From the NCBI GenBank assembly GCA_963782055.1, contig CAWAIF010000003.1, positions 3,136,001 to 3,200,000 on the forward strand: 64,000 nucleotides of DNA. The letters are read 5' to 3'. Both the position numbers and the translations under genes were made by a program. The number at the start of each line of letters is the position of its first letter. Position 1 is the first letter of the stretch. The notes beneath the pieces were generated by a model that had not been told where the DNA came from, did not search any database, and saw only the letters and a list, made by a program, of their open reading frames with translations. Positions 1 through 64,000 of this stretch are shown one piece after another. Source of the DNA: an uncultured delta proteobacterium. Lineage in GTDB: Bacteria > Myxococcota_A > Polyangia > Polyangiales > Polyangiaceae.

Positions 1-34
1 GCTCCAAAATGCCGAGCGTGGTCGGGTCCATCGG

Positions 35-325
35 TCAGCTCTCCACGAAGGCCGGCACCGCGAAGCCGTCCTGCGCCGTGCGGGGCGCCTGGGAGAGGGC
101 GTCCTCGTGGGAGACGCCCGGCTTCACCTCGTCCGCGCGCCACGGGGCGGCTTCCGCGACGACGTGGGAGGTGGGCATCACGCCGGTGGTGTCGAGCTGG
201 TTCAGCTCCTCCACGTAGCGGACGATGGCGTCGAGGTCGGTGGCCATCTCGCCGATCTCCTCCTCCGTGAGGGAGAGGGAGGCGAGCTCGGCGACATGCT
301 TGATCTGGTCGCGGTCGATGGGCAT
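35..325 (-). CDS. gatC: Asp/Glu-tRNA amidotransferase subunit C
   Basis: 96 aa, IKHVAELASL...IVRYVEELNQLDTTGVMPTSH...RADEV...APRTAQDGFAVP, typical GatC pattern. Confidence 0.95.
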   Translation of the reverse strand: MPIDRDQIKHVAELASLSLTEEEIGEMATDLDAIVRYVEELNQLDTTGVMPTSHVVAEAAPWRADEVKPGVSHEDALSQAPRTAQDGFAVPAFVES

Positions 326-353
326 CGCGGGGAGGTTCTAGCCGGTTGGGGGA

Positions 354-602
354 TCAGGGGCCAGCGTCGGCGGGCGGTGGCGGTGTCGCGGGGGTCGGAG
401 GCGCGGAGGCGGACGCGGCCGCGGATGGGGCGGCGGTCGCGATGGGGGTCGGGGTCGGGGCCGGGGCCGCGGAGGGAACGGGGACGGTGACGGGGTCGGG
501 CTCGTACTCCGGCGGCGGACCGGAGGGCAGCCCCTTGGGGCCGCAGGCGAGCCCCGCAGCGAGGGCGGAGGCGAGCGCGAGGTAGGCTGGGCCGCGGTGC
601 AT
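354..602 (-). CDS. small Pro/Ala-rich lipoprotein
   Basis: ATG at 602; signal peptide with lipobox (AAGLAC), then [10 protein letters not shown] and a Pro-rich tail. Confidence 0.6.
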
Positions 603-752
603 GGCCAGGACTCTACCCGCGCGCGCCGGCACCGGGGAGATCGTTCGCAGCGCCCCGCCTTGACGAACGGCCCGCCCCGTGCTTCCTTTCGCGCCCCTTC
701 GCTTCGCTTCGACCCAGAAAACACGGGGTCCCGGCTCGCCGCGCCCCCGAAA

Positions 753-859
753 ATCCACACGCTCCCCTCGCGCAAGGTCCGCACCCGGTGCAGTTCGCTT
801 CAAACGAAGCGCTGCTGGTGCAGACGGGGAGCGGAGGCCCAACCGAAAGGAATCGCGCC
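753..859 (+). promoter_or_regulatory. rpsB 5' leader (putative S2 autoregulatory RNA)
   Basis: CCACACGCTCCCC ... GGGGAGCGGAGGCCCAACC: complementary stem flanked by ACAC and GGAGGC..AACC motifs resembling known rpsB leaders; SD GAAAGGA before ATG 860. Confidence 0.55.
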
Positions 860-1705
860 ATGACCCAGTCTACTGAAACGAACGGGATGCCCCGCATGCC
901 GGGCGAGCTCCCGCTCCCCATCAAGACCCTCCTCGACGCCGGCGTTCACTTCGGCCACCAGACCAAGCGCTGGAACCCGAAGATGCGGCCCTTCATCTAC
1001 GGCGCCCGCAACGGGGTCCACATCATCGACCTCGACCAGACCGCGCGCCTCTTCGCGCGGGCCTACCAGTTCGTGACCGAGACGGTCTCGCGGGGCGGGC
1101 ACCTGCTCTTCATCGGCACCAAGCGCCAGGCCCAGGACATCGTCAAGGAAGAGGCGGCCCGCTCCGGCTCCTTCTACGTCGTCAACCGCTGGCTGGGCGG
1201 CACGCTCACCAACTTCCGCACCATCAAGCAGGGTCTGGACCGCATGCGCCAGCTCGAGCGCATGCGCGACGACGGCACCTACCAGCAGCTCCCGAAGAAG
1301 GAAGTGTCCCGCCTCGAGAAGGAGCGCGAGCGCTTCGAGAAGTACGTGGGCGGCCTCAAGAACATGAGCGCGCTGCCGGCGGCGGTGTTCGTCATCGACC
1401 CGTCGATGGAGACCATCGCGGTGCAGGAGGCCAAGAAGCTCGGCATCCCCATCATCGCGATCACCGACACCAACTGCGACCCGGACCTCATCGACTACGT
1501 CATCCCGGGCAACGACGACGCCATCCGGTCCATCAGGCTCATCACGTCGCGCGTCGCCGATGCCGCGCTCGAGGGCGCGCAGCGTCGCAAGGAGTACACC
1601 CCGCGCGAGGCGGAGCGCGGCCCCTCGGCCGACGTCTACCAGAGCCGCCGCGGCGCGCCGCATGGCGACCGCCCCGCCCCCGACAAGGGCCCCGGCACGA
1701 ACTGA
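860..1705 (+). CDS. rpsB: 30S ribosomal protein S2
   Basis: [46 protein letters not shown]. Confidence 0.98.
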
Positions 1706-1862
1706 CTCTTCCGTGGCGCGCGGCGTCGTCGGCGTCGGCAGGTCGGGCCTCTCTCGCCCGTCTGTGTCTCGCCGGCGCCCGCCGCGCCGTCACTGTGGTC
1801 GGCCGACGGCCGGCCGACGGCCCGAAGGGCACGAAGACCGATTTCCAACCTGAGGTACGAAG

Positions 1863-2813
1863 ATGGCTGACATCACAGCAGCGATGATCAAGGAGCTCCG
1901 CGAGCGCACGCAGGCGGGGATGAGCGACTGCAAGGCCGCGCTCGTCGAGGCCGAGGGCGACATGGACAAGGCGGTCGAGGGGATCCTCAAGAAGGGGATC
2001 GTCAAGGCCGCGGCCCGCGCCGGCAAGGTCGCCGCCGAGGGCGAGGTCCGCACGCTGGTGTCCGACGACAGGAAGAAGGGCACGATCGTCGAGGTCAACT
2101 GCCAGACCGACTTCGTCGCGCGCGACGAAAACTTCAAGAGCTTCGTCGGCAAGGTGCTCGAGGTGGCCGCCGCCCAGAGCGCTGGCGCCGACCTCGCCGG
2201 GCAGAAGTACCCCGGCAGCGCCCAGACGGTGGACGAGTTCCGCAAGGAGCTCATCGCCAAGACCGGCGAGAACATGGTGCTCCGTCGCTGGGGCCGCGTG
2301 GAGGCCAAGGGCGCGGGCGGCATCGTCCACTCCTACATCCACATGGGCGGCAAGCTCGCCGTGCTGCTCGAGGCCCACGCCCCGAGCGACGCGGCCGCCA
2401 AGGACAAGGACTTCGTCGAGTTCGTCGACAACTGCGCGATGCAGATCGCAGCGATGAACCCGCGCGTCGTGTCCAAGGAGCAGCTCGCCGACGCCGACGT
2501 GGCCAAGCAGAAGGAGATCTTCCTCGCGCAGATGCACGAGGAGAAGGCCGCCGGCACGCTCAAGGCGCCGGAGGCGGCGTGGCCCAAGATCGTCGACGGC
2601 AAGGTGAACAAGTGGTTCACCGAGGTCACCCTCCTCGGCCAGGACAGCGTCACCACGCCGGGCAACTCGGTCGACAAGCTCCGCCAGGAGCTCGGCAAGA
2701 AGCTGGGCGGCGAGGTGAAGCTCACCAGCTTCGTGCGATACGAGCTGGGCGAGGGCATCGAGAAGAAGAAGGACGACCTCGCCGCCGAGGTCGCCAAGAT
2801 GACGGGGGCCTGA
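1863..2813 (+). CDS. tsf: translation elongation factor Ts
   Basis: IKELRERTQAGMSDCKAAL, EVNCQTDFVAR, RYELGEGIEKK; directly follows rpsB. Confidence 0.98.
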   Translation: MADITAAMIKELRERTQAGMSDCKAALVEAEGDMDKAVEGILKKGIVKAAARAGKVAAEGEVRTLVSDDRKKGTIVEVNCQTDFVARDENFKSFVGKVLEVAAAQSAGADLAGQKYPGSAQTVDEFRKELIAKTGENMVLRRWGRVEAKGAGGIVHSYIHMGGKLAVLLEAHAPSDAAAKDKDFVEFVDNCAMQIAAMNPRVVSKEQLADADVAKQKEIFLAQMHEEKAAGTLKAPEAAWPKIVDGKVNKWFTEVTLLGQDSVTTPGNSVDKLRQELGKKLGGEVKLTSFVRYELGEGIEKKKDDLAAEVAKMTGA

Positions 2814-2828
2814 GGCCGGGCGGCGGTG

Positions 2829-3758
2829 ATGCGGCTCTGCGCCCTCAGCGTCGATCTGGACGAGATCCCCAACTACTTCGCCATCCACGGGCTGGAGCCG
2901 TCGCCGCGCGCGTCCCTCACCGCGGTCTACGACGTCGCGGTCGACAGGCTCCTCGACTTCGCCCGGGAGAACGCCCTCCCTCTCACCCTCTTCGCCATCG
3001 GGTCCAATCTCGTGCGCGAGGCGGCCGCGCTGCGCCTCCGCGCGGCCGCCACCCTCGGGCACGAGATCGCCAACCACACCCTCGACCACCGCTACGACCT
3101 CACGCGGATGGACCGCGCCGGGATCGTGGAGCAGATCCGGGGTGGCGCCGACGCCATCGAGGCCGCGACGGGCGAGCGGCCCTACGGCTTCCGCGCGCCG
3201 GGCTACACCATCACCGACGAGGTCTTCGACGTCCTGCGCGAGATGGACGTCGCCTACGACTCGTCGGTGTTCCCTTGCCCCTCGTACTACGCGGCCAAGG
3301 CGCTCTCCATCCAGATGTACCGCGCGCGCGGCCGCGAGAGCCGCTCGGTGGTCGACACGCCCAACGTGCTCCGCGCGCCGACGCGGCCGTACTTCGTCGG
3401 GCGGCCGTACTACAAGCGCGGCGAGGGCGGAGGGGAGCGCCCGCTGCTGGAGGTGCCCGTCCAGGTCACACCCAGGCTGCGACTGCCCTTCATCGGCACC
3501 TCGGTGACGATGGCCGGGCCCGCCGGCGCGCGGCGGCTTGCGCGCATGTGCGTGGGCGAGCCGCTGGTGAACCTGGAGCTGCACGGCATCGACGTGCTGG
3601 ACGAGCACGACGGCCTGGAGGAGCTGCGCCCGCACCAGCCGGACGTGCGCGTGGCGAAGGAGCGCAAGCTGGCGGCGATCCGCGCCGTCGTGCAGGAGCT
3701 CCGGGCGGAGGGCTACGCCTTCGTGACGATGCGCGAGGCCGCGGCGCAGTTCGTTTGA
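2829..3758 (+). CDS. polysaccharide deacetylase family protein
   Basis: SVDLD, GHEIANHTLDH, GFRAPGY, YDSS motifs of the CE4/NodB-like family. Confidence 0.85.
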   Translation: MRLCALSVDLDEIPNYFAIHGLEPSPRASLTAVYDVAVDRLLDFARENALPLTLFAIGSNLVREAAALRLRAAATLGHEIANHTLDHRYDLTRMDRAGIVEQIRGGADAIEAATGERPYGFRAPGYTITDEVFDVLREMDVAYDSSVFPCPSYYAAKALSIQMYRARGRESRSVVDTPNVLRAPTRPYFVGRPYYKRGEGGGERPLLEVPVQVTPRLRLPFIGTSVTMAGPAGARRLARMCVGEPLVNLELHGIDVLDEHDGLEELRPHQPDVRVAKERKLAAIRAVVQELRAEGYAFVTMREAAAQFV

Positions 3759-3812
3759 AACGATAGTCCGCGGCGCTCAACTTCGCCGGCGGTCTCGCGT
3801 AGCATCGCTGTC

Positions 3813-5936
3813 GTGGCGCCCTCCTCACGCATCGGCGAGGTCATCGTGTACCGGCAAGGGGCGCGGGTGACGCGCGTCGTGCCCGTCCTCGCCGCGGGCG
3901 AGCTGCGCGTGGGGCCACTGCCGCTCTGCCTGGAGGACGGCTCGGTGCGCGTGCGCGTGGAGGGCGAGGGCGTGCGCGCGCTGGACGTTCGGGTGGCGCT
4001 CGCCGTCGCGCCCGCGGACGCATCGCTGCCGCCGGCCGATGACGAGGCGCTCCGGGCGGCGCGGCGGCACGCCGAGACGCTGCGATCCGAGCTGGAGCGG
4101 CTGAACCGCGCCCACGATCGGCTGCAGGCGCTCGAGATGCTGCCGCGCCCCAAACCGAAGGCGGGCGAGGCGCCTCTCGGCGTTCCCCTGGACTCGCGCC
4201 TGGCGCTCCTGGCCCTGCGCGGCGCGGAGTCGGAGCGCATCGAGCGCGAGCGCTCTCGCATCCGGGAGGAGCTGTCGCAGGCCGATCACGCGCTCGCCGA
4301 GGCGGAGGATCGCCACCGGCGCACATCGACGCAGCGCAGCGCGCGGGAGCACGCCCTCTGCAAGGAGGCTGTGGTGCGGCTGGAGGGCGCGCCGTCGTCG
4401 GGGTCGACGCTCTCGCTCGAGTACGTGGTGCCGGGCGCGCGATGGAGCCCTGCCTACGCGCTGACGCTGGACGCCGAGGGCCGGGCGCCGGCGCGGCTGG
4501 AGATGCGCGCGCTCGTCGCGCAGCGCACCGGCGAGGACTGGAGCGGCGCGAGGCTGGTGCTCTCCACCGCCGACCCGGACAGGTTCGTGGAGCTGCCCGA
4601 GCTGCCCAGGCTGCGTATCGGGCGGGCGCAACCGCCCCCGGCGCGACGGGGGTTTCGCGCGCCGCCGGAGGGTGCCGAGGCGCTCTACGCCGATTACGAC
4701 GCGGCGTTCGGCTCTCGCACGGAGGAGGCGCCGGAGACGACCCCGGCGACCGCCGCCGCGGTTGGATCGCGAGGGGGCTTCGGCGGGGCGCCGGGGGAGT
4801 CGTTTCAAACGAATGACGCGGAGGCCGGGCTGGAGCTGGCCGCGGTGGCCGGCATCATGGATGAGCAATCACTCCCCCCGCCGGCGCCTCCTCCTCCTCC
4901 GCTGGCGGCGGCGCCCGCGCGGGCGATGAGGGTGCGGGCGGGGACGCTCGAGAAGTCGTCCGGGCCGTCGCTGGGCGGGGTGGTGCCGCAGGGCGCCGCC
5001 GACATCCCCGCGTATCCCCGTGCCGAGCCGGCGATCCTGCGTCCCGCCGCGCCTGACCTGGACCTGGAGGCGCTCGCCTTCGCGCGGCTGCGCATGGCCT
5101 CTGCCGACGGCGAGGGACGGGGGGAGCTGCGCGCGGTGACGTGGTCGTCGGCGTACGTGGAGGACCTGGGGGGAGTCGTCACGGTGGACGTCGTGTCGGC
5201 GGTGCGCGTCGCCTTCGGCCGCGCGCAGGAGATCGGCGCGCCGCCGCCGGGGCACGAGACGGCGTCGGCCCCCGACGGCTTCTACGACGCCTACGCGGCG
5301 GACCTGCCGTGCGACGTGCCGTCCGACGGCGCCTTCCACGCGGTGCCGGTGACGGCGTACGAGGCGCCCGGCGCGATCCGATACGTGACCGTCCCGCGCG
5401 AGGGACCGGAGGTCTACCGCGTGCTGGAGCTGCAGAGCCCGCTCTCGGGATCGCTGCTGCCCGGTCCTGTGGACATCTACGAGCGCCGGGACGAGCAGGT
5501 GACCTTCCTGCTGACGGCGCGTGTGGATGCCGCGCCTCCCCGGGCGGAGGTGCGCCTGGGGCTCGGCGTGGAGCAGTCGGTGAAGGTGGCGCGCAACACG
5601 ACCTTCACCGAGCAGACCAAGGGCTTGCTCGGCGGGGGCCTCTCGCTGGTGCATGACGTGGAGGTGGACGTGCAGAACCGGCTCGCCCGGCCGGTGACGG
5701 TGGAGGTGCGCGAGCGGGTGCCGGTCCGCGCCAACGAGGAAGACGACGCGGTCGAGGTGGAGATGGGGACCGTGGCCCCGGCGTGGGAGCGCTGGGATCA
5801 GGAGAAGACCCTGCGGGGTGGGCGCCGCTGGGTGGTGGAGGTCGGCGCGCGCGCGTCGCGCAAGCTCTCCGCCCGCTACACCGTGCGCATCGCCTCCAAG
5901 CACGAGCTGCGCGGCGGCAACCGGAGGGAGTCGTGA
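3813..5936 (+). CDS. DUF4140/DUF4139 (MuiA-like) protein
   Basis: N-terminal VIVYRQGARVTR, coiled coil, LEYVVPGARWSPAY, QRTGEDWSGARLVLSTA, VPSDG, LGLGVE, ERVPV. Confidence 0.8.
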   Translation: MAPSSRIGEVIVYRQGARVTRVVPVLAAGELRVGPLPLCLEDGSVRVRVEGEGVRALDVRVALAVAPADASLPPADDEALRAARRHAETLRSELERLNRAHDRLQALEMLPRPKPKAGEAPLGVPLDSRLALLALRGAESERIERERSRIREELSQADHALAEAEDRHRRTSTQRSAREHALCKEAVVRLEGAPSSGSTLSLEYVVPGARWSPAYALTLDAEGRAPARLEMRALVAQRTGEDWSGARLVLSTADPDRFVELPELPRLRIGRAQPPPARRGFRAPPEGAEALYADYDAAFGSRTEEAPETTPATAAAVGSRGGFGGAPGESFQTNDAEAGLELAAVAGIMDEQSLPPPAPPPPPLAAAPARAMRVRAGTLEKSSGPSLGGVVPQGAADIPAYPRAEPAILRPAAPDLDLEALAFARLRMASADGEGRGELRAVTWSSAYVEDLGGVVTVDVVSAVRVAFGRAQEIGAPPPGHETASAPDGFYDAYAADLPCDVPSDGAFHAVPVTAYEAPGAIRYVTVPREGPEVYRVLELQSPLSGSLLPGPVDIYERRDEQVTFLLTARVDAAPPRAEVRLGLGVEQSVKVARNTTFTEQTKGLLGGGLSLVHDVEVDVQNRLARPVTVEVRERVPVRANEEDDAVEVEMGTVAPAWERWDQEKTLRGGRRWVVEVGARASRKLSARYTVRIASKHELRGGNRRES

Positions 5937-7459
5937 GCGCGGCCGCCGTGGCGCAGACGCGCGTGGAGGAGGTGACCCTCAGCGAGGACCGCGCACACGT
6001 GGTGCGCCGGGGGAAGGCGATGCTGCCCGCGGGCGTGGGGCAGCTGGTGGTGGAGGGGGTGGCGCCGGTGCTCGCGGACAAGACGCTGCGCGTGACGGTG
6101 GCGGGCGCGCGGGTGGGCGTGGTCAAGGTGGAGCGGCGGCGCGAGCTGGTCATCCCGGAGCAGAAGGCGCGCACCGAGGTGCAGGCGCTGGACGCCGAGC
6201 TGGAGAAGCTCGGACGCGAGGCCGGGATGCTGGCGGCGCAGGTGCGTCGCCTGGAGACGGAGGTCGGGCTGGCGGAGGAGGGCGCGCGGCGTGTCCTGGC
6301 AGAGCTCGCCGAGGACGCCGCGCGCGGGGACCTGCCGGCGGACGCGTCGCGCCTGGCCGCGGCGTTCGAGGCGGGCGAGAAGAGGGCCCGCGCGGCGCTG
6401 GTGGAGGCGCGGGAGACGTCGGGCGACGTCGTCGACACCCTCGCGCGCCTGCGTGCGCGGCGCGCGGCGAAGGGGGCGGAGCGCAGCGAGACGCGGGCGA
6501 GCGTCCTGGTGACCGTGTCCGCCGACCGCGCGGGCGAGGCGGACGTGACGGTGGAGTACGTCGTGCCCGGCGCGTGCTGGCGCCCGCAGCACACGGCGAT
6601 CCTCGGCGAGCGCGTGCGCGTGGAGACCGACGCGTGCGTGTGGCAGGCCACCGGGGAGGCGTGGGAGGACGTGCGGCTGCGCGTGTCGACGGAGCGGCCG
6701 TCGCTGGGCACCTCGCCGCCGCGGCTCGCCGATGACCGGCTACAGGTGCAGCGCAAGGCGGAGGTCCTGCGCGTGGAGGCGCGCGATCAAGATGTGCAGA
6801 CCGCGGGCCTGGGCGGGCGCGCGCGCGTGCCGGGCATCGACGACGGCGGCGAGGTGCGGGTGATCGAGGCGGCGCGACGGGCGACGGTGCCCTCCGACGG
6901 CCGCCCTCACCGCGTGCGGCTCGGCGCGTTCGACGCCGACGTGACGACGAGCGTGGTGGCGATGCCGGAGATCGCCGCGGCGGCGGTGCTGCGCGGCGTG
7001 ACGAGCAACGCGGGGACGCTCCCTGTCCTCGCCGGTCCGGTGGACCTCGTTCGCGGCGGAGGCTTCGCCGGGCGCGCCAAGGTCGGCTTCGTCGCGCCCG
7101 GAGAGCGGTTCGAGCTCGGGTGGGGACCGGACCCGCACCTGCGTGTCCGCCGCGAGGCGAGCGCCGTTGACGAGGAGCCGGGGCTGCTGCCCTCGAGCTG
7201 GATCGGCAGGCGGCACGAGGTGCGCGTCACGCTCTCCAACCTGGACAGCACGCCCCGCAGCGTGGAGGTGGTGGAGCGCGTGCCCGTCTCGGAGGTGGAG
7301 AAGGTGCAGATCGACGTGGACGAGAAGCACACCTCGCCGCGCGCGCGGCCGGACGCGGACGGCTTCGTGCGCTGGACGGTGGAGCTACCCCCGCGCGGCC
7401 ACGCCGAGATCGCGCTCTGCTACGTCGTGCGCCGTCACAAGGATGTCGCCGGCGTCTGA
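5933..7459 (+). CDS. DUF4140/DUF4139 (MuiA-like) protein, paralog
   Basis: GTGA overlap with the upstream gene; VTLSEDRAHVVR, EYVVPGACWRP, WQATGEAWEDVRLRVST, VPSDG, ERVPVSE. Confidence 0.8.
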   Translation: MSAAAVAQTRVEEVTLSEDRAHVVRRGKAMLPAGVGQLVVEGVAPVLADKTLRVTVAGARVGVVKVERRRELVIPEQKARTEVQALDAELEKLGREAGMLAAQVRRLETEVGLAEEGARRVLAELAEDAARGDLPADASRLAAAFEAGEKRARAALVEARETSGDVVDTLARLRARRAAKGAERSETRASVLVTVSADRAGEADVTVEYVVPGACWRPQHTAILGERVRVETDACVWQATGEAWEDVRLRVSTERPSLGTSPPRLADDRLQVQRKAEVLRVEARDQDVQTAGLGGRARVPGIDDGGEVRVIEAARRATVPSDGRPHRVRLGAFDADVTTSVVAMPEIAAAAVLRGVTSNAGTLPVLAGPVDLVRGGGFAGRAKVGFVAPGERFELGWGPDPHLRVRREASAVDEEPGLLPSSWIGRRHEVRVTLSNLDSTPRSVEVVERVPVSEVEKVQIDVDEKHTSPRARPDADGFVRWTVELPPRGHAEIALCYVVRRHKDVAGV

Positions 7460-7499
7460 CCCGTAGCACTCGCCCCTCGCTCGCCAGGGCAAGGGCGCG

Positions 7500-8453
7500 T
7501 CAGAAGACCTCGTGCTTGACGGGGGGCTTGGCGGTGCCGCCGCCGGTGTTCGGGGAGTGCAGCAGGCCGCCGGCGCCGGCGCCGCGCTTCTTGTACGTAC
7601 CCTTCATGAACTTCCCCAGCACCGGGGCCACGTTGGCGGCGGTGTTGTCGTCCCACTCGTCGCCGCTGATGGAGTCGACGATGGCCATGGTGTCATCGAA
7701 GCGGAAAAACCAGGGGAGGCCGGGCTTGTCCATCGCCATGCCGGGCAGGTCGTTGTGGAACTCGTCCACGTCCACGCGGACCACGCTCACGTCGGCGAGC
7801 ACGCGCTGCATCTTCGGGTCGGGGAAGGTGGCGAAGACCTCGTCGCAGGAGGTGCAGTCCTCCTGCGTGGTGACGACGAGCATCTTGTCCCCGCGTTCCT
7901 TCGCGGAGGCGAACTCCAGCGCGATCTGCGTCCGGAGCGACCCGCCGGAGTGCTTCAAATCCGTCACGTGGATGAGGCCGGCGTAGGGGATGGGCGTGTA
8001 GGTGCCGCCGCCGGTGGGCGTCGTCGTCGCGGTGCTCGTCGCGGTGGGCGTGGGGTAGTACGCAGGCGGGGGCGGCGTGTAGGTCGGGTATTTCGGCGTG
8101 GTCGCGACCGCGGTGCCGATGATGGCGATGTAGAAGATGGCGTAGGCGATCGTGGCGACGGTGCTGAGGCCCCCGGTGACCATGCCGGCGATGGCGAGGC
8201 CCTCGCCGCCGAGCGCGCCACCGGAGCGGGCGATGTCCCGCTTGGAGAGGGCGCCCAGGATGATGGCGGGGATGCCGGTGAGCGCCCCGCCGCAGCAGAC
8301 CATGCTCAGGATGCCGAGCACGAGGGACGCCACAGCCTTGCCATCGTTGCTGACGGGCGGCGTGTAGATCGGCCCGGGCATCATGGGGGGGCCCATCGGC
8401 GGGCCCATGGGGGGGCCCATGGGAGGTGGCTGCGGGTACGGTCCGGGGGCCAT
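7500..8453 (-). CDS. DUF4190 membrane protein with C-terminal thioredoxin-like domain
   Basis: PPMG repeats; KAVASLVLGILS...GIPAIILG...GEGLAIAG (DUF4190 pattern); CTSC and VRVDVD..GLPWF (thioredoxin-like). Confidence 0.7.
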   Translation of the reverse strand: MAPGPYPQPPPMGPPMGPPMGPPMMPGPIYTPPVSNDGKAVASLVLGILSMVCCGGALTGIPAIILGALSKRDIARSGGALGGEGLAIAGMVTGGLSTVATIAYAIFYIAIIGTAVATTPKYPTYTPPPPAYYPTPTATSTATTTPTGGGTYTPIPYAGLIHVTDLKHSGGSLRTQIALEFASAKERGDKMLVVTTQEDCTSCDEVFATFPDPKMQRVLADVSVVRVDVDEFHNDLPGMAMDKPGLPWFFRFDDTMAIVDSISGDEWDDNTAANVAPVLGKFMKGTYKKRGAGAGGLLHSPNTGGGTAKPPVKHEVF

Positions 8454-8492
8454 CGCCCGCATCTTACGTCAAGGCGGCGGGCGACGCTTCCT

Positions 8493-9278
8493 TCAACCTT
8501 GCGGGCCGGGCCGGGGCGGGGGCACCTGGTGCAGGGTGACACCCGACTGGTGGAAGAAGTGGCGGGCGTCCTCGTTGTCGCCGTAAGCGAGCTCCTCCGG
8601 CGTGCCGCGCGCCACGATCTCCCCGCGGATGAGGAGGATGGCCTGGTGGGCGATGCGGAAGCAGCTGGCGATGTCGTGCGAGATGACGATGCTCGTCACG
8701 TTGAAGCGCTCGCGCATCTCCTCGATCATGTCGTCGACCACCCGGCTGGTCAGCGGGTCCAGGCCGCTCGTCGGCTCGTCGTAGACCAGGATGGGGGGCT
8801 CCAGCATGAGCGCGCGGGCGAGCCCCACGCGCTTGCGCATGCCGCCGGAGAGCTGCGCGGGGAACTTGTGGATCACGTCGGCGTCCAGGCCGAGCAGGCG
8901 CAGCTTCTCCACGACGCGCTCGGTGATCTCCTTCTGCTTGAGCTTGGTGTGCTCCACGAGCGGAAAGGAGACGTTCTCCAGCACGGTGCAGGAGTCGAGC
9001 AGCGCGGCGTACTGGTAGACCATCCCGAACTTGCGGCGCACGCGGTTGAGCTCGCGCTCGCCCATGCCGACGATGTTCTCGCCGTCGATGAGGATCTTGC
9101 CCTCGGTGGGCTGCTCCAGCGCGACGATGAGACGCAGCAGGGTGGTCTTGCCGGCGCCCGACCCGCCGATGACGACGGTGGTCTCCGCGCGGCGGGCGAC
9201 CATGTCGATCCCCTTCAGGACGGCGGAGTCGCCGTAGACCTTCTTGACGCCCTCGAGGACGACGATCTCGTCAGTCAT
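8493..9278 (-). CDS. ABC transporter ATP-binding protein (MlaF/Mkl-like)
   Basis: GGSGAGKT, LSGGMRKRVGLARAL, YDEPTSGLDP, SHD. Confidence 0.9.
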   Translation of the reverse strand: MTDEIVVLEGVKKVYGDSAVLKGIDMVARRAETTVVIGGSGAGKTTLLRLIVALEQPTEGKILIDGENIVGMGERELNRVRRKFGMVYQYAALLDSCTVLENVSFPLVEHTKLKQKEITERVVEKLRLLGLDADVIHKFPAQLSGGMRKRVGLARALMLEPPILVYDEPTSGLDPLTSRVVDDMIEEMRERFNVTSIVISHDIASCFRIAHQAILLIRGEIVARGTPEELAYGDNEDARHFFHQSGVTLHQVPPPRPGPQG

Positions 9279-9343
9279 GGCTTTTCGCGCGCCGCGAAGT
9301 GTGTCACATCCATGCGCCGGATCCAGTCCACAGGCCCGTGCCC

Positions 9344-9625
9344 ATGACACAAGACCACCTCGACGCCATTCTCAAGACCTTTCAGCTCAAGGCCGACAAG
9401 GAGGGTTACTTCGTCCTGCCCGAGGGGACGACGATGACCATCCACGCCGCTCACGGTGGGGCCAGCCTCACGCTCTCGCGCATCGAGGCGGTGCGCGCGG
9501 ACAACGGGCTGGTCTACGCGCGGACGCCCAAGCGCGAGCTCTTCGCCGTCGCGCGGGACGACGTGTTCGCGGTGTCGGTGGACTCGCAGCCGGGGCAGCC
9601 GGCTCGACGGCCCGGCTTCGGGTGA
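9344..9625 (+). CDS. hypothetical protein
   Basis: 93 aa, GC3-rich codon usage, stop overlaps the next start (GTGA). Confidence 0.7.
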   Translation: MTQDHLDAILKTFQLKADKEGYFVLPEGTTMTIHAAHGGASLTLSRIEAVRADNGLVYARTPKRELFAVARDDVFAVSVDSQPGQPARRPGFG

Positions 9626-10494
9626 CCCTGGCGCTGCGGCCGCCGTCGCGGCTGCTCGGCGCCGTGGCGCACGGCGCCGGCGCGCTCGCCTGGGACGACC
9701 TGCCGGTCTGCGGGGCGGCGATCGGCGCGCTGGTGGGCGGGCTGCTGCGCGTGCGCAGGGCGCACGTGGAGGCGGCGATGGAACGCGCCGGCGTGGCGGA
9801 CGCATCAGCCGTGGCGGCAGGGATGTACCGGTCGCTCGCCACCGGCCTGCTGGAGCTGCTCTGGGTGATGCGGCGGCCGGAGGAGGCGCGACGCCGGGCG
9901 GTGCTCGGCGACGACACCGCGGCGACGCTGCGGGGCGCCATGCGGGGCGAGAGGGGCTTCGTGCTGGCGGCGTCGCACACCGGCAACTGGGACCTCGCGG
10001 CCTGCGGCCTCGCCTCGCGCGTGCCCTTGCTGGTGGTCACCAAGCGCCTGTCGATGGGCTCGCTGGACGCTCTGTGGCAGAGCTCGCGCGCGCGGATGGG
10101 CGTGCGTCTGACCGGGGCGGCGGGCGCGCTCCGGCGGGGCAGGGCGATGGTGGAGGCCGGCGGCGCGGTCGCGATGATGATCGATCAGGTGCCCGCGCGT
10201 CGCCGCCACGCGGTGCGCGCGGTCTTCCTCGGCGCCCCCGCGTGGGTGGACCGCTCGCCCGCGACGCTCGCCGCGCGCGCGGGGGTGCCGCTCGTCGTCG
10301 GCGCCTCCCGGCGGGACGAGCGCGGCGTGCAGCGGCTGGAGGTGCTGGAGGTGGTCGATCCCCCGCGCGCGGCCGCGGATGCGTGGATCCGGGAGGCGAC
10401 CCTCCGCGCGACCGCCGCGCTCGACGCCTTCGTCCGCGCGCACCCCACCCAGTGGCTGTGGATGCACCGGCGCTGGAAGGACCCGCCCGCGTAG
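9622..10494 (+). CDS. LpxL/HtrB-family (lysophospholipid) acyltransferase
   Basis: HTGNWD, MIDQ, FLG, PTQWLWMHRRWK. Confidence 0.85.
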   Translation: MTLALRPPSRLLGAVAHGAGALAWDDLPVCGAAIGALVGGLLRVRRAHVEAAMERAGVADASAVAAGMYRSLATGLLELLWVMRRPEEARRRAVLGDDTAATLRGAMRGERGFVLAASHTGNWDLAACGLASRVPLLVVTKRLSMGSLDALWQSSRARMGVRLTGAAGALRRGRAMVEAGGAVAMMIDQVPARRRHAVRAVFLGAPAWVDRSPATLAARAGVPLVVGASRRDERGVQRLEVLEVVDPPRAAADAWIREATLRATAALDAFVRAHPTQWLWMHRRWKDPPA

Positions 10495-10531
10495 TCGTCG
10501 CACGGACGTGGGCGTGGCCGGCCCTTCGCCG

Positions 10532-11287
10532 TCAGGGCAGCTTCGCCGGGGTCGGAATGGCCGTCCCGCCGCGCACCGCCCGGGCGATCGCCTTGCTCAG
10601 CCCCTCATCCGCCCGCTGGCACGCGAGCGTCACGTCGCCGGAGATGGCGCCGTGGCACTCGTGGTTGCGCTTGTCGTGGGCCTTCTTGACGCCCGCGTCG
10701 TCCAGCAGCGCGTTCTGCGTGGCGTCGGAGAGGTATCGCCAGGCGATGGCCGACGACTTCGGCGCCGGCGGGCGGTGCATGGTGATCTCGTTCTCCGAGA
10801 GGGTGTAGCAGTTGCCGTCCCAGCGCATCACCTGGTAGCCGCCGCTGCCGCTCACCTGCATCCCGCCGGTGTTGGCGGTGCGCTTGCGGAGCACGAGCAC
10901 CTCCTCGTCGAAGAGGAGCTTGGCCCGCGCAGAGGCGCCGTCGGCGTTCCACCCGTCGACGTTGCCGCGCAGGTAGCCGCGGGTGAAGGGCTGCGACTTG
11001 GCGAAGAGGGCGAGCGCGGCGTCGGGGAAGGAGCCGTTGCACAGGCGCGCCACGAACGCCGCGTCCGGGACGCACACCTCGCCGCCGCCGGGCGCGCACG
11101 CGGTCGGCAGCTGCTTCTCCGGTGCGGCGGCGGCGCTCGCCGACGGCGCGGGACCGGCGGGGGAGGGGGCCGCGGAGGTCGTGGCCGTGGCGGAGGCGGT
11201 CGCCGGTGGGGGGCCGGAGCCGCCGCAAGCGACGAGCACGGTGGCGGCGGCGAGGGCGCTGGTGCGAAGGAGGCTCACCGTCCTCAC
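10532..11287 (-). CDS. Cys-containing hypothetical lipoprotein
   Basis: Signal peptide with lipobox LVAC; start overlaps the ACP stop. Confidence 0.75.
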   Translation of the reverse strand: MRTVSLLRTSALAAATVLVACGGSGPPPATASATATTSAAPSPAGPAPSASAAAAPEKQLPTACAPGGGEVCVPDAAFVARLCNGSFPDAALALFAKSQPFTRGYLRGNVDGWNADGASARAKLLFDEEVLVLRKRTANTGGMQVSGSGGYQVMRWDGNCYTLSENEITMHRPPAPKSSAIAWRYLSDATQNALLDDAGVKKAHDKRNHECHGAISGDVTLACQRADEGLSKAIARAVRGGTAIPTPAKLP

Positions 11288-11532
11288 CCCGCCGGTACGA
11301 GCTTGACCAGCGCCCGGGCCACGTCCTCGACCGTGGCGATGCCCGAGAGCAGGTCCTGGGGGATCTGCACCTCGAAGCGGTCCTCGATGTCGGCCACCAC
11401 CTCCATGACGCCCAGGCTGTCCAGGCCCAGGTCGTTCTGGATGTGATCGGTCGGGACGATCGCGCGCCCCACGTCGACGTGTTGGGTCAGGATGTCCGTC
11501 GTGGCCTGCAGGGCCTCTTCGTACGTCGGCAT
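11284..11532 (-). CDS. acyl carrier protein
   Basis: 82 aa acidic protein, DLGLDSLGVMEVVADIEDRF..IP....IATVED. Confidence 0.92.
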   Translation of the reverse strand: MPTYEEALQATTDILTQHVDVGRAIVPTDHIQNDLGLDSLGVMEVVADIEDRFEVQIPQDLLSGIATVEDVARALVKLVPAG

Positions 11533-11567
11533 GGGAGCCGGGGTTATACCGCCTTCGGCGTGGTCCG

Positions 11568-12182
11568 TCACCGGGCGGCGAGGGCGGCGGCGGCCCGCGC
11601 GGGCTCGGCGGCGTCGAGGATCGCGCGGATGACCGCGACGGCGTCGGCGCCGGCGTCGAGGCAGGCGCGCGCGGTCGTCTCGTCCACGCCGCCCAGGGCG
11701 ATCAGCACCATGTCGGGCGCGCGGCGGCGCGCCTCCCGCAGCGCGTCCGTCCCGCGCGCGGGGCCCTTGCCCGGCGAGGCGAAGATGGGGCTCACCAGGA
11801 CCGCGTCGGCGCCCGCGGCGCGCGCCGCGTCCACCTCGTCGTCGGTATGCGCGGGGACGCTGAGCCACGCTCCCGCCCCGAGCGTATCGCGTGCAGAATG
11901 CACGGAGTCGAGCGGTACGTGCGCCCCGGTCACGCCGAGCGCCCGCGCGAGGGCGACGCGCCGGTTGACGACCAGGCGCGCCCCGTGGCGCGCGGCGAGA
12001 TCGCGCAGGCGCGTGGCGAGCGGGCGCACCTCGTCGTCGGAGCGCGCGCGATCGCGGAGCTGGACGCACGCCCCGGGCACCGCGCGGCACACGGCCTCGG
12101 CCACCGCCACGATGCGCTCGTCGCTCGCGCGGGGGTCGGTCACGAAGACGAGGGCGGGGGCGTCACCCGCCGTCACGGGCAT
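11568..12182 (-). CDS. thiE: thiamine phosphate synthase (ThiE/TenI family)
   Basis: VQLRD, VVN, GAHV, SPIFASPGK, IALGGV, GADAVAVIRAI; in the same run as thiG. Confidence 0.8.
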   Translation of the reverse strand: MPVTAGDAPALVFVTDPRASDERIVAVAEAVCRAVPGACVQLRDRARSDDEVRPLATRLRDLAARHGARLVVNRRVALARALGVTGAHVPLDSVHSARDTLGAGAWLSVPAHTDDEVDAARAAGADAVLVSPIFASPGKGPARGTDALREARRRAPDMVLIALGGVDETTARACLDAGADAVAVIRAILDAAEPARAAAALAAR

Positions 12183-12438
12183 CGTCCCAGACGCCGCCGT
12201 CGAGCAGATCGCGCGCGGCCATCGCGTGGCGGCTCGCGGGGTAGCGCTCCAGCAGCACCTCCAGCGTACGCCGCGCGCCCTCGTGATCGCCGTGGGCGTC
12301 CAGGTCGTGCGCCACGCTCCACAGCGCGTCGTCCGCGGTGTCCTCGCGACGCAGCGAGGGGTCCGGGTCGTGCGTGCACTGCATGGGCGCGGCGGCGCCG
12401 AGACCCAGCGCGATGGCCGCGGCGATGGCAAGCCTCAC
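12163..12438 (-). CDS. small exported TPR-like protein
   Basis: GTG overlaps the thiG stop; hydrophobic N-terminus; [18 protein letters not shown] resembles YbgF/BamD-type TPR ends. Confidence 0.6.
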
Positions 12439-13247
12439 TCGATGAGGCCCTTCTGCGGGCTGGAGGCGTTGGCGTAGCGGCTCTTCGGCATGCGGCCGGC
12501 CCGGAAGGCGGCGCGGCCGGCGCGCACCGCGTCGCGCATCGCCTCCGCCATCAGGACCGGGTCCTTCGCGTGGGCGATGGCGGTGTTCATCAGCACGCCG
12601 TCGCACCCGAGCTCCAGCGCCACCGCCGCGTCGCTCGCGGTGCCGACGCCGGCGTCGACGATGACCGGCACCTTCGCCCGCTCGACGATGATCTCCAGGT
12701 TGTGGGGGTTGCGGATCCCCAGCCCGCTGCCGATGGGGGCGGCGAGCGGCATGACCGCCGCGCACCCCACGTCCTCCAGCTTGCGGCACACGATGGGGTC
12801 GTCGATGCAGTACGGCAGCACGGTGAAGCCCTCCTTCACCAGGACCTTCGCCGCCTCCAGCGTCTGCTCGTTGTCGGGGTAGAGGGTCTCCTTGTCCCCG
12901 ATGACCTCCAGCTTGACCATGCCGGCGATCCCGAGCTCCCGCGCGAGGCGCAGGGTGCGAACCGCCTCGTCGGCGGTGAAGCAGCCGGCGGTGTTGGGCA
13001 GCAGCGTCCACCGGAGCAGCTCCTCCGGCGGCTCCGGCGCGCCGACCATGGCGCGGCGGGTCAGCAGGGACATGAGCGAGCCCTCGCTCTTGTCCTTCAG
13101 GTCGACGCGGCGAAGGGCGACGGTGACGATCTCGGCGCGGGAGGCGTCGATGGCCTGCTCGGTCAGCTCCACGCTCGGGTATTTGCCCGTCCCCACGATG
13201 AGGCGGCTGCCGAAGCGCTTCCCGGCGATGACGAGCGGCTGGTCCAT
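12435..13247 (-). CDS. thiG: thiazole synthase
   Basis: [40 protein letters not shown]. Confidence 0.97.
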
Positions 13248-13321
13248 GTCTGACTGTCTAGCGAGCCGGCGGGACGCGGACAAGGGGCACCCCGGGGGGG
13301 ACCGGTCCCCGAAGGACGAGC

Positions 13322-13348
13322 GCCCGCCACGGAAGCTCCGTGGCGGGC
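13322..13348. terminator. perfect 12-bp GC hairpin (terminator or REP-like)
   Basis: GCCCGCCACGGA-AGC-TCCGTGGCGGGC, flanked by imperfect complementary arms GGGGGGACCGGT / ACCTGTCCCCCC; no U-tract. Confidence 0.45.
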
Positions 13349-13376
13349 ACCTGTCCCCCCCTGTTCTGGCGCAGGG

Positions 13377-13490
13377 TCAGTCGCGCTTGGTGGCCCAGAG
13401 CACCGCGTTGTACATGAGCTGCTTGCCCCAGGTCGTGGTGGCCGCGCGGTCGCAGTCGGATGTGATGACCGATCGCGCGAAGTTCGCGCG
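13377..13490 (-). pseudogene. probable 3' remnant of a lost gene
   Basis: Reads ...AATTTWGKQLMYNAVLWATKRD* with G/C at every third position over the last ~20 codons, but has no suitable upstream start. Confidence 0.4.
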
Positions 13491-13495
13491 CCCCG

Positions 13496-14728
13496 TCAGT
13501 CGTCTTCCATCGGGCCGAGGTCCTCGCCCGACAGCACGAAGAAGGCCTCACCGTAGCTCTTGAGCAGCTCCAGCGCGGTGTCCATGTCCTCTTGCGTGTG
13601 GCCGCGGGTCACGTTGACCCGGAGGCGCTCCTCGCCGATCTTCACGCCCGGGTAGGTGATGGGGACCATCAGCACGCCGCACTCCAGCAAGGCCACGTGC
13701 ATGAAGAGGGTCTTGCGCTCGTCGCGGCACATCACCGGCATGATGTGGGTGTTGCTCTCGCCCAGGTCGAAGCCGGCCTCGACGAGCTTGCCGCGCATGT
13801 AGTCCGCCTTCTGGTGCAGCTCGCGCACCAGCGCCGGGCCGTCGTCCTCCAGCATGTCCAGGATGGTGCTGGCGGCGGCCACGATGGGCACCGGGAGCGA
13901 CGCGGAGAAGACGAAGGACCGCGCGGTGTGCTGGATGAACTCCACCACGTCGCCCTGGCCGAGCAGGATGCCGCCGATCCCGCCGAAGGTCTTGGAGAAG
14001 GTGCTGATGACGACGGGCACGCGGCCGTGCAGGCCCTTCGCCTCCAGGATGCCCTTGCCGTGCTCGCCCAGGGTGCCGGTGCCGTGGGCGTCGTCCACCA
14101 CCAGGACGGCGTCGTACTTCTCGCAGATGTCGACGAACTCCTCCAGGTGCGCGGTGTCGCCGTCCAGGGAGTAGACGCCCTCCACCAGCACCAGCGCGTT
14201 CTTGCGCTCGCGCGTCTTGAGGATGCGCTCCAGGCTGCGGGCCGAGTTGTGGTTGAAGAAGCGCACCTCGCTCTGCCGGCCGGGGATGCCCGCGGCGAGG
14301 AAGGTGCCGTCCAGGATGCAAGCGTGGCTGAAGGCGTCGAGCACCAGGGTGGTGTCCTTGTCCGCCAGGCTCATGATGGTGCCGACCATCGCCTGGTAGC
14401 CCGTGGTGAAGACGAGGCACTTGTCGAAGCCGAACCACTTCGCCAGGCGGCGCTCCAGGTCGACGTGCTCGACCGTCGTGGCCTGGACGCGGGAGCTGGA
14501 GAGGCCGCAGGCGTACTTGTCGAGGGCCGCGTGGGCGGCCTCCTTCACGCGCGGGTGGTTCGTCAGGCCCAGGTAGTCGTTGGAAGAGAAGTTGATGATC
14601 TCGTTGCCGGCGATGCTGGTGTGCAGGCCGCCGCGCTCGAACTCGCGGAAGTACGGGTAGACCTGCTTGTCGCGCGCCTTGCGGATGCGCGCGAGCTCCG
14701 CGTGCGCCTTCTCGTCGATCCAGCTCAT
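13496..14728 (-). CDS. PLP-dependent alpha-oxoamine synthase, serine palmitoyltransferase-like
   Basis: VYPYFR, FSSNDYLGL, FTTGYQA, SHACILDG, DDAHGTG, STFSK (PLP Lys); YPYF N-terminal motif as in bacterial SPTs. Confidence 0.85.
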   Translation of the reverse strand: MSWIDEKAHAELARIRKARDKQVYPYFREFERGGLHTSIAGNEIINFSSNDYLGLTNHPRVKEAAHAALDKYACGLSSSRVQATTVEHVDLERRLAKWFGFDKCLVFTTGYQAMVGTIMSLADKDTTLVLDAFSHACILDGTFLAAGIPGRQSEVRFFNHNSARSLERILKTRERKNALVLVEGVYSLDGDTAHLEEFVDICEKYDAVLVVDDAHGTGTLGEHGKGILEAKGLHGRVPVVISTFSKTFGGIGGILLGQGDVVEFIQHTARSFVFSASLPVPIVAAASTILDMLEDDGPALVRELHQKADYMRGKLVEAGFDLGESNTHIMPVMCRDERKTLFMHVALLECGVLMVPITYPGVKIGEERLRVNVTRGHTQEDMDTALELLKSYGEAFFVLSGEDLGPMEDD

Positions 14729-14832
14729 GGAAACTCCTCGAACAGGGCGAGGTGTTTACCGCGAATCGCGGCGCGGCGCACCCGCCCTGAGGCGCGTAAC
14801 GGCCACGCCGATGCGTACGCCGCGACGCGCGT

Positions 14833-15963
14833 CTACTCCTCTCCCTTGCGCTTGCGCGGCTCCACGCCGATCGCCCGGCCGAGCTCGCGATGGACCCGAC
14901 CGACGCGCTCCACCTGGCCCTTGGCCGGGAAGCGCTCGTAGAAGCCCTCCGCGCGGAAGCTCCGCGCGTGCTCGCTCCACGGGGCGAGGCGCTTCTCCCA
15001 GCGCTTCTGCCGGCCGTCCACCGGCTCGGCGTCCACGTGGGCGAGGTCGACGCACACGCGGAGCATCGCCTTGATGGTGACGGGGCGGGTGACCATGTAG
15101 TTCGAGTTGCCCCACGCCGGGCCCCACACCTTCTCCGCGGCCTTGAGGAAGTCGCGCACGACGGCGTAGTAGCGCTCCGCCTCGCGCGGGGCGCTGGCCT
15201 TCTTGGCGATGGCCTTCCAGTCGGCGGAGGCCCACTTGTGCAGCTCGTTGAAGAGCTCCGCCTGGAGGATCCACTTCTCCTGCTTGCTGCGCCCGCCGAG
15301 GCGGTTGATCTTGTAGCGCAGCGGGCTGTCCGAGCCGCTGTAGAGCAGGTCCACGAGGCGCGCGGCGAACTTCTTGTCCGGCGCCGCCCACGAGACGCGC
15401 TCGTAGAGGTCCACCAGGTGGCTCTTGTTGATGCGCGTCGGGGTGGAGTTGATGATGACGAACATCTCGGTGGCGAAGTCCTCGCTCTTGCCGTCGAAGA
15501 TGATGCACGGCACGTGGATGGTCTTCGCGTCGTCCGGGCGGTGGCGCATGTAGAAGTTGAGCGCCGCCAGGCGGTGCTGCCCGTCGATGATGAGGTACTT
15601 GCTGCGCGGCTCCTCCAGGTGGCCGACGTTCTCGAACGGGCGCACCGGGTCGAAGCGCAGCTTGTCCGCGGTGAACAGGAGCACGGTGCCCGGGATGGGC
15701 GGCTGGCTCACCGCCGTCTCGTAGAAGTTCTGGATGGCGGCGACCTTCGCCTTGGAGAGCTGCCGCTGGAACGCCTTGTCGGTCTGCTCGATCTTGGCGA
15801 TGAAGTGCGCGACCTCGTCGCCGGCCTCCGCCTCCTCGGCGGCGATCTTCTCGCCGTCGCCGTAGTAGCGGCTGATGAAGCGCACCTTGTCGAGCAGGTC
15901 CTCGGCCGGGTACGCGGCAAAGTAAAAGACGCCGTCTTTCTGACGAACCTGGGTCGCGAGCAT
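14833..15963 (-). CDS. DGQHR domain-containing protein (DndB/ParB-like)
   Basis: FQRQL, IIDGQHRL, MFVIINS motifs. Confidence 0.9.
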   Translation of the reverse strand: MLATQVRQKDGVFYFAAYPAEDLLDKVRFISRYYGDGEKIAAEEAEAGDEVAHFIAKIEQTDKAFQRQLSKAKVAAIQNFYETAVSQPPIPGTVLLFTADKLRFDPVRPFENVGHLEEPRSKYLIIDGQHRLAALNFYMRHRPDDAKTIHVPCIIFDGKSEDFATEMFVIINSTPTRINKSHLVDLYERVSWAAPDKKFAARLVDLLYSGSDSPLRYKINRLGGRSKQEKWILQAELFNELHKWASADWKAIAKKASAPREAERYYAVVRDFLKAAEKVWGPAWGNSNYMVTRPVTIKAMLRVCVDLAHVDAEPVDGRQKRWEKRLAPWSEHARSFRAEGFYERFPAKGQVERVGRVHRELGRAIGVEPRKRKGEE

Positions 15964-16016
15964 GACCGGAGCTTATCCGAACTCGCGGCGGTCCAGAAAG
16001 GGAGGCGCGCCCGGGT

Positions 16017-17174
16017 TCAGACGGCGCGCAGCAGCGTCGCCGAGGCGTTGCCGTAGTAGCCCATCGTCGTCACCAGCACGCTGCGGAGGCGGCCGGGGGC
16101 GGCGCCCCGCACCATCGCCGCGGCGGGGATCCCCTGCATCCAGCCAAGGGCGGCGGCCATCGCCATCGCGCCGCCCGCGCCGAGGGACTCCCCCAGGAAC
16201 TGCTTGGGCGCGGCGACCGGGACGTCCTCGCCGAGGACCGCGGTGATCCCGGCGAGTTCCGCGGTGTCGAAGGCGCGCAGCCCGGAGACGCCGCTCGCGA
16301 CGAGGTCCACGTCTCCCGCGCTCGCGCCGGCCTCGTCGAGGCACGCGCGCGCCGCGCGGGTCATGGCGTCGGTCGACGCGTGGATCATCTGCTTGTCGCT
16401 CGCGGGCGCCTCGAAGGCGCTGCCGCACCCCGCCGCCCACGCGAGCACCTTCGCGCCGCGCGCGGCGGCGAGCTCCGCCGTCTCGAGCACGAGCATCGCC
16501 GCGCCCTCGCCCAGGTGCGTGCCCGCCTCCAGCACGCCGATGCGCTGGAAGGCCAGGTAGAGCGCCTCGCTCATCGCCTCCGCGCCGCCGACGACGAGCG
16601 CGTCGGCGCGCCCGTTGGTCATGTGGATGTCGGCGCAGGCCACGGCGTCGAGCGCGCCGCAGTTGCCGTCGGAGACGGCGACGTTGAGGGCGCGCAGGTC
16701 CTCCCAGATACTGGCGTACCCGCTCGCGCTGTTGGCCACCGTGTTCGGGAACTTGGCGGGGTTGATGTATCGCGCGTCCTCCAGCTCGGCCACGCGGTCG
16801 AGCTCGGTGATCGCCTCCAGGCTTCCGTAGGCGTTGGAGGCGATGCAGCCCACGCGCTCCGGCGTGGCCGGCGGGACGAAGACGCCGTCCTTCTTGAGGC
16901 CGGCGTCGTGCGTGGCCAGGCGCGTGGCCACCACCAGCAGCTTGGTCAGGCGGTCGAGCGTGCGCAGGCCCTTGTCGCCCAGGTACCTGGAGGCGTCGAA
17001 GCCGAGGACCTCCGCCACGCCGGTGCCGGTGTACTTGGCCGTGTCGAAGCTCTCCACCGCGGCGCGCGGCGCGTCGCGGAGCATCACCGGCGCGGCGAGG
17101 GCGCGGAAGAACGCCTCCCGGCCGATGCCGATGGGGGAGCAGACGCCGAGCCCGGTGACCGCGAGCGCTCTCAC
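16017..17174 (-). CDS. catalytically degenerate ketosynthase (chain length factor-like)
   Basis: VTGLGVCSPIG N-terminus and FPNTVAN; catalytic positions read DGNCG, VASGVSG, KQFLGES; GTGA-coupled to the upstream KS. Confidence 0.85.
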   Translation of the reverse strand: MRALAVTGLGVCSPIGIGREAFFRALAAPVMLRDAPRAAVESFDTAKYTGTGVAEVLGFDASRYLGDKGLRTLDRLTKLLVVATRLATHDAGLKKDGVFVPPATPERVGCIASNAYGSLEAITELDRVAELEDARYINPAKFPNTVANSASGYASIWEDLRALNVAVSDGNCGALDAVACADIHMTNGRADALVVGGAEAMSEALYLAFQRIGVLEAGTHLGEGAAMLVLETAELAAARGAKVLAWAAGCGSAFEAPASDKQMIHASTDAMTRAARACLDEAGASAGDVDLVASGVSGLRAFDTAELAGITAVLGEDVPVAAPKQFLGESLGAGGAMAMAAALGWMQGIPAAAMVRGAAPGRLRSVLVTTMGYYGNASATLLRAV

Positions 17175-18448
17175 GACGCGGCCCGCACGCCGCGGGCACG
17201 GCGGCGGACCTCCGCCGGGTGCGGCAGCACCCCCGGCTTCGCGAAGCACGCCACCGCGTTGTAGCCGCCGAAGGCGAGGGAGTTGTTGAGCACGATGTCC
17301 GCCTTGCCCTTGCGCGCGGCGTTGGCGACGATCGCCACGTCGCACTCCGGGTCGGGGGTCTCGTAGCCCATCGTCGGCGGGTAGACGCCCGTCTCCAGGG
17401 TCATCACGCAGGCGATGGCCTCCAGCGCGCTCGCGGCGCCCATGCAGTGGCCGAGGGTGCTCTTGACGCTGGAGATCGGCACGCGCCGGTCACCGAAGAC
17501 GTCCCGCATCACCTTCGCCTCGGCCTGATCGTTGGCGCGCGTGCCGGTGCCGTGCGCGTTGACGAAGTCCACGTGCTCCGGGCCGATGCCGGTGTACTCC
17601 AGCGCCGCGCGCATCGCCGCGGTGCTGCCCGTCGCGTCGGGGTGCGGGCGGGTGATGTGGTAGGCGTCGCACGTCATCCCGTAGCCGCCGACCTCCGCGT
17701 GAAGTTGCGCGCCGCGGCGCATCGCGTGCTCCTCCGACTCCAGCACCAGCAGGCCGGCGCCCTCGCCGAGGATCAGACCCCGGCGGTTGAGGTCGAAGGG
17801 CTGGCAGCGCTCCGGCGCCATCGCCGCGAGGCGGACGAAGCCGGAGAACTCCAGCTTCTGCAGCACCTCCACGGCGCCGGCGATCACCACGTCCGCCCGG
17901 CCGGCGCGGATGAGGTCGGCGGCGAAGCCGATGGCGTAGTTGCCCGCGGCGCACGCGCCGGGCAGCGCCATCACCGTCCCGCGGGCGTCCACCGCGCGCG
18001 CCACGTGGATGGGCAGCAGGGTGGAGCCGTACTTCGGGAGCATGGTGCGGCGCAGCGCGGAGGGGCCGCGGGTGATCCACGCGTGGTCCAGGTCGGCGAT
18101 GAGGCCGGCCTCGCCCATCGTCGTGCCGATGACGACGGAGGTGCGCGGGCCCGCGAGGTGCTCCGGGCGGATCCCCGCGTCCTTCACCGCCATGCGCATC
18201 GCGGCGAGCGACATCGCCGAGCAGCGGCCGGTCTGCTTCAGCTCCGCGGCGGTGAGGTGGTCCTTCGGGTCGAAGTTCTTCACCTCGCCGCCGTACAGGC
18301 GGCCGAGGGACGACGCGTCGAAGGACTCGATCGGCGAGATGCCGACCTTGCCCTCCTGCAGGCCGCGGAAGAACGCCTCGCGACCGAGCCCGATGGAGCT
18401 GACGGCGCCGACGCCGGTGATGAAGACCCGCTGCGGCTCGGCTGACAC
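17171..18448 (-). CDS. beta-ketoacyl-ACP synthase (FabF-like / type II PKS KS)
   Basis: RVFITGVG, GACAAG, NAHGTGT, KSTLGHCMGA, NNSLAFGG; intact Cys-His-His triad. Confidence 0.93.
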   Translation of the reverse strand: MSAEPQRVFITGVGAVSSIGLGREAFFRGLQEGKVGISPIESFDASSLGRLYGGEVKNFDPKDHLTAAELKQTGRCSAMSLAAMRMAVKDAGIRPEHLAGPRTSVVIGTTMGEAGLIADLDHAWITRGPSALRRTMLPKYGSTLLPIHVARAVDARGTVMALPGACAAGNYAIGFAADLIRAGRADVVIAGAVEVLQKLEFSGFVRLAAMAPERCQPFDLNRRGLILGEGAGLLVLESEEHAMRRGAQLHAEVGGYGMTCDAYHITRPHPDATGSTAAMRAALEYTGIGPEHVDFVNAHGTGTRANDQAEAKVMRDVFGDRRVPISSVKSTLGHCMGAASALEAIACVMTLETGVYPPTMGYETPDPECDVAIVANAARKGKADIVLNNSLAFGGYNAVACFAKPGVLPHPAEVRRRARGVRAAS

Positions 18449-18592
18449 ATCGAGCTTATACCCCTGCGCGATGGGGCCCCGCAACGAAACGGGTCCACAA
18501 AACAGGCGCGAATCTCGCTTCGCGCGCGTCCCGCCGTTCGCACGGTCCGCGCCTTGCGCGAGGCGCGCGGCCGAAGTAAGCACCCCGGCGCC

Positions 18593-20380
18593 ATGCCCGC
18601 CACGCCTCGCCTCGTGGCTCCGACGCTCGTCGAAGCGGTCAAGGAGCTCGCCCACAAGACCGACAAGGGGTTCGACTTCGTCCGCGCCGACGGGACGGAG
18701 CGCTTCTGCTCCTTCCACACCATCGACGAGGAGGCGGCGCGGCGCGGCGCGCACCTCGCGGCGAAGGGCGTGAAGAAGGGCGACCGCGTCGCGCTGGTCA
18801 TCCCCGACCCCGACGAGTTCGTCCTCACCTTCCTGGGCGCGATCTACGCGGGCGGCGTGCCCGTGCCGATGTACCCGCAGCTCTCCTTCAAGAACGTGGA
18901 GAGCTACCACGACACCGTCGCGCACATCACCAACGCCTCCGGCGCCGAGCTGCTCGTCACGACGCAGGCGACGCGCCAGTACGTCGAGCCCGTCCTCCCG
19001 CGCGCGCCGAAGCTGCGCGAGGTGCTGGACGTCACCGCGCTCCACGCGCCGGCGCCCGGCGCGCTCGACGTGAAGGTGCAGCCGGAGGACCTCTGCTTCA
19101 TGCAGTTCACCTCCGGGAGCACGTCGCGGCCGAAGGGCGTGATGGTCACGCACGGCAACCTCTCCGCCAACAGCGAGGCCTTCATGATCCACGGCCTCGG
19201 CAAGGACTCGTCGGTCGACAAGGGCGTGAGCTGGCTGCCGCTCTTCCACGACATGGGGCTCATCGGCTTCGTGATCGGGCCGCTCTTCACCGACATCCCG
19301 GTCGTCTTCCTGCCGACGGCGAGCTTCGTGCGCTCGCCGCGCATCTGGCTGGACACCATCCACAAGCACCGCGGCAGCATCACCTACGCCCCCAACTTCG
19401 CCTACCAGCTCGTCGCCAAGCGGCTGAAGGAGAAGGACGTCACGGGCCTCGACCTCTCCTGCATGCGCATCACCGGCTGCGGCGCCGAGCCCATCCAGTC
19501 CAAGACGCTGCGCGACTTCACCGAGCGCCTGGCCCCCGCGGGCTTCGACCCGAAGAGCTTCATCCCGTCGTACGGCATGGCGGAGGCCACCCTCGCCATC
19601 ACCTTCGCGAAGCACGGGACCGGCTTCCACACCGACCGCGTCGAGAGCGCGTCGCTGCAGAAGGGCACCGCCGCCCCGTCGAAGGGCGACGACCCCGAGG
19701 ACGCGATGACGCAGGAGCTCGTGGCGTGTGGCTTCCCGTTCCCCGGCCACGAGGTCGCGGTCATCGACGAGCACGGCAAGCGCCTGGGCGAGCGGCAGGT
19801 CGGCCAGATCGTCACGCGCGGCCCGAGCATCACGCAGGGCTACTTCCAGGAGCCGGAGCTCACCGCGCAGGCCTTCAAGAAGCTGGGCGCCGAGCCGGAG
19901 GGCGAGGTGTGGCTGCACACCGGCGACCTCGGCTACATCGCCGGCGGCGAGATCTTCATCTGCGGCCGCGTGAAGGACATCATCATCATCCGCGGGCGCA
20001 ACTTCTACCCGAGCGACATCGAGTGGGTGGCCAGCGAGCTGCCCGGCGTCCGGCGCGGCAACGTGGTCGCCTTCGGCGTGACGGTGGACGCGGAGGGCCG
20101 CCACGTGGAGGACGGCACCGGCGAGGAGCAGCTCGTCGTCTGCGCCGAGGCCCACTCCAGCGACGCCGCCGCCCTGGTGCAGGACATCCAGAAGGCCGTC
20201 ACCGACCAGATCGGCATCGCCGTCTGGAAGGTCGAGATCGTCCCGCAGGGATCGCTGCCGCGCACCTCCAGCGGCAAGCCGCAGCGCCGCAAGACCAAGC
20301 AGATGTTCCTGGACGGCACCCTCCCGCGCCCGCGCGGCGAGGCACCGGCCCCCGGCACGAAGAATACCGCGAGCGCATAG
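18593..20380 (+). CDS. fatty acyl-AMP ligase
   Basis: QFTSGSTSRPKGV, SWLPLFHDMGLIG, SYGMAEATL, TGDLG, GRNFYPSDIE, LPRTSSGK (FAAL signatures). Confidence 0.92.
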   Translation: MPATPRLVAPTLVEAVKELAHKTDKGFDFVRADGTERFCSFHTIDEEAARRGAHLAAKGVKKGDRVALVIPDPDEFVLTFLGAIYAGGVPVPMYPQLSFKNVESYHDTVAHITNASGAELLVTTQATRQYVEPVLPRAPKLREVLDVTALHAPAPGALDVKVQPEDLCFMQFTSGSTSRPKGVMVTHGNLSANSEAFMIHGLGKDSSVDKGVSWLPLFHDMGLIGFVIGPLFTDIPVVFLPTASFVRSPRIWLDTIHKHRGSITYAPNFAYQLVAKRLKEKDVTGLDLSCMRITGCGAEPIQSKTLRDFTERLAPAGFDPKSFIPSYGMAEATLAITFAKHGTGFHTDRVESASLQKGTAAPSKGDDPEDAMTQELVACGFPFPGHEVAVIDEHGKRLGERQVGQIVTRGPSITQGYFQEPELTAQAFKKLGAEPEGEVWLHTGDLGYIAGGEIFICGRVKDIIIIRGRNFYPSDIEWVASELPGVRRGNVVAFGVTVDAEGRHVEDGTGEEQLVVCAEAHSSDAAALVQDIQKAVTDQIGIAVWKVEIVPQGSLPRTSSGKPQRRKTKQMFLDGTLPRPRGEAPAPGTKNTASA

Positions 20381-20560
20381 CGGCGTTCGCGGTGCGTGCG
20401 TCGTTACGCGGCGTACGGCCCAAATGTGCAGTCTTCGTATTGAGTCGGGCCGCGTTTTCAGGTAGGTGACGGCCCAAGCTCCCGACGGCATCGCCCTCGC
20501 ATGGGGACGGTACGCCGGGCCCGAGAATGGGCTCCCCAGGGGGCCCGGAGAGAAAGACCC

Positions 20561-20812
20561 ATGGCCTTCAGTCGTGCAGAGCTCCTTCAGATGTTCCAGA
20601 AGACCGCGGCCGAGATCGCGGAGAAGGAGCTGCCCAACATCTCGGAGGGCACCGTCATCAGCGAGCTCGGCATCGACTCCCTCGGCATGCTGGAGATCGT
20701 CGGCGCCATGGAGCGCCAGCTCAAGATCCAGATCCCCGACGAGTCGCTCGCCGGGATCCAGACGGTGAAGGACTTGCTGGAGCTCGTCGAGAAGCGCCAG
20801 CACGCCGCCTGA
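20561..20812 (+). CDS. acyl carrier protein
   Basis: 83 aa, ELGIDSLGMLEIV..IQTVKDL. Confidence 0.92.
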   Translation: MAFSRAELLQMFQKTAAEIAEKELPNISEGTVISELGIDSLGMLEIVGAMERQLKIQIPDESLAGIQTVKDLLELVEKRQHAA

Positions 20813-20859
20813 GGATCGCGCTCACGCGGCCGCAGGAAGCCAGAAGAACCGGAGTGATC

Positions 20860-21111
20860 ATGACCGACGAGACGCTCAAGCAAGAGATCAGGGACCTCAT
20901 CTGCGAGATCGCGGAGCGCGACGACCTCCCCGACGACACCCACTTCAAGGACCTGGGGATCGACTCGATGATGGGCGTCGAGATCGTCGCGGCGATCGAG
21001 CGGCAGTACAAGGTCAAGATCGAGGACGCCGAGCTGACCGAGGTCACGACGCTCAACAAGAGCTTCGACCTGGTGAAGTCCAAGCTGGGCGCCGACGCGA
21101 AGGTGGCCTGA
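20860..21111 (+). CDS. acyl carrier protein
   Basis: 83 aa, DLGIDSMMGVEIVAAIERQY; SD GGAG. Confidence 0.92.
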   Translation: MTDETLKQEIRDLICEIAERDDLPDDTHFKDLGIDSMMGVEIVAAIERQYKVKIEDAELTEVTTLNKSFDLVKSKLGADAKVA

Positions 21112-21113
21112 GG

Positions 21114-21144
21114 CCTCTCTCTCCCCGAGAAGGGGAGGGCGAGG
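21114..21144. terminator. hairpin between convergent genes
   Basis: CTCCCC-GAGAA-GGGGAG with extended CCTC/GAGG pairing. Confidence 0.4.
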
Positions 21145-22881
21145 TCACTTTCCCAGCCAGCCTTCCAGGAGGGCGAGCTGGTCGGGGGTCGCGTCCTTGC
21201 GGCGCGTGAGCTTCACGCGGTCCAGGCGGGGCGGGTCCAGTGTCACGTCCAGGGAGCGGATGCGGCCCTCACGGGCGACCAGCACCGGGACGACGTCCTT
21301 CTCCTTCTTGCCGGAGAGCGCGGCCTCCACGCCCGCCGGATCCAGGACGCGACGTCCGGCGACCGCCACCAGCTCGTCGCCCGGGTCCACGCCCGCGCGC
21401 TGGGCCGCGCCGCCGCGCAGGACGCTCGCCACGTGCACGCGCGCCCCGTCGCCGCGCGTGCGCACGCCCAGGCTGCCGCTCGGCTCCCCCTTGGCGTGGC
21501 GCTCCACCGAGAGCCCGGCGCGGGCGAGCGTGGCGTCGTAGTCGATCTCGTGGGCGCCCCGCACCCAGGCGTCGAAGAGATCGCCCATCCTCGTCCCGGC
21601 GACGTGCTCGAAGATCTCCTGCATGCCGTCCTCCGGCACCGGCCGCTGGTGCCGCCCGAACTCGTTCCACAGGTGGGCCAGCACCGCGTCGAGCGAGGCC
21701 TTGCCGCCGGAGCGCGCGCGCAGCTCCAGGTCGAGCAGCGCGCAGACCATCTCCCCCTTGCGGTAGTAGCTCACCGAGCTGTTGGTGCTGTTCTCGTCCG
21801 GCCGGTACAGCTTCACCCACGCGTCGAAGGAGGCCTCCTCCAGCGGGTGCACCAGCCGCCCCGGTGTCTGGTCCAGGTACGCCACCTCGGTGGCGAGGTG
21901 GTCGAGGTACTCGGTCTCGGTGCAGAGCCCGGCGAGGCGGAGCACGCGCCAGTCGTAGTAGCTGGTGGCGCCCTCGAACCACCAGAGCAGGCGCGTGTGG
22001 TTCTCGTCCTGGTAGCGGTAGGGGTGAAGGCCCGCGGGGCGGATGCGCTTGACGTTCCAGAGGTGGAAGTACTCGTGGGCGACGAGGGAGAGCAGGTCCA
22101 GGGTGCCGTCGTGGGTGTCCATCGCGGTGGCGGAGGCCAGGAGGGACGAGGACGCCAGGTGCTCCAGGCCGCCGCGCCCGCGCGGGGACAGGTGCAGGAT
22201 GAAGGTGTAGCCCTCGTGCGGGAGGGAGCCGCCGAAGAGGCTCGCCTCCGTCTTCACGATGGTCGTCGTGGCCTCCACCAGGCGGCGCAGGTTCGCCTCG
22301 CTCAGCGACTCCGGCGGCCAGACGGCGAAGCGGTGCGGCTTGCCCGCCGCCTCGAAGCGCGCCTCACGGAAGGAGCCGACCTCCATGGGGCTGTCGACCA
22401 GGGTGTCGTAGTCGGCGGCGAGGAAGCGCGGGCGCGCCTCGGCGGCGCCCTCGACCGGAGGCATCGCGGTGGCGACGCGCCAGCCGGAGGGCGCGAGCAG
22501 CTCCACCTCCGCCGGGGCGCCCAGCCGGCCCTCCACCGCGAGGAAGGTGGAGGCGCCGTTGAGGTACCAGTGCGTCGTGTCGACGTGATTGGTGCGCACG
22601 GTGAGGTCGTTGGCGTAGACGCGATAGCGGACGGTGAGCTCCTTGGCGCCGTCGTGCGCGACCGTCCACGCGTTCTTGCGCGTCTTGCGGACGGGGTGTG
22701 TCGGGCACGTCAGGCCCTCCACGTGCCGCGCGTACTCACGGACGAGGTACGAGCCGGGCGTCCAGGACGCCATGAAGAGGACGAGCGGGGAGGGCAGGGG
22801 CTGATCGGACGAGACGGTGGTCTCCACGTCGACGAGGTGCGCGTGGGGGTCGGACACGGAGACGCGGTGCACGAGGCGCAT
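21145..22881 (-). CDS. M61 family glycyl aminopeptidase with PDZ domain
   Basis: WTPGSY, GGLEH, AHEYFHLWN, WWFEGATSYY, SYYRKG; C-terminal PDZ. Confidence 0.92.
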   Translation of the reverse strand: MRLVHRVSVSDPHAHLVDVETTVSSDQPLPSPLVLFMASWTPGSYLVREYARHVEGLTCPTHPVRKTRKNAWTVAHDGAKELTVRYRVYANDLTVRTNHVDTTHWYLNGASTFLAVEGRLGAPAEVELLAPSGWRVATAMPPVEGAAEARPRFLAADYDTLVDSPMEVGSFREARFEAAGKPHRFAVWPPESLSEANLRRLVEATTTIVKTEASLFGGSLPHEGYTFILHLSPRGRGGLEHLASSSLLASATAMDTHDGTLDLLSLVAHEYFHLWNVKRIRPAGLHPYRYQDENHTRLLWWFEGATSYYDWRVLRLAGLCTETEYLDHLATEVAYLDQTPGRLVHPLEEASFDAWVKLYRPDENSTNSSVSYYRKGEMVCALLDLELRARSGGKASLDAVLAHLWNEFGRHQRPVPEDGMQEIFEHVAGTRMGDLFDAWVRGAHEIDYDATLARAGLSVERHAKGEPSGSLGVRTRGDGARVHVASVLRGGAAQRAGVDPGDELVAVAGRRVLDPAGVEAALSGKKEKDVVPVLVAREGRIRSLDVTLDPPRLDRVKLTRRKDATPDQLALLEGWLGK

Positions 22882-22979
22882 GCCCCCTTGTACGACAGTC
22901 GCGGCCGGTTGTGGCGCCTCTGGCTCAGGCGCGGCTGCGCTTGACGGGCCGGGCCGAACCTCCTACCGGTGAGGCGCCC

Positions 22980-23498
22980 ATGGAAGCACGGCTCGAAGGC
23001 AGATCCTACCTGACAGGCAAGAAGCTGGTGCTGTTCGGAGGCACCTTCAGCGTCCTGACCATCTTCACCATCACCTTCGGCTTCCGGACGCTGGGCTGGA
23101 CGCGCTTCCAGGCCAACTCCCACCTCCAGGAGGGCCGCTCGCAGGTCATCTACCTCTCCCGGGCGGTGATGGCCTGCACCGAGAAGACGGGCAAGCTGCC
23201 GGAGACCTCGCCCGAGGTCCCGGCCACCCTCGCGCAGGTGGGCGCCAAGACCTACAAGAGCACCGCGGCGGACTGGAGCGCTCCGGCCTTCTCCTGCGAG
23301 CAGTTCACCATCGATCAGCCGCAGCGCTTCCAGTACCAGTGGGACAAGACCGACGCGAACGACGGCGTCGTCCGGGCGAAGGCGGACTTCAACGCCGACG
23401 GCACGGCGGAGGCGGTCTTCGAGCAGAAGATCCTGTGCGGGGTGAAGGACGGGCGGTACCAGTGCCACCCAGGGCCGTTCCTGGACCACGCAAAGTAG
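22980..23498 (+). CDS. pilin-like membrane-anchored protein
   Basis: N-terminal hydrophobic helix; FTIDQPQRFQY and AKADFNADG resemble myxobacterial type IV pilin globular domains. Confidence 0.55.
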   Translation: MEARLEGRSYLTGKKLVLFGGTFSVLTIFTITFGFRTLGWTRFQANSHLQEGRSQVIYLSRAVMACTEKTGKLPETSPEVPATLAQVGAKTYKSTAADWSAPAFSCEQFTIDQPQRFQYQWDKTDANDGVVRAKADFNADGTAEAVFEQKILCGVKDGRYQCHPGPFLDHAK

Positions 23499-25598
23499 TC
23501 ACGGGTCCACCACGTAGGCGTCCAGGTCCCACGTGCCCTTCTGGCCGCCCCACCCGTCGATGATCACCCAGTAGGTGCCCGGCGCGAGGGTCTGGTCCAG
23601 GAAGCTGCGCGGGCCGCTGAAGGAGTAGTTGCAGGCGATCTCGGTCCCGGGGCAGCTCGTGCCCTGGCGGAGCGCGAGGATGGTGCCGTAGCTCGAGCCT
23701 TCCATGCTGAGCACCACGCGCTTCTTCTGGGCGAGCACCAGGCGGAGGATCTGGTCGGCCGCGCCGCCCTTCGGCTGGTTGGCGGCGTCGCAGCTGTCGT
23801 CGAAGTCGGGGTTGTGGGTGGTGGTGTCGCCGGTGAAGTAGCCGCCGCTCGCCGGGATGTCGACGAAGGTCCCGCAGTCGTCGGCGCCGGGCACCGCGGT
23901 CGAGGCGACGGTGGGCCGCGCGAGGGTGGTGAGCGTGCCCTGCTGGCCAAAGGTGTCGCCCACCACCGCGCGGTAGCTACCCGCGGCGAGGTTGCGCTTG
24001 CCCGCGCGCACCGGGGTGGACGCCGCCCAGCACAGCAGGTTGTCTGCCTGGGTGCAGCCTGGCGCGTCGAGCGACACCGCGCCGTAGTCGTTCTGCGGGT
24101 AGCGCGCGACGACCAGCACGTCGCTCGGCACGCCCAGCTCCACGTCGTACGCGGCGGTGGGCGCGCCGGGGTAGCAGCCGTCCTGGATGGCGTCCTCGTG
24201 GTTCGCCAGGTCGAAGGGGAGGGTGCCGTTCAGGGTGGCCGGCGGCGCGGAGGAGCACAGCTCGTCGGCGGGCGAGGTGGTGGGCGCGGCGAGCTGCACC
24301 AGCACGCTCGCGTCGATGGGCGTCGTCGCCGCCACGGTGAGCACGTAGGTCCCCGCGGGCACGCCGCGCGCGAAGAGCGGGAGCGAGCTGCCCTTCTTGC
24401 AGTGCAGCTCGTCGGTCTGGCCGGAGCAGCTCGGCGCGCGCAGCCCGACGACCGGCTGGCCGGCGCCCTTCAGCGTGGAGGCGTAGACGCGCACGTCCTG
24501 GGCCTGGGCGAGGGTCAGGGAGTAGGTGAGCTCGCCGGTCACCGCGCCGCACGCGTCGGGGAGATCCAGGCTGGGATCGACGAGGGAGACGGTGGTGGGC
24601 GTGCCCGGCGCGATGGGCGTGGCGGTGCCGCAGTCCTCGTTGGCCGCCTTCGGCGTGGGGGAGAGGAAGTCCACCGAGAGGGTGACCGACGTCTCCAGCG
24701 AGGAGGTGACGACGACGTAGTAGGTGCCCGGCGCCACGTCGCGGGCGCGCGCCCGTGTGCTCCACGCGCCGGCGCCCGCGCCGCACGCCAGCTCGGAGAC
24801 CGGCTGGCCGCACGCCGACTGGATGGCGACCGACATCTCGCCGTTGGTCGGCCCGGCGACCCACACGTCCAGGTCCGCGTTGGGCCCGGCCGGCACGGTG
24901 ACCGCGGCGACCACGTCGTGCGCGGTCTGCGGCTTGCTCACCGTGCAGGAGGTCTGGAAGGTCTTGCCCGCCCCGGCGGTGCTCATGGCGTAGGTGCCCG
25001 GCGCGGTGATGGACATCGCCGTCTGGCAGGTGGCGTTCTGGGCGCTCACGCACCCGGCCTCGTCGGTCTGGCCGTTGCAGTTGTCGTCGACGCCGTTGCC
25101 GCAGATCTCCGAGTGCTTGCTGGAGACGTTGGGGTCGAGATCGTTGCAGTCCCCTCCGCCCTTGCACACCGCGTCGGGATCGCCGTCCTGGTCGAGATCG
25201 CGCGGCTCGTGGGTGCACGACTTGTCCGCCTCGACGCACTTGCTGATCTCGCACGTGGAGGAGGAGCACGCGACGACGGGGCCTGGCTGGCAGCCGCTGG
25301 TCCGCTTGCACAGCTCCTTGCCGTTGCAGAAGACGCCGTCGTCGCAGAGCGTGTCGTCGGGGGTGTTGCGGCAGCGCAGGAGCTGCGGATCGCAGGTGTC
25401 GAAGGTGCAGGCGATGCCGTCGTCGCACTGGGAGTCGTCCTGGCAGGGGGCTCCCAGGATGTCGGCGTCCTCCCCGCCGTCCCCGGTGGAGGCGTCGGGG
25501 GCGTCGGCGCCGGCGTCGAAGGGGTGGACGTTGTTGTCCGGAACCGGCCCGTTGCCGCACGCGACGAGGAAGGCGGCGAGAAGGAGGGCGCGGCGCAC
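23499..25598 (-). CDS. Cys-rich surface lipoprotein with putative metal-binding repeat
   Basis: Lipobox LVAC; CDDGIACTFDTC; DCNDLDPNV...EICGNGVDDNCNGQTDE; repeated beta-sandwich modules ending in GTY(Y/V/W). Confidence 0.8.
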   Translation of the reverse strand: MRRALLLAAFLVACGNGPVPDNNVHPFDAGADAPDASTGDGGEDADILGAPCQDDSQCDDGIACTFDTCDPQLLRCRNTPDDTLCDDGVFCNGKELCKRTSGCQPGPVVACSSSTCEISKCVEADKSCTHEPRDLDQDGDPDAVCKGGGDCNDLDPNVSSKHSEICGNGVDDNCNGQTDEAGCVSAQNATCQTAMSITAPGTYAMSTAGAGKTFQTSCTVSKPQTAHDVVAAVTVPAGPNADLDVWVAGPTNGEMSVAIQSACGQPVSELACGAGAGAWSTRARARDVAPGTYYVVVTSSLETSVTLSVDFLSPTPKAANEDCGTATPIAPGTPTTVSLVDPSLDLPDACGAVTGELTYSLTLAQAQDVRVYASTLKGAGQPVVGLRAPSCSGQTDELHCKKGSSLPLFARGVPAGTYVLTVAATTPIDASVLVQLAAPTTSPADELCSSAPPATLNGTLPFDLANHEDAIQDGCYPGAPTAAYDVELGVPSDVLVVARYPQNDYGAVSLDAPGCTQADNLLCWAASTPVRAGKRNLAAGSYRAVVGDTFGQQGTLTTLARPTVASTAVPGADDCGTFVDIPASGGYFTGDTTTHNPDFDDSCDAANQPKGGAADQILRLVLAQKKRVVLSMEGSSYGTILALRQGTSCPGTEIACNYSFSGPRSFLDQTLAPGTYWVIIDGWGGQKGTWDLDAYVVDP

Positions 25599-25624
25599 GA
25601 GGGGAGTGTACTACGCGCCTCGCC

Positions 25625-27556
25625 CTACTTCCTGATGTGCGGCGGCGGCGGCGGATCGGGGGGCGGCAAGTTGACCGTCGGCCGCGGGAGCGGGTCGGGC
25701 GGCGGCGGGAGCGGTCGCTTGCCGGCGTCGGGCCTGGCCATCGGCGTGGGCAGCGGATCGTTGGGCATGACCGTGGGTGGCGGCACCGGATCGGGCGGCG
25801 GGATGGTCTCGGTCGGCGTCGCGGTGGTGGCGGCGTCCGGCGTCTCGACCAGCGTCGGGACAGGGAGCGGGTCGGGTGGCGGCGGCGCCGTCGCGTGGTC
25901 GCACGCCGTGAGCGGAATGAGCGCCAGCGTCGCGGCGCTCAGGGCGCCCCAGCGCGAGGCCGTCCGCGCCCGCCTGGCGACCTTCGGGGCGATCGCGGCC
26001 CGGACGATCGCGTTGGTCCCCTCCTGCACGCGCGCCTCGAGCTCCACGTTGGCGCGCTCCACCTCCTCGGTCATCCGCGCGGTGAAGTCCTGGAACGCGG
26101 CGGGGTCCTCCGACGTGCTCGACTCGGCGAAGTCGAGGATGCGGACCATCTTCTCGTTGCAGTCCAGGTTGACCGCGCGCGTCGTCTCGGTCGTCATCTC
26201 GCGAAGCTGCTGCGTGAGGGCGTGCGGGTAGAACGTGCGGAGCAGGTGCAGGTGGTAGCCGAGGCCGAGCGTGGAGTTCATCAGGCCGTCGCACCGGAAG
26301 TTGCGATCCAGAAAGGCGCTCGCGAAGACCCGGAAGGCGCGCTCCGCCCTCGGATCGCGGATGGCGTAGTCCCAGCCGAAGACGTCGCCGCGCAGCCGGC
26401 CCTCGCGCTCCAGCTTCGTCATGAGCGGCGTGCCCACGTAGATCTCGGTCCGGCAGAAGTTCATCGGCACGTCGGCGTATTCGCGCAGGAAGGCGAAGCT
26501 CTGGCGGAGTGACTCCAGGCGGGACTCGGGGTCGAAGACGAGCATGTTGAAGCACGCGTAGACGTCGCGATCGCGCAGGAACTCGAGCGCGCGGCGGTTG
26601 GTCTGGAGGTCGACGCTGCGCCCGAGCGTCCGGAGGCCCTGCGTAGAGCCCGCCTCGATGCCGATGTAGACGCGCAGCAGGCCGATCTCCCGCAGCACGG
26701 AGAAGACGCGCTCGTCCACGTCGTCCGGTCGCGCCTTGACGACGAGGGCGACGTCGTCGACCCGCCGCGCCTTCAGCGCGTCGCGCAGCGCCTCCATGCG
26801 GGCCAGGTCGCGATCGTGATCGCGCGTGAAGAAGTCGTCGTCGTGGAAGACGAACATGCGCGCGCCGCGAGTCCGGCGCAGCTCCGCCATCTCGTCGGCG
26901 ACGTTCTCCGGGCTGCGCCAGCGGTACATCTGGCCGCCCGCGGACTTGAGGTACGCGTGGATGCAGCAGAAGGTGCAGTGCCCGAAGCAGCCGCGCGTGC
27001 CCACCATGAAGGCCGCGGGGACCCCGAGGTGGAGCTGCGGCTGGCCGGTACGCTTCGGGAAGGGGAGGGCGTCCAGGTCCTCGATCAGCGGTCGCGGCTC
27101 GCTCGCCACGACCGCGCCGTCGTCGGCGCGGTACGCGAGGCCACGGATGCCGGCGAGGTCCGCCAGGCGGCCGCCGCGCTCGACGGCGCGGCACAGCTCG
27201 ACGATCGTCACCTCGCCCTCGTGACGGACGATGGAGTCGATGGCCGGGAAGGCCTCCAGGCACTCGCGGTAGGCGAAGGTCGGGAAGTGCCCGCCGCCGG
27301 TGACGTGCCCGCCGTAGCCGTGCTCGCGGAGCGCGGAGGCCAGGGCGCCGAACTCTCTGGCGCGGAACTGGAACGTCATCGACATGCCGACGAGCGCCGG
27401 CCGCGTGCGCGCGACGGCGTCGAGCACGTCCCCGGTGTCGCCCGGACCGTTGAACGTCGCGAAGTGCGGCGTGTGTCCCGCCGCTTCCAGCGCGGACGCC
27501 AGGTAGCGGAGGGCGAGATTTTCTTCGAGCTCGGCGCCGACGAGAAGAACGTCCAT
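25625..27556 (-). CDS. cobalamin-binding radical SAM protein with Pro-rich C-terminal extension
   Basis: ENLALRYLAS, GGHFPT, HEGE (B12-binding domain); RGCFGHCTFC; FHDDDF; IGIEAG. Confidence 0.9.
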   Translation of the reverse strand: MDVLLVGAELEENLALRYLASALEAAGHTPHFATFNGPGDTGDVLDAVARTRPALVGMSMTFQFRAREFGALASALREHGYGGHVTGGGHFPTFAYRECLEAFPAIDSIVRHEGEVTIVELCRAVERGGRLADLAGIRGLAYRADDGAVVASEPRPLIEDLDALPFPKRTGQPQLHLGVPAAFMVGTRGCFGHCTFCCIHAYLKSAGGQMYRWRSPENVADEMAELRRTRGARMFVFHDDDFFTRDHDRDLARMEALRDALKARRVDDVALVVKARPDDVDERVFSVLREIGLLRVYIGIEAGSTQGLRTLGRSVDLQTNRRALEFLRDRDVYACFNMLVFDPESRLESLRQSFAFLREYADVPMNFCRTEIYVGTPLMTKLEREGRLRGDVFGWDYAIRDPRAERAFRVFASAFLDRNFRCDGLMNSTLGLGYHLHLLRTFYPHALTQQLREMTTETTRAVNLDCNEKMVRILDFAESSTSEDPAAFQDFTARMTEEVERANVELEARVQEGTNAIVRAAIAPKVARRARTASRWGALSAATLALIPLTACDHATAPPPPDPLPVPTLVETPDAATTATPTETIPPPDPVPPPTVMPNDPLPTPMARPDAGKRPLPPPPDPLPRPTVNLPPPDPPPPPHIRK

Positions 27557-27696
27557 GGTCGCTCCCTTTCCGCCGCGCACCCGATGCACGTGCGCGCAGC
27601 CGCTGCGGCAACGCGCGCGTACTTCCGCGGGCTTGCCCCATCGCCCGAGTCGCGAAGCGAAACGTGTGCCCGGGGTGCCCTCCCGGCCCTCGGCGC

Positions 27697-28728
27697 TCAG
27701 TCGTCGTGCCGGATGCACCGGACGACGCCGACGGGGTCCTCCGCGCAGATCCAGTCGGAGCCGCCGAAGACCGCGCGCGCCGGGCCGGCGCCGGGGACGG
27801 GGACGAGCTTCCACGAGTGGTCCAGTCCGCAGAGCAGCTGCCCGGCGCGGTCGACGGCGCACGGCACGTCGCCGGGCGGCGGGCTCGAGCCCGGCGCGGC
27901 CGCGTCGGGGGTCATCTGCACCACGCCGGTGGCCACCTGCGTGACGGGCCCGGCGAGCTTCCGCGTCGCGAGGAGGCGGCCGTCGCGGGTGAGCACCCAG
28001 AGCGCCTCGTCGCTCTTCCAGATGCGCGCGGCGTCCTTCACGCCCGCGACGGGCTGCGGCGTGGCGGCGACGTCGTGGTCCACGCAGGCGACGCCGCCGC
28101 CGCGCTCGCGATAGCAGGAGCGCGTGGCGTACCAGCTGCTCGCCGCCTGCACCGCGTCGTGCACCGCGCGGACCTTCGCCCAGCCCGGCGACGCGTAGCC
28201 GATGGCGTCCCGGTTGGTGGTGACCGAGAGGGTGCCGTCGCGGTGGGAGGCCGCGTGGAGGCCCAGGCTGGTGAGGTCGGCGAGTCGCGGCGGCCCCTGC
28301 GTCGCCTTGTCGGCGGGCGGCACGTTGCAGACGAGGGCGCCGCCGTCACCCACCCCGCAGAGGAAGGTGAAGCCCCAGATGGCGCTGGGGGAGGTGATGG
28401 GCGTGGTCGCGAGGGGGCCGAGGCCGACGGACGCGTCGAGGCAGCGGACGCCGGCGGCGGTCGTCGCGCAGAGCGACGTGGTGGCCGAGAAGACGTCGCG
28501 CGCGCCCCGGAAGGTGTCGACCGGCTTCCACGCGGCGTCCCAGCGCGCCGCGGGCGGCGCGGGCGGCCGCGGCTCCCGCGCGCTGGCGGGCGCGGCCGGC
28601 GGGTGCGCCGCCGCCAGGCTCGGGGTCTGCGCGGGCGCGGGCGCACCAGCCCCCGCACCGCCGCAGGCCGCGAAGGCAACGAGGGGCGCGAGGAGCGGGC
28701 CGAGCGTGTCGTGGAGGCGCATGACCAT
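27697..28728 (-). CDS. hypothetical Cys-containing lipoprotein
   Basis: Lipobox FAAC, Pro/Ala linker, repeated short Cys-containing beta units. Confidence 0.6.
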   Translation of the reverse strand: MVMRLHDTLGPLLAPLVAFAACGGAGAGAPAPAQTPSLAAAHPPAAPASAREPRPPAPPAARWDAAWKPVDTFRGARDVFSATTSLCATTAAGVRCLDASVGLGPLATTPITSPSAIWGFTFLCGVGDGGALVCNVPPADKATQGPPRLADLTSLGLHAASHRDGTLSVTTNRDAIGYASPGWAKVRAVHDAVQAASSWYATRSCYRERGGGVACVDHDVAATPQPVAGVKDAARIWKSDEALWVLTRDGRLLATRKLAGPVTQVATGVVQMTPDAAAPGSSPPPGDVPCAVDRAGQLLCGLDHSWKLVPVPGAGPARAVFGGSDWICAEDPVGVVRCIRHDD

Positions 28729-28774
28729 GCGGCGTAGCCGTGCGCCCGAAACGCGTCAACGCGGTGGGAGTAAC

Positions 28775-29239
28775 ATGGCGCGCATGCCCCATCCCGTCGC
28801 GAAGACGTCCGCCGCCGGCAAGCCGCTGCTGACCAGGCTCCGTCGCATCTGTCTGGCCCTGCCCGGCGCGGCGGAGAGCCTCAACCACGGCCGCCCGTGC
28901 TTCACCGTCAAGGAGAAGACCTTCGTCATGTTCATGGACAACCACCACGGCGACGGGCGCATCGCGCTCTGGTGCAAGGCGCCGCCGGGGGATCAGGCCG
29001 ACATGGTGGAGACCGACCCGTCGCGCTTCTTCGTGCCGCCATACGTCGGCCCGCGCGGGTGGGTGGGCGTGCGGCTGGACGGCGGGGTCGACTGGAAGCT
29101 GGTGACGGACATCGTGGAGGAGGCGCACCGCATGACCGGCGCGAAGCGACCCGTCGCCACGCCGGAGGCGAGGGCCGCCACGCCGCGGCCGAAGGCAACT
29201 GCCCGTCGTCCGTCCGCGCGATCGCGGCGCGCGCGCTGA
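28775..29239 (+). CDS. MmcQ/YjbR family DNA-binding protein
   Basis: LRRICLALPGA, HGRPCF, NHHGDGR, RFFVPPYVGPRGWVGVRLD. Confidence 0.88.
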   Translation: MARMPHPVAKTSAAGKPLLTRLRRICLALPGAAESLNHGRPCFTVKEKTFVMFMDNHHGDGRIALWCKAPPGDQADMVETDPSRFFVPPYVGPRGWVGVRLDGGVDWKLVTDIVEEAHRMTGAKRPVATPEARAATPRPKATARRPSARSRRAR

Positions 29240-29281
29240 GGTGCCGGCGTCCCGCGCCACGCGCGAATGGCGAGGGCGGCG

Positions 29282-29686
29282 TCAGGTCAGGCGCAGCACG
29301 ATCCCGTGCCGCGGATCGCGCTGCGGCTCCGGCGCGGGCAGCCCGCGCAGCGCCTCCCACAGGATGGCGCGCGACCGCTCGTCCATCTCGCAGAACTCGA
29401 TCCCCAGCGCGCGACCGCGATCGCCCGGCCGGCGTCCGTGCACGACCCGCGCGACCACCGCCGCGGCGTCGACCCACTTGTTGGTGCTGGGCGGGCGGAA
29501 GGCGACCACCACCTCCTCGCCGGTCAGGACCTTCTCGCGTGTCGAGATCAGCATCCCGTCGGTGGACAGATCCAGCGCGAGATCGCCGATGACACGGAAG
29601 TCGTGCTCCCGCACGACCTGGCAGTCGAGCCGCACGAAGCGGCGGAAGGCCCTCCGGGGCCGCGGGCGGGAGAGAATGGCGCTCAT
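29282..29686 (-). CDS. PilZ domain protein
   Basis: RRAFR (RxxxR), DLSTDG (DxSxxG), GIEF. Confidence 0.85.
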   Translation of the reverse strand: MSAILSRPRPRRAFRRFVRLDCQVVREHDFRVIGDLALDLSTDGMLISTREKVLTGEEVVVAFRPPSTNKWVDAAAVVARVVHGRRPGDRGRALGIEFCEMDERSRAILWEALRGLPAPEPQRDPRHGIVLRLT

Positions 29687-29723
29687 GGCGAGAGCGTATC
29701 CATGAGGCGTCGCGTGGCCCAGT

Positions 29724-31343
29724 TTACGGCGAGCCGTCGTCGCCCTGATCGTCCTCGTCGAGCGGAACGTCCGCCTCGTCCGGCGTGATGAGGACGCTGA
29801 TCTGCCCGTCCGCGCCGCGCGTCAGGATGGGGGCGAACACGCCCACCGGCTCCCGCGTCCAGTAGCGGCCTGTCGCGCGCAGGATGGCGGGCGTCGTCAT
29901 GTGGTACTGCCAGAGCACCGCGCGCACGTAGCGCGGCGGGCGCCCGTGGAAGGGGTCGTACGCGAAGAGGGCGAGCACGTCGGGGGAGCCCTCCAGCAGC
30001 CGCTGCTCCACGCCGACGACCCAGGCGTTCCGTGTCCACGGCTCGAGCGAGGCGAACCACAGGTTCCACTCGAAGCGCGGCTGGTACGGCGCGAAGATCC
30101 CCGGCGCCGCGTCCAGACGCTGCGGCTTGTAGCGGAAGGGGTACGGGGTCCAGCGCGCGTCGTCGTCGGAGCCCTCGAAGGCGATCTCGTAGCGCGCGGG
30201 GGTCATGGTGGCGAAGAGGCCGTAGCGGTTGGCGACGCGCAGCGGCTCCAGCAGCGCGGCGGGGGCGTCCAGCGCGCGGATGGGCTCCGGCGCGCCGGCG
30301 AAGGCGAAGGTGGCGATGGTGGCGTAAAACAGCCACGAGAGCGCCACCGCGGAGACCCACGCGCGCCACCGCGGGGGCGGTCGCGGCGTGGCGGCGCGCC
30401 GCGCGCGCCTCGCGAACGGCAGCCCGATCCGCGCCAGGTGGCCGTCGTCCAGCAGCAGCACGCCGAGCAAGAGCACCAGGTAGTTGAGGAAGCAGTAGTT
30501 GGAGGTGGCGATGATCCCCACCTGCAGCGCGGAGAGCACCCCGAACACCCACGGCCGCACCCTGCGCGGGCCGAACATCAGCCACACGAAGGGCAGCTCG
30601 ACGAAGAGGGTGAGCGCCGCCGTCGCCGCGTGGAAGCCGTGCGGGAGCTGCTGCGCCCACCAGCCGATCCACGTCGGGAGCGGGCCGTTCTCGTAGTAGT
30701 GGTCCATCGCGGTGAAGTTGCGCCACGTCGGATCACCGCTCGCCAGCTTGGCCACCCCCGACTCGAAGTAGATACGGAAGCACTCCCATAAGAGGAGGAA
30801 GCGCGCCGCGCGGCTGGGCGGCCGGTCTGCGGCCAGGCCGGGGAAGAGCCCCGCGGGGAAGAAGAAGAGCCCGATGGCCGTCGCCTCGAGGAGCATCCCG
30901 TCGGACTGGTAGGAGGAGAACTCCTGCGCCGCGGTGACGAAGGAGACGAAGAGCACCCCGCACACGAGCAGGCTGGCGCGCGGCGCGACGCCCAGCAGCA
31001 GGGTGAGCGACGCGACGAGCCCGAGGACGACGAGCGCGGACAGCGCGGCGTCGGAGGAGTCGATCCACAGCAGGGAGGGCACGTACCAGAAGCGCGCGAG
31101 CGGGTGCGCGTGGCGGACGTAGGGCAGGAGCTGCGCGACAGGCAGGATGCCGCGCGCGCCGATGAGCCCGTGGATCTGGTAGGCGAGGGAGTAGAAGACG
31201 GAGAAGTAGATCGCGCCCATCGCGCGCCCGAGGATCCAGCGCGCTCCCAGGAACCCGGGCGTACGCGCGTCGGGCATGAAGAGCGCGTCGAAGAGCTTGC
31301 GCCGGTCCTCGGGGTCGGACAGGTCCACGCGCTCATCATGCAC
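29724..31343 (-). CDS. lipase maturation factor family protein
   Basis: GLIGARGILP, YQSDGMLLE, SGVAKL..GDPTW, HYYENGPLP, YGLFA, APYQPRFEWNLWF; start uncertain. Confidence 0.88.
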   Translation of the reverse strand: MHDERVDLSDPEDRRKLFDALFMPDARTPGFLGARWILGRAMGAIYFSVFYSLAYQIHGLIGARGILPVAQLLPYVRHAHPLARFWYVPSLLWIDSSDAALSALVVLGLVASLTLLLGVAPRASLLVCGVLFVSFVTAAQEFSSYQSDGMLLEATAIGLFFFPAGLFPGLAADRPPSRAARFLLLWECFRIYFESGVAKLASGDPTWRNFTAMDHYYENGPLPTWIGWWAQQLPHGFHAATAALTLFVELPFVWLMFGPRRVRPWVFGVLSALQVGIIATSNYCFLNYLVLLLGVLLLDDGHLARIGLPFARRARRAATPRPPPRWRAWVSAVALSWLFYATIATFAFAGAPEPIRALDAPAALLEPLRVANRYGLFATMTPARYEIAFEGSDDDARWTPYPFRYKPQRLDAAPGIFAPYQPRFEWNLWFASLEPWTRNAWVVGVEQRLLEGSPDVLALFAYDPFHGRPPRYVRAVLWQYHMTTPAILRATGRYWTREPVGVFAPILTRGADGQISVLITPDEADVPLDEDDQGDDGSP

Positions 31344-31383
31344 GAAGCGAGCGCGCCCGGAGACGTGCTAGATCCGCGAGGTC

Positions 31384-33048
31384 ATGAGCGACTACGCCAA
31401 GCTGCGCGCGGAGTGGGAGGAGAAGGTGCGGGGGCCGCTGGAGAAGAAGGCGAAGCCCCGCGAGCGCATCGGCACGCTCGCCGGCAAGGCGGACGCGGCG
31501 CCCCTCTACGGGCCGGACGATCTGGAGGCCCTCGGCTTCGATCCCGCGCGCGATCTGGGCGTGCCCGGCAAGCCGCCCTTCACCCGCGGGGTGCAGCCCA
31601 ACATGTACCGCGGCCGCCTCTGGACGATGCGCCAGTACGCCGGCTTCGGCACCGCGAAGGAGTCCAACGAGCGCTACCACTACCTGCTCGAGCAAGGCCA
31701 GACGGGCCTGAGCGTCGCCTTCGACCTGCCCACGCAGATGGGGCGCGACTCCGACGATGCGCTCGCCGCCGGCGAGGTGGGCCGCGTCGGCGTCGCCATC
31801 GACTCCCTGGAGGACATGCGCGTGCTCCTGCGCGGCCTGCCCCTCGGCAAGATCTCCACCTCCATGACCATCAACGCGACCGCCGCGGTCCTGCTCTGCC
31901 TCTACATCGCGGTGGCGGAGGAGAACGGGGTCTCGCGCGACAGGCTCGCCGGCACCATCCAGAACGACATCCTGAAGGAGTACATGGCGCGCGGGACGTA
32001 CGTCTTCCCGCCGCGGCCGTCGCTGCGCCTCATCACCGACATCTTCGCCTTCGCGGCGAAGGAGGTGCCGCGGTGGAACACCATCTCCATCAGCGGCTAC
32101 CACATCCGCGAGGCCGGCTGCGACGCGGTGCAGGAGGTCGCCTTCACCCTCGCCGACGGCATGGCCTACGTGAAGGCGGCCCTCGACGCCGGCCTGGACG
32201 TGGATGGTTTCGCCGGGCAGCTGTCCTTCTTCTTCAACGTCCACAACAACGTGCTCGAGGAGGTGGCGAAGTTCCGCGCGGCGCGCCGCATGTGGAGCCG
32301 CATCATGCAGGAGCGCTTCGGGGCGAAGACCGACCGCGCCCGCGCCCTGCGCTTCCACTGCCAGACCGCCGGGATGACCCTCACCGCGCAGCAGCCGCTC
32401 AACAACGTGGTGCGCGTCACGCTGCAGGCCCTCGCCGCGGTGCTGGGCGGCTGCCAGTCGCTGCACACCAACAGCTACGACGAGGCCCTCGGCCTGCCGA
32501 CGACCGAGGCGGTGACGGTCGCCCTGCGCACGCAGCAGATCCTCGCCCACGAGTCGGGCGTGGCGGACTTCGTCGACGGCCTGGGCGGCAGCTACGCCAT
32601 CGAGGCGCTCACCGATCGCATCGAGAAGGAGGCGGAGCGCTACCTCGCCCGCATCGACGAGCTGGGCGGCATGGTCGACGCCATCGAGCAGGGCTACCCG
32701 CAGCGGGAGATCCAGAACACCGCCTACGGCTACCAGCTGGAGGTGGAGAAGAAGCAGCGCGTCGTGGTCGGGCAGAACGCCTTCGTGCAGGACTCCCCGC
32801 CCATCCCGGTGATGCGCGTCGACCCGCGCATCGAGCAGGAGCAGAAGGAGCGCGTCGGCGCGGTGCGGGCGAAGCGCGACGCGACGAGGCACTCCGAGTC
32901 CCTCGCGCGGATCGAGGCGGCGGCCAGGACGAAGGACAACCTCCTGCCACTCATCCTGGATGCGGTGAAGGCTTACGCGACGGTCGGGGAGATCAGCAAC
33001 GTGCTGCGCGGGGTGTGGGGGGAGCACCAGGAGACCCTCGTCCTCTGA
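31384..33048 (+). CDS. methylmalonyl-CoA mutase, catalytic (N-terminal) subunit
   Basis: [43 protein letters not shown]; no B12-binding domain (split type). Confidence 0.93.
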
Positions 33049-33262
33049 GGCCGTCGTGCCAGCGTGATGGCGATGGAGGGTTGCCACCATCGGGCCGACG
33101 CTCGCGCAGCGCCACGATGCCATCCCGAAGCGGGCGGTTCTCCCGTCCAGGGATCGGACCGGCGCGTCCTCTCGTCGTTCCGGACGCCGCCCCTCGCCCG
33201 ACAAGGACGAAGGGAGAACACGTGCCCCCTTCTCGCTCGGTCGCGCATAGGATTTCCCCATG

Positions 33263-35299
33263 GTGCGCCGTGAAGAAGCAGGTCGTCCGTCGGGCATGCC
33301 CGACGAACGACCTGCCTCAAGCTGCGCTTCTCCAGCGGGTGAGAGTCCCGCACCGGTAAGCGTCGGAGCGCCGGGTAGCAGGCCCCAGCCGAGCGGGAGA
33401 GATCCCGTCGGCCGAGCGGGGCGTCGAAAGGGTCCACGGACCGAGCGAGCACGCGGGCCGCAACATGAAGTGAAGCTTGCAGCCTCGTCAGATCTACAAA
33501 CCGGGAGCCGAGCCGATCATGTCGCGGCGAAGGCAATATCGGCGGCGCCAGATCCGAAACGCGCCGTCGGTCCCGGCGGGGTAGGGAGCGCAGCACGCGT
33601 GCAAGGAGGAGTGCGGAACTCGGGAGGCCCGTCTGCGTCGCCCTCGTCGGGGCAAGGCGCGTCGTATAAGCCAGAGGCGAAGTCGGCCGCTGCGCAGCGG
33701 GAGTCCGAGGGGGTCACTGTACCGAAGAGCGAGGCGCGAGCTTCGCGAACGAACGCCGTGAAGAACAACGCGGCAGGAGGGAAAGACCCCTGCAGTGGTC
33801 GTGTCGGCGGAGCAGGTAAGCGCGAGGGCATGGCCGGCGAGACCGGTCCCAACCACCCCCATCGGCGACAGCCCATGGACAAAGTGCGACAACTGCAACG
33901 CCGGCTGTGTGCCGCGGCCAAGCGGCATCCGGAGCGCCGATTCCACGCGCTGTATGACCGCATCGCGAGGCGTGACGTCCTCGCGGAAGCGTGGAAGCGG
34001 GTAAGGAGGAACAAGGGAGCCGCGGGCGTCGATGCCCAGACGATCGCGGCGCTCGAGGTGTACGGAGTGGATCGACTCCTCGGAGAGATCCATGACGTGC
34101 TCCGTGCAGGCAGGTACCGGCCGGCAGCGGTGCTGCGCCGGTACATCCCGAAGGCCGATGGGAAGAAGCGGCCGCTTGGGATCCCGACGGTCCGAGACCG
34201 GGTGGTGCAGATGGCGACGAAGCTCGTGCTGGAGCCGATCTTCGAGGCGAGCTTTCGCTCGTGCTCGTACGGCTTCCGTATCGGGCGGAGCGCGACGGAC
34301 GCCCTGGAGACGCTGAGGAAGCTCGGCGCGAAGGGGTACAACCACGTGCTCGACGCCGACATCCGTGACTACTTCGGGAGCATCGATCACGACAAGCTGA
34401 TGAAGCTCGTCGAGCGGCGCATCTCGGACCGGAGGGTGCTCAAGCTGCTGCGGCAGTGGCTCACGGCGGGGGTGATGGACGAAGGCACGGTGACCAACCC
34501 CTCCAGCGGCACGCCGCAGGGCGGGGTGATCTCGCCGCTGCTCTCGAACATCTACCTCGCCGTGCTCGACGACGTGTGGACGAAGCGGTGCGCGCATCTT
34601 GGCGAGCTGGTTCGTTATGCGGACGACTTCGTCGTGATGTGCAGGACGAAGCGTGACGTCGACGAGGCCGAGCTTCGCGTGAAGCACGTGATGACGCGAC
34701 TCGGGCTCGAGCTGCACCCGGACAAGACGAGGAAGCTGGACCTCTCCTGGGGTAAGAAGGGGTTCGACTTCCTCGGCTGCCACCTGCGGAAACGCTTGAG
34801 CGGGTCCATCTGGGAGAGGTCGCGCAAACGCGTGTACTTCCTCCAGCGCTGGCCATCGGCTCGCGCGATGAAGCGGATCCGGCAGCGCGTGAGGGACCTC
34901 ACCCCGCGATCACGCTGCCACGCGGACCTGCGCGACGTCGTCGCGCAGCTCAACCCCGTGCTGCGTGGCTGGGGCGAGTACTTTCGCACCGGGAACGCCG
35001 ACGTGAAGTTCAACCGACTCGACGAGTACGTGTACGAACGGCTTCGAGCGCTGCGCCTGAAACGGGCCGGCTCGAAGCTCAAGGCCGGACAAGCCGAGCG
35101 CTGGACCCGCGACTACTTCGTCGAAGGCTTCGGGCTCCACCGCCTGCGCGGGACCATCCGCTACCCGGAGGCCGCGTAATGCCGCGTCACGAGAGACCAC
35201 CGGTAAGCCGTGTGCGGGAAATCCGCACGCACGGTTTGAGAGGGGGTCTTGACTCCAACCGCCGCCGTAGGGCGGCCAAGGTGTAAGGATCTACCAATG
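33263..35299 (+). mobile_element. group II intron
   Basis: 5' GTGCG at 33263; domain V AAGCCGTGTGCGGGAAATCCGCACGCACGGTTT (~35205-35237); domain VI ending GGATCTACCAAT(G); internal RT ORF. The 3' end is 35298 or 35299. Confidence 0.93.
33830..35179 (+). CDS. ltrA: group II intron reverse transcriptase/maturase (no endonuclease domain)
   Basis: GAAGVD, RPLGIPTVRDR, SYGFR, GTPQGGVISPLLSNIYL, RYADD, FDFLG, LNPVLRGWGEYF; alternative starts at 33875 or 33260. Confidence 0.95.
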   Translation: MAGETGPNHPHRRQPMDKVRQLQRRLCAAAKRHPERRFHALYDRIARRDVLAEAWKRVRRNKGAAGVDAQTIAALEVYGVDRLLGEIHDVLRAGRYRPAAVLRRYIPKADGKKRPLGIPTVRDRVVQMATKLVLEPIFEASFRSCSYGFRIGRSATDALETLRKLGAKGYNHVLDADIRDYFGSIDHDKLMKLVERRISDRRVLKLLRQWLTAGVMDEGTVTNPSSGTPQGGVISPLLSNIYLAVLDDVWTKRCAHLGELVRYADDFVVMCRTKRDVDEAELRVKHVMTRLGLELHPDKTRKLDLSWGKKGFDFLGCHLRKRLSGSIWERSRKRVYFLQRWPSARAMKRIRQRVRDLTPRSRCHADLRDVVAQLNPVLRGWGEYFRTGNADVKFNRLDEYVYERLRALRLKRAGSKLKAGQAERWTRDYFVEGFGLHRLRGTIRYPEAA

Positions 35300-35896
35300 C
35301 ACCTCGATGAAGAGCTGCGAGGGCTGCTGCGTGGGAACTGGACGTTCGAGACCGCGCCGCCTGCGCTGCTCGCCCTCGGGCCACCGGCGCTGGACCGCCT
35401 TCTCGACGCGCCCTCCAGCGTCTTCTTTCCGACGGACACCGAATGGCGCGACTACGGCATGTACCGGCAGCACGCGGTCGCCGCCTTCGCGAAGCGCGAC
35501 CTGGACAGTGTGCTCGCGGCGATGAAGAAGCGGAAGTGGACGGACGCCGCCATCGGGCTCTCGGGCGTCGGCCTCGTGCGTGACGCTCGCGTCGTCCCGC
35601 TGCTCGTACGTCTGGTGGCCGACCCCGAGCCCATGCGCCGACAAGAGGCTGTCGAGCTCCTCGGCGGCCAGCGCGATCCGGACGCGACCGCCGCGGTTCT
35701 TCGCGCGCTGCGAGACCGTTCGTCCAACGTTCGACGCGCGGCGGTACACGCGCTCGGCGAGATTGGGGATCCGACAACGGTGGACGCGCTGGAGGAGGCC
35801 GCCCGCCGCTGGGCCAAGTCGCCGCTCATCGAAGCGGAGGTCGCTGCGACCCTCCGCAAGGTTCGCGACGCGGATCGACCCGCCGGGACCTCGTGA
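35297..35896 (+). CDS. HEAT repeat protein (intron host gene)
   Basis: DPEPMRRQEAVELLG, DRSSNVRRAAVHALGEIG; ATG lies at the intron 3' boundary. Confidence 0.8.
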   Translation: MHLDEELRGLLRGNWTFETAPPALLALGPPALDRLLDAPSSVFFPTDTEWRDYGMYRQHAVAAFAKRDLDSVLAAMKKRKWTDAAIGLSGVGLVRDARVVPLLVRLVADPEPMRRQEAVELLGGQRDPDATAAVLRALRDRSSNVRRAAVHALGEIGDPTTVDALEEAARRWAKSPLIEAEVAATLRKVRDADRPAGTS

Positions 35897-35952
35897 GATG
35901 GCGCGCGCTTCGTGAGGCGCCCGGGGGCGGCTGATGCTTGGGAGGACGCCGC

Positions 35953-37287
35953 CTACTTCTTCTTCACGATCCTCGCCAGCGCGTCCCCCGCGCCCTTCGC
36001 CAGCACCTCCATCCGCTTCGTCCCCAGCGCCGTGTCGCCCAGCTCGTCCGCCAGCAGGATGAGCGCGGGATGCATGTTCACCCGCACCGACGTCACCCCC
36101 ACGTCGCGCGTCGCGCCGTGCATGAACTGGACGACCGGCTCGTGCGCCTCCGTCCGGAAGAGCGGCCCCAGGTAGGTGATCCCCGACGCCGCCGACGCGA
36201 AGACGCTCGGCAAGCTCGTCGGCACCGTCAGCTTGCGCCACGCGCGCGCGTCACCGAACTCCGAGTTGCACGACCAGCCGACGAAGGCGTCGCGCTTGAC
36301 CGCGAGCACCGCCACCCGCCGCGCCACCACGCGCACCCCGGACATGAGCAGCGCCACGATCGCGTCGCGGTCGTTGGCCTCGTGCATCGCGGCGAGCACC
36401 GGCGCGGGGTCGGGGAAGGGCGGCATCGGCGCGTGCGACGCGATGGGCGGCGACGACAGCACCGGGTAGCGCATCGACGGGGGCGCGGTGGGCCGCCGCG
36501 ACACCGAGGTCGACTGGCGCAGCGCGAACACCGGCTCCGCGTCGCGCTGCGTGTCGGGCGGCGGCACCTGCGAGTCGCGCGGTCCGGGCAGGACGCTGGG
36601 CGGGCGTGCCGGGCGCACCTCCCGCACCGAAGGCGGGAGCGCCGCGGACGGCGGCGGCGCGGTGGGCAGCAACGAGCGCCGCATCAGGGGGATGGGCATG
36701 TCGGCCCCGCCCACGTGCGGCGGGGAGGAGGGCGAGACCGTGACGATGGGCGTCCCCCACAGCGGCGTTCGCACGCGCTCTCCCCCGGGGCGCTCGGCGC
36801 CGCGCATCCAGATCGGCGCGGCCAGCGACTGCGCGTTCTGCGAGGGGGGTGGCGCCTGCGTCGCCTGGTGCTCGTCGATCGCGCGCAATGCCGCGCGCAT
36901 CGCGCCGATGGTGGTGCGGATGAGGTGCACCTCCGCCCGCAGGACGTGGGCCACCTCCCGCGCCGGGTGCGGATCGCGCGCGTCGACGACGGCGAGGTCC
37001 ACCGCGCCGCTGTGGGCGTCCCGGCCCAGCGGGATCGCCAGGAGCTGCTTGCATAGACCCCGCGGCAGCTGATCGACCAGGTCGTAGGCGGGCCGCACCT
37101 CCACCAGCGCGGGCAGCTCGCCGCGGCCGAGCTCCGCCTCCAGGTGCGGCTCGTCCATCGCGCTGGTGAGCAGCAGCGCCTGCACCAGCGGGATGTGCTG
37201 CGTCACGCTCACGTACAGCGCGCGCGCCACGGCCTTCTCGCGGACCGCGTCGGACAGGAGCAAGCTGCGACCGAGCTCGACGCTCAC
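35953..37287 (-). CDS. GspE/PilB N-terminal-domain protein with Pro-rich linker
   Basis: ELGRSLL, LPRGLCKQLLAIP, LAVVDARD resemble the T2SSE N-terminal domain; no ATPase motifs. Confidence 0.6.
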   Translation of the reverse strand: MSVELGRSLLLSDAVREKAVARALYVSVTQHIPLVQALLLTSAMDEPHLEAELGRGELPALVEVRPAYDLVDQLPRGLCKQLLAIPLGRDAHSGAVDLAVVDARDPHPAREVAHVLRAEVHLIRTTIGAMRAALRAIDEHQATQAPPPSQNAQSLAAPIWMRGAERPGGERVRTPLWGTPIVTVSPSSPPHVGGADMPIPLMRRSLLPTAPPPSAALPPSVREVRPARPPSVLPGPRDSQVPPPDTQRDAEPVFALRQSTSVSRRPTAPPSMRYPVLSSPPIASHAPMPPFPDPAPVLAAMHEANDRDAIVALLMSGVRVVARRVAVLAVKRDAFVGWSCNSEFGDARAWRKLTVPTSLPSVFASAASGITYLGPLFRTEAHEPVVQFMHGATRDVGVTSVRVNMHPALILLADELGDTALGTKRMEVLAKGAGDALARIVKKK

Positions 37288-37297
37288 CGGCTCGAAT

Positions 37298-37615
37298 CTA
37301 CATGGACTCGGCGCCCTTCGAGGGGGGGAATTGGAAGACCACCTCGCTGGTGCGCACCATGCCTAGCTGATCGCGTGCGATGGCCTCGACGGCGGTCGGG
37401 TCGTCGCGGAGGCGCTGCACCTCGCTGCGCAGGTCCCCGATGTTGCGCTCCAGCTCGCGGTTCTCCCCGTTGACCTGGTCCAGCTCGCGCTGCAGCCCCC
37501 GCATGCGCGGCAAGCCCTGCGGCTCCATGATCATCGCCGGCACCGCCAGCGCAGCCACGGCGAGAATTCCTGCGGGGAGGGCCCGCTCCAGAAAGACGGT
37601 CAGACGCGACGCCAC
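37298..37615 (-). CDS. ftsB: septum formation initiator FtsB/DivIC
   Basis: TM helix, coiled coil, DPTAVEAIARDQLGMVRTSEVVF. Confidence 0.85.
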   Translation of the reverse strand: MASRLTVFLERALPAGILAVAALAVPAMIMEPQGLPRMRGLQRELDQVNGENRELERNIGDLRSEVQRLRDDPTAVEAIARDQLGMVRTSEVVFQFPPSKGAESM

Positions 37616-37693
37616 GGCCCGAAGCGTACGCGGCAGGTCGCGGTCCGGCCCACTTTCCGGGCACGACGCGCTGGTGCTACAACCTGCCGGGCC

Positions 37694-39208
37694 ATGTCCT
37701 CCCGCTACGAGCCTGTCATCGGCCTCGAGGTCCACGCCCAGCTCCTGACGGCGACCAAGGCCTTCTGCTCCTGCCCGACGACCTTCGGCGCGCCGCCCAA
37801 CACGCACGTCTGCCCCACCTGCCTGGGCCTGCCCGGCGCGCTGCCTGTCCTCAACGCGCGCGCGGTGGAGTTCGCGGTGCGGGCGGCGCTGGCGATGGGC
37901 TGCACCCTGCGCCGGGAGAGCCGCTTCGCCCGCAAGAACTACTTCTACCCGGACCTGCCGAAGGGCTACCAGATCAGCCAGTTCGACGAGCCCTTCAGCG
38001 AGCGTGGACACCTGGACATCGAGGTGCCGGTGGACCCCGCGTCGACTGAGGTCCCGCGCTTCGCGCGGGCCGACGGCCCGAAGGGCACGACGAAGGACGA
38101 GGCGGCGCCGAAGGAGACGCGCCGCATCCGCATCACGCGCATCCACATGGAGGAGGACGCCGGCAAGAACTTCCACGACCGCGGCGACGACTCCATCGTC
38201 GACCTGAACCGCTCCGGCGTCGCGCTCGTCGAGATCGTGGGCGAGCCGGACCTGCGCAGCGGCGCGGAGGCGGCGGAGTACCTGCGCACCCTGCGCGAGG
38301 TGCTCATCTTCCTGGGCATCAACGACGGCAACCTGGAGGAGGGCTCCTTCCGCTGCGACGCCAACGTCTCCATCCGGCCGAAGGGGCAGGAGAAGTTCGG
38401 CACCCGCGTGGAGCTCAAGAACATCAACTCCTTCCGGTTCGTGCAGAAGGCCATCGAGCACGAGATCCTGCGGCAGGAGGCGGTGCTGGAGTCCGGCGGC
38501 AGGATCACGATGGAGACGCGCGGCTGGGACGAGAAGGAGGGCAGGACCTTCTCCCTGCGCAGCAAGGAGACAGCGCAGGACTACCGCTACTTCCCCGAGC
38601 CGGACCTCTTGCCCCTGGTGCTGGAGGAGGCCTTCGTCGCCCAGGTGAAGGCGCAGATGCCCGAGCTGCCGCGCGCCAAGCGCGCCCGCTTCATCGCCGA
38701 GCACGGCATCACCCCCTACGCGGCCCAGGTGCTCACCCAGCACCCGCGCGTCGCGGGCTTCTTCGAGGAGGCGGCCACCCTCCACGGCGACGGCACCAAG
38801 GTGTCCAACTTCGTGCAGAGCGAGGTGCTGCGCGACGTGACGACACGCGGCCTCTCGGCGGACTTCCCGGTCACGCCGCGGCAGGTGGCGGACCTGCTGC
38901 GCCTGGTGGACTCGGGCAAGATCAGCGGCAAGCAGGCCAAGGAGGTCTACGCCGCGGTGAAGGGCACCGAGCGCGGGCCGGAGGAGGTCGTGCGCGATCT
39001 CGGCATGGAGCAGGTGAGCGACTCCGGCGCCATCGAGGCGGTCGTGCGCGAGATCGTGGAGAAGAACCCGAAGCAGGCGGAGGCCCTGAAGGGCGGCAAG
39101 ACGGGGCTGATGGGCTTCTTCGTCGGGCAGGTGATGAAGGCGACGAAGGGCAGCGCCAACCCGCAGATGGTCAACGACGCGGTGAAGAAGGTGCTCGGCC
39201 TGCCATGA
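37694..39208 (+). CDS. gatB: Asp/Glu-tRNA amidotransferase subunit B
   Basis: IGLEVHAQL, RKNYFYPDLPKGYQISQ, HMEEDAGK, RCDANVS, DYRYFPEPD. Confidence 0.98.
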   Translation: MSSRYEPVIGLEVHAQLLTATKAFCSCPTTFGAPPNTHVCPTCLGLPGALPVLNARAVEFAVRAALAMGCTLRRESRFARKNYFYPDLPKGYQISQFDEPFSERGHLDIEVPVDPASTEVPRFARADGPKGTTKDEAAPKETRRIRITRIHMEEDAGKNFHDRGDDSIVDLNRSGVALVEIVGEPDLRSGAEAAEYLRTLREVLIFLGINDGNLEEGSFRCDANVSIRPKGQEKFGTRVELKNINSFRFVQKAIEHEILRQEAVLESGGRITMETRGWDEKEGRTFSLRSKETAQDYRYFPEPDLLPLVLEEAFVAQVKAQMPELPRAKRARFIAEHGITPYAAQVLTQHPRVAGFFEEAATLHGDGTKVSNFVQSEVLRDVTTRGLSADFPVTPRQVADLLRLVDSGKISGKQAKEVYAAVKGTERGPEEVVRDLGMEQVSDSGAIEAVVREIVEKNPKQAEALKGGKTGLMGFFVGQVMKATKGSANPQMVNDAVKKVLGLP

Positions 39209-40731
39209 ACCCCCCCGAGGCCCCGCCCGCCCGCGTGCTCATCGTGGACGACAACGCGGACCTCGCCGGCACGCTGCGCGACGTGCTCCTCGCGGGCAAC
39301 CGCGGGGAGGCCCCGCTGGAGGTGGACACCGCCCAGGACGGCGCGCACGCGCTGGGCGTGGCGCGCAAGCACGGCTTCGACGTGGCGCTGGTGGACGTGA
39401 AGCTCCCCGACGGCAGCGGCGTCGATCTCATCCGCCCGCTCCGCGAGGCGAACCCCAACAGCGAGGTGGTGCTCATCACCGGCTTCGCCAGCATGGACGC
39501 GGCGATCGCCGCGCTCCGCGCCGGGGCGTTCGCGATGATCCTCAAGTCCTTCCGGCCCGACGAGCTCATCACGACGGTGCGGCAGGCCCTGACGAAGGCC
39601 CGGCTCCAGCGCGAGCGTGAGGAGCTGGAGGGCCGCTACCGCGCGGTGGTGGAGCTCACCGACGTCGTCGTCGTCGCCCTGGACGCCGCGGGCAAGGTGG
39701 CGCTCTTCAACCGGCGCGCCGCCTCCCTCGCCGGCGTGCCGGTCGAGGACGCCATCGGCCGCGACTTCCTGGAGAGCTGGATCCCCGAGGGCGACCGTCC
39801 TCGGCTGCGCGAGGCCTTCCAGCTCGCGCGGGAGGGGGAGCGGGCCCGGGACGTGGAGACGGGGTTCGTGGAGGCCCCGAGCGGGGTTGCGGCGCCCGCG
39901 GTGACCGCCGGCGGGCACCAGGCCTCCCGCCCAGGCCCGCGCCGGGTGCGCTGGCACCTCTCCGGACCGGGGGAGGAGGGCGCCGCCGGCCTGGTCTACG
40001 GCATCGGGATCGACGTGACGGAGCGGCGCGCCCTGGAGAAGCGGGCGGCGGACGCCGAGGCGCTCTCGGCCATGGGCACGCTCGCCCTCAACCTCGCCCA
40101 CGAGATCCGCAACCCGCTCAACGCCGCGGTGCTGCAGCTCCACCTCCTCGGCCGGCACGTGGACAAGCTCGGCGCGGACGACGAGACGCGCACGAGCCTG
40201 CACCGCCGGCTGGACATCGTCGGCGACGAGATCGCGCGGCTCAACCGCCTGCTCACCGAGTTCCTGGAGCTCGCGCGGCCGCGGGGCATCGCGCGGGGGC
40301 CGGTGCACGTGAGCGAGCTGGTCGACGGGGTGCTGCAGCTCGAGCGGGAGTCGGCGGAGTCGCGCGGCATCCGGGTGGTGCGGGAGCTGGCGCCCACCGC
40401 CGTCGCCATCGGCGACGTGGAGAAGCTCAAGCAGGTGGTCATCAACCTGGTCGTCAACGCCATGGAGGCGATGAAGGACGGCGGGACGCTCACCGCCGTG
40501 GCGCGTCCGGACGGGGACGCGGTGATCATCGAGATCCGGGACACCGGGCCGGGGATCGAGCCGGCGTTCTTGAACCAGATCTTCGACCCGTTCTTCACGA
40601 CGAAGGAGGCCGGCACCGGCCTGGGCCTCTCCATCGTCCGGAAGATCGTGGACCAGCACGCCGGCGACGTGCGGATCACCAGCGACAAGGGCGGCACGCG
40701 CGTGCGCGTGCGCATCCCCCCCGGCCGGTGA
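39205..40731 (+). CDS. hybrid receiver-PAS-histidine kinase
   Basis: VLIVDD..LVDVKLPD receiver; PAS (FNRRA..G); AHEIRNPL, NLVVNA, DTGPG, FTTK..GTGLGL. Confidence 0.93.
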   Translation: MNPPEAPPARVLIVDDNADLAGTLRDVLLAGNRGEAPLEVDTAQDGAHALGVARKHGFDVALVDVKLPDGSGVDLIRPLREANPNSEVVLITGFASMDAAIAALRAGAFAMILKSFRPDELITTVRQALTKARLQREREELEGRYRAVVELTDVVVVALDAAGKVALFNRRAASLAGVPVEDAIGRDFLESWIPEGDRPRLREAFQLAREGERARDVETGFVEAPSGVAAPAVTAGGHQASRPGPRRVRWHLSGPGEEGAAGLVYGIGIDVTERRALEKRAADAEALSAMGTLALNLAHEIRNPLNAAVLQLHLLGRHVDKLGADDETRTSLHRRLDIVGDEIARLNRLLTEFLELARPRGIARGPVHVSELVDGVLQLERESAESRGIRVVRELAPTAVAIGDVEKLKQVVINLVVNAMEAMKDGGTLTAVARPDGDAVIIEIRDTGPGIEPAFLNQIFDPFFTTKEAGTGLGLSIVRKIVDQHAGDVRITSDKGGTRVRVRIPPGR

Positions 40732-40734
40732 AGG

Positions 40735-41448
40735 CTACATCCGGCCGGGCGGCTTGAGCGGCAGCACCGGCGTGGAGATGGGTGCAGCAGGGACCTTGCC
40801 GCTCTCCAGCTTGAGGGCGCTGCCCGGGGCCTCCGGGATGGCCTCCAGCGTGAGGAGCGCGTTGATGAGGCGATCCATGCCGAAGTCCAGCGCGGCCTCC
40901 TTCAAGAACACCTGCGTGATGCGCACCAGGCGCAGGCTGGTGGTCTTGCCGAGGTCCATCTCCCGCTCGAGGAAGGCCTCGAAGGAGCCGAAGCCCTTGG
41001 CCTCGTAGAGCTTGCGGGCCTGGACCTCGCGAAGGATGTTGCCGATGTCGTAGAACGTCTTGTGGAGGTTCTTGCGCATCGCCTTGATCTGCGTGAGGGC
41101 GTTGTGCAGCTCGGCGATGCGGGCCTTGATGTCCTCCGCGCCCGTGGGGGTGCGGATGGTGGCGCGCGCGCTGCCGGGCAGCGGTGGCTCGGCCGCGCGG
41201 GCACGGGCCTCCGCCGCGTGCTTGGCGGCGTGCCGGGCCGCCCACGGGGCAGCGCCCCGCAGGCCCAGCTTCCGCTTGCCGGCCTTGGGGTCCTGCGCCG
41301 CAGCGCCGGACTTGCCCTTCGCCCCGGACTTCGCCTTGGCCGCAGTCGGCTTGGCGACGGGCTTCGCCGCCTTCTTCGCCGCCTTCTTGGCCGGTTTCAC
41401 CGGCTTCGCCGGCGCCTTGCCCTTGGCTTTCTTCTTCTTGCTCGCCAT
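40735..41448 (-). CDS. hypothetical protein with Lys/Ala-rich histone-like N-terminus
   Basis: MASKKKKAKGKAPAKP...; helical core FYDIGNILREV...FGSFEAFLERE. Confidence 0.8.
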   Translation of the reverse strand: MASKKKKAKGKAPAKPVKPAKKAAKKAAKPVAKPTAAKAKSGAKGKSGAAAQDPKAGKRKLGLRGAAPWAARHAAKHAAEARARAAEPPLPGSARATIRTPTGAEDIKARIAELHNALTQIKAMRKNLHKTFYDIGNILREVQARKLYEAKGFGSFEAFLEREMDLGKTTSLRLVRITQVFLKEAALDFGMDRLINALLTLEAIPEAPGSALKLESGKVPAAPISTPVLPLKPPGRM

Positions 41449-41668
41449 GACGTTCTCGTTCTACGCGCCCTTTGGGCCATCGGCCCGCGCAAGCGCGGGA
41501 CCTCAGTCGCGCCCGATGGCCCGCGGAGCGAACGCCGCCGAGGATGACCAGGCCCCACTCCGTCGGTGCCCATGCGACACCTACGCGCCCCTTACCAGAA
41601 CGTCACACACCGCGTCCAGAAAACACTCTTGCTGCGGATGCAGGGGAGCGGTCACCATCACGCCGCGC

Positions 41669-42640
41669 ATGGCAACCTTCACCCGTCCGGAGCCTGCAGA
41701 CCTCGCGCGATTTGTCCGGAGTTATGGCATCCAGAAGTATGAGCAATTTCAATCAATTCCAGCTGGAAGTGTAAACAGTAACTTCAGCTTCGTCGCGGGC
41801 GACGAGAAGGCCTTCCTGCGTGTCTACGAGGAGCAGGATCACGCCGGTGCGGTGCGTGAGGCGGCGCTGCTCCGGACGCTCGCCGCTCGAGGGGTGCGCA
41901 TCGTCGCTCCACGCCTCGCGACCGACGGCACGCCGGTGGGCACCCTCGGCGGCAAGCCCGCCGCCATCTTCCGTTGGGTGGAGGGGACGATGGCCTGCCA
42001 GCGCGCCGTCTCGACGGGACGCGCGCGCGCGGTGGGGAAGGCGCTGGCGCGGGTGCACGCCGCGGGGGCCGGCATCGAGGTGGGGGGGGGCCGCTTCCGG
42101 CCCTCCGACCTGCGCGGGCGGCTCTCCAGGATCGGCGCCGACCCGCGGTTCGCGGGGGAGGCGGTGGGGCTGCGGGCCGCGCTGGCGCGCTGGGAGGTGC
42201 GCCGCGACGACTCCCTGCCGCGCGGTCTGATCCACGGCGATCTCTTCCGCGACAACGTCCTGTGGCGCGGCGAGCAGAGCGAGGAGATCGTGGCGCTGCT
42301 GGACTTCGAGAGCGCCTCGGAGGGCGTCTGGGCCTACGACCTGATGGTGACCGTGCTCGCCTGGTGCTTCGGCGACCGCCTGGACGCCGCGCTCGCCCGG
42401 GCCCTGGTGGCGGGCTACGCGTCGGTCCGGCCGCTGGAGCCGGCGGAGGGGGCGGGGCTGCTCGCCGAGGGATGCCTCGCCGCCCTCCGCTTCACCATCA
42501 CCCGCATCACCGACTACGCGATGCGCGGCGAGGCGGATGGCCCGCGAGTGATGAAGGACTGGCGCCGCTTCCGCGCGCGCTTCGAGGCGCTGGAGGCCCT
42601 GGGGGACGGGGGCCTGGCCGCCCTGCTGGCGGCCGGCTGA
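41669..42640 (+). CDS. thrB: homoserine kinase type II (APH-like)
   Basis: GSVNSNF, LPRGLIHGDLFRDNVL, LLDFE, AALRF. Confidence 0.85.
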   Translation: MATFTRPEPADLARFVRSYGIQKYEQFQSIPAGSVNSNFSFVAGDEKAFLRVYEEQDHAGAVREAALLRTLAARGVRIVAPRLATDGTPVGTLGGKPAAIFRWVEGTMACQRAVSTGRARAVGKALARVHAAGAGIEVGGGRFRPSDLRGRLSRIGADPRFAGEAVGLRAALARWEVRRDDSLPRGLIHGDLFRDNVLWRGEQSEEIVALLDFESASEGVWAYDLMVTVLAWCFGDRLDAALARALVAGYASVRPLEPAEGAGLLAEGCLAALRFTITRITDYAMRGEADGPRVMKDWRRFRARFEALEALGDGGLAALLAAG

Positions 42641-42689
42641 GCGTCGGCGGGCGCGCCTCCGGAGCGGCGGACCGCAAGCTTGCTTGCAA

Positions 42690-44535
42690 TCAGGCGCTCG
42701 GGGCCGCCTCGGCGGGGGGAGGGGTGGCTGCCTCCGGGGCGACGCGCACCCGCTCCGTCGTGGCCCAGAGCATCGCCCGCATGTCCTCCAGCTTCTTCTT
42801 GGCGGACTCCACGTGGGTGGCCTGCGCCTCCACCGTCTTGCGGGCGGTCTCCTCGTCCTGCTCGCCGCTCGCCTTGGCCGTCTGCGCGGCGCGGAGCACC
42901 TCCAGCACCTCGCGGTGAAGCTCCACGCTGGCGGTGATGACCCAGCTGTCCAGCTTGCCGGCGAAGTCGTCGATGATCTCGTCCATCTTGGGGCCGACCT
43001 TCGCCGCCACCTGGCGCACGACATCCGGCGCCATCTCCTTGGCCTTCTTCTTGTATTCGCCCTCGATCTTGCCCTTGAGCAGGTAGGCGACCACCGGCGC
43101 GGCGGCGATGAGCAGGCCGCCGAGCATCAGGTTGACGAAGAGGGTGCCCAGGCCCACCGCGAAGAGGGCGGTGATGCCCATGTCGTACTGGAAGGTGTCC
43201 ACCTGGACGTCCAGGCGCTTCACGTCGGCGCCGAGCGCATCGCCCACACGGCGCGTGGCGTCATGGGCGTCCTCGCGGACCAGGGCGATGGTGCGCTCGG
43301 TCAGCTCCTCCAGCTTGCCGGCGATCTCCTTGGACTCCGACTCCGCCCAGGTGCGGAAGGTGTCTTCCAAGAAGGAGGGCAAGAACTGCTTGAGCTCGTC
43401 ACCCTTGGCGTTGTCGATGACGTCGGGGAGCTGGCGGATGACGTCGTCGACGAAGCGATCCAGGTCCTTGCGGGCGCCGACCTTGATGCCCATGACCTCT
43501 TCCCGGATCTGCGTGCGGCGCTGCTCCAGCGTGCCGGCCTGACCCTCCAGGTCCTTCTCCAACATGCCGATGCGGCGCTCGAGCTCCTCCGCCTTCATGT
43601 CCAGGGTCCGGCGGCGGGCGTCGACTCCCTTGGAGAGCAGCTCGGTCACCTGCAGGCCCTCGCCCAGGGCGTTGTCCAGCATGATGCGGCCGCGCTCCTC
43701 CGCGAGGAAGCGCGTCAGGTAGGTGAGCAGCGCTGGCAGGCCGCTCGCCTCGCCCTTGCCGGCGAGCGCCATCTCGGCGCTGATGGGGAACACGACGGGA
43801 TCGCGCACGAGCTGGGCGAGCTTGCCCTTGGCATAGGCGAGGGCCTCGGCCTGCTCCGCCTCGCTCAGCAGGTCCCACTTGGTGATGACGAAGACGATCT
43901 TGTCGCGGGAGGCCTTGAGGAGCTTCTCCTCCAGGAAGACGCGCTCGCTCTCCTTGAGGATCTGGCCGGCGTCGAGCAGGAAGAGCACGGCATCCGCCCG
44001 CGGGATGTAGCTGTAGGTGATGTCCGCGCGCTGCAGGGAGAGGTCGTTGACGCCTGGGGTGTCGACCAGCAGGATGCGCTCGCGCAGCAGCGCCGCGGGG
44101 TAGCCCACCTCCAAGTAGTCGACCTCCTCCGCGTGCTCGCGGTCGCCACCGACGGAGAAGGCGCGCACGTCGGCGAAGGGCAGGGGCTCGCGCTTGCCCG
44201 AGACGAACACGACGGTGGCCTCCGGCGTCTCGGCGTAGCGCAGGTGGTGGATGGCGGCGGTCGTCGGCGTGACGCCGGTGGGGAGCGCCTCGTGCCCGAG
44301 CAGGGCGTTCACGAAGGTGGACTTGCCGTGGTTGAACTCGCCCACCACCACGAGGTGAAAGCGGTCCTCCTCCAGCTTGCGAACCAGAATCCTTCTGCAC
44401 GCGCTCGCCGAGCGTCTTCGCGCCGAGGGACCGGGCGATGTCGCCCAGCTCCTGCAGGCCGACCGTGACGTCCAGCTTGCGCTCGCGGAAGCTCGCGAGG
44501 CCCTCCTTGATGGGGTTCTCCCCGTCGGTGCTCAT
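42690..44535 (-). pseudogene. bacterial dynamin-like GTPase with one frameshift near 44388
   Basis: GEFNHGKS, LPTGVTPTT, DTPGVND, TKWD; the N-terminal 49 codons from ATG 44535 are in another frame. May be a sequencing error. Confidence 0.8.
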
Positions 44536-45431
44536 CAGGCATCCCCCTTGAGCAGGGCGCGGACGCAATCGTCCACCTCCTGCATGGTGAGGCCGGCGCC
44601 CTCGAGGCCGGCCGCCTTCTTGTAGATGTCGCTCTCGCCGAAGACGCGCATCGCGAGCACGCGCTTGGGCAAGTACGGGTGCGAGGCGAACGCTTCCATG
44701 TACTTTCCGATGCCGTCCTTGCCCTCGTCGTACTGCTCGAGGAACGCCTCCAGGTTGAACTCCTCGTAGAGCTTGCGCGAGCCGAGCGCGAGCTTGGTGA
44801 GCGCGCGGGCGGAGACCTCGCTGCTGCGTGAGCAGAGCATGCCGGCGCGGTCGCAGGTGATCTCGGCGCGACGCGACCAGGCGAGCAGGGCGACGAGCGC
44901 GGGCTCCATGGCCCAGCGCACCACCGCGCCGGCGACGCGCGTCAGGAAGTTGAGCGCCGTCAGGTAGACGACGTGCGAGTTGTGGATGTGCCCGCACTCG
45001 TGGCCGATGACGGTCAGCAGCTCCTCGTCGGAGTAGTGATCGACGAGCGCCGAGTGCACCATGATGAAGGACTCCTCGTTCGTCCCGTAGGTGGCGGCGT
45101 TGAGGACCGGGCTGTTGACGATGTAGACCTGCGGCGTGGCGATCTGCAGGGTGTCGGAGCACTTCTGCACCAGGCGCTGGATGCGCGGAAACTGCCTGTC
45201 GGACACCTTGACGGCGCTGCCCAGGAGCTGATTGCGCCAGACCTGCTTCCACATGCGGACGGTGGCGGCGACGGCCATCTCCACCGGCTTCATCCGCTCG
45301 AAGGCGGCGCGCGTCTGCTTGTCGGAGATGTAGGCGTAGTCGCGGCCGGCGGCGAGGGCCTCGCTGCTGGGGCCCTCCGCGCGTTTGCGCGCGACATAGG
45401 CAGGGAAATCGAGCTGGGGTGCTTGCGCCAT
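44535..45431 (-). CDS. M48 family metallopeptidase
   Basis: LNAATYG, IGHECGHI, WSRRAEITCDRAG, SHP. Confidence 0.92.
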   Translation of the reverse strand: MAQAPQLDFPAYVARKRAEGPSSEALAAGRDYAYISDKQTRAAFERMKPVEMAVAATVRMWKQVWRNQLLGSAVKVSDRQFPRIQRLVQKCSDTLQIATPQVYIVNSPVLNAATYGTNEESFIMVHSALVDHYSDEELLTVIGHECGHIHNSHVVYLTALNFLTRVAGAVVRWAMEPALVALLAWSRRAEITCDRAGMLCSRSSEVSARALTKLALGSRKLYEEFNLEAFLEQYDEGKDGIGKYMEAFASHPYLPKRVLAMRVFGESDIYKKAAGLEGAGLTMQEVDDCVRALLKGDA

Positions 45432-45571
45432 GGGGCCCTCGGGTGCGGGGAAAAGTTCTTGCCGCGGCGACTAGCGTAACGACGGCGCGCCACAGCGGCA
45501 ACCCGCGGGGCGAGGTACGACGGTTCTGCAGACAACTACCGTCCGGCCCGCCCCTTTCTTCCCGGGGCGGC

Positions 45572-46594
45572 TCACTGCGTCTGGACCCCGCCCTGCTCGA
45601 AGGTGGTGGTCGTGGTGGGCGGGGCGAACGCTCCGGCCGCCCCCAGGACCGCCAGCGTGCCTCCGACGGCGCCTGCGCCCACGAGCGCCCACGTGGCCCA
45701 GGCGGGCCAGCGCGCGTGGTGGACCTCCGGCGGCAGGCCCTCGCTCCAGGCGGCGCGCGGGGCGAGGTCGATCTCGGTGCCGCACGCGGCCGCGTGGCAG
45801 AGCGCCACTCGCAGCGATCCGGGCGTGACCCCCGCGCGAGCCGCGACCCACGTCGGACACCGCACGCCGGCGGCCGCGATACCTCCGGCGCGAAAGGCTG
45901 CATTCTGCATGTCATCGGCGCTGCAGGCGGGGGCCGTGGGTAGCGCGACGGCGATGCGCGTCCTCGCCGCCACCGTCACCCAGCTCGCCCACACGACGGC
46001 GCCCTCGCGCGAGGCCCACACCAGGTGTCGGCCGGGCGGGGCGCGCAGAACACCTGGGCGTACCGCGCGACCGTCCCAGTAGACGGCGGCGTCGCCGGAG
46101 ACGTCCAGCGTCACCTTCGCCGGGGCCGCGGCGGGGTAGGCGTCCTCACCCACGCCCGCCACGCGCCCGCCGTCCAGCGCGGCGGCGGCCTCCCACGCGC
46201 GCGCGGCGCGGGCGGGATCGCGCGGGGCGAGCCGGCCGAAGCGCACCGACCACGCGCGGTCCACCTCCGCCATGAGCCACGCGGCCTCGGGCAGCTCGGG
46301 GTGGTCGAGCAGCAGCGCCTCCGCGCGGGCGAGATCGCGCTCCACAGCGTCGGAGTCCAGGCGGGTGGTGGCGTCGTGCGCGGCCTGCAGGTCCGCCTCG
46401 ACCGAGGTCGCGACCTTGGCGTCGACCGGCCGCGCCGGGACGCTGCCCTCGGCCGGTGGCGACAGACGAAGTCCGCGCGCGCTCGCCCACGCCGCGAGGG
46501 CGCGCGCGGCGTCGGCGTCGTGCGCGACGGCGTCGGTCCGCTCGACGCCGTTCGCCGCGGGGGCGTCCATCCACACCAGCGTGGCGTCGATCAC
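45572..46594 (-). CDS. hypothetical protein with PEGA-like segment and C-terminal TM helix
   Basis: GTG overlaps the bcp stop; AAVYWDG..PPGRH; C-terminal WATWALVGAG. Confidence 0.6.
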   Translation of the reverse strand: MIDATLVWMDAPAANGVERTDAVAHDADAARALAAWASARGLRLSPPAEGSVPARPVDAKVATSVEADLQAAHDATTRLDSDAVERDLARAEALLLDHPELPEAAWLMAEVDRAWSVRFGRLAPRDPARAARAWEAAAALDGGRVAGVGEDAYPAAAPAKVTLDVSGDAAVYWDGRAVRPGVLRAPPGRHLVWASREGAVVWASWVTVAARTRIAVALPTAPACSADDMQNAAFRAGGIAAAGVRCPTWVAARAGVTPGSLRVALCHAAACGTEIDLAPRAAWSEGLPPEVHHARWPAWATWALVGAGAVGGTLAVLGAAGAFAPPTTTTTFEQGGVQTQ

Positions 46595-47247
46595 GGCCGG
46601 GTCGCGGTGCGCTTCTTCGCCGGCTTCTTCGCTGCGGGCTTGGCGGCGAGCTTCCGCGCCGGCTTCGCCGCGACGCGCTTCGCGGGACGCGGGGGCTTGC
46701 GGGCCGGCTTCTTGGCGGTGGCCTTGCTGGCCGGTGCGCTCTTCTTCTTGCCGGCGGCGGCCTGGCCCGCGCCCTTGCCGGTGATCGCGGCGAGCACCGC
46801 CTCGGCGTGGCCGTCCACCTTCACACCACGCCACGCGCGCGCGATCGTGCCGTCCTCGTCGATGAGGAACGTGCTGCGGATGACCCCGAGCATCTTCCTG
46901 CCGTAGAGCACCTTCTCGCCGTAGGCGCCGAAGGCCTTGTGCGCCACGAGGTCAGGGTCGGACAGGAGCGGCACCTTCAGCCGGTACTTGTCGCGGAAGG
47001 CGCAGTGGCTGCTCACGCTGTCCTTCGAGACGCCCACGACCTCCGCCCCCGCCTTGCGGAACGCGGCCAGCTGGCTGCTGAACGCCTGAGCCTCCCGCGT
47101 GCAGCCGGGCGTGGAGTCCTTCGGGTAGAAGTACAGGACGAGCTTCTTGCCCGCGAAGTCGCGCAGCGAGACGCTCTTGCCGGAGCTCGAGACGAGCGAG
47201 AACGTCGGGGATGTGTCGCCGGCGGCGATGGATTGAGCCTGGGCCAT
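46591..47247 (-). CDS. bcp: peroxiredoxin BCP with basic C-terminal tail
   Basis: LYFYPKDSTPGCTREA, GVSKD, RSTFLID, VKVDGHA. Confidence 0.93.
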   Translation of the reverse strand: MAQAQSIAAGDTSPTFSLVSSSGKSVSLRDFAGKKLVLYFYPKDSTPGCTREAQAFSSQLAAFRKAGAEVVGVSKDSVSSHCAFRDKYRLKVPLLSDPDLVAHKAFGAYGEKVLYGRKMLGVIRSTFLIDEDGTIARAWRGVKVDGHAEAVLAAITGKGAGQAAAGKKKSAPASKATAKKPARKPPRPAKRVAAKPARKLAAKPAAKKPAKKRTATRP

Positions 47248-47416
47248 GATTCCTCTTTCCGCTCGAGGCGGCGAAAACGTAGACAACGGCGGGCGGCTGC
47301 GGCACCGTAGCTAGGATAGCCAGCGGTACGCCAGCCGAAGCGCGCGGAGGTTGTTCCGCGTGCCGAGACTCTCGGGGGGTGTCGGGGGTGAGCCCCCGAC
47401 CTTGAGGCCAGACAAC

Positions 47417-48196
47417 GTGCAGCTCAATTTCGCCGGTCGAGAAGTCACGATCAAGCTCGTTTATTACGGGCCCGCGCTCAGTGGAAAGACGACCAACCTC
47501 CGCGCGCTGCACGAGCTGACCAAGGACGACAGCCGCGGACGGCTGATGACCCTGGAGACGCGCGACGACCGCACGCTCTTCTTCGACATGCTGCCGCTCG
47601 TCTTCCGCGCCGACGGTCCCCCCTCCCCCAAGCCGGGGGAGCGCAGCTACACCCCGCTGGACCCGTCGACAGGCATGAGCGTGCGCCTGAAGGTGTTCAC
47701 CGTGCCCGGGCAGGTGCTGCACGGGGCGACGCGCCGGCTGGTGCTCCAGGGCGCCGACGGCGTCGCCTTCATCGCCGACTCGCAGATCACCGAGACGGAG
47801 AACAACGCCGCCTCCTTCCTCGACCTGCGCGCCAACCTGAAGGAGCTCAACCGCTCGCTGAAGGACATGCCGCTCGTCATCCAGTTCAACAAGCGCGACC
47901 TGCCGTCGATCCGCTCCGACGAGGAGCTCGGCGCGCTGGCGAAGGCGGGGCGCGAGCCGGTGTTCCGCGCCACCGCGGTGACGGGCGAGGGGGTGATGGA
48001 GACCTTCTTCGGCCTCCTGCACCTGGTGTGGACGCGGCTGGAGGCGGAGCACCAGCTCTCGCGCGTCATCGGCATCGAGCCGGACGAGTTCCTGCCCGTG
48101 GCGGCGCGCAAGCTGGGCATCAATCGCGACGTGTCCACCTACCTGCAGGCCTGCGTCGGGGGCCAGCTCCAGTTCTCGCGCCGGGAGCCGTCGTGA
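47417..48196 (+). CDS. MglA-family small GTPase
   Basis: KLVYYGPALSGKTTNL, DRTLFFD, TVPGQ, GADGVAFIADS, NKRD. Confidence 0.92.
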   Translation: MQLNFAGREVTIKLVYYGPALSGKTTNLRALHELTKDDSRGRLMTLETRDDRTLFFDMLPLVFRADGPPSPKPGERSYTPLDPSTGMSVRLKVFTVPGQVLHGATRRLVLQGADGVAFIADSQITETENNAASFLDLRANLKELNRSLKDMPLVIQFNKRDLPSIRSDEELGALAKAGREPVFRATAVTGEGVMETFFGLLHLVWTRLEAEHQLSRVIGIEPDEFLPVAARKLGINRDVSTYLQACVGGQLQFSRREPS

Positions 48197-49611
48197 CCGA
48201 CCCGGCTCGCTCCGGCGCCGCCGCGCCCCTCGAGGATCCCGCGATGGACGGGCGCGTGCGGCTGGAGGACCTCACCGAGCGCGAGGCTCTGTCCGAGCTC
48301 TGCGAGAGCTTCTTCCTGCTCTTCGGCATCCCGGTGCGCATCTTCTCGGCCGACGGCGCGCTGCTGGCCGACGCCTCGCGCGAGCACGAGGTGTGCGGCT
48401 ACGTCAACACACTCGCCTCCGGGCGCGCGGCGTGCGGGGCCACCGTCGGCGCGGTCAAGGTCACCGAGCCGGACCAGGACGGCGTGGCGACACACCCGTG
48501 CTTCACCGGTCAGCATTACCGCATCGTCTCCATCGAGTACGAGGGGCGGCGCATCGGGCGCATCATCCTGGGGCCGTACCTCCCCGCCGACCTGGCGGAG
48601 ATCCCCTCGTCCTTCCTGGAGATCGACCCCAACGTCGACGCCGACCGCGCGCGCAAGTTGCTGATCAAGGTGCCGCGCGCCAAGTCGGAGACGGTGCAGC
48701 GCATCGCCCGGCACCTCGCCGCCGCGCTGGACCTCATCCTCTTCTCCGGCCACAAGACGCTGCTCACCAGCCAGATGCACCTGGCGAGCGTGCGGGAGAG
48801 CTACCGCGAGCTCACCGAGAAGAACACGCGCCTGCAGGAGGCCTACGACCGCCTGAAGGAGCTGGACCGCCTCAAGTCCAACTTCCTCGCCACCGTCAGC
48901 CACGAGCTGCGCACGCCGCTCACCTCCATCATCGGCTACAGCGAGATGCTCGCCGAGGGCATCGCCGGCGGGCTGAACGAGGAGCAGGGCGAGTTCGTAG
49001 GGACCATCCGCGACAAGGGGCAGCAGCTGCTCTCGCTCATCCAGGGGCTGCTCGATCTCTCCAAGCTGGAGAGCGGCACCATGTCGGTGCGCAAGGAGAG
49101 CGTCGACATCACCACCATCCTGGGCGAGGTGCAGACGACACTGCTCCCCTCGGCGCGCAAGAAGGGCGTGGAGCTGCGCCTCGCGAGCGACGAGGAGATC
49201 CCCGCGCTGCGCGGCGACCCGGAGCGCCTGCGGCAGGTGTTCATCAACCTGGGAGACAACGCGCTCAAGTTCACGCCCAGGGGCGGGTCGGTCACCTTCG
49301 AGGCGCGCCTGCGCGGCGGCGCCGCCGCCGACGGGGACGGGGATGGGGAGGGCTTCGCGCTCCTCGCGCCGGCGCGCCGGGAGATCGTCGCGCGCGTGCT
49401 GGACACCGGCATCGGCATCCCGGAGGCAGAGCGGCCGAAGGTCTTCGACGCCTTCTACCAGGTCGACTCCTCGTCGACGCGCGAGTACGGCGGCACCGGG
49501 CTGGGCCTGTCCATCGTCAAGCGGCTGGTGGAGGCCCACGGCGGGACGATCCACATCGAGGGCAACTCGCCGAGCGGGGCGGTCTTCGTGGTCACGCTGC
49601 CCGTGCCCTGA
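48193..49611 (+). CDS. sensor histidine kinase with PocR-like N-terminal domain
   Basis: Cys-patterned N-terminal domain (VCGY..C..HPCFTG); SHELRTPL, NALKFT, DTGIGI, YGGTGLGL. Confidence 0.88.
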   Translation: MTDPARSGAAAPLEDPAMDGRVRLEDLTEREALSELCESFFLLFGIPVRIFSADGALLADASREHEVCGYVNTLASGRAACGATVGAVKVTEPDQDGVATHPCFTGQHYRIVSIEYEGRRIGRIILGPYLPADLAEIPSSFLEIDPNVDADRARKLLIKVPRAKSETVQRIARHLAAALDLILFSGHKTLLTSQMHLASVRESYRELTEKNTRLQEAYDRLKELDRLKSNFLATVSHELRTPLTSIIGYSEMLAEGIAGGLNEEQGEFVGTIRDKGQQLLSLIQGLLDLSKLESGTMSVRKESVDITTILGEVQTTLLPSARKKGVELRLASDEEIPALRGDPERLRQVFINLGDNALKFTPRGGSVTFEARLRGGAAADGDGDGEGFALLAPARREIVARVLDTGIGIPEAERPKVFDAFYQVDSSSTREYGGTGLGLSIVKRLVEAHGGTIHIEGNSPSGAVFVVTLPVP

Positions 49612-49644
49612 GGCCGCGCCGTCGCGGTGCTAAGGTGCGGCGCG

Positions 49645-50586
49645 ATGAGCACCGCGCGGCCCGGCAGCGAGCTCGCTCGCATCGCGCTCCTGTCGGAGGT
49701 GCTGCGTGCCTCCGCGCCCGGCGTGGAGACGAGCATCGGCGACGACGCGGCGGTGCTGGCGCCCCCACCCGGGCAGAAGCTGGTGTGGACGGTGGACGCG
49801 CAGGTGGAGGGCGTTCACTTCGAGCGCCGGCTCCTCTCGTGGGCGGACGTGGGGTGGCGCGCGGTGATGGCGGCGGCGAGCGACATCGCGGCGATGGGGG
49901 CGTCGCCCTGGTGCGCGCTCGCGGCCCTGGAGCTGCCCGGCGATGTGGATGACGAGGTGCTGGAGGAGATCGCGCGCGGGCAGGCGGAGGCGGCGGCCGC
50001 GCTCGGCGCCCCGATCGTGGGCGGCAACCTGGCGCGCGGGCCGGTGCTGGCGATCACCACGACCTTCCTCGGCACGACGCCCGCGCCGGTGCATCGTGAG
50101 GGCGCGCGCGCGGGGGACGGCCTGTACGTCGCGGGGGGGCTTGGTCTGGCGGCGGCCGGGTTCCGTCTGCTGTCGCGCGGCGAGACGGCTCCGGACGAGC
50201 TCGCGGGGGCGTGGCGACGCCCGCGCGCCCTGGTCGTGGAGGGATTGCGCCTCGTGGGGGTGGCCCACGCGGCCGTGGACGTCTCCGACGGGCTGGCGCG
50301 GGACGTGGGGCACCTGGTGGCGTCGGGGGGCCTACGCGGCGTCCTGGACGCCGCCGCGCTGCGCGGGCGTGCTTCGCCGGCGCTGGCGAACGCAGCGGAT
50401 GCGCTGGGCGTGGATGTGCTCGAGCCGATGCTCGCCGGCGGGGAGGATTATGCGCTGGTCTGCGCGAGCCCGGTGCAGGTCGAGGGGTTCGCGCGGATCG
50501 GCCACGTCGAGGAGGGGGCGGGTGTGGTGGTTCTGGACGGAGGGCGCGAGCTGGAGGCGGGGGAGGGGTGGGACCACTTCGGGTAG
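49645..50586 (+). CDS. thiL: thiamine-monophosphate kinase
   Basis: IGDDAAV, EGVHF, SDIAAMG, GGN, DVSDGL, GGEDY. Confidence 0.93.
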   Translation: MSTARPGSELARIALLSEVLRASAPGVETSIGDDAAVLAPPPGQKLVWTVDAQVEGVHFERRLLSWADVGWRAVMAAASDIAAMGASPWCALAALELPGDVDDEVLEEIARGQAEAAAALGAPIVGGNLARGPVLAITTTFLGTTPAPVHREGARAGDGLYVAGGLGLAAAGFRLLSRGETAPDELAGAWRRPRALVVEGLRLVGVAHAAVDVSDGLARDVGHLVASGGLRGVLDAAALRGRASPALANAADALGVDVLEPMLAGGEDYALVCASPVQVEGFARIGHVEEGAGVVVLDGGRELEAGEGWDHFG

Positions 50587-50618
50587 GCACGCCCGCGTCC
50601 AATCGTTAGCCCGCTCCC

Positions 50619-51095
<477 letters not shown>

Positions 51096-51545
51096 TCAGA
51101 GGCCCTTGCAGACCGCCGGGATCGTCTTTCCGGTCAGCATCTGCCGCACCGGGGCGAACTCCGGGGCCTGGCCGCCCTTCTGGTTGCCGACGGCGAGCAC
51201 CACGCCGTCGCACAGGGTGGCCGCCTGCGTGATCTGCATGGCCTCGGGCGAGTTGCCCATCGTCTTGGCCTGCGAGCGCAGCGCGTTGCAGCACTGCTTG
51301 ATGCGCAGCTGGTTCGTGGTGAGCCCGCTGCCGTGATAGACGGGCTTCGCTGCGGCCTCTTCCTCCGCGGCGTCGCCCGCGTCGTCCTCGATGGGGGCGA
51401 GCACCGCTTCGGTCATCGTCGGCGTCGGCGTGGGCGCGGGGGCCGCGTCCTGCACAGGGTTGGTCTTCTTGGGACACCCGAACAGGACTACGGGCATGCA
51501 CACGGCGGCCAGCATGGCGAGGGCGGAGCGGCGCTTTCGGCTCAT
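51096..51545 (-). CDS. hypothetical lipoprotein
   Basis: Basic N-terminus, lipobox LFGC, four-Cys helical domain. Confidence 0.75.
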   Translation of the reverse strand: MSRKRRSALAMLAAVCMPVVLFGCPKKTNPVQDAAPAPTPTPTMTEAVLAPIEDDAGDAAEEEAAAKPVYHGSGLTTNQLRIKQCCNALRSQAKTMGNSPEAMQITQAATLCDGVVLAVGNQKGGQAPEFAPVRQMLTGKTIPAVCKGL

Positions 51546-51585
51546 GCGCCGAACGGTACAAGCACCGCCCGCCCAACTCAATGGG

Positions 51586-54500
51586 CTAGCTGCAGCCCAT
51601 CGAGTTGCCGCAGTTCAGGCACTTGTAGCAGGCGCCGTTGCGTACGGTGATGTGGCCGCAGACGTCGCACACCGGCGCGTCGCCCATCATCGCGTCGAGC
51701 TGCGCGTCCAGCGCGGACCCGCCGCCGGCCGCGGGGGCCTCCTCGATGCGCGTGGCGCCGAGGCCCTCGTTCATCGAGGCGCTGCGGGCGAGCGCCTCCG
51801 GCGTGTAGGCGAGGGTGGTGGACGCCAGGCGCTCCAGCTCGCCCGGCCTCATGGACGGCGGCTCGGCCTGGATGAGGCCCTCCGAGCGCTCGTCGACCGC
51901 CTTGTTCTCCGGCTCCGGCTTGACGTGCGCCAGGTCGTAGCGGTGCAGGTACTCCACGCCCAGCACCCGGAAGAGGTAGTCGACGATGGAGGTGGCGATC
52001 TTGATGTTGGGGTGACCCTCCACCGTGCCCTGCGGCTCGAAGCGGGTGAAGGTGAACTGCTCGACGTAGGTCTCCAGCGGCACGCCGTACTGCAGGCCGA
52101 CCGAGACGCTCATCGCGAAGCAGTTCATCAGGGAGCGGAAGGCCGCGCCCTCCTTGTGCATGTCGATGAAGATCTCCCCGAGCGAGCCGTCCTCGTACTC
52201 GCCGGTGCGCAGGAAGATCTTGTGGCCGCCGACGCGCGCCTCCTGGGTGAAGCCGCGACGCTTCTTCGGCAGGCGGACGCGGATGCCGTGCGGGCGGGTG
52301 AGGGGCAGCACGAGCTGCGTGGCGTCCTGCGGCTCGCCGGTCCGCGGCAGCGCGGCGAGCGGCGCATCGGCCTTGGCGTCCTTCTCCTTGCTGCTGGTGG
52401 AGAGCGGCTGCGAGGCCTTGCACCCGTCGCGGTAGAGCGCGACCGCCTTCAGCCCGAGGCGCCAGCCCTCCTCGTAGATCTTCTGCACCTCCTCGACCGT
52501 CGCCTCGTTGGGGAGGTTGACGGTCTTGGAGATGGCGCCGGAGAGGAAGGGCTGCGCGGACGCCATCATGCGGACGTGCGCCATCGGCTCCAGGAAGCGC
52601 TGGCCGATCTTGCCGCAGCGGTTGGCGCAATCGAACACCGGCTGGTGCTCGTCGCGCAGGTGGGGCGCGCCCTCGATCGTCATGCGGCCGACGATGACGT
52701 CGCTCGCCTCGTCGATCTCCTCGCGCGGGAAGCCGAGGTGCTCGAGCAGGGAGAAGCCCTTGCGGCCGCGCATCTCGGCGAAGGCGCCGAGGCGCTCGTA
52801 GGTCTCCTCGCCGAGGACCCACGCGGCGAGGGCGCTGTCCAGGTCGAAGACGCCGGGGATGGCGGCCTCCACCTTGGCCAGGTCGTCGTCGGTCAGTCCC
52901 TTCTCCTTGAGGGTGCGTCGGTTGATGTGCGGCGCGCCCAGCAGCGTGTTGGTGCCGCTGACGTAGGCCACGATCTCCTGCACCTCCGCCGGGGAGTAAC
53001 CGAGGCGGACGAGCGCGTGCGGGACCGACTGGTTGACGATCTTGAAGTAGCCGCCGCCGGCGAGCTTCTTGAACTTCACCAGCGCGAAGTCCGGCTCGAT
53101 GCCGGTGGTGTCGCAGTCCATCAGCAGACCGATGGTCCCCGTGGGCGCGAGCACGGTGGCCTGCGCGTTGCGGTAGCCGTGCTGCTCGCCCAGGCGGACG
53201 GCGATGTCCCAGTCCTCGCAGGCGGCGCGGTACAGCTCCTGCGGGCAGTGCTCGCGGTGGATGGCGTACGCCGCGTCGCGGTGCATGCCCATCACCCGGA
53301 GCATCGGCTCGCGGTTCTTGGCGAAGCCGGCGAAGGGGCCCTTGGTGGCCGCCATCTCCGCGCTGGCGCGGTAGGCGTGCCCGCACATGATCGAGGTGAG
53401 CGCCGCCGCGATGGCGCGGCCCTCGTCGCTGTCGTACGGGACACCGAGCTGCATCAGCAGGCTGCCCAGGTTGGCGTAGCCGAGGCCGAGGGGGCGGTAG
53501 TCGTGGCTGTTCTTGGCGATGTTCGCCGTGGGGTAGCTGGAGAGATCCACCAGGATCTCCTGCGCGACGAAGAAGACGCGGCACGCGTGGCGGTAGCCGT
53601 CCACGTCGAAGGAGCCGTCCTCCTGCAGGAACTTGGTGAGGTTGACGCTCGCCAGGTTGCAGGCCGAGTCGTCCACGAACATGTACTCCGAGCACGGGTT
53701 GGACGCGTTGATGCGCGACGTGTTCGGGCAGGTGTGCCACCGGTTGACGGTGGTGTCGTACTGCACGCCCGGGTCCGCGCAGGACCAGGCGGCCTCGGCG
53801 ATCTGGCGCCAGAGGTCCTTGGCGTCGTAGGTCTCGACCACCTCGTTGGTGGTGCGGGAGATCGTCTGCCACTTGCCGCCGGCGAGCGCGGCGCGCATGA
53901 ACTCGTCGGTCACGCGGACCGAGTTGTTGGAGTTCTGCCCGCTGATGGTGTGGTAGGCCTCGCCGTTGAAGTCGCTCGCGAAGCCGGCGGCGATGAGGGC
54001 GTGCGCCTTCTTCTCCTCGCGCACCTTCCAGTTGATGAAGTCGACAATCTCCGGGTGGTCCATGTCCAGGCAGACCATCTTCGCCGCACGGCGCGTGGTG
54101 CCGCCGCTCTTGGTGGCGCCCGCGGCGCGGTCGAACACCTCGAGGAAGCTCATGAGGCCGCTGGAGGTGCCCCCGCCGGAGAGCTTCTCCTGCTTGCCGC
54201 GGATGGCGCTGAAGTTGGTGCCGGTGCCGGAGCCGTACTTGAAGAGGCGCGCCTCGTTCTTGACGAGGTCGTAGATGCTCATCAGGTCGTCGGTGGCGGT
54301 CTGGATGAAGCACGCCGAGCACTGCGGGCGCTCGTAGGCGTTCTTCACCTCCGTCACGCCCTGATTCGAGCGCGTGTCCCAGGCCCAGTTGCCACCCTGG
54401 CCGACGATGCCGTAGGCGTGGAAGAGGCCGCAGTTGAACCACACCGGCGAGTTGAAGGCGCCGTACTGGTGGACCAGCAGCCAGGAGAGCTCCGCCTCGA

Positions 54501-55026
54501 AGGTATCGGCGTCGTCCTTGGTGGCGAAGTAGTCGCCGAACTTCTCGCCCGCCTCGCGGATGGTGTGCGCCACGCGGTAGACGACCTGCTGCACGCTGCG
54601 CTCGCCCACGCTCTTGTCGCCGTGGATGCCTGCCTTGCGGAAGTACTTGGAGATGACGATGTCGGTCGCGAGCTGGCTCCAGCCGGCCGGGATCTCCGCG
54701 CCCTCCATCTTGAAGACGATGGATCCGTCGGGGTTGGTGATGATGCTGGAGCGGCGCTCGTAGACGAGCGGCACGCCATCGGGGCCGGGAGCGCCCGCAT
54801 CGAGCGGGTCCACGCCGGCGCGCGTCAGGCGGCGCGGCATCGGCACGCCGCGGCCGCGGCGGGCTTCCTCGGACGCGCGGCGCCGGCCGGTGCCCTCGGT
54901 GCGGGTCTTGGCGTGCGTGTCGCGAGGCTCGACCCTCGAGGTCCCCTCCGAACGCTTGCTCTGCTGCTTGGCCCTTGCCACGCCGTTCCTCTTGCCGTGC
55001 GCTCCGAACTCCGACGACTGTGCCAT
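51586..55026 (-). CDS. nrdJ: class II (B12-dependent) ribonucleotide reductase
   Basis: [38 protein letters not shown]-terminal domain and CxxC..CxxC tail; SD GGAGG before ATG 55026. Confidence 0.96.
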
Positions 55027-55467
55027 GTCTCCGCCTCCACATCCTGGAGTCCGAGGGGCGAGCCAGGTCTTGCTCAACTTGCCCATCGAACCTGTCCTTC
55101 GCAATGCGTCGCCGTCCGGGCTGCCCGGGCCGCGACCCCCACACAAAAAGAATTCGCCGCCGTCCCCCTCGGGACGGGTCTATCTCCCTCGGCTGCTTTC
55201 TCGACTCCGCCGGAGGCTCGCCGTCGTCCCCCGAACGCCGCGACACCGCGCGGGAGAGCCCCCCGGCGGCGCCCCCCGAGCCTGCGAGCCGGGGGGTGGT
55301 CCCTCTTTCTGGATGCCCGGCGCGCAAGCGCCGTGCAGAAGCTCAAGTGTTCAGTCTCTACGGATGACCAGCGGTGGGGCCCCCGGAAGGCGGACCTGCA
55401 GGGCGGGTCTGCGTGTCCGCGGGGGATGACTCATCCGTGCCGCCAGACGCGCGAGAGATTCGTATAA

Positions 55468-55516
55468 CCCCAACCTGTTGTGGCTGTCCACCAAATCGAC
55501 ACACCAGATATTGCGC
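55468..55516. promoter_or_regulatory. tandem NrdR boxes
   Basis: CCCCAACCTGTTGTGG (55468-55483) and ACACCAGATATTGCGC (55501-55516) resemble acaCwAtATaTwGtgt, 33 bp apart, upstream of nrdJ. Confidence 0.75.
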
Positions 55517-55698
55517 TTACAGAAGCGTACGGCGCCCTCCATCCGCACACCCCAACGCAAGGCCTCGGAAGCACTGAACTTCCGTCTCACGCTGAACACA
55601 GGACGCTGACAGGCCTTCCCGAGGTTGTTCAGGTTCTGTCCACAGAGGGCCGGCCGCACGCGGACCGCTAGCATGCTCGCGGTCCGACGCTTGACCCG

Positions 55699-57255
55699 TC
55701 AATGAGTGGGGGCCGCAGGCGCGCTGGCGCTCTGGGGGATGGTGCTCACCGTGGCGAACTCCTTCTCCGGGTCCACCACCACCACCTCGCCGAAGCGGGA
55801 GAGCGGCTTGGCGATCACGTCGGCGTCGCCTGCGACGATGATGAGCGAGGCGGAGGTCGGGAAGAGCACCTTGGCGGCGGCAGAGGCCTTCGCCACGTCC
55901 AGCGAGCGTACAGCCGCTCGGTACTGGTCCCAGTAGCCGTCCGGCAGCCCGAGCGTGTCCTGCACGGCGACCTGCTCGGCGATGGCGCCGACCGTCTCCA
56001 GCGCCACGGCGAAGATGTCGCTCAGGTAGCGCCCCGCCGTGTTCACCTCCGCCGCGGTGACGGGCTGGTGCGTGATGCGATCCATGTTCTCCAGGATGCC
56101 GCTCACCGAGGCGACGGTCTTGTCCGTCTGGGTGCCGGCGTAGGCGAACACCGGCTCCTCGCCGTGCGCCAGCGGGAGGATGCGCGCGTAGGTGCTGTAC
56201 GCGAGCGAGCGCTGCTCGCGCACGTCGGCGAAGAGGCGGCTCGCCACGCCACCGCCGAGGATCTGGCTGGCCACGCGCAGCGCCGGCCAGTCGGGGGTGT
56301 CGCGCGGCGGGGCCAGATTCGCCACGAAGATGTCGCTCTGCGCGCTCTTCGGGCGGCTGGCGACGATGACGCGCCGCTTGGCGGGAGCGATCGCAGCCGG
56401 GAAGCTGACCTTCGGCGGCTCGCCGCCCTTCCACGACCCGAGGGCCTTGACGACCTCGGCCTGCGCGGTGGGCAGGTCCACGTCGCCGGCGAAGATGATC
56501 TCGGTGTTCTTCGGGACGTAGAAGCGCTTGTGGAAGGAGCGCACGGTGCCGCCGTTGATCTTGGCGATCTCGCTCGGGAGAAGGTCGTAGGTCGCGTAGG
56601 GGTTCTTCGCCGAGTACAGCTCGCGGAACATCAGGCGCAGGGCCATCCACTGGCCGTTGGAGCGCTCCGCCTCCTCCGCCTCGTCGGTGCGGCGCGAGAG
56701 GAGCTTCTTGAGCTCGCCGGCGTCGAAGCGCGGGGCCTGCAGCACGGGGCCGAGGATCGCCATGGCGTCGGCGAGGTGCGACTTGGTCACGCCCAGGCCC
56801 AGCACCGAGCGATCGAAGTCCACGTCCACGCTGAGCGAGGCCCCCAGCGACTCGATGCGGCTCACCACCTGCTGCGGCGTCATGGGCCCGGCGCCGCCGT
56901 CCTTGAGCATCTCGGCGGTGATCTCGGCGGCGCCCGCCTGGCCGTAGCCCATGCCGGCGTGCACGAGCACGCGCACCTGGACGATCGGGAGGGCGTGGGC
57001 CTCGATGACCGCGACACGCAGCCCGTTGGGCAGCGTCGCGCGGTGGATGGCGGGGAAGGGCGACGGCTTGGAGGCGGAGGGCGGCGGCGGCTGCTCCGCC
57101 GCCGAGGTCGCGCTCTTGGCGGGGACCACGCCGGGGTAGATGGGGATGTCGGCGTGCTGCGGCCCCGTCGTGGCGGCGGCGCCGCCCCCGCACGCGCAGA
57201 CCAGGGCGAGCGTGCCGGTGACGGCGAAGCGGCCGGCGGTCTCGAAGCGGCGCAT
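55699..57255 (-). CDS. M16 family peptidase, non-catalytic subunit (lipoprotein)
   Basis: Lipobox VCAC, TLPNGL, ILGGG..SRLF..VREQRSLAY; lacks HxxEH. Confidence 0.88.
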   Translation of the reverse strand: MRRFETAGRFAVTGTLALVCACGGGAAATTGPQHADIPIYPGVVPAKSATSAAEQPPPPSASKPSPFPAIHRATLPNGLRVAVIEAHALPIVQVRVLVHAGMGYGQAGAAEITAEMLKDGGAGPMTPQQVVSRIESLGASLSVDVDFDRSVLGLGVTKSHLADAMAILGPVLQAPRFDAGELKKLLSRRTDEAEEAERSNGQWMALRLMFRELYSAKNPYATYDLLPSEIAKINGGTVRSFHKRFYVPKNTEIIFAGDVDLPTAQAEVVKALGSWKGGEPPKVSFPAAIAPAKRRVIVASRPKSAQSDIFVANLAPPRDTPDWPALRVASQILGGGVASRLFADVREQRSLAYSTYARILPLAHGEEPVFAYAGTQTDKTVASVSGILENMDRITHQPVTAAEVNTAGRYLSDIFAVALETVGAIAEQVAVQDTLGLPDGYWDQYRAAVRSLDVAKASAAAKVLFPTSASLIIVAGDADVIAKPLSRFGEVVVVDPEKEFATVSTIPQSASAPAAPTH

Positions 57256-58772
57256 CAGTGGCCTCCCTTCTTCTTCGTCGCGACGGCGGGCGCTTGCGCG
57301 CCCGGCTTGACCTCCACGCGCGACCGGCGCTCCGGTGTCAGGTACTTGGCCGCGACGCGGCGGATGTCCTCGGCGGTCACGGCGGAGTAGCGCGCGATCT
57401 CGTCGTTGAGCAGGTCGGCGTCGCCCCAGTACAGCTCGAAGCGGGCGAGCTGCTGCGCGCGAGCGAAGTTGGACTGCAGGCCGAAGAGGAAGTGCGCCTC
57501 CAGCCGGGTGCGCAGCTTCTCCATCTCCTTCGCGGTGGGGGGCGTGCGCTGCACGCGTGCGATCTCCGCGTCGATCGCCTTCTGCACCTGCGCGACCGTG
57601 GCGTGGGAGGCCACCTTGGCGGAGATCTCCAGGTAGTCCGGCCCGCGCAGATCGTCGGTGCCGGCGTCGACGTCCTGGGCGATGGCGCGCTCGCGCACGA
57701 GCTTCTGGTACAGGCGCGAGCTCTCGCCGTCGGCGAGGAGCATGCCGAGCATGGCGAGGGCGTAGTGGTCGGGCGTGTGTGTCGGCGGGATGGCCCAGCC
57801 GAGGAGGATCGCCGCGAGCTTGGCGTGCGCGTCCTCCACGGTGGCGTCGCGCGGGGCGGTCTGCGCGGGCAGGGCGCCGGGCTCGAAGGGGGGGACCTTC
57901 GGCTGCGGCTTGGCGGCGCCGAAGTACTTGGTGACGAGCTTCATGCACTCGTCGGGCTGGAAGTCGCCGGCGATGGAGAGCACGGCGTCGTTGGGCGCGT
58001 AGTACTCGTCGTGGAAGGCGCGCACCCACTGCAGCTGCGCGGCGTCCAGGTCGGCCATGGTGCCGATGGCGGGGTGCTCGTACGGCCAGTAGCCCTGGTA
58101 GACCATCGACTGCAGGCGCAGCTCGGCGGGGACGTACGGCGCGTTGGACACGCGCATGCGAAACTCCTCCTCGACGACCTTGCGCTGGTTTTCGAAGTTG
58201 GACTGCGAGATGTCGAGGGACTTCATGCGGTCCGCCTCCAGCCAGAGGGCGAGGGCGAGCTCGCTCTGCGGGAGCATCTCGTAGTAGTTGGTGCGGTCCT
58301 CGCTGGTGGAGCCGTTGAGGGTGCCGCCGTGGCTGGTGACCAGCTTGAAGTGCTCGCCGCGCGCCACGTTCTTCGAGCCCTGGAACATCATGTGCTCGAA
58401 GAGGTGCGCGAAGCCGGAGTGGCCGCGCTTCTCGTTGCGGCTGCCCACGTCGTAGACGACGTCCACCGCGACCGTCGGCGAGGTGTGGTCGGGGGACATG
58501 ACGACGCGCAGGCCGTTGTCCAGCTTGGCGCGCACGACGGGGAGCTTCGGCGCGTACATCGGGGGCAGGGCCGCGGTGGACGCGGCGGGGTGGTGCGCGG
58601 GCGCGGCCTTCGTCGCCGGCTTGGCGTGCGGTCTCGTCGCCGGCCTGGCCGCCGGCTTGGCGTGCGGCTTTGCGGCTGGCTTGGCGTGCGGCTTGGCCGC
58701 GGGTCCGGCGGCGAGCGCGAGGGCAGGGAAGAGGAGCGCTCCGAGGAGCGTGGAGAGGCGGGCCGTTCGCAT
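57255..58772 (-). CDS. M16 family zinc peptidase, catalytic subunit
   Basis: GFAHLFEHMMFQGS, NGST..DRTNY, EADRM, VVEEE; signal peptide followed by AAKPHAKP repeats. Confidence 0.93.
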   Translation of the reverse strand: MRTARLSTLLGALLFPALALAAGPAAKPHAKPAAKPHAKPAARPATRPHAKPATKAAPAHHPAASTAALPPMYAPKLPVVRAKLDNGLRVVMSPDHTSPTVAVDVVYDVGSRNEKRGHSGFAHLFEHMMFQGSKNVARGEHFKLVTSHGGTLNGSTSEDRTNYYEMLPQSELALALWLEADRMKSLDISQSNFENQRKVVEEEFRMRVSNAPYVPAELRLQSMVYQGYWPYEHPAIGTMADLDAAQLQWVRAFHDEYYAPNDAVLSIAGDFQPDECMKLVTKYFGAAKPQPKVPPFEPGALPAQTAPRDATVEDAHAKLAAILLGWAIPPTHTPDHYALAMLGMLLADGESSRLYQKLVRERAIAQDVDAGTDDLRGPDYLEISAKVASHATVAQVQKAIDAEIARVQRTPPTAKEMEKLRTRLEAHFLFGLQSNFARAQQLARFELYWGDADLLNDEIARYSAVTAEDIRRVAAKYLTPERRSRVEVKPGAQAPAVATKKKGGH

Positions 58773-58853
58773 GGGGATCCCTGTTAGCACCGACCGGCGT
58801 GGAGGGTGAGGAGGAAGCCGAGAGGGCGCGGGCGGCGTGGTGGCCGCCGCTCC

Positions 58854-59405
58854 TCAAGGAACGAAGGACAGCGGACCTTCCCGCAGCAGCAAGAAAAAGC
58901 TGGGGGTGCCCACGCGGAAGACGCCAAGGTCGACGTAGGACCAGCCGAGCAGCGCGTCCACCCGGCCGGGCTCGACCGCCACGAGGGGATCGCGGACGCG
59001 CCGCCCGAAGAAGGCGTTGCGCGGCACGTCGTAGTCGATGAGCAGGGCCTGGTCGTACGGACCGGGCATGCGCACGCCCTTCGCCTCCCGCACGAGGTAG
59101 TGGCCGAAGGTCCAGGGCTCGCCGCGCTTCTGCTTCGGCACGGCGGGGCCGCCGATGCCGTGCTGCTCCATCCGCACGTTCCACCCGCGCAGCGCGCCGG
59201 TGTCCGGATCGCGACGGAAGGTCTTGCGGAAGGTCTTCCAGGAGAGGCGCTCCATCCACGCGGGGAGGCCGAGGCTGATGCCGGCGTACTCGGTGTCGTC
59301 GAGCGCCGCCGGCTCGATGGGGTGTCCGGCGGCGAGGGCGGCCCGCAGGGCGCGGCCCTTCATCGGCAGGAAGCGCTCCACGAGCCCCTTCTGGTCGTCG
59401 TTCAT
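58854..59405 (-). CDS. hypothetical protein
   Basis: ATGA-coupled to the S9 peptidase; 183 aa with normal codon bias (WKTFRKTF, GWNVR, RDPLV). Confidence 0.75.
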   Translation of the reverse strand: MNDDQKGLVERFLPMKGRALRAALAAGHPIEPAALDDTEYAGISLGLPAWMERLSWKTFRKTFRRDPDTGALRGWNVRMEQHGIGGPAVPKQKRGEPWTFGHYLVREAKGVRMPGPYDQALLIDYDVPRNAFFGRRVRDPLVAVEPGRVDALLGWSYVDLGVFRVGTPSFFLLLREGPLSFVP

Positions 59406-61366
59406 GCCGCGACGTGCTCGCCGAGGAAGCGCAGCACGTGGCCGTACCAGGCGCGCGCGTTCTCCGGCCTCAGGATCCAGTGGTTCTCGTCCGGGAAGAC
59501 CACGAGCTCGCTCGGCACGCGGTGGGCCTGCAGCCACTCGAAGAGGATGAGCGCCTCCGAGATGGGCACGCGGTAGTCCTTCTCGCCGTGCAGGACGAGG
59601 GTGGGGGTCTTCCACGCGCCGACGAAGCGGTGAGGGGAGTGCTTCTCGAACTGCGCGCGGTCCACCCACGGGGAGGTGCCCAGCTCGACGTTGAACCAGG
59701 TGCCGTAGTCGCTCGCGCCGAACATGGCCTCGAAGTGGAAGATGCTGGCGTGGGTGACGAGGGCCCGGAAGCGGTCGGTGTGGCCGCCGATCCAGTTCAT
59801 CATGTAGCCGCCGAAGGACCCGCCCATCGCGGCGATGCGGGCGCCGTCGAGGTCCGGCCGCTTCACGACGGCGTCGGTGACGCACATGAGGTCGTCGTAG
59901 CACTGCGCCCCCCACGAGTTCTTCCAGATGCCCTCGACGAAGGCCTGGCCGTAGCCGGTGGACCCGCGCGGGTTGGGCAGCACGACGGCGTAGCCGGCGT
60001 CGGCGAACACGAGGGCGTTCCACCGCCAGTGCCACACGTCGCCCCACTGGTGGATCGGGCCGCCGTGCACCCAGAGGAGGGGGACGACCTTCGCGGGGGT
60101 GGCGGGGCGCAGGAGATAGGAGTCGACGCGCGCGCCGTCGGTGGAGGTCACGTCGAAGCGCGACACCACCATGCTCCCGGCGTCCTTCGGGTCGAAGCCG
60201 GAGAGACGCGCGAGCAGGCGCGGCTCGGCGCCCTCCTCCGGTTCGAGGGTGAAGGGCTCGGGGGGTTGCAGCAGGGTGTGGCGCACGCCGACGACGTGGC
60301 CCTGGCGGGTGACGGCGAGCCCCTCGTGCGTCCCGCCCGCGGACTCGGCGGTGACGCGGGTGATGGTGTCCTTCGCGGTGTCCACGACGTAGACCGGGAC
60401 GTGGCCCTCGGCGTCGGCGCTGGCGACCAGGTGCGTCTCGTCGAGGAAGGCCTGAGGGACGGGCCAGCCGTCGAAGTGCTTGCAGAGTACACGGACCTCG
60501 CCGCCCTCCACGTCGGCCAGGGTGAGCTCGCGGGGGCCGTGCGCCTCGGGGGAGCGGGTGTTGCGGCTGAGGGCGACGGTGCGTCCGCTGGGCGAGAAGA
60601 CCGGCGACTCCCCGTTGGTGCGCGGCTTGCGAGCCAGCACGCGCGAGGCGCCGGTCTTCAGGTCGAAGACGCGCGGGTAGGTGTCGAGGAGGCGATCGTC
60701 GGCGAGGGAGGCCTCCGTGACGACGGCCCTGGTGCCGTCGCGCGAGACATCGAAGCTCACGTCCCCGCGGTACTGGCGGTCGGCGTCGGGCGTGAGATCG
60801 CGCCGCCCCTTGCCCTGCGCGTCGTACGCGATGACGTGCGGCGCGGCCCGGCCGAGCCACTGGTCCCAGTGGCGCACCGGGGTGTGGGTATAGTGCAGGT
60901 CGGTCGGGCCCTTCTTCGCGAGGTCCTTCGCCCGGGCGCGCTGCTCGTCGTGTGGCACCCCGGGGAGGACCTCCGCCAGCACGCAGAGGGCGTCGCCGTC
61001 GGCGGCGAACTGGAAGGCGAGGACGCCCAGCGGCTCGTCGGTGAGGGGGAAGGGCTCGCCCCCGGTCGCGCGAAGGATCCACACCTGATCGCGGCGGTCC
61101 TCCTTGCCGTCACCGTCGGTGGGGCGGTCGGAGAGGAAGCCCAGGGCGCCGTCGCGCCGGAAGGAGGGTGCGCGATCGCGGTGCTTGCCCCGGGTGAGCT
61201 GGACCGGCGCGCCGCCGTCCAGCGGCACGCGCCAGAGCTCGGTCGTGTATTTCTGCTCCTCCGCGTCGAGGCGCGAGACGGGCACCGCGACCCAGGTGCC
61301 GTCGGGGGAGGGGACGGCGGCGCCGACGCGCCCGAGGTCGAGCAAGCGATCGATCGTGAAGGCCAT
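59402..61366 (-). CDS. S9 family prolyl oligopeptidase / acylaminoacyl peptidase
   Basis: Beta-propeller repeats; VHGGP, NPRGSTGYG, GGSFGG, HGEKDYRV, DENH. Confidence 0.94.
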   Translation of the reverse strand: MAFTIDRLLDLGRVGAAVPSPDGTWVAVPVSRLDAEEQKYTTELWRVPLDGGAPVQLTRGKHRDRAPSFRRDGALGFLSDRPTDGDGKEDRRDQVWILRATGGEPFPLTDEPLGVLAFQFAADGDALCVLAEVLPGVPHDEQRARAKDLAKKGPTDLHYTHTPVRHWDQWLGRAAPHVIAYDAQGKGRRDLTPDADRQYRGDVSFDVSRDGTRAVVTEASLADDRLLDTYPRVFDLKTGASRVLARKPRTNGESPVFSPSGRTVALSRNTRSPEAHGPRELTLADVEGGEVRVLCKHFDGWPVPQAFLDETHLVASADAEGHVPVYVVDTAKDTITRVTAESAGGTHEGLAVTRQGHVVGVRHTLLQPPEPFTLEPEEGAEPRLLARLSGFDPKDAGSMVVSRFDVTSTDGARVDSYLLRPATPAKVVPLLWVHGGPIHQWGDVWHWRWNALVFADAGYAVVLPNPRGSTGYGQAFVEGIWKNSWGAQCYDDLMCVTDAVVKRPDLDGARIAAMGGSFGGYMMNWIGGHTDRFRALVTHASIFHFEAMFGASDYGTWFNVELGTSPWVDRAQFEKHSPHRFVGAWKTPTLVLHGEKDYRVPISEALILFEWLQAHRVPSELVVFPDENHWILRPENARAWYGHVLRFLGEHVAA

Positions 61367-61509
61367 GGCGCGGAAGGATAGCCGAAAGGGCCGCGCCCGC
61401 GCCCCCTCCACGAATTCCCCGCGAAACGCGTCATTGCACGCGTGCTAGCAGTCGCTCGGGCGACGCCCGCGGGCGGGGGGAGAGCCGGCCCGGGGCGGGC
61501 GTTCCTCCC

Positions 61510-62706
61510 TCAGAAGAGGCGGGCGATGGTGTCGTCGGCCAGGACCCAGGCGCGCGCAGGGATCCGGAGCGTGCCGCCGTCGCGGGTGAGCCGGCCTCGC
61601 TCGATCAGACGGGCCACCTCGGCCTCGCGCTCGCGTGTCCACGGCGCGATCCCGAGATCGACGCCCGCGGCGTCGAGGTCGACGCCCTCCGCGGTGCGGA
61701 GGCCGAGCATGATGCGTTCGCGGAGCAAGGCGGCCGCGTCCAGGGGCTCCGTGGACGCGGCCGCGGTCCCCTGCGCCATGTACTTCGCGGGGTCCGGCGG
61801 GTTGCGCCAGCGGACGCCGCCGGAATCGTTTCGAACGAATCCGTAGGCGGCGCACCCGAGCCCCAGGTACTCCTCCCCACGCCAGTACCCGAGGTTGTGT
61901 CGCGCCTCCTCCCCCTGCACGGCGTAGTTGGAGATCTCGTAGTGCCCGAACCCGCGCGAGGCGAGGGTGTCCTCGATGGCAGCGAAACCCTCGGCCACCG
62001 CGCCGTCGTCGGCGAGCGGCAGTCGGCCACGCCGCGCCAGCTCGCCGAAGCGCGTGCCCGGCTCGATGGTGAGCTGGTAGCAGGAGAGGTGCCGGAGGCC
62101 CAGATCGGCAAGAAACGAGGCCTGGGCGCGCGCGTCGTCGGGCGACTGGCCGGGCAGGCCGAAGATGATGTCGGTCGAGACGCGCGGCAGGTCGGAGGCG
62201 AGCGCGTCGCGAACGGCGTCGAGGGCGCCCTCGGGGTCGTGAAGCCGGCCGAGGAAGTCGAGCTGCTCCGGGCGGAGGGACTGCGTGCCGATGGAGACGC
62301 GGTTCACGCCCACGGCCGCGAGCGCGTCCGCACGCGCCCGGTCGAAGGAGGTGGGGTTGCACTCCACCGTCACCTCCAGGTCGGAAGATATATTCAAACG
62401 ATTTTTTAGGGCGCCGAGGACGCGCCCGAGCGCGTCCGGCGACCAGAGGCTGGGGGTGCCGCCCCCGAAGAAGACGCTGGCCACCGTCCGGCCAGAGAAG
62501 GTCGCAGCGCGCGCGTCCAGCTCCCGGATCACCGCGTCGGCGTAGCCCTCGTGATCGATGGCGTCCCGGGGCTTCGCGTAAGACACGAAGTCGCAGTACG
62601 GGCACTTCGCCAGGCACCACGGAAAGTGCACGTAGACGGACGCCCGCCTGGGTGACGAGGCACCGGCGCACGCGCCGGCAGAGCCAGCCTCGGTGGAGCG
62701 AATCAC
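61510..62706 (-). CDS. hemW: radical SAM heme chaperone
   Basis: YVHFPWCLAKCPYCDF, FFGGGTPS, YEISNYA, HNLGYW; start uncertain. Confidence 0.9.
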   Translation of the reverse strand: MIRSTEAGSAGACAGASSPRRASVYVHFPWCLAKCPYCDFVSYAKPRDAIDHEGYADAVIRELDARAATFSGRTVASVFFGGGTPSLWSPDALGRVLGALKNRLNISSDLEVTVECNPTSFDRARADALAAVGVNRVSIGTQSLRPEQLDFLGRLHDPEGALDAVRDALASDLPRVSTDIIFGLPGQSPDDARAQASFLADLGLRHLSCYQLTIEPGTRFGELARRGRLPLADDGAVAEGFAAIEDTLASRGFGHYEISNYAVQGEEARHNLGYWRGEEYLGLGCAAYGFVRNDSGGVRWRNPPDPAKYMAQGTAAASTEPLDAAALLRERIMLGLRTAEGVDLDAAGVDLGIAPWTREREAEVARLIERGRLTRDGGTLRIPARAWVLADDTIARLF

Positions 62707-62823
62707 GGGGGGAGGCTAGCACCGCGCTGTGTCCGCGACCCTCCTCGTCCACCAGACTCCATGGCCCTGCCAGGAGCGCAGCCGCCCTGTCCCCCCTGTC
62801 CCCCCTCCCTGTCCCCGGACACC

Positions 62824-62861
62824 AAACGTCGAACTGCGAGCAGGCTAGCACTTCGACGTTT
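62824..62861. promoter_or_regulatory. perfect 10-bp inverted repeat upstream of the MarR gene
   Basis: AAACGTCGAA-N18-TTCGACGTTT. Confidence 0.45.
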
Positions 62862-62915
62862 CGCCGGGTTTCTGCGGGGAGGGGGGGTGGCATGGGAGGT
62901 GCTCTGGGGGGTGGG

Positions 62916-63512
62916 ATGGATCCTGTGTTCTTCACGATCAAGCGGGCCTATTACGCGACGCTCAGGCTGACGCGGCGGGCGCTCCGGGCGATCGGGCTCA
63001 CGCCGGCACGCTACGACCTGCTCGATGCGCTCTACCGGCTCGGCACGGGCTGCGTTCACCTGCAGAGCCACCTTCGACGCGGGCTCGGCGTGGCGCGGTC
63101 GACCATCAGCCGGATGATGCGGTCGCTCGAGCAGCTGGGGCTGGTGACCCGACGGCGCGACGGGCGCGATTGCGTCGTCGCGCTCACGCCGGAGGGGCGT
63201 CGCCGCGTCCGCCGCGCCTTCTTCGGGCTGGTGCTCGTCGGGCACGTCGGGCTCGCCCTCGACGGCGCGCTCGCGCCCGGCGAGCGCCGGTGGCCGGCGG
63301 CGCGGGCGTGCGCGAGAGCCCGCAGGCACCTCGAAGTGCTCTGCATGCGCATCCGCCTCGGCTTCGGCGACGAGGCCACCCTCGACCGGCTCACCGAGCA
63401 CGGGTTCTGGGTCCTCCGGGCCGACGAACGGGCGCGCCGCGCACGGGCGCGCCGGGAGCACCACCGGCGCCAGCTCGACCGTGCGGGTTCGGCCACCGCC
63501 TCGCCGGGGTGA
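62916..63512 (+). CDS. MarR family transcriptional regulator
   Basis: GLTPARYDLL, LGVARSTISRMMRSLEQLGLVTR..DGR..VALTPEG. Confidence 0.85.
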   Translation: MDPVFFTIKRAYYATLRLTRRALRAIGLTPARYDLLDALYRLGTGCVHLQSHLRRGLGVARSTISRMMRSLEQLGLVTRRRDGRDCVVALTPEGRRRVRRAFFGLVLVGHVGLALDGALAPGERRWPAARACARARRHLEVLCMRIRLGFGDEATLDRLTEHGFWVLRADERARRARARREHHRRQLDRAGSATASPG

Positions 63513-63662
63513 GCCCTGAACGTCGTTTCAAACGAATAAATCGGCTGGCTGGCGGCTCCAGGGACGGCAGCCCGCGCCGGCGGCGGGCACCCCCCCAAAC
63601 CACCTCACCCACCAGGCGGCGGCAGCTTCCACCCCCCCCCGCCCACGGCCCGGCGCAGGCTG

Positions 63663-63678
63663 TGCAATTGCCCTGCCA
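63663..63678 (-). promoter_or_regulatory. putative sigma-54 promoter
   Basis: Minus strand TGGCAGGGCAATTGCA matches TGGCACG-N4-TTGC(A/T) with exact GG-N10-GC spacing. Confidence 0.5.
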
Positions 63679-63739
63679 ATTTGCCGGTGTTACGTTCTTG
63701 TGCCCGTGTTTTTCCTCGCGGGAACGTCCAACGACACGA

Positions 63740-64000
63740 ATGCTCCAGGCAGATGACATCGTCCAGCGCGTGATGGCCTACCAGCCGTCCGCCGACGCCG
63801 CCCTCATTCAGCGGGCGTACGACTACAGCTTCAAGGCTCACTCCGGCCAGCTGCGGAAGTCAGGCGATCCTTACTTCGTACACCCCGCCAGCGTCGCCGG
63901 GATCATCACCGAGCTGCGACTGGACACGGCGAGCATCTGCGCCGGCCTCCTCCACGATGTCGTGGAGGACACGCTCGCGACCACCAAGGACATCGAGAAG
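63740..64000 (+). CDS. RelA/SpoT (p)ppGpp synthetase/hydrolase, 5' part (runs off the window)
   Basis: My translation: MLQADDIVQRV...AHSGQLRKSGDPYFVHP...AGLLHDVVEDT (HD hydrolase domain). Confidence 0.93.
   Translation, partial: MLQADDIVQRVMAYQPSADAALIQRAYDYSFKAHSGQLRKSGDPYFVHPASVAGIITELRLDTASICAGLLHDVVEDTLATTKDIEK

Follow-up and report, generated by a model that had tools for sequence, protein, structure and literature searches.

A radical SAM enzyme fused to a repeat-bearing tail

The window analysed here, i.e. the whole 64,000-nucleotide stretch of DNA from an uncultured delta proteobacterium, contains a gene at 25625..27556 (minus strand) whose 643-residue product combines a radical SAM enzyme that depends on cobalamin, an internal export-like signal and a tail of Asp-Pro repeats. 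The enzyme belongs to class B (cobalamin-dependent): an N-terminal B12-binding Rossmann domain (residues 11-121; 27194..27526, minus strand; Pfam PF02310, E 3.5e-15) is followed by a radical SAM core (residues 185-345; 26522..27004, minus strand; PF04055, E 1.8e-16) that includes the CxxxCxxC motif at residues 190-197 (26966-26989, minus strand). Both Pfam matches lie above cut-off, in agreement with the two domains that a sequence-only reading of this DNA had named.

In an AlphaFold2 model based on a 90-row alignment, residues 1-520 are predicted with confidence. They include most of a C-terminal helical domain (approximately residues 400-523; 25988..26359, minus strand) that is closed by a 38-residue helix (485-522), the 10-residue blocks over 401-520 having pLDDT values of 89-98. 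Consensus comparison showed that this domain is shared with relatives lacking the tail. The tail itself is of low confidence and unplaced, with pLDDT below 50 at 544-556 and 567-615. A single-sequence fold (pLDDT 42.7) was set aside.

The solved folds nearest to the enzyme are OxsB, which ranks first, then TsrM, MgmA and TokK, and also CysS, all at 15-21% identity. None of the 23 NCBIfam matches of the fused protein reaches its curated cut-off: the best scores, those of BchE (134 against a cut-off of 481 bits), ApyD, HpnR and HpnJ, are all far under it, and rSAM_ocin_1 and the CUAEP-tail and RCCLKC-tail families also stay below theirs. In the ESM Atlas, the whole protein leads to generic B12 radical SAM clusters, and the tail alone gives no usable match.

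The stop codon of the fused gene is followed, 26 bp on, by the start (25598) of a gene for a Cys-rich, lipoprotein-like protein of 699 residues (23499-25598, minus strand), exactly as the sequence-only reading had it; the product has a canonical LVAC box and matches the Cu-binding_MopE motif (PF11617). This gene does not belong to the system: its family was found beside none of the 41 other loci inspected, and we ruled it out as a partner. No genuine neighbouring gene family recurs around the enzyme in more than three of these 41 loci plus the window.

The Asp-Pro repeats are conserved in fused homologs

The five D-P-x-P motifs noticed in the tail from the outset were recovered at Asp562, 589, 600, 621 and 634. 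On the minus strand, they read D562-P-L-P-V-P (25856..25873), D589-P-V-P-P-P (25775..25792), D600-P-L-P-T-P (25742..25759), D621-P-L-P-R-P (25679..25696) and D634-P-P-P-P-P (25640..25657), the last being followed by a basic C-terminus. Five D-P-x-P-x-P copies were reached in only 4 of 100,000 shuffles of the 91-residue tail, for a motif defined after inspection of this protein and its homologs. When the 7.58-Mb genome was scanned in six frames for ORFs with P-x-D-P-[LPV]-P, the fused ORF stood out with five copies of D-P-[LPV]-P, the others having three at most, and the scan gave no further convincing multi-copy substrate in trans.

Whether the repeats and the lipobox Cys are conserved was among the checks that the sequence-only reading had called for, and both are. 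Among the best 120 of 765 homologs (56-79% identity excluding the query; those with a name are Myxococcota or Deltaproteobacteria), at least one D-P-[LPVIM]-P is present in the tail of 119 and at least three in 118, and a Cys lies ahead of the first motif in 117. The copy number ranges from 3 to 8, a variability that resembles that of multi-core precursors. The tail logo is P-P-P-P-D-P-[LPV]-P-x-P, with Pro frequencies of 0.93 at +3 and 0.97 at +5, and the spacers vary. Pro makes up 42% of these tails on average; the residue after an Asp is mostly Pro (521 cases) or Ala (212), rarely anything else. At the DNA level, the tail is in frame at 31 of 34 genome loci (62-84% identity), follows a frameshift at two and is cut by the contig end at one; D562-P563-x-P565, in the first motif, is kept in 29 of 29 coding sequences.

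An internal signal-like segment precedes the repeats

Between the helical domain and the repeats, at residues 525-552, lie the basic region, the hydrophobic stretch and the LTAC box that the sequence-only reading had described. The n-region-like segment KVARRARTASR (residues 525-535; 25952..25984, minus strand) is followed by a short, uncharged Ala/Leu h-region-like segment (W536-A551; 25904..25951, minus strand) and by Cys552 (25901..25903, minus strand), the predicted site of lipidation and of signal peptidase II cleavage. The net charge of the n-region-like segment is +2 to +6 in all 102 homologs scored, the other 18 of the 120 having escaped the pattern used. Export of the tail by the Tat route was ruled out, as none of the 102 carries a Tat consensus and 28 have any RR at all.

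The segment belongs to a true fusion, since no start codon is conserved at positions 490-566 of the 29 coding sequences. The best candidate, M495, is present in 15 of 29, and the invariant V510 is encoded by GTG in 11 of 29, which is not above overall Val usage; a nested, in-frame lipoprotein gene was thereby ruled out.

The genome has the genes expected of a lipoprotein route, with three copies of Lgt and two of LspA (signal peptidase II). We found no account, in the literature searched, of processing at a lipobox approximately 550 residues inside a protein. It could be that the tail is modified and Cys552 left without a lipid, the segment serving as a signal-anchor that stays uncleaved or as a leader to which the enzyme binds, or being cut by another peptidase. 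Most of the lipoboxes are indeed non-canonical: [LVI][ASTVIG][GAS]C is found in just 26 of 118 fused homologs, PLAC being the commonest form (45) and nine having Asp at -1, and in 5 of 38 split partners from Chloroflexota (see below). Pro548, kept in 29 of 29 coding sequences, and Trp536, kept in 27, are conserved beyond what is ordinary for a signal (among the genome's 365 crude candidates for N-terminal lipoprotein signals, only 10 have Pro at -3 or -4), and these two residues may possibly serve a leader function or delay export. In addition, two close homologs are devoid of the Cys, and small peptides without any signal pair with related enzymes.

Against this explanation, which we regard as unlikely, stand the placement of the Cys, in that it precedes the first motif nearly throughout (C552 is in column in 27 of 29 coding sequences) and is nearly absent from the rest of the tails (a Cys fraction that rounds to 0.000); the residue at -1, which is Ala, Gly or Ser in 108 of 118 fused homologs; the uncharged run, typically 13-17 residues, which is short for a membrane-spanning helix; and the window's own box, LTAC, which is canonical. 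As for the two Cys-less homologs, they have an A-Y-G/Q site resembling that of signal peptidase I, and export thus seems to be the retained property; one further homolog looks frameshifted. It is reasonably likely that the tail is exported and lipidated at Cys552, with the enzyme left on the cytoplasmic face by its h-region.

The motif accompanies the enzyme in split genes and small peptides

Another check that had been proposed, a search for split versions of the enzyme and a repeat-bearing lipoprotein, showed them to be common in Chloroflexota and myxobacteria. Downstream of a tail-less enzyme from Anaerolineae (44% identity) lies a lipoprotein-like gene in which C-D-P-P-P-P occurs three times. 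The enzyme is part of a tail-less group with at least 120 members listed, of 515-565 residues, whose metagenome loci have an adjoining lipoprotein-like gene with 1-5 repeats and a C-terminal domain. The logo over 38 Chloroflexota partners is P-[MIV]-[IV]-C-D-P-[PA]-P-P-P. In one Chloroflexota genome, the lipoprotein-like partner lies on another contig, away from the tail-less enzyme. The window's own genome encodes a split paralog outside the window: a tail-less enzyme (G000:C3:3557060-3558577, minus strand; 43-44% identity) and a lipoprotein neighbour with a single V-V-D-P-M-P-P-P, the pair spanning G000:C3:3555467-3558577 (minus strand). Note that, at some Chloroflexota split loci (L058:3175-4968, L111:2345-3061 and similar), the lipoprotein partner is in turn followed by another B12 radical SAM-like gene, which may bring about a second modification.

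Members from the window's phylum include a second fused clade, whose tails have V-V-D-P-[PLA]-P-P-D repeats and a C-terminal domain. The C-terminal domain of the Chloroflexota partners gives weak matches in 11 of 12 fused tails of this sister clade (E 0.002-0.24 among 54 sequences) and a strong match in two split partners, so that those fused tails look like whole lipoproteins joined onto the enzyme. By contrast, none of 32 tails of the window's clade matches such a C-terminal domain, and the product of that clade would thus be an almost pure polyproline lipopeptide. Searches of the partners against Pfam and NCBIfam gave nothing meaningful, except that one of them has a carboxypeptidase-regulatory-like domain.

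A third arrangement is seen with distant enzymes (33-37% identity), which are preceded by peptides of 66-147 residues that lack a signal and bear R-G-P-V-A-D-P-A-P repeats and a conserved C-terminal helix. D-P-x-P is present in 44 of 44 homologs of one such peptide, those with a name coming from Phycisphaerae and Aerophobetes. The motif also varies. Three fused relatives have Glu motifs of the form E-x-A-P (CEMAPPP, CERAP and AEAAPPP), and Pro+3 is lost from two single-copy peptides, which read D-P-G-I or D-P-A-I. Two enzymes within the clade that keep the F-Q loop described below have upstream small peptides (L110:817-1122 and L116:1858-2241) with E-[IVL]-P-M-V-H repeats and no D-P; these peptides may form a sister RiPP family whose core differs. 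Short signal-bearing peptides are also encoded upstream of more distant B12 radical SAM genes (L113:216-431, L114:583-870, L115:1-294 and L120:3-107). They end in P-L-L-G-G-L-A-A-L-G-F-W-W-L-W-R-R, with a weak MYXO-CTERM match under cut-off (E 0.037), and L114 has two B12 radical SAM enzymes in tandem.

The association was quantified over 149 loci, 95 of which were counted because the enzyme aligned to residue 430 or beyond and at least 500 nt of downstream sequence was available. At 79 of 95 loci, at least two D-P-x-P were found either in the fused tail or in a single ORF on the same strand no more than about 1 kb away, compared to 2.1% of 2,000 random windows of the window's genome; a single D-P-x-P was dropped as a criterion owing to its 35% background. 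As related loci are not independent, 79 of 95 is an overstatement, and by clusters the count is 67 of 83 at 90% identity and 21 of 33 at 70%. The other 16 loci, inspected by eye, comprise ten with a single-copy or variant D-P partner, three with Glu motifs, one with its partner elsewhere, one unclear and one with none; at L085, no partner was seen at the locus. Among the 54 rows dropped, 15 have wide flanks. Three or four motifs are present in each of the seven at 37-66% identity, and no D-P-x-P is present with any of the eight more distant B12 enzymes (27-35% identity).

A family member (E<=1e-60) is present in 30 of 301 genomes sampled in the window's phylum and in 4 of 301 Chloroflexota genomes, two of the latter being seed genomes; the family range, drawn from the loci examined, is a lower bound. 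A quick tree of 71 enzymes, with SH-aLRT support only, groups all myxobacterial fused and split members (100), as it does the clade of the window (100), the split members from Chloroflexota (97) and those with small peptides (98). The small-peptide group also takes in (99) the two enzymes whose peptides carry E-[IVL]-P-M-V-H, which shows that the core can change. The tree does not settle the fork among the myxobacterial subclades, nor therefore the number and order of fusions.

The repeats as probable substrate and the likely chemistry

Enzyme and motif stay together in three architectures, with the copy number varying and no other gene conserved, as is usual for a maturase and its precursor. 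We therefore consider it highly probable, on comparative genomic grounds, that the repeats are the enzyme's substrate. The sequence-only reading had proposed a self-contained system in which the enzyme acts on its own tail: the tail as partner and likely substrate stands, as does self-containment, there being no conserved neighbours, but the lipobox, non-canonical in most homologs, fits the proposal less well. The gene is a real, conserved and self-contained enzyme-partner fusion, and genomics lends good support to the substrate assignment.

The tail could instead be a membrane tether or a periplasmic Pro-rich spacer for an enzyme acting elsewhere, e.g. on a lipid. Pro-rich linkers are common in myxobacteria, and the best NCBIfam scores, albeit far below cut-off, include the hopanoid enzymes HpnR and HpnJ besides BchE and ApyD. 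A tether, however, would not persist as a separate adjacent gene or as a soluble, signal-less D-P-x-P peptide. In addition, the motif stays exact while the spacers drift, and no lipid-pathway genes are conserved nearby, all of which makes this explanation quite improbable.

Returning to the repeats as substrate, the cofactor motifs bear on the reaction. The base-off cobalamin motifs defined in PMC9204698 (a G-x-S-x-x loop, GG and GE) are all present, as G57-x-S59-x-T61-F62-Q63, G88-G89 and G114-E115, and G57, F62, Q63, G88, G89, G114 and E115 are invariant in the alignment of A2. The beta3-alpha3 loop is a family-specific G-x-S-x-x-F-Q, without the Trp of TokK, the Arg of TsrM or the Asn of OxsB described in PMC9204698 and PMC13331322. 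By sequence comparison, Gln63 occupies the position of TokK Trp76, and Ile199, two residues after the Cys motif, that of a Trp in enzymes of the TokK/ThnK/CysS type, whose double-Trp signature is thus absent from the window's enzyme. Note that, of the three fused proteins with Glu motifs, L142 and L152 have Y-T or F-T instead of F-Q in this loop, possibly a co-variation with specificity, seen in very few cases.

Given the Gln at the Trp76 position and the presence of OxsB, which is not a methylase, among the nearest folds, methylation is not diagnosed by sequence; since the family loop matches no hallmark of TokK, TsrM or OxsB, the case for methylation comes from what most of the class does. 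The majority of annotated class B enzymes appear to act as methylases (PMC9204698). In such enzymes, a 5'-deoxyadenosyl radical takes a hydrogen and methylcobalamin gives the methyl group, and Val, Ile, Phe and Pro are among the residues methylated in RiPPs (PMC11285071). Going by this majority, the reaction is probably a C-methylation by the same radical and methylcobalamin route.

The acid is the sole motif position kept universally, which makes the Asp the likeliest target. The Glu variants have Met, Arg or Ala in place of Pro+1, and the loss of Pro+3 in two single-copy peptides also leaves the acid in place. The evidence thus leans towards the acid, rather than a proline, as the modified residue. 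If the tail is the substrate of some other chemistry, this could be proline C-methylation, as by BotRMT3, or a non-methylating radical reaction such as cross-linking, ring formation or decarboxylation. Pro+3 is 90-92% conserved in four motif logos, proline methylation by class B enzymes is known (PMC11285071), the top structural match is the ring-contracting OxsB (at the 15-21% identity common to all matches) and the family has a loop of its own. We nevertheless find such a chemistry rather improbable: prolines are lost from the motif where the acid stays, position 61 is neither the Asn of OxsB nor the Arg of TsrM, and the class majority points the other way.

Proposed pathway and comparison with known systems

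The pathway that we favour would start with C-methylation of the Asp of each D-P-x-P-x-P by the cobalamin radical SAM domain acting on its own tail. The internal signal would then route the tail through Sec, Cys552 would be lipidated, and a proline-rich lipopeptide of 92 residues, starting at Cys552, would be released. The signal being short, weakly hydrophobic and kinked by Pro, post-translational export would be favoured, which would leave the enzyme time to act first. Taken as a whole, from Asp methylation to release of the lipopeptide, this reading has about an even chance of being right. A still more specific version is offered tentatively, at somewhat less than even chances: a one-gene, single-use factory that installs a new Asp modification (e.g. 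beta-methyl-Asp), whose internal lipobox is processed by Lgt and LspA to free a polyproline lipopeptide, within an undescribed cross-phylum family that has moved its acid-Pro core between fused tails, separate lipoproteins and soluble peptides. Our guess for the product is a stiff, protease- and acid-resistant lipopeptide at the cell surface.

The closest functional parallel is that of the RiPP-lipoprotein hybrids termed DAG-RiPPs (DybA/DybH, NedA/NedBC), in which modification by MNIO enzymes in the cytoplasm precedes lipoprotein export and whose authors expect other enzyme classes to act likewise (PMC13056109). The proposed pathway would have in common with them a cytoplasmic maturase, core motifs, repeated or not, on a precursor with a lipoprotein signal (here a predicted one) that is lipidated afterwards, and a short course of two genes or fewer. 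A precursor encoded with a RiPP-type enzyme and bearing conserved core motifs is also seen here. DAG-RiPPs, however, have MNIO enzymes and a separate precursor gene with an N-terminal signal, as opposed to a class B radical SAM enzyme and an acid-Pro core, and the main text of PMC13056109 has no mention of cobalamin, B12, radical SAM or fused. In the fused form, moreover, the signal sits 525 residues inside the enzyme chain, an N-terminal signal on a separate precursor being found only in the split relatives.

In its gene architecture, the fused form resembles borosins of types I-III such as OphMA, whose precursor is joined to the C-terminus of the modifying enzyme (PMC11285071). As described there, borosins rely on a SAM-dependent backbone N-methyltransferase and a protease; neither B12 or Fe-S cofactors nor a lipoprotein signal inside the chain form part of that description. 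The alpha-N-methyltransferase domain by which borosins are defined is absent from the fused protein, in which Pfam finds just the B12-binding and Radical_SAM domains. The class B peptide C-methyltransferases (PoyB/C, BotRMT1-3, TsrM, MgmA/QCMT and ApyD) share its domain order and cofactor motifs, and act on peptides, at Pro or side-chain carbons. As these enzymes are described, none forms a fusion with its substrate or has an acid-Pro repeat as its target, and identity to the solved members is 15-21%.

The fused protein does not match TIGR04133, and TIGR04134 was not found in the window's genome. TIGR04133 and TIGR04134 denote a SPASM-type radical SAM enzyme of Bacteroidetes and a putative lipoprotein (lipo_with_rSAM), encoded by split genes, and offer a further likeness in that a radical SAM gene is paired with a motif-bearing putative lipoprotein. 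The literature that we searched contains no description of the present B12 radical SAM family. The family appears undescribed: it is built like a borosin, would work like a DAG-RiPP, and falls outside both as defined.

If the proposed pathway is true, RiPP-lipoprotein hybrids would extend beyond MNIO enzymes to those of the cobalamin radical SAM kind, acid-Pro cores would bring a new residue chemistry, and a lipoprotein would be processed at a signal located internally, after a folded enzyme of the cytoplasm. A likely substrate is also gained for an orphan family of B12 radical SAM enzymes, found in about a tenth of the phylum genomes sampled, and the short, transferable motif could serve as a tag for site-specific C-methylation of proteins.

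Other features of the window

Elsewhere in the window, a DndB-like (DGQHR-containing) protein is encoded at 14833-15963 (minus strand; PF14072, above cut-off). In the cluster at 16017-21111, a fatty acyl-AMP ligase-like AMP-binding enzyme (PF00501) is accompanied by two ORFs that look like ketosynthases and two that look like acyl carriers, the latter two assignments being read from sequence alone. A gene for methylmalonyl-CoA mutase, itself a B12 user, lies at 31384-33048, just upstream of a gene for a group II intron reverse transcriptase/maturase (RVT_1 and GIIM domains) at 33260-35179 (plus strand).

Follow-up and report, generated by a model that had tools for sequence, protein, structure and literature searches.

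The window analysed here, a 64,000-nucleotide stretch of contig CAWAIF010000003.1 from an uncultured delta proteobacterium of the Polyangiaceae (assembly GCA_963782055.1), carries on its forward strand a group II intron of 2037 nt (33263-35299; it begins with GUGCG and ends with CUACCAAUG), which was delimited by Rfam matches and boundary tests. The intron lies directly behind an ATG (33260-33262) that is the start codon of the host gene and would by itself constitute a 5' exon of three nucleotides, while the 3' exon (35300-35896) runs from codon 2 onward of a gene for a 199-aa HEAT-repeat protein. At the 5' junction, AGGA (33249-33252) is followed by 7 nt, the ATG and GTGCG; at the 3' junction, AGGA (35286-35289) is followed by 7 nt, a terminal ATG encoded by the intron itself (35297-35299, in frame with the host gene) and CAC CTC. 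Both junctions, as well as the bulged A at 35293, are where an earlier note on this DNA had placed them. That note had also proposed that removal of the intron restores the intact start of the HEAT gene. An intron-less orthologue, L087, which comes from a congener and is 63% identical across residues 1-194, begins in register at the ATG, with M-N-I-D-D against M-H-L-D-E here, so that the ATG is the true first codon of the gene.

The intron RNA gives three Rfam matches and has the hallmarks of a group II intron, namely a domain V with the catalytic triad, a domain VI with a bulged A, and exon-binding sites (EBS) in domain I. Domain V (35205-35237; AGC triad at 35206-35208) was identified by Rfam RF00029 and by its fold, and domain VI (35242-35295; bulged A 35293) by its fold and by pair counts over 69 distinct domain VI sequences. 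The 5' end is GTGCG here and at 68 of 83 sites, the remainder being TCGCG, TTGCG, GTGTG and GAGCG. Close to it lies a short hairpin (33275-33318), recognised as an inverted repeat, from the fold and from the lengths in relatives, and variable in length; in 63 of 67 relatives, 21-74 nt separate the 5' end from the domain I anchor, and the remaining four, at 183-192, seem to stem from a match to a later anchor.

Nine near-identical copies of the intron are present in this genome, which argues for recent mobility, and relatives are found across several phyla. A full copy was found in none of six congeners (no same-species genome among them), and the orthologue of one host gene was not found in the orthologue search. 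Targeting of start codons, as suspected from the single copy, holds throughout: all nine copies in this genome follow ATG or GTG, as do 79 of the 80 sites when relatives are included, the sole exception being L050, which follows AGG. This pattern is far beyond chance. The host genes in relatives include dnaX, mnmE, aroC, nadD and smpB; among the copies of this genome, one lies within the end of an insertion sequence (IS), where the ORF has 20 codons, and the ORF at another is doubtful.

Six nucleotides above the host start codon there is a TAnnnT box (TAGGAT, 33248-33253), recognised from the sequence, site counts, a spacing peak and covariation with 33493. It is the probable -10 element of a leaderless gene, and its 3' half is the predicted IBS2. 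Such a box stands 6-7 nt above the start codon at 60 of 73 sites, as opposed to 638 of 124,698 ATGs (0.5%) on contig C3, and at 36 of 45 sites after reduction to one site per <90% cluster. A Shine-Dalgarno-like word, on the other hand, occurs in only 7 of the 73 host flanks, and the idea that ribosome-binding sites (RBS) are as a rule the target finds no support. A TANNNT box whose distance to the start codon is that usual for a transcription start, and no Shine-Dalgarno sequence, is what these genes display, and TANNNT above leaderless starts has been documented (PMC3898074); the box 6-7 bases upstream likely marks the host genes as leaderless. In this genome, the TAnnnT-ATG spacing peaks at 6 nt (392 ATGs, 41% of them gene-like, against 7% at 2-4 nt), and the box is found at 6-7 nt at only 259 of 4988 gene-like starts. 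It is a host feature, because intron-less orthologues of the host genes keep the box with different letters at 8 of 13 loci; in L087, the orthologue of the HEAT gene, a box at 6-7 nt is missing. Among 13 copies of an IS end, the sole intron carrier is also the sole copy with a box at 6 nt. At the present locus, no -35/-10 promoter passed a sigma-70 scan.

Three short pairings join the intron to its target, as predicted from covariation: EBS1 takes the start codon and one further base, EBS2 the 3' half of the box, and EBS3 the first base of codon 2. EBS1, sought in domain I, lies there in a hairpin loop (CAUG, 33518-33521) and complements C-ATG (IBS1, 33259-33262), with covariation at -3 and -4 and pairing at -4 in 42 of 45 independent sites. 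For EBS2 (GAUC, 33491-33494), nucleotide 33492 is an A opposite the last T of the box in 68/68 cases, and 33493 is complementary to position 5 of the box in 30 of 36 independent sites. EBS3 (G, 33584) shows complementarity at 94% of 81 sites (32% expected) and in 49 of 52 independent sites, and the same position works in 4/4 outgroup introns. In each covariation analysis the observed number was reached by 0 of 10,000 shuffles, where independent sites are one per <90% cluster and shuffling leaves some relatedness in place. As an alternative EBS3, the G that follows the EBS1 stem was considered and rejected in favour of 33584, as it is nearly invariant and shows no covariation.

From the host ATG, an ORF of 639 codons (33260-35179) passes through ribozyme domains I-IV into a reverse transcriptase (RT)/maturase, an arrangement kept in relatives. 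The conserved RT/maturase core identified by profile matches (33875-35179, 434 aa) holds a YADD motif and matches TIGR04416 (E 2.9e-123; 411.5 bits, cut-off 300) as well as the Pfam domains RVT_1 and GIIM, while no endonuclease family was matched. In 55 of 71 relatives, with 18 different lengths, the frame of the host ATG continues across the ribozyme as far as the RT, and the remaining two frames are closed in 71/71. The read-through is absent in 15 or 16 of the 71, five with <140 nt of open frame above the RT. What sequence comparison shows is the intron's boundaries, the three pairings with the target and a frame that stays open between the host start codon and the RT. The in-frame fusion and the -10 box had been overlooked in the earlier note.

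The probable explanation is an intact mobile intron in multiple copies that is lodged between start codon and codon 2 in likely leaderless genes, ends in AUG, and uses the captured promoter and start codon for its own transcription and for translation of its RT. Transcription would start at the A of the host ATG, giving a precursor (pppAUG-GUGCG) whose 5' exon has only three bases. Ribosomes initiating at the host AUG would then traverse domains I-IV and produce the 639-aa RT, and splicing would join the AUG to codon 2, restoring a leaderless mRNA. The endonuclease-less particle may reverse-splice into the single-stranded non-template strand, most simply that of a promoter bubble, and the terminal AUG would offer the host gene a spare in-frame start, probably as a weak fallback. 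Four sequencing runs (three RNA, one DNA), taken as contigs, cover 33304-35300 and little else, and splice or lariat joints are absent there. The X4 joint, which skips 1334 nt, has 168 other letters in between and may represent an ORF-less relative.

A different account of integration, which departs from this explanation solely in that step, dispenses with the open complex. Plain EBS1, EBS2 and EBS3 pairing, together with recognition by the RT of TA-nnn-T-N6/7-C-ATG-N, would act on the single strands of replication forks, and the link to promoters would be kept by selection, since only copies with a promoter and start codon before them would be expressed and spread. The insertion into an IS end, at no gene, speaks for this model, as do the direct pairing of EBS2 with the box and the lagging-strand preference of related endonuclease-less introns (PMC8919778). 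Nevertheless, it seems rather unlikely, as the box-to-ATG spacing varies (6, 7, sometimes 8 nt), with EBS2 tracking the box and not a fixed distance, and the leading TA, the most constant bases of the box, faces non-complementary intron bases and is left unexplained by the EBS2 pairing.

In the earlier note, domain VI had been read as a portable initiation site providing an RBS and an ATG, so that the host gene would be translated from unspliced RNA and splicing would be optional. The replacement ATG brought by the intron stands: a terminal RTG was matched in 80 of 81 relative loci, where the pattern itself demands RTG and the test is the number of loci that gave a match, not the motif count, and it is in frame with an ORF of at least 80 codons in 60 of 68. 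Moreover, the AGGA-7 nt-ATG noted at both ends is real in this copy, whose UAAGGA 7 nt above the 3' AUG reaches -5.4 kcal/mol with the genome's own 16S tail, and AGGA occurs at the same spacing in 43 of 80 relatives. However, the arrangement is not general. The 5' AGGA belongs to TAGGAT, and the 3' AGGA, found in 37 of the 69 distinct domain VI sequences, pairs with UCUU (35247-35250) in the basal helix and varies with compensation; for its G-G-A, the predicted probability of being unpaired is 0.22-0.30. In addition, -5 kcal/mol is reached by 25 of 68 intron ends against 129 of 500 random ATG flanks, and the host sites, with the 7/73 given above, mostly have no RBS to rebuild. A rule by which an RBS would be targeted or rebuilt finds no support, and a host gene served by domain VI with splicing as an option is improbable.

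It is likewise quite improbable that the 3' end rebuilds a leaderless promoter (TAnnnT-6 nt-ATG) instead of an RBS, the host gene being transcribed from inside domain VI. In 30 of 80 relatives, and in 24 of the 69 distinct ends, TAnnnT does lie at exactly 6 nt, nAnnnT is seen in 54 of the 69, and outward promoters are known from IIC-attC introns (PMC3001079), but this copy has AAGGAT, 45 of 69 distinct ends show no TAnnnT at 6 nt, and structure explains part of the match, because the T at -10 belongs to a conserved G-U pair of the branch helix (59/69).

A canonical AY end, the consensus stated in PMC4424553, would require the intron to stop at 35298 (target ATG|G) or to be displaced by one base into the start codon (G-GUGCG ... 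AAU). The ATG at both junctions means that DNA alone permits this displacement, but such an end is hardly credible: the AUG-ending boundary proposed earlier (33263-35299), with UG as the last bases, agrees with EBS3, which complements the base after ATG in 49/52 independent sites but G in only 14/52; with the gamma nucleotide (33706, the C of J2/3 CGA), predicted from the alignment to partner the last intron base G35299, which is C in 83/83 aligned sites and complements the last base in 4/4 outgroup introns; with the bulged A at -7, as in those four introns, one of which (L083) also ends in G with a gamma C; and with host proteins, whose in-frame start is the ATG. The start codon as a duplicated target site was rejected, because identical introns retain a final ATG at host GTG sites such as L063, L064 and L070, and orthologues of the GTG-site host gene of this genome start with GTG. 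The GTG at 33222 was discarded as a start as well, since it lies 38 nt above the ATG and an AUG-ending intron puts it out of frame.

With regard to known introns, the earlier note had pointed to the Azotobacter groEL lineage. This IIB1/CL1 clade (Avi.groEL, EcKTE56.groEL; Michel et al. 2007) sits at initiation or termination codons (PMC12584367) and has in common with the present intron its placement at translation signals with the host protein undisrupted; here 79/80 insertions lie within or beside such codons. The link itself fails, as there is neither an endonuclease nor a large 5' insertion: according to that source, the clade has a CL1 RT with a C-terminal endonuclease, a subdomain Ia of 300-700 nt and fixed housekeeping targets, whereas here the 434-aa RT has only RVT_1 and GIIM, a hairpin of ~45 nt takes the place of the insertion, and many unrelated targets are used with a -10-like box as determinant. 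The AUG end and the fusion of the host ATG to the RT distinguish this intron from the clade as described there.

An RT phylogeny, which had been suggested to assign the class (LG+G4; 23 rows, 15 of them of the start-codon family, without CL1, g4 or g5 references), joins the family to two Firmicutes introns with 100/99 support. Miura et al. 2022 (PMC8919778) type one of these (NZ_CP020749) as Unclassified, so the family may belong with the 'unclassified' introns (U1 or U2), its separation from the groEL clade being one of features. These Firmicutes relatives share with it the EBS3 position and the endonuclease-less RT. The U1/U2 types lie near transcription terminators (PMC8919778); L084 follows a terminator-like hairpin, and L083 did not pass the terminator scan. 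Sections 7 and 9 and the supplement rows of that paper contain nothing on start codons or promoters.

Class C (IIC) introns use attC sites or the positions behind Rho-independent terminators as targets (PMC12584367, PMC7306698). They resemble this intron in their short exon pairing, many sites per genome and a target set by a transcription signal, but they choose the end of the transcription unit, whereas this intron takes its start, interrupting genes at codon 1. They also lack EBS2, while covariation points to an EBS2-like pairing here, and the RNA of this intron matches Rfam models other than theirs; a terminator scan above this intron found none. Class F (g2-g5) and g1 introns (PMC3552965, PMC4244168, PMC3753933) likewise combine a IIB-like ribozyme with an RT/maturase of ~430-440 aa without endonuclease. 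However, the g1, g2 and g3 references are 34-40% identical to this RT and the family falls outside their branches: in comparison with g2, it has YADD and not FADD, 34% identity and a branch separate from B.th.I3, and it does not group with Rh.js.I1 / Sr.me.I2 or Ni.ha.I1 of g1/g3. A literature search, conducted mostly through paper listings, returned no report of group II introns at leaderless starts and none describing this family.

The usual view is that bacterial group II introns mostly conceal themselves within mobile DNA or downstream of terminators. The present lineage turns instead to transcription and translation starts, in relatives including those of dnaX and the other genes listed above. 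Tentatively, and with somewhat less than an even chance, it may be regarded as a widespread, undescribed lineage of promoter parasites, which would recognise leaderless genes by their melted -10 element and their start codon, integrate at transcription position +3, splice with a triphosphorylated 5' exon of three bases and translate its RT through its own ribozyme. Translation and splicing would then compete on the same RNA, and the intron would gate many unrelated genes, essential ones included. The mode by which any intron colonises start codons is called unknown in PMC12584367, and the pairings predicted for such colonisation are here mapped and testable. The system would offer a natural example of a 5' exon of 3 nt in splicing and of a ribozyme doubling as coding sequence, would mark leaderless promoters in uncultured phyla, and may become a tool for promoter insertions that spare the protein.

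The group II intron at 33263-35299 is complete, with Rfam matches to domains I and V, and encodes an RT/maturase of 434 aa without an endonuclease; the letters at both junctions are as the earlier note had read them. The source genome carries nine copies with ~100% identity, of which seven are uninterrupted, one holds an insertion in domain VI and one is broken. All of them stand behind a start codon (ATG in eight, GTG in one), which extends the proposed placement to the other genomic copies, and all end in ATG, followed by C in eight and T in one. Since a full copy is absent from the six congeners examined, these data suggest that the intron arrived and spread recently in this genome. In one copy (contig C3, 5377627-5379142), domain VI contains ~1.5 kb of foreign DNA, apparently a transposase-bearing element. 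Another (C3, 2503251-2518302) is split, with its 5' part forward, its 3' part inverted ~14 kb apart and transposase-like ORFs at the breaks, so that the host gene has been parted from its promoter and left with only the intron's ATG. C3 also holds three copies of a class C-like group II intron (2272870, 5214737 and 6187065), two of them cut by a 1445-bp IS and one frameshifted.

The RT shows 34-40% identity to the g1, g2 and g3 references and 48-53% to four others, and its tree groups it with two Firmicutes introns (100/99 support). One of these has been typed as Unclassified, a set reported near terminators in the available text of Miura 2022 (PMC8919778). The link to the Azotobacter groEL lineage is not supported, because that clade is defined, in the available text of PMC12584367, by an endonuclease and a 300-700 nt insertion, and the window intron lacks both. 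Among the papers listed by literature searches, none was on the targeting described here.

Relatives were taken as the best 80 of 577 loci from a GTDB genome scan (56-92% identity; Myxococcota, Acidobacteriota, Planctomycetota, Pseudomonadota, Actinomycetota and others), plus one plasmid locus, L081. Among the 80 readable 5' flanks of the own copies and these relatives, 69 end in ATG, 10 in GTG and one in AGG, so that the start-codon targeting proposed earlier holds at 79 sites. At the other end, 80 of 81 relative loci (the best 80 plus L081) have a domain VI end with ATG or GTG behind it, and the remaining one is truncated. From the 3' ATG, an ORF of at least 80 codons extends in 60 of the 68 loci with enough flank (drawn from these 81), and 10 of 12 downstream ORFs, hand-picked among 63, match NCBIfam models from their N-termini, including DnaX, MnmE, EtfB, NadD, AroC and SmpB. 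The member behind AGG (L050, ~1922) still has TAGAAT 6 nt above, and the ORF from its intron's ATG has just 16 codons.

The 5' AGGA of the window copy is part of TAGGAT, a TAnnnT box. Of 73 sites, 60 (7/9 own; 53/64 relatives, drawn from the 81 loci) have this box 6-7 nt upstream of the start codon, and 8 further ones have it at 5 or 8 nt, versus a background of 0.5% of ATGs on C3 at 6-7 nt; SD-like words occur in 7 of the 73 host flanks. Genome-wide, TAnnnT-start spacing peaks at 6 nt, and the 6-7 nt box stands at 259 of 4988 gene-like starts picked by a crude gene-start filter. Among 13 loci with intron-less orthologues of four host genes, eight have the box, with differing letters, at 6-7 nt and one more has it at 5 nt; four, among them the HEAT orthologue, lack it. 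Leaderless genes of Mycobacterium tuberculosis are defined, in the available text of PMC3898074, by TANNNT above transcription starts coinciding with the start codon, and by analogy the host sites here would be leaderless starts. With the alignment anchored on the box, 33491-33494 (EBS2) pair with its 3' half, leaving the leading TA unpaired. One own copy lies at no gene, inside the terminal CATG of the 1445-bp IS (C3, 4454169-4457643), and among 13 ends of this IS only the intron-bearing one has a box at 6 nt. What is recognized appears to be the motif rather than the gene. Each end of the IS is CATG, and it has 10-bp target duplications; on C3, 13 of its left ends were found, 12 of them at other sites.

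Domains and contacts (EBS, gamma, J2/3) are named as is usual for group II introns. The DNA by itself leaves the cut ambiguous, because ATG is present at both ends. An unbiased search across every alignment column gave a sole match, 33584, whose base is complementary to that following the 3' ATG at 94% of 81 sites (32% expected), using all four bases, and at 49 of 52 sites when one is taken per <90% cluster (best shuffle, 27). Of five outgroup introns, four were parsed, one of them Rh.sp.I1 with a curated boundary, and in all four the equivalent position complements the first exon base. Gamma (33706) is C at 83/83 aligned sites and complements the last base in these four outgroup introns, one ending in G. 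An AUG end places the bulged A at -7, as in those four, and the EBS1 loop CAUG (33518-33521) covaries with host-flank positions -3 and -4. Taken together, this EBS3-type pairing, gamma, the bulged A and the EBS1 covariation make the AUG end put forward earlier well supported. Judged from sequence, the terminal ATG is the intron's own, because introns of identical sequence keep a final ATG even where the host start is GTG. L083 (930-2900), a Paenibacillus plasmid intron sister to the family, combines gamma C with a terminal AG, which is likewise a non-AY end. Six relatives (L012, L062, L073, L033, L048 and L077) end in GTG; such ends occur in 3/5 loci with EBS1 CAC versus 3/78 with CAU, a hint that EBS1 may recognize the 3' end of its own intron as well.

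A portable promoter at the intron 3' end is a minor option, for which a TAnnnT box at 6 nt speaks in 24 of 69 distinct ends. The rebuilt RBS of the earlier note is not supported as a family rule. The window copy does present UAAGGA at usable spacing (-5.4 kcal/mol), but in the domain VI basal helix this AGGA has UCUU as its pairing partner, it recurs in 37 of 69 distinct ends, and 16S-tail pairing of -5 kcal/mol or stronger is only somewhat commoner at intron ends (25/68) than in random ATG flanks (129/500), these three family counts being drawn from the 81 relative loci. The RBS may be a fallback for initiation in some variants, but it is not the principle of the family.

From the host ATG, 615 stop-free nt of ribozyme lead in frame into the RT (639 aa). 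Among relatives drawn from the 81 loci, this frame is open into the RT in 55 of 71 (56 counting L039), with 18 different lengths, and the remaining two frames are closed in all 71. Of 15 exceptions, 10 have an RT frame that stays open for 390-588 nt upstream, the pattern expected from a single indel, and five do not. In the window sequence, the conserved Met at 33875 is not preceded by an SD. We infer that the RT would usually be made from the captured host start codon. In L062, L067, L079, L081, L010 and L019, the host-start frame closes at codon 125-135, with the RT frame open from a point farther upstream; the six share this one-base offset, which is possibly a frameshift signal or an internal start.

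Of 20 sequencing runs listed, 10 are RNA; the four examined gave contigs mainly over the multi-copy intron, with no splice joint within that coverage. In run X4, the RNA contig of record 17 (33859-35194) joins the start of domain IV, through 168 other letters, to domain V and may represent an ORF-less relative.

It is well supported that these are real group II introns with a new targeting variant, and covariation shows its boundary and target rules. In the life cycle proposed for the intron, transcription start, splicing, translation of a host-ATG/RT fusion and open-complex integration would be the steps.
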